From positions 1-4,116 of the IMG/VR virus record IMGVR_UViG_3300012983_001691: DNA of 4,116 nucleotides; one strand, given 5' to 3'. Made by a program: the position numbers and the translations under genes. The notes under the pieces are model-generated. The model did no database searches, was not told the DNA's origin, and was given only the letters and a program-made list of their open reading frames with translations. The DNA comes from a virus (lineage: Duplodnaviria > Heunggongvirae > Uroviricota > Caudoviricetes). Within the stretch, counting starts at the first letter, position 1. Each line of letters opens with the position of its first letter. Of this stretch, positions 1-4,116 are shown piece after piece.

Positions 1-147
1 CAAAAGGCGATGTTAATCGCCCTGATCGTCATCTGTTTAACCGTCATAGTGACGGCACTGGTAACGAGGAAAGACCTCTGCGAGGTACGAATCCGAACCG
101 GCCAGACGGAGGTCGCTGTCTTCGTAGACTACGAATCTAGAGAGTAA
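1..147 (+). CDS. hokD: Hok/Gef-family small membrane toxin, 3' portion (start codon lies upstream of the window)
   Basis: Frame 1 from base 1 translates QKAMLIALIVICLTVIVTALVTRKDLCEVRIRTGQTEVAVFVDYESRE, stop TAA at 145-147. This is near-identical to my recollection of E. coli HokD/RelF (…KAMLIALIVICLTVIVTALVTRKDLCEVRIRTGQTEVAVF…), with a hydrophobic transmembrane helix then a conserved C-terminus. The ORF track misses it because it is 5'-truncated by the window edge. Confidence 0.8.
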   Translation, partial: QKAMLIALIVICLTVIVTALVTRKDLCEVRIRTGQTEVAVFVDYESRE

Positions 148-156
148 GAGTGACCA

Positions 157-178
157 GGCGGGAGAGAAATCTCCCGCC
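157..178 (+). other. GC-rich stem-loop in the hok 3' UTR (9-bp stem GGCGGGAGA/TCTCCCGCC, GAAA tetraloop)
   Basis: Perfect inverted repeat 157-165 / 170-178 around a 4-nt GAAA loop, 10 nt after the hok stop. No T-run follows, so it looks like an mRNA 3' stability or fold-back element rather than a terminator. Confidence 0.45.
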
Positions 179-207
179 ACCTCTGATGAGTCAGGCATCC
201 TCAACGC

Positions 208-245
208 ACCCGCACTTAACCAGCTTTGGCGGGTATATTTTATTT
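208..245 (+). terminator. Candidate terminator of the hok transcript
   Basis: Stem ACCCGC (208-213) / GCGGGT (229-234) followed by U-rich ATATTTTATTTG (235-246). The loop is large (15 nt), so this is only moderate. Confidence 0.35.
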
Positions 246-529
246 GTGAATATTTTTATAAAAATAATGCCCACGCACAGCATAAAACAAAAAGTATTAC
301 AGATAAAAAAGGAACGTAATGTGCAGATTTGTTGTTTTCCATATTTACTCACCTTAATATGATTAATCCTGATAGGGTTGTTATTTCAGCGGTTTTCAAA
401 TGAGATATTATGGTGATTTGGCAGATTTGCATAACATTAAAATTTAATTTGTTTAACCGCTTTTAATAATAAGCGTTGTTTTTATCCCAGCAATCTGTTG
501 TTTGGTTTTTATTCCATCAATGTGGGGGC

Positions 530-557
530 TTTACACTGGAATCAGTTTATTTATACT
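530..557 (+). promoter_or_regulatory. Candidate sigma70 promoter for the DUF1367/YbcO/Q operon
   Basis: TTTACA (530-535), 16-bp spacer, TATACT (552-557), about 58 bp upstream of the ATG at 616 in an AT-rich region. Found by eye; no scoring matrix applied. Confidence 0.3.
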
Positions 558-615
558 TTATACGTCAGCCTGAACAACTGGCATCTGCTGCACTGCGCCA
601 TCGAGAGATTGAGAA

Positions 616-1215
616 ATGGCGCATATACAACTGGTCAAACAAACCTCTTCTGGTTTACTTCTCCCGGCGACGCCGGAGAGTTGCGATTTTCTGCATCAAA
701 TCAAAATAGGTGAGTGGATACACGCAGACTTTAAGCGTGTGCGTAACTACGCATTCCACAAGCGTTTTTTCAAACTCCTGCAACTGGGATTCGATTACTG
801 GACTCCGGTCGGTGGGGCGATCACGCCTCGCGAACGAGAACTGCTGTCTGGTTTCGTGGATTACCTGTGCGAATCAGTTGGTCGGGAACACACACCAGCC
901 CTGAGTGATGCCGCAGAGCAATACCTTAACACCGTTGCGACTCGCAGAACCCGGGATACGGCCTTACTCAAGTCATTTGACGCTTTTCGCGAATGGATAA
1001 CCATTCAGGCCGGATTTTACACCGAGCATTTTTATCCGGACGGTAGCCGTGGACGCCGGGCGAAATCCATCGCTTTTGCGAATATGGACGAAACCGAGTT
1101 TCAGCAGGTTTATAAATCTGTACTGAATGTGCTGTGGAACTGGATCCTGTTCCGTAAATTTTCCTCTCCGGAGGAAGTCGAAAATGTGGTCGCACAGTTA
1201 CTGGAGTTTGCGTAA
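616..1215 (+). CDS. Phage protein of unknown function, DUF1367-like (199 aa)
   Basis: ATG at 616 preceded by a purine-rich GAGAG; the 199-codon ORF has diverse, protein-like composition. Its stop TAA (1213-1215) overlaps the next ATG (TAATG). The family assignment is by recollection of ~200-aa prophage proteins found next to DUF1364 genes and needs an HMM search. Confidence 0.8.
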   Translation: MAHIQLVKQTSSGLLLPATPESCDFLHQIKIGEWIHADFKRVRNYAFHKRFFKLLQLGFDYWTPVGGAITPRERELLSGFVDYLCESVGREHTPALSDAAEQYLNTVATRRTRDTALLKSFDAFREWITIQAGFYTEHFYPDGSRGRRAKSIAFANMDETEFQQVYKSVLNVLWNWILFRKFSSPEEVENVVAQLLEFA

Positions 1216-1505
1216 TGGTGGATTTACGTAAAGCGGCGCGGGGGCAGATGTGCACCATCAGAATTCCTGGCTACTGCAATCACAATCCCGAAACTTCTGT
1301 GCTGGCGCATTACCGACTGGCGGGGACGTGCGGAACAGCGACAAAACCACACGATATGCAGGCAGCGATTGCCTGTAGATCGTGCCACGATTTAATCGAC
1401 GGGCGGGTAAAAACCAGTGATTACACCAAAGAAGAATTACGCCTGATGCATGCAGAAGGTGTTTTTCGCACACAAGAAATCTGGAGAAAGGAGGGATATT
1501 TATGA
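1215..1505 (+). CDS. ybcO: YbcO-like protein (DUF1364), putative metal-binding nuclease-like protein (96 aa)
   Basis: ATG 1215 with GGAG at 1203-1206. The translation MVDLRKAARGQMCTIRIPGYCNHNPETSVLAHYRL…IACRSCHDLIDGR has the same length and Cys/His pattern as E. coli DLP12 YbcO as I recall it. Stop TGA (1503-1505) overlaps the next start in an ATGA arrangement. Confidence 0.8.
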   Translation: MVDLRKAARGQMCTIRIPGYCNHNPETSVLAHYRLAGTCGTATKPHDMQAAIACRSCHDLIDGRVKTSDYTKEELRLMHAEGVFRTQEIWRKEGYL

Positions 1506-2056
1506 TTTACCCAACGAATACAGGAAAAAGCGGAGAACACCTTCGTCTCACTACGCTGGAAAGTGTCTGGATTCAGGGAAAACTACGTATGTGGGGGCGC
1601 TGGTCATATATTGGTGGTGGCAGGTCAGGAAATATGTTCAATCAGTTGTTGGCATCCAAAAAATTGACGAAAACAGCCATCAATGAAGCCCTGCGCAGAA
1701 TGAAAAAAGCGGGAATAGAGAAACCTGAGCTGGAAGCGTTTTTGCGAGAGATGATCAATGGTAAGCAAAAGAGCTGGCTGGCGCATTGTACTGATGCAGA
1801 GGCGTTATGTATTGATCGGGTTATAAGTGAGGTGCTGGCAGAACACCCAGGATTGATTTGTATCCTCCGGCAACGATATGAAGGGCGGGGGATGACTAAG
1901 CGAAAAATGGCTGAATTGCTGAATGATTCACACCCTGAGTGGTGTTACGCCACGTGCCGTAATCGCATAGATGCGTGGTTGAAAATGGCAGAGTTTATGC
2001 TCTATCTGCCGATGCGTGATGCATTCTCTTCCGGGGATCTAAAAACCGTCTGTTGA
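1502..2056 (+). CDS. Late-gene antiterminator Q-like protein (184 aa)
   Basis: ATG 1502 with strong SD GGAGG (1490-1494), translationally coupled to the upstream gene. A promoter-like element and terminator lie immediately downstream, and a holin gene follows, which is the canonical position of Q. Motifs (WGRWSY…, YEGRGMTKRKMAELL…) resemble the phage 82/21-type Q family as I recall it, not the lambda Q zinc-finger type. Confidence 0.65.
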   Translation: MIYPTNTGKSGEHLRLTTLESVWIQGKLRMWGRWSYIGGGRSGNMFNQLLASKKLTKTAINEALRRMKKAGIEKPELEAFLREMINGKQKSWLAHCTDAEALCIDRVISEVLAEHPGLICILRQRYEGRGMTKRKMAELLNDSHPEWCYATCRNRIDAWLKMAEFMLYLPMRDAFSSGDLKTVC

Positions 2057-2082
2057 CTCAATCTGTTATCCGGGGCTATATT
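2053..2082 (+). promoter_or_regulatory. pR'-like late promoter overlapping the Q stop codon (candidate Q-utilisation region)
   Basis: TTGACT (2053-2058, overlapping the Q stop TGA 2054-2056), 18-bp spacer, TATATT (2077-2082). Lambda pR' also has a TTGACT -35, as I recall. A small hairpin follows in the predicted early transcript (CGCCAG 2090-2095 / CTGGCG 2102-2107). Confidence 0.5.
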
Positions 2083-2143
2083 CCTCACGCGCCAGCAAAA
2101 TCTGGCGTCGGGATTGGCGTCCTGGATAGAGACCGCGACAGAT

Positions 2144-2165
2144 ACACGCCGCGAGCGTGTTTTTT
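2144..2165 (+). terminator. tR'-like intrinsic terminator about 75 nt downstream of the late promoter
   Basis: Stem ACACGC (2144-2149) / GCGTGT (2155-2160), 5-nt loop, then TTTTT (2161-2165). With the promoter it would give a short 6S-like leader RNA unless Q-modified polymerase reads through. Confidence 0.5.
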
Positions 2166-2326
2166 ATTGTCGTATGCACGCGCACATCTGAATTATGGTG
2201 GGCTGTGTGGGGGCGGAGAGATCCGCGCCGGTCGGTTTCCCGGTTACGCCAACCCTGCACAGTTCACCACCAGACGATTGGCGTCGTCGGTGGTGAGTTA
2301 TTAAGAAACCACCAGAGGGCGTCATT

Positions 2327-2938
2327 ATGACAACTCAAATTTCTGTTGAAACTCTCTCCCCGATCACCCATAACCAGATTCCTGTTATTACCACCGAACT
2401 TTTGGCGCAGCTTTACGGCACTGAGCCGGTGCGTATTCGCCAGAATCATCATGAGAACAAAGTACGCTTCGTTGAAGGGAAACACTTTTTCAAAGTTGTT
2501 GGTAATGACCTTAAAGAATTGCGGGTAGCTTTAAACTACTCACAAAATTTGCGGGTTACTTTAAGTAACTCACAAAATTTGCAACCATCTTTAAGAGGGT
2601 TACAAATTTCCCCGAAAGCCCGCTCCCTCATACTCTGGACAGAACGCGGAGCAGCCCGTCATGCCAAAATGCTCGAAACCGATCAGGCGTGGGATGTGTT
2701 CGAAAGACTGGAAGACTGCTATTTCAGACAAAAGGATCCGTCAGCGCCAGTTTCATGCCAGAAAAGTTACGACACGCGAGTTCTCTGTTATCAGCAAGGC
2801 GGTGTCACTGTTTCCACAATTCAGTTGCGGGATGATGATATTGTTATTTCCCTTGAGTCATGGCTGGAACTGGCGAGAGCCAATGGTTGGTTTGTTGTTC
2901 GCAGAGATAAACTGGTGGAAAGGCTGATGCAGCTTTAA
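2327..2938 (+). CDS. ORF6N-domain protein (KilA-N/Bro-N-related, antirepressor-like) with unknown C-terminal domain (203 aa)
   Basis: ATG 2327 with SD GAGGG (2315-2319). The N-terminal segment …IPVITTELLAQLYGTEPVRIRQNHHENKVRFVEGKHFFKVVGNDLKEL… matches the ORF6N consensus as I recall it (LA-LYGV…RN…RFP-DF-F-LT…E), and the later …LILWTERGAARHAKML… matches the second half of that domain. Residues ~135-203 match nothing I recognise. Confidence 0.8.
   Translation: MTTQISVETLSPITHNQIPVITTELLAQLYGTEPVRIRQNHHENKVRFVEGKHFFKVVGNDLKELRVALNYSQNLRVTLSNSQNLQPSLRGLQISPKARSLILWTERGAARHAKMLETDQAWDVFERLEDCYFRQKDPSAPVSCQKSYDTRVLCYQQGGVTVSTIQLRDDDIVISLESWLELARANGWFVVRRDKLVERLMQL
2521..2610 (+). repeat. Three tandem 30-bp direct repeats inside the ORF6N-domain gene, in frame
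   Basis: Unit 1 (2521-2550) and unit 2 (2551-2580) are 25/30 identical; unit 3 (2581-2610) is degenerate but keeps the CTTTAAG and ACAAA-TT cores. They encode LRVALNYSQN / LRVTLSNSQN / LQPSLRGLQI. An inverted copy of the core (CTTAAAG) sits at 2510-2516. Confidence 0.85.
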
Positions 2939-3033
2939 AAAAGTTCTTGCAATTTTAGCCATAAACTGCTTCAATTCCAGTACGCTTCGCAAAGCTGTAT
3001 CGCGAGGCGAATCAAGCGCATGAACTTTACCAG

Positions 3034-3063
3034 AACCCGCCATTGAGCGGGTTTTGTTGTTTC
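3034..3063 (+). terminator. Intrinsic terminator downstream of the ORF6N-domain gene
   Basis: Perfect 7-bp stem AACCCGC (3034-3040) / GCGGGTT (3047-3053), 6-nt loop, then a T-rich tract TTGTTGTTT. It is + strand specific, since the complementary strand lacks a T-run. Confidence 0.65.
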
Positions 3064-3075
3064 TGGAGAACACCC

Positions 3076-3306
3076 ATGAAATTTTATGAATTATCTTCTG
3101 ATTCCCGATCTCAGGCCAAAATCACACTGGGTCAGTTCATTGTGGCTCGGGCTAACCCGGGGGTGGATGATTTTGAAAATTTGGGGCATTGCATCGCTGC
3201 CGCGTTTATTGCGATGGAGCGCTATGAAAGCGCCCCTGAGGTTGGTGAGGGGCGTAGCGGGAACGGAATACCCGTTAATGGCGATCAAAACTCACTTCTT
3301 GATTAA
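3076..3306 (+). CDS. Hypothetical small protein (76 aa), uncertain
   Basis: ATG 3076 with SD GGAG (3064-3067), directly after the terminator. The translation MKFYELSSDSRSQAKITLGQFIVARANPGVDDFENLGHCIAAAFIAMERYES… has a plausible helical core and a Gly/Pro-rich tail. No homolog recognised. Its 3' end overlaps the minus-strand gene by 15 bp. Confidence 0.3.
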   Translation: MKFYELSSDSRSQAKITLGQFIVARANPGVDDFENLGHCIAAAFIAMERYESAPEVGEGRSGNGIPVNGDQNSLLD

Positions 3307-3570
3307 ATGCCATGAGCGATCTGCCGCTTGAGTGACTAGCACCCGAGGGTTCTTTTTTATTGTCCCAGCGATGGCTACAACTTCTTCTCGGACTGCGCGA
3401 GCAGATGCGTTTTTTTCGGCTGTGTACTCAGCGTCTGGAAGATAAAACCAGTTTCCTGCTCCATCTTGAATTTCGCGAAAGTATCTTCGGGATTCCATCG
3501 CCTCATGAAGGCGAGCGTAGTCATCGGATGATGCACCCACAAGCTCAACGCGGACAGTAAAACTAGCCAT
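3292..3570 (-). CDS. Hypothetical small protein (92 aa) encoded opposite to the rest of the window
   Basis: ATG at 3570-3568 (minus) is preceded by a near-consensus SD AAAGGAGT five nt upstream. The translation MASFTVRVELVGASSDDYARLHEAMESRRYFREIQDGAGNWFYLPDAEYTAEKNASARAVREEVVAIAGTIKKNPRVLVTQAADRSWHLIKK shows alternating beta/alpha-like segments. The longer 169-aa track ORF (to 3801) starts at TTG and its extension is low-complexity, so I take the internal ATG as the start. Confidence 0.6.
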   Translation of the reverse strand: MASFTVRVELVGASSDDYARLHEAMESRRYFREIQDGAGNWFYLPDAEYTAEKNASARAVREEVVAIAGTIKKNPRVLVTQAADRSWHLIKK

Positions 3571-3664
3571 ATATACTCCTTTAATTGATATGGTTACTTT
3601 TGGCGATTTAACGATATCAAACACGAGGATATACCGCCAGAAGCTTAATCTGGTACTCCATCTG

Positions 3665-3689
3665 GCCCTGGCATGTCCCGGGGCTTTTT
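3665..3689 (+). terminator. Intrinsic terminator about 100 bp upstream of the holin start
   Basis: Stem GCCCTGG (3665-3671) / CCGGGGC (3678-3684) with one G-U pair, 6-nt loop CATGTC, then TTTTT (3685-3689). Confidence 0.5.
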
Positions 3690-3787
3690 CGTTGTTAGGC
3701 TCCGGAAACATCCTCGACTTCTTGTGAGCAAGCCAGAGAGCCTGAATCTTACATTTAGCACCATCCGAACTTTCGGAGGTGAGGCTT

Positions 3788-4116
3788 ATGAAAATGCACA
3801 ATGTCCCTCATTCCTGGCCTGACTTACTGGAACTCTTACAAAGTTGGTGGCGTGGAGACACACCGCTGGGCGCAGTGATTATGTCGATCGTTATGGCTGG
3901 TTTGCGCATCGCCTATTTTGGCGGTGGTGGTGGCTGGAAGCGAAAAACGCTCGAGATTTTGCTATGTGGTGCTCTGACGCTGACCTTTGCATCCGCTCTT
4001 GAGTATGTCGGATGGCCTAAATCGCTTTCTGTTGCCATTGGTGGTGGCGTGGGGCTGATCGGTGTCGATGCTATTCGTGGGGCTGCAATGCGAGTAATCG
4101 GTAACAAATTTGGTAG
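3788..4116 (+). CDS. Lambda-S-like holin (class I, Phage_holin_3-like), 5' portion; continues past the window end
   Basis: ATG 3788 with SD GGAGGT (3774-3779). I translated it by hand: MKMHNVPHSWPDLLELLQSWWRGDTPLGAVIMSIVMAGLRIAYFGGGGGWKRKTLEILLCGALTLTFASALEYVGWPKSLSVAIGGGVGLIGVDAIRGAAMRVIGNKFG…, with no stop before base 4116. It has a Met-Lys-Met start and hydrophobic segments laid out like lambda S (MKM…AYLRGRYNGG…IGTDSIGSLIKRF). The ORF track omits it because it is open at the 3' end. Confidence 0.75.
   Translation, partial: MKMHNVPHSWPDLLELLQSWWRGDTPLGAVIMSIVMAGLRIAYFGGGGGWKRKTLEILLCGALTLTFASALEYVGWPKSLSVAIGGGVGLIGVDAIRGAAMRVIGNKFG

Follow-up and report, generated by a model that had tools for sequence, protein, structure and literature searches.

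The antirepressor Ant of phage P1 is reported in the older P1 literature to act by binding the C1 repressor protein, and the ORF6N domain is regarded as a KilA-N-type DNA-binding domain. In P1, the ant gene belongs to the immI region (c4 RNA, icd, ant). The gene order in the corresponding module of Gifsy-1 is antQ-isrK-orf45-anrP (PMC4825925); a term search of that paper revealed neither a repeat nor a palindrome described within the coding sequence of the antirepressor. Repeats and palindromes within genes are familiar from other systems. The origin iterons of lambda are in-frame repeats in the coding region of gene O that have internal dyad symmetry and encode a variable stretch of the protein, and in the in-frame VNTRs used for MLVA typing, copies are lined up head to tail between conserved flanks, their length is divisible by three, and their number depends on the strain. 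To explain why perfect inverted repeats are conserved in Proteobacteria, Lavi et al. (2018, PMC5941160) have invoked their preferential correction via template switching. Inverted repeats within functional protein-coding sequences have been described as a compromise between protein and secondary structure (PMC6649704, published in 2019). The literature searched yielded no description of the repeat presented below or of a palindrome in the coding regions of ORF6N or antirepressor genes.

The locus described here lies in a window of 4,116 nt, i.e., the whole stretch of DNA that was analyzed (positions 1 to 4,116 of the Caudoviricetes record IMGVR_UViG_3300012983_001691 in IMG/VR). Its genes are arranged in the order hok, DUF1367, YbcO/DUF1364, Q-like DUF1133, ORF6N, two small unknown ORFs, and a lambda-family holin; the YbcO gene contains a possible example of a template-switch mutation. 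Over the ORF6N gene, the window is 100% identical to a lambdoid prophage of Escherichia coli strain R1, whose counterpart is annotated as an ORF6N domain-containing protein. The gene product is a member of the Pfam family ORF6N (PF10543; E = 4.9e-19, 68.8 bits versus a cut-off of 27.8). The match extends over 104 residues (12-115) but covers 84 profile positions, which leaves about 20 extra residues, the equivalent of two units of the tandem array inside the domain.

Upstream of the ORF6N gene, in the stretch that separates it from the Q-like gene, there are three matches to RNA families, all above the respective gathering score, and a small ORF whose stop codon overlaps the ORF6N start (Table 1). 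Immediately preceded by an RNA of the C4 family and a small coupled ORF, the gene belongs to the module type of P1 immI and Gifsy-1 isrK-anrP, which it resembles also in the presence of a Q-like gene and of isrK. The C4/isrK module is located 5' of the homologs at six further loci (L082, L061, L090, L102, L113, and L233), and the Ant protein of the P1-like phage RCS47, encoded behind isrK and C4, has the same ORF6N domain with one B-like unit. Because the layout agrees with that of Gifsy-1 and P1 immI and the same domain occurs in RCS47 Ant, the gene is considered to be of the antirepressor type and not a replication gene. Judging from its homology to the N-terminal domain of P1-like Ant, the protein is a putative inactivator of a phage repressor.

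Table 1. Coordinates of the ORF6N gene, the RNA module upstream, and the elements of the tandem array in the window
Feature	Position	Strand	Description
c4-a1b1	2076-2128	+	Rfam, 50.5 bits, above gathering score; upstream of ORF6N gene
isrK	2089-2165	+	Rfam, 75.5 bits, above gathering score; upstream of ORF6N gene
Small ORF	2157-2330	+	Stop overlaps ORF6N start (ATGA, 2327-2330); placed like orf45 of Gifsy-1
C4 antisense RNA	2191-2274	+	Rfam, 66.7 bits, above gathering score; upstream of ORF6N gene
ORF6N-domain gene	2327-2938	+	Encodes 203 aa; of the antirepressor type (N-terminal domain as in AnrP / P1 Ant); from ORF list and Pfam
Inverted CTTTAAG copy	2510-2516	-	Incidental; pairs with unit C in the single-sequence RNA fold only
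Unit A	2519-2548	+	LRVALNYSQN; arms 2519-2531 and 2533-2545 around T2532, 10/13 complementary
Unit B	2549-2578	+	LRVTLSNSQN; arms 2549-2561 and 2563-2575 around T2562, 11/13 complementary
Unit B, extended arms	2543-2561 and 2563-2581	+	19 nt, 84%; second best palindrome of the window
Unit C	2579-2608	+	LQPSLRGLQI; arms 2579-2591 and 2593-2605 around T2592, 11/13 complementary
Unit C, extended arms	2575-2591 and 2593-2609	+	17 nt, 88%; best palindrome of the window, score 12

The array consists of three in-frame 30-bp units (2519-2608), arranged head-to-tail within the Pfam match. Tandem Repeats Finder reports a period of 30 nt at 2519-2582 (2.1 copies, 85% matches, score 93) and makes a second call at 2538-2595 (1.9 copies, 78%). 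A first-pass annotation of the window had placed a 30-bp triplication at 2521-2610. The array is real but shifted by 2 nt relative to that annotation, and the term triplication overstates the case of unit C, which shares 18/30 bases with either of the other units, whereas units A and B agree in 25/30 (direct count). That the period is a multiple of three, that the frame is kept, and that the repeat falls within the ORF6N domain is in full agreement with the ORFs, the repeat finder, and Pfam. The annotated core, CTTTAA(A/G), is present at 2529, 2559, and 2589 on the plus strand, but its exact 30-nt spacing is a mere consequence of the tandem repeat itself. There are six matches to CTTTAAR in the window versus 1.5 expected, a number that was reached in 2 of 200 shuffles. 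An inverted copy (CTTAAAG) exists upstream of unit A, as had been noticed, but is incidental, because the same position reads CTGAAAA or TTGAAAA in other alleles.

The number of units ranges from one to four among the prophages of E. coli, with conserved flanks on either side. Copy number therefore varies between strains, as had been suggested, and the homologs do not all carry the same three units. Among the 120 closest protein clusters, the combination A-B-C is present in 35 and a pair of units (A-C or B-C) in 78; six have one unit followed by P[IV]SPK, and one has A-B followed by PISPK. The DNA of viral contigs contains the same set of alleles. Genomes of O157:H7 carry the array A-B-B-C with two identical B units, which indicates a recent duplication. 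A 60-nt query across the B-B junction matched O157 genomes in single pieces at 60/60 positions; the 169 records found at an identity of at least 99% are an upper bound, because BLAST joins pieces from one unit into false full-length matches. The exact A-B-C array was 100% identical in all matches listed, which stem from 112 phage records at an identity of at least 99%; these are mostly Stx-converting phages and include the ant gene of VT2-Sakai.

Each of the units occurs also by itself. Unit A stands alone in 185-aa alleles (L017, L020), unit B in L056, L085, and the Ant gene of the P1-like L233, and a C-like unit (LRTSQRGLQI), which is homologous to unit C, in L065 and L087. Across alleles, N-terminal sequence types are paired with differing units. 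The A-B-C array is accordingly a concatenation of three diverged variants of one cassette that are allelic elsewhere, and the B-B duplication is the only event that looks recent. The recent slippage proposed earlier is thus upheld with respect to slippage, the lengthening of a loop, and the variable copy number, but not with respect to the age of the A-B-C array, which is composed of diverged cassettes and is identical among the matches listed. In the wider family (149 representatives), most homologs have a single unit and the connector most often comprises 27-30 aa, whereas in about 20% of the representatives the connector is as long as two to four units; two hairpin units are present in L090, L095, and L108, and four in L097. 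The locus shares the head-to-tail arrangement, the period, the conserved flanks, the variation among strains, and the exact duplication in O157:H7 with the VNTRs used in MLVA. It differs from them in that the unit is itself a palindrome that occurs throughout the family and in that the array is built of diverged allelic variants and not by one recent duplication.

Every unit forms a quasi-palindrome of 27 nt with arms of 13 + 13 nt, centered on the T of CTTtAAG. The palindromes of units C and B are the two best of the window, ahead of the terminators, and three palindromes reach a score of at least 9.5, where 0.13 are expected. In homologs with a single unit, a palindrome is found at the same place with other arm sequences, such as TTGCGACTAGTTT/AAACGAGTCGCAA in L051, CACAGAAACTCTT/AAGGGTTTCTGTG in L061, and CTGAC...GTCAG in L059. 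It is kept also in 65 loci of other genera, e.g., Salmonella, Pectobacterium, Photorhabdus, Acinetobacter, Roseospira, and Giesbergeria, with stems of 10-15 bp and loops of 3-5 nt. The last three genera have neither C4 nor isrK within 400 nt upstream of the gene. This sets them apart from the modules of P1 and Gifsy-1 and documents that the palindrome is not tied to either RNA.

The center of the palindrome falls on codon position 2 in the class of the window gene and on position 1 in Roseospira and in a remote group of gut-phage contigs (L[KR]SQ[IF]VTS...YAFTEQG), for which the query was confirmed by tblastn at up to 73% identity. The palindrome of this group encodes the conserved motif L[KR]SQ[IF]VTS. 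Many of the arm mismatches are located where the perfect complement would be a stop codon; TGA and TAA are the reverse complements of TCA and TTA, and codons CGN take their place. To this extent, the palindrome is about as perfect as the reading frame permits.

The pairing of the arms was assessed with three alignments that were built on the protein register alone and not fitted to structure, comprising 26 proteobacterial genes (A2), the remote group (A4), and the enterobacterial class of the window gene including the three units of the window (A5). Paired cells accounted for 88.5% in A2, versus 64.5 ± 1.8 in shuffled alignments (0/500) and 28-40% in slid ones. The corresponding values were 88.1% versus 74.0 ± 1.3 (0/500) and 21-40% for A4, and 86.1% versus 74.1 ± 1.6 (0/500) and 21-44% for A5. 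Double-change cells were enriched in each set (76 versus 26 in A2, 45 versus 16 in A4, and 36 versus 11.9 in A5). RNAalifold recovers the helix of A2 with compensatory changes in 10 of its 11 pairs, so that a conserved helix with compensatory changes, as expected of a structured RNA, is evident both from the three alignments and from the folding of A2.

The same holds at the level of codons. Of 312 pairs in A2, 261 are of the Watson-Crick type, compared with 169 ± 7 upon synonymous resampling. The best palindromes of the remote group have a mean score of 10.7 (6.1 ± 0.15 after synonymous resampling), and in 47/47 genes the loop segment is the site of the best palindrome of the domain. Synonymous codon choice is tuned to arm complementarity, with co-variation between the third position of one codon and position 1 or 2 of the codon it is paired with. 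A palindrome is therefore maintained at the nucleotide level in all three sets of ORF6N genes tested, independent of sequence and codon phase, and CTTTAAG is the apex of a structure-conserved palindrome and not a conserved binding sequence. The earlier proposal that the element acts at the level of the nucleic acid is retained in this form, i.e., for the structure but not for a conserved sequence to be bound.

A tolerance for G.U far above that for A.C on the transcribed strand was not observed; the counts of G.T-type versus A.C-type mismatches were 20 versus 16, 2 versus 9 (remote group), and 14 versus 17 (A5), and are confounded by the avoidance of stop codons and by shared ancestry. The 121-nt array folds more stably than its dinucleotide shuffles, both as RNA (z = -3.2) and as DNA (z = -3.1). 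Compared with synonymous recodings, its RNA energy in the window is -27.0 versus -19.5 ± 5.0 kcal/mol, a stability that 77 of 1000 recodings equal or exceed, and the most stable part of the window lies outside the array. In the family, pairing far exceeds the level after synonymous resampling, as given above for A2 and the remote group.

Structure predictions with and without the repeat, as had been suggested in the first-pass annotation, yielded the same core for one and three units. AlphaFold models the core of the 203-aa protein with a pLDDT of 85-93 and residues 74-90 with less than 50; in a 185-aa allele with one unit, the order of strands and helices is unchanged and the connector has a pLDDT of 69-78. 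This connector joins the helix after strand 54-58 to the strand that comes next. According to the models, the extra units only lengthen a connector of low confidence, which loses confidence as it grows, and leave the ORF6N core unchanged. Foldseek found no significant match in the PDB (best E = 0.53), nor did searching the PDB by sequence reveal a solved structure.

The analogy to the iterons of lambda gene O that had been drawn for the array could not be sustained. Units A and B are not accompanied by a third direct repeat of the same sequence (unit C, 18/30), and the unit sequence is free between lineages; most homologs have one unit and not a multi-copy array, and there is no further copy of the unit in 12.6 kb of prophage. 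The host gene is of the antirepressor type and not a replication initiator, it is situated between the Q-like and holin genes, and no origin features were found. Despite the similarities to the lambda iterons, the units of ORF6N genes number one to four, usually one, and it is their symmetry that is conserved and not their sequence. The array is thus unlikely to consist of sites that a protein binds by their sequence.

Several other candidates were rejected. isrK and C4 do not target the array, since its duplex energies with these RNAs are no better than those of other parts of the gene or of shuffles. It contains no known RNA family; a hit to rivX on the minus strand was far below threshold (21.6 bits versus a gathering score of 100), and Rfam gave nothing at the homologous position in 20 other loci. 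The hairpins are not intrinsic terminators, because they lack a U-tract on either strand. A slippery sequence for a programmed -1 frameshift (U_UUA_AAC, 2530-2536, 8 nt before hairpin B) is restricted to units of type A, and the -1 frame stops after 10 codons, so that it does not qualify as a conserved feature.

The interpretation that is slightly favored, with about an even chance of being correct, is an in-frame, variable-copy repeat of a coding palindrome that arose by slippage or unequal recombination and by out-of-register exchange, and is maintained mainly by template switching. The allele series suggests that units would be gained and lost by replication slippage or by unequal recombination between the direct repeats CTCACAAAATTTGC at the borders of each unit, and that hairpins formed by the palindromes would favor these events. 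The order A-B-C would result from out-of-register exchange between alleles with different cassette variants, and the complementarity of the arms would be preserved mainly by intrastrand template switching (quasipalindrome correction), whereby one arm is copied onto the other. The palindrome may persist at this particular site because the connector of the protein tolerates paired changes of amino acids. The arms are near-perfect, the changes are arm-symmetric, and the mismatches show no strand bias, as template switching would have it, and in these respects the palindrome is akin to the short inverted repeats of PMC5941160, which have near-perfect arms and undergo arm-preserving changes. It differs from them in being located in a coding region, at one position of a domain across distant bacteria, and in being multiplied in tandem. 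The coding inverted repeats of PMC6649704 measure up to 284 bp and are lineage-specific features of many genes in one genome, whereas the palindrome of ORF6N genes measures 25-35 bp and recurs in one protein family of many phages and bacteria.

If the unit were simply a 10-residue structural or recognition repeat and its DNA symmetry a by-product of the amino acid sequence, the period of a multiple of three, the differences in the connector between alleles, and the presence of multi-unit connectors in about 20% of the family representatives would be accounted for, and a variable loop of the antirepressor could conceivably set partner specificity. However, the strong bias of synonymous codons toward arm complementarity contradicts this reading; also the co-variation of third codon positions with first or second positions of partner codons, the constant position of the palindrome in the face of a codon phase that varies by lineage, and the low model confidence of the region render it very improbable.

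A possible though doubtful explanation is that the mRNA of the antirepressor gene (or single-stranded DNA) forms stem-loops under selection, whose shape and not sequence is read by a structure-specific factor such as RNase III, the ribosome, or RNA polymerase and tunes antirepressor expression; extra units would then be extra stem-loops. The strong covariation with free sequence in three independent alignments, the compensatory changes in the RNAalifold helix, the central 3-5 nt that are unconstrained like a hairpin loop, the retention of the palindrome at one position almost everywhere, and the advantage of the array over dinucleotide shuffles are all in line with such a function. Moreover, antirepressor genes of this kind are known to be under tight post-transcriptional control, with C4 and isrK upstream (PMC4825925). 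The sense strand, however, has no excess of G.U over A.C, the RNA energy is only modestly better than that of synonymous recodings, the array is surpassed in stability elsewhere in the window, and it has neither an Rfam family nor the U-tract of a terminator nor any special complementarity to isrK or C4. The balance of G.T and A.C, the stop-limited mismatches, and the free codon phase fit template switching better than RNA selection on the sense strand, even though the equality of the mismatch classes, confounded by coding constraints and shared ancestry, is weak evidence against a role of the RNA.

A duplex site for a co-evolving dimer, be it the ORF6N protein acting on its own operator or a partner protein, would turn the array into a counterpart of iterons or operators and is considered improbable. 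Symmetric arms that co-vary between homologous systems are what one would expect of a homodimer that co-evolves with its operator, the equal counts of G.T and A.C mismatches fit a constraint at the DNA level, and the only constant neighbor of the palindrome is the ORF6N gene itself, as documented by Acinetobacter, Roseospira, and Giesbergeria. The domain is also regarded as one of the KilA-N type of DNA-binding domains, but the fold search found no significant match that would back such a binding mode, and P1 Ant is reported to bind a protein, the C1 repressor. Also the lack of another copy in 12.6 kb of prophage, the sufficiency of a single site in most homologs, and a complementarity that extends over 10-15 contiguous bp without any conserved positions, unlike in known operators, speak against a dimer site.

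Template switching as the main cause of maintenance meets two difficulties of its own. A purely mutational process would lead one to expect the loss of the palindrome in many lineages, so that its retention at one place in almost every member of groups as far apart as enterobacterial prophages, Acinetobacter, Roseospira, and gut-phage contigs is harder to explain without selection. In addition, the conserved motif encoded by the palindrome of the remote group runs counter to the premise of a free loop. Arm homogenization by template switching in a tolerant loop remains the slightly favored explanation, and the stem-loop may additionally have a structure-dependent function in cis. The broader proposition of an obligatory, functional palindromic cis-element within the ORF6N coding sequence of distantly related bacteria and phages, of which the shape is selected while the sequence drifts, and which would act as a regulatory stem-loop or, more radically, as an operator or hairpin recognized by the encoded protein, is regarded as unlikely. 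If recognition by the encoded protein were true, the site and the recognition loop would change together. With a functional cis-element of either kind, tandem expansion would alter its dosage.

Taken alone, the repeat is an ordinary coding VNTR. Since it is located in the ant gene of Stx-converting phages and O157:H7 prophages, it is a possible size marker; a use of the locus for typing was not described in the literature searched. The newer part is the coding palindrome common to the tested ORF6N groups, for which conserved inverted repeats and coding palindromes (PMC6649704) are the related phenomena known so far. In a common domain of phage antirepressors, the amino acids of the connector are largely dictated by the symmetry of the DNA. 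If the palindrome is selected, it would be an undescribed cis-element in genes that decide on prophage induction. If it is maintained by template switching alone, it would offer an exceptionally clear example from nature of a coding palindrome that perpetuates itself, illustrating how a palindrome shapes a protein sequence, accumulates mismatches where stop codons limit its perfection, and seeds tandem expansion. On either reading, the variation of this loop in the ORF6N family should not be attributed to selection at the protein level alone.

The connector of the ORF6N domain, which in the window contains the 30-bp units A, B and C, has been expanded independently in other genera. Among the homologous loci retrieved for comparison, that of Symbiopectobacterium (L097:550-766) carries four hairpin units, all different, and those of Pectobacterium (L095, L108) and Citrobacter (L090; positions 550-700 in all three) carry two each; every unit in these loci is a near-perfect palindrome with its own sequence. 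In a remote ORF6N group from gut-phage contigs (L153-L232; about 30 nt around the motif), the conserved motif L[KR]SQ[IF]VTS is itself specified by a palindrome, which reaches 16 + 16 nt, as in GTTTGAGGTCACAA-T-TTGTGACCTCAAAC. The arms in this group co-vary as TCACAA/TTGTGA, TGCCAA/TTGGCA and TTCCAA/TTGGAA, with TCGCAA/TTGCGT as a near-complementary pair.

Many partial BLAST matches to other ORF6N/Ant genes begin or stop at the unit boundaries (query 187-222 and 218-289), and the two halves of the ORF6N domain therefore occur in differing combinations. These combinations could have arisen by recombination at the palindromes; alternatively, the breaks at the boundaries could be mere interruptions of the alignment in a divergent connector.

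The third-best palindrome in the window lies in the YbcO/DUF1364 gene and is absent from the distant YbcO homologs compared. Where most relatives have AGCTCA, the allele in the window has AGATCG. With this change 13/15 rather than 11/15 arm positions are complementary, and it could represent a template-switch mutation.

Features of the window outside the repeat units, and the heptamer upstream of hairpin B (the palindrome of unit B)
Feature	Position	Strand	Details
Terminator-like hairpin	157-178		3' of hok
Coding palindrome, YbcO/DUF1364 gene	1350-1384		CACGATATGCAGGCA-GCGAT-TGCCTGTAGATCGTG
c4-a1b1, isrK, C4 antisense RNA	within 2076-2330		Rfam matches
57-codon ORF	within 2076-2330		stop overlaps ORF6N start (ATGA)
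U_UUA_AAC heptamer	2530-2536		in frame; 8 nt 5' of hairpin B
Terminator-like hairpin	3031-3062		3' of ORF6N gene; CAGAACCCGC-CATTGA-GCGGGTTTTG, then T-rich run
Small ORF	3076-3306	+	hypothetical protein in strain R1 (E. coli with lambdoid prophage)
Small ORF	3295-3570	-	hypothetical protein in strain R1

The heptamer, which is restricted to A-type units, and hairpin B are arranged as at a -1 frameshift site; a shift into the -1 frame would meet a stop after 10 codons. Downstream of the ORF6N gene, the two small ORFs are convergent with slightly overlapping 3' ends, and neither has a Pfam match.

The RNAs and small ORF preceding the ORF6N gene match the layout of antQ-isrK-orf45-anrP in Gifsy-1 and likewise that of P1 immI. 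The hairpin 3' of the ORF6N gene stands where Gifsy-1 has isrJ; this hairpin has no Rfam match. The same three RNAs also lie upstream of the ORF6N homologs of O157:H7 (L082) and the P1-like phage RCS47 (L233).

Follow-up and report, generated by a model that had tools for sequence, protein, structure and literature searches.

Between the antitermination module and the holin gene of a lambdoid prophage lies a gene for a 92-aa protein that faces against the late operon. Its position raises the question of what such a gene is doing there: whether it is real, which protein it encodes, how it could be transcribed in opposition to the late strand, and whether the protein, the transcript or both serve the phage.

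The locus and its minus-strand gene

The window, by which we mean the whole stretch of 4,116 nucleotides that was analysed, shows 100% identity to E. coli strain R1 (cattle; NZ_CP031706.1, 2624267-2628382, reverse strand). Its host element is a Rac-like lambdoid prophage with racR, ydaS and ydaT close by. The features of the window are as follows.

Left edge of the window: end of a hok gene
After the hok end, in this order: genes for DUF1367, DUF1364 (YbcO) and a DUF1133 Q-like antiterminator
2053-2082: promoter-like site
2076-2128 and 2191-2274: c4-type antisense RNA elements
2089-2165: isrK
2144-2160: terminator, at isrK
2327-2938: ORF6N anti-repressor gene
3031-3056, + (late) strand: intrinsic-terminator-like site 3' of the ORF6N gene, with 10 pairs and then a T-run in the terminator scan
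3076-3306, + strand: convergent 76-aa acidic ORF (PGAP CDS WP_000675202.1; PHROG 26625)
3216-3236, - strand: hairpin GGGGCGC-N7-GCGCTCC, within the 76-aa ORF
3292-3570, - strand: 92-aa YmfI-family gene (PGAP CDS WP_001519807.1)
3575-3582, - strand: Shine-Dalgarno AAAGGAGT, read from the sequence
3585-3620: palindrome TTGATATGGTTA-N12-TAACGATATCAA (inverted repeat I2)
3611-3619, - strand: putative extended -10 TGATATCGT, its position conserved among relatives
3637-3653: hairpin CCAGA-N7-TCTGG, abutting the -35 position
3664-3690, + (late) strand: intrinsic-terminator-like hairpin with T-run, between the promoter region of the 92-aa gene and the holin start
From 3788: lambda-family holin gene

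The annotation map agrees with a preliminary description of this DNA in placing the 92-aa gene antisense within the late-operon leader, and the terminator scan likewise recovers the + strand terminators that had been proposed on either side of it (3031-3056 and 3664-3685, the latter reaching 3690 with its T-run). The gene has the Q/anti-repressor module on one side and the holin on the other, and thus falls between the region of the late promoter and the lysis genes. One further terminator-like site lies inside the gene at 3395-3410. A hairpin equivalent to the one at 3664-3690, with an A-run/T-run, is found in the Klebsiella, L043 and L069 loci. The 3031-3056 site also forms the left flank of a two-gene segment that comprises the 76-aa ORF and the 92-aa gene.

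In the ORF list the 92-aa frame is nested in a 169-aa ORF initiated at TTG. It matches exactly the PGAP CDS annotated as "hypothetical protein" in NZ_CP031706.1, which is the sole minus-strand CDS that PGAP places inside the window, and its product is a protein of 92 aa, 10.4 kDa and pI 8.05. All 18 full-length homologs that were aligned (36-85% identity) begin at the same first Met, with MASFTVRVEL or a close variant; for this reason the ATG start is correct and the TTG extension, already thought implausible, is spurious. Comparison with copies from other hosts supports the frame as coding, most substitutions being at third codon positions. By codon position, the differences number 13/12/40 between the E. 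coli and Klebsiella copies, 25/25/55 against the Serratia copy and 28/23/57 in the third comparison among these copies; the three-copy alignment is gapless and the minus frame is intact in both relatives.

The opposing reading is that 3292-3570(-) is no gene and that the + strand at 3360-3560, or no frame at all, is functional. A 66-aa + strand ORF is indeed present at 3360-3560, and its conservation in place of the minus frame had been named beforehand as something that would refute the minus-strand gene. It is instead broken by internal stops in both the Klebsiella and the Serratia copies and has no Pfam match, whereas the minus frame is annotated, conserved and predicted to fold with high confidence. 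The not-a-gene reading is refuted by these observations, and we assign it practically no weight. The Shine-Dalgarno is well placed, with 5 nt from GGAG to the ATG. The claim that it is the best in the window does not hold, as by anti-SD duplex energy it is the third strongest of the gene starts (-8.2 kcal/mol; the Q-like gene has -12.1 and the holin -10.8). We conclude that 3292-3570(-) is a genuine monocistronic gene of a Rac-like lambdoid prophage in E. coli R1.

Among 5,426 complete E. coli genomes only 18 carry the gene, each with one copy on the chromosome. A sister prophage, L013 (strain BCE049), matches the window colinearly (93-95% identity) everywhere but in 3291-3581, an interval that spans the stop codon through the RBS. 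In its place L013 has 822 bp coding a 189-aa late-strand protein. Both flanks survive there, the promoter-like region on one side and, on the other, the 76-aa ORF as far as the junction, which suggests that the 92-aa gene has been replaced in L013. The phage around the Klebsiella aerogenes copy is another one, whose Q differs and whose holin belongs to a different family, and the DNA homology of this copy to the window is confined to 3182-3619. The 92-aa gene is a compact swappable cassette of RBS plus CDS, variably present among otherwise near-identical prophages, and in this presence/absence pattern it is like a moron.

Family and predicted fold of the protein

Profile searches supply the family that the preliminary description had failed to recognise. 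The whole length of the protein aligns to PHROG 8894 (E 3e-38, 131 bits; residues 1-92 against positions 1-92 of the 94-position profile), and residues 1-89 align to NCBIfam NF051477, "YmfI family phage protein" (positions 1-88 of 89; E 4.8e-16); at 59 bits the latter match falls short of the 140-bit equivalog cutoff, which makes the protein homologous to this group and places it outside the equivalog. Alignment of the family against K-12 YmfI gives an hhalign probability of 94.4% (E 9e-8, 81 columns), and hmmsearch finds the same protein at E 4e-13. On these matches we take the 92-aa protein to be an additional member of the widespread, functionally uncharacterised YmfI family (PHROG 8894) and thus a relative of YmfI of e14. 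That the gene is real and that it belongs to this family is, as a joint claim, close to certain.

An exhaustive profile search returned 2,387 representative clusters at E<=1e-3 and 1,464 at E<=1e-10, counted as representatives at 50% identity. Members occur in hosts as varied as Enterobacterales, Sphingomonadales, Caulobacter, Acidobacteria and Gemmatimonadota, and nearly all are stand-alone proteins of 92-100 aa. Domain fusions among the longer representatives were set aside as likely gene-calling run-ons; one comes from an integrase and the others contain no Pfam domain. In the 131 representatives compared, R7 and M25 never vary; conservation is 95% or higher at M1, L10, Y18, L21, H22, L44, P45, E48, Y49 and A68, and 85% or higher at E9, D17, T80 and W87. 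At the family-common H11 and G29 the window protein has Val and Arg, respectively. Pfam yields only a chance-level CHAD match for the window protein, and in the phage collection there are protein-level matches at 34-40% identity and no close DNA relative of the gene.

AlphaFold2, run with a 19-sequence alignment, predicts the structure with a pLDDT of 94.7. The predicted elements (E2-9, H15-27, E33-35, E41-43, E48-53, H57-69 and E76-82) are arranged as beta-alpha-beta-beta-beta-alpha-beta, a modeled ferredoxin-like fold that most resembles GhoS and Cas2, and when membership of the GhoS-type ferredoxin-like fold was assessed the model was found to belong to it. At the level of sequence the resemblance to GhoS is marginal. 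The Pfam GhoS profile PF11080 (formerly DUF2622) has weak matches in 11 of the 19 family members (best E 8.7e-5), one representative scores 18.3 bits where the cutoff is 21, and two relatives carry the NCBI names GhoS or DUF2622. The window protein itself does not match PF11080 even at E<=1, a profile search of PDB sequences gave nothing significant and did not retrieve GhoS, a BFVD fold search of viral structures gave no match below E 0.007, and the family aligned to a single GhoS sequence, identical to 2LLZ, reaches an hhalign probability of only 19%. The profile alignments agree in one register, in which E9 lies on GhoS D15 and H22 on GhoS R28, reported to be the residue most important for the endoribonuclease activity of GhoS (PMC4010927). 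The predicted fold now links a large family, with ~2,400 clusters in several bacterial phyla, to GhoS and Cas2.

Candidate signals and gene order across related loci

How might the gene be transcribed? The putative extended -10 TGATATCGT starts 49 nt 5' of the ATG and is accompanied by a weak -35 (TGGCGG/CTGGCG); a consensus scan upstream of the gene detected no sigma-70 site. The case for a promoter comes from the relatives. Of 69 distinct upstream regions from family members, 40 contain TGnTAnnnT with its first base 36-55 nt from the start codon, against a mean of 1.4 and a maximum of 5 in shuffles and 15/891 for other genes of the same loci. The relatives have three leader types that cannot be aligned with one another, and the motif occurs in all three; among 26 leaders of "type 1" the invariant columns read as a -35 TTTCCA and a -10 TAnnnT. 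Counted over the window by itself, the motif is no commoner than chance (3 occurrences, 2 expected), so that the case rests on its conserved position. Counting against it, prophages without the 92-aa gene also have the promoter region at 3582-3619. Homology to the Klebsiella cassette stops at 3619, at the edge of TGATATCGT. The position-conserved extended -10 argues for the own promoter that had been presumed for this gene, and we regard an autonomous promoter as moderately probable; we go no higher because the -35 is poor, the motif count in the window is at chance and the upstream regions compared are mutually related sequences.

The I2 palindrome has 12-nt arms (3585-3596 and 3609-3620) that are 92% complementary. 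Its right arm contains the putative -10, the palindrome covers this element together with the predicted start region, and it is partly conserved in leaders of "type 3"; it is a possible operator. The arms of the 3637-3653 hairpin vary in a compensatory manner among type 3 leaders, as GCCAGA/TCTGGC, GCCAG/CTGGC and GCCGCT/AGCGGC (5 sequences, compared by eye). A 5'-UTR hairpin hiding the AUG (inverted repeat I1) was considered and rejected, as shuffled sequences fold equally well (z -0.36) and conservation is lacking. Rfam contains no known RNA family that matches the leaders.

At the other end of the gene, the last 15 nt of the 76-aa ORF (3292-3306) overlap the 3' end of the 92-aa gene. The product of this ORF has a pI of 4.6 and is modeled as a two-helix hairpin with a disordered acidic tail (AF2 pLDDT 67.6); the frame is open in the Klebsiella copy and weakly constrained. 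The hairpin at 3216-3236 falls within this ORF, 56-76 nt past the stop codon of the 92-aa gene. Across 12 loci 92.9% of its cells are paired and three pairs are changed on both sides, values that shuffled sequences seldom attain. In 8 of the 12 sequences one pair is G-U and so pairs only on minus-strand RNA. The hairpin may be a 3'-end structure of the mRNA of the 92-aa gene, though no U-run follows it and the constraint of the overlapping coding sequence is a confounder.

Homologs of the 76-aa ORF in Enterobacter and Kluyvera prophages lie 105-130 nt after a Q gene, belonging to three Q families, and after each one traced comes a convergent YmfI-like gene, the two overlapping by 4 nt. A survey of 62 distinct loci, made with a crude ORF caller, places both neighbours of the YmfI-like gene on the opposite strand in most cases. 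In 46 of the 62, a convergent ORF downstream either runs 4-40 nt into the 3' end of the gene or stops no more than 6 nt away from it. These convergent ORFs are short, the majority acidic, and at least four families can be distinguished, namely MKFxEL...AAFIAME (family A, that of the window), ELRKVVQELADEEGISF, YmfJ and a Serratia type. A single superfamily of partners was ruled out, since hhalign finds no similarity among the first three, partner families A, B and C. Partner type does not follow YmfI similarity: copies 55-60% identical to the window protein are paired with the second family, and copies only ~30% identical to it with that of the window. In non-enteric genomes the contexts differ and the convergent partner is absent.

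Two sites recur. One, seen in e14, phiES15, pAEv1818 and the Serratia locus, is next to the immunity repressor; the other is directly upstream of and divergent from a holin gene, in at least eight distinct loci with at least six holin families. Kil is the divergent upstream neighbour in two loci. In lambdoid phages, exclusion genes expressed in the lysogen classically occupy positions next to the repressor or between Q and the holin. The layout that is conserved is that of a lone antisense cassette with a position-conserved candidate promoter, a convergent overlap with an acidic ORF, and two recurrent sites. The pair ymfI-ymfJ of e14 appears as a convergent excludon in an RNA-seq list (PMC12288877), and ymfI expression increases late in the SOS response (PMC11002266).

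Possible roles and likeness to known systems

The explanation that we prefer joins a real gene, its own transcription and an RNA-directed GhoS-like protein, and as a whole we put it at slightly less than an even chance. The gene would be transcribed from TGATATCGT in opposition to late transcription; such a minus-strand promoter implies that the transcript enters the 76-aa ORF antisense, in the manner of an excludon, and interference by convergent transcription would operate alongside the action of the protein. The small GhoS-like protein may bind or cleave specific RNAs, its target being something other than a linked toxin mRNA, with a site that could be built at the end of strand 1 and helix 1 (R7, E9, D17, Y18 and H22) together with E48 and Y49. 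Considered separately, and on what the sequence suggests, RNA-directed activity of this protein is tentative and rather doubtful. A bolder version, drawn by analogy, would make YmfI proteins "orphan type V antitoxins", that is, GhoS-like endoribonucleases, made in the lysogen from a promoter of their own, that destroy leaky holin or kil transcripts and perhaps also have targets in related superinfecting phages. At induction this guard would be switched off by the acidic ORF's product, appearing only once the early or late operon is active, together with the transcription coming towards the gene. If true, this would be a GhoS-type mechanism that dispenses with a dedicated toxin gene, and it would account for the repeated antisense placement upstream of at least six holin families; we consider it quite unlikely.

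Two other explanations bear on the same observations. The protein may be a non-catalytic binding module that, for instance, inhibits or regulates some protein of the host or the phage, with the likeness to GhoS and Cas2 reflecting a generic fold; superinfection exclusion, anti-defence or control of the acidic ORF's product would be examples. The marginal sequence similarity to GhoS is consistent with this, as are the regular pairing of a basic protein (pI 8.05 here) with small acidic ORFs, the link between family A partners and YmfI-like genes down to ~30% identity, and the fact that both recurrent positions are, as general lambdoid knowledge has it, exclusion-gene sites. The failure of partner type to track YmfI similarity argues against a specific co-evolving protein pair. 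Partner families A, B and C have no detectable homology to one another, and the partner persists in L013, where the 92-aa gene is missing. No PADLOC defence model is matched by the window protein, and the conserved polar residues R7, E9, D17, H22 and E48 would suit an active or ligand site better than an interface. We hold the binding module to be a minority prospect.

The alternative at the level of RNA or DNA is that an outward promoter and an antisense transcript, as excludon or insulator, damp read-through of late or early transcription that has not been antiterminated into lethal genes such as holin or kil and that the protein is secondary. Much of the architecture fits: most of the 62 loci have the gene antisense to the ORFs on either side, the convergent neighbour overlaps or ends within 6 nt in 46 of them, ymfI-ymfJ is a reported excludon (PMC12288877), a divergent holin or Kil gene lies upstream at the loci described above, and late-strand terminators flank the gene, with the additional terminator-like site inside it. 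Purifying selection on the protein is nevertheless clear, with invariant residues across ~2,400 clusters in several phyla, and an antisense RNA role alone would not call for this. Moreover, the non-enteric contexts differ and are devoid of the convergent partner. This explanation strikes us as improbable.

The gene had already been catalogued as a hypothetical protein, so its detection is no news, and what is added here is the placement of the family through the link to the GhoS/Cas2 fold and the conserved gene architecture. If the family proved to be an RNA-targeting guard against lysis or a superinfection-exclusion factor, a common prophage gene would gain a function and the idea of a type V antitoxin would extend past the single example of GhoST. 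If not, the gene adds to the small accessory genes of an already known cargo slot.

By fold, the nearest comparison is GhoS, the endoribonuclease antitoxin of the type V GhoS/GhoT system (PDB 2LLZ). The order of predicted elements is common to both and the lengths are similar, but identity is 14%, the key Arg of GhoS is His in the window protein and the Asp is Glu. The window gene is also monocistronic, phage-borne and convergently organised where GhoS/GhoT is operonic. No small hydrophobic minus-strand ORF adjoins the 92-aa gene as a GhoT-like partner would, and a co-directional 65-aa minus-strand ORF (3091-3288) was rejected as a partner on finding it broken in the Klebsiella copy and not conserved. 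The predicted fold also resembles that of Cas2, a CRISPR adaptation protein with a ferredoxin-like nuclease fold; the profile search of PDB sequences detected no sequence similarity to Cas2, and neither cas1 nor a CRISPR array is near the window gene.

As a genetic element the cassette resembles the lambdoid morons. Lambda bor is such a moron, transcribed against the late operon in lysogens. Like it, the window gene is an extra gene, variable among sister prophages, oriented against the operon, flanked by terminators and provided with signs of its own promoter. It differs in that its protein has no signal peptide or membrane segment, in the lack of a canonical terminator of its own, and in cassette ends that are unusually tight, running from stop codon to RBS.

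A further close system is YmfI of e14, a cryptic prophage of E. coli K-12. The two genes differ in location, YmfI being early-left beside the repressor and the window gene between Q and the holin, in convergent partner, which is YmfJ and not the 76-aa family A, and in leader type. Both proteins are of the same size class, they are homologous over the whole domain though only distantly related, and YmfI has, as does the window gene, a convergent small-ORF overlap (ymfJ) and an upstream extended -10 element.

Cargo exchange between the Q-like gene and the holin

We found that sister prophages and phage vB_EcoS-666R9 have a 189-aa gene on the late strand (L013, the sister prophage of strain BCE049, 3805-4626; related locus L014, 2720-3289) in the slot that the 92-aa gene occupies in the E. 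coli R1 prophage. The 189-aa product contains hydrophobic segments and is called a putative membrane protein in other annotations. Because the same slot carries this other gene in close relatives, the Q-to-holin interval is a site of cargo exchange, and its junctions are sharply defined.

The E. coli R1 segment immediately preceding the window (L001 5781-7729) has a SLATT-domain gene together with a gene annotated as nucleotide-binding domain-containing, both on the strand opposite to that of the early genes of the prophage; the two resemble a defence-type module of the same prophage.

Signals within and beside the 92-aa gene

Within the 92-aa gene, the late strand carries a terminator-like hairpin followed by a T-run (3395-3410, +), antisense to the codons for AEKNASARAV. 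This hairpin would add a third stop signal on the late strand ahead of the holin, and it may be a by-product of the GAA AAA AAC codons. Upstream of the gene, a mirror extended -10-like motif, TGATATGGT (3586-3594, +), arises from the left palindrome arm; it is oriented towards the holin and lies opposite the minus-strand element at 3611-3619, with a gap of only 16 nt.

Leaders and partners of related YmfI-like genes

The features of 'type 1' leaders were described from loci L025-L093 (alignment A3), in the stretch that precedes the YmfI-like start codons by 40-110 nt. These leaders contain the 12-mer TTCCACAGTCAA twice, over the -35 and just past the predicted start, with AGGAA after both copies. 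Ahead of the -35, at a distance of 10-15 nt, are two interleaved stems that covary: S1 (GCCGGG/CCCGGC or GCCTG/CAGGC) and S2 (CCACG/CGTGG, CGGGA/TCCCG or CAGGG/CCCTG). S1 and S2 might fold into a pseudoknot or else into alternative hairpins; an Rfam search of 'type 1' leaders matched no family. The leader of e14 ymfI is a shorter version of the same arrangement.

In two related viral contigs (L050 4493-4564 and L043 4626-4800), isrJ and STnc100 sRNA genes (Rfam) lie on the operon strand just past the convergent partner ORF, and this links the YmfI-like cassette, in other phages, with the late-leader region of Gifsy type (isrK...isrJ). The convergent-partner architecture is not universal, since large co-directional genes lie 3' of some non-enteric family members on Acidobacteria and delta-proteobacterial MAG contigs (L101, L104); one of these genes encodes a protein of 306 aa that has a nucleotidyltransferase-like motif, and another a 371-aa protein.

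A composite late leader

Immediately 3' of the Q-like gene, window 2053-2938 contains the following elements.

Features of the late leader (window coordinates)
2053-2082, promoter-like site
2076-2128, c4 antisense-RNA target a1b1
2089-2165, isrK sRNA (75.5 bits)
2144-2160, terminator closing isrK
2191-2274, C4 RNA
2327-2938, ORF6N anti-repressor gene, after the C4 RNA

The anti-repressor gene includes a 30-bp tandem repeat (2519-2595, ~2 copies, 85% matches) encoding LRVALNYSQN / LRVTLSNSQN.

In this region a P1-type immI-like element is joined with a Gifsy-1 isrK-anrP-like module.
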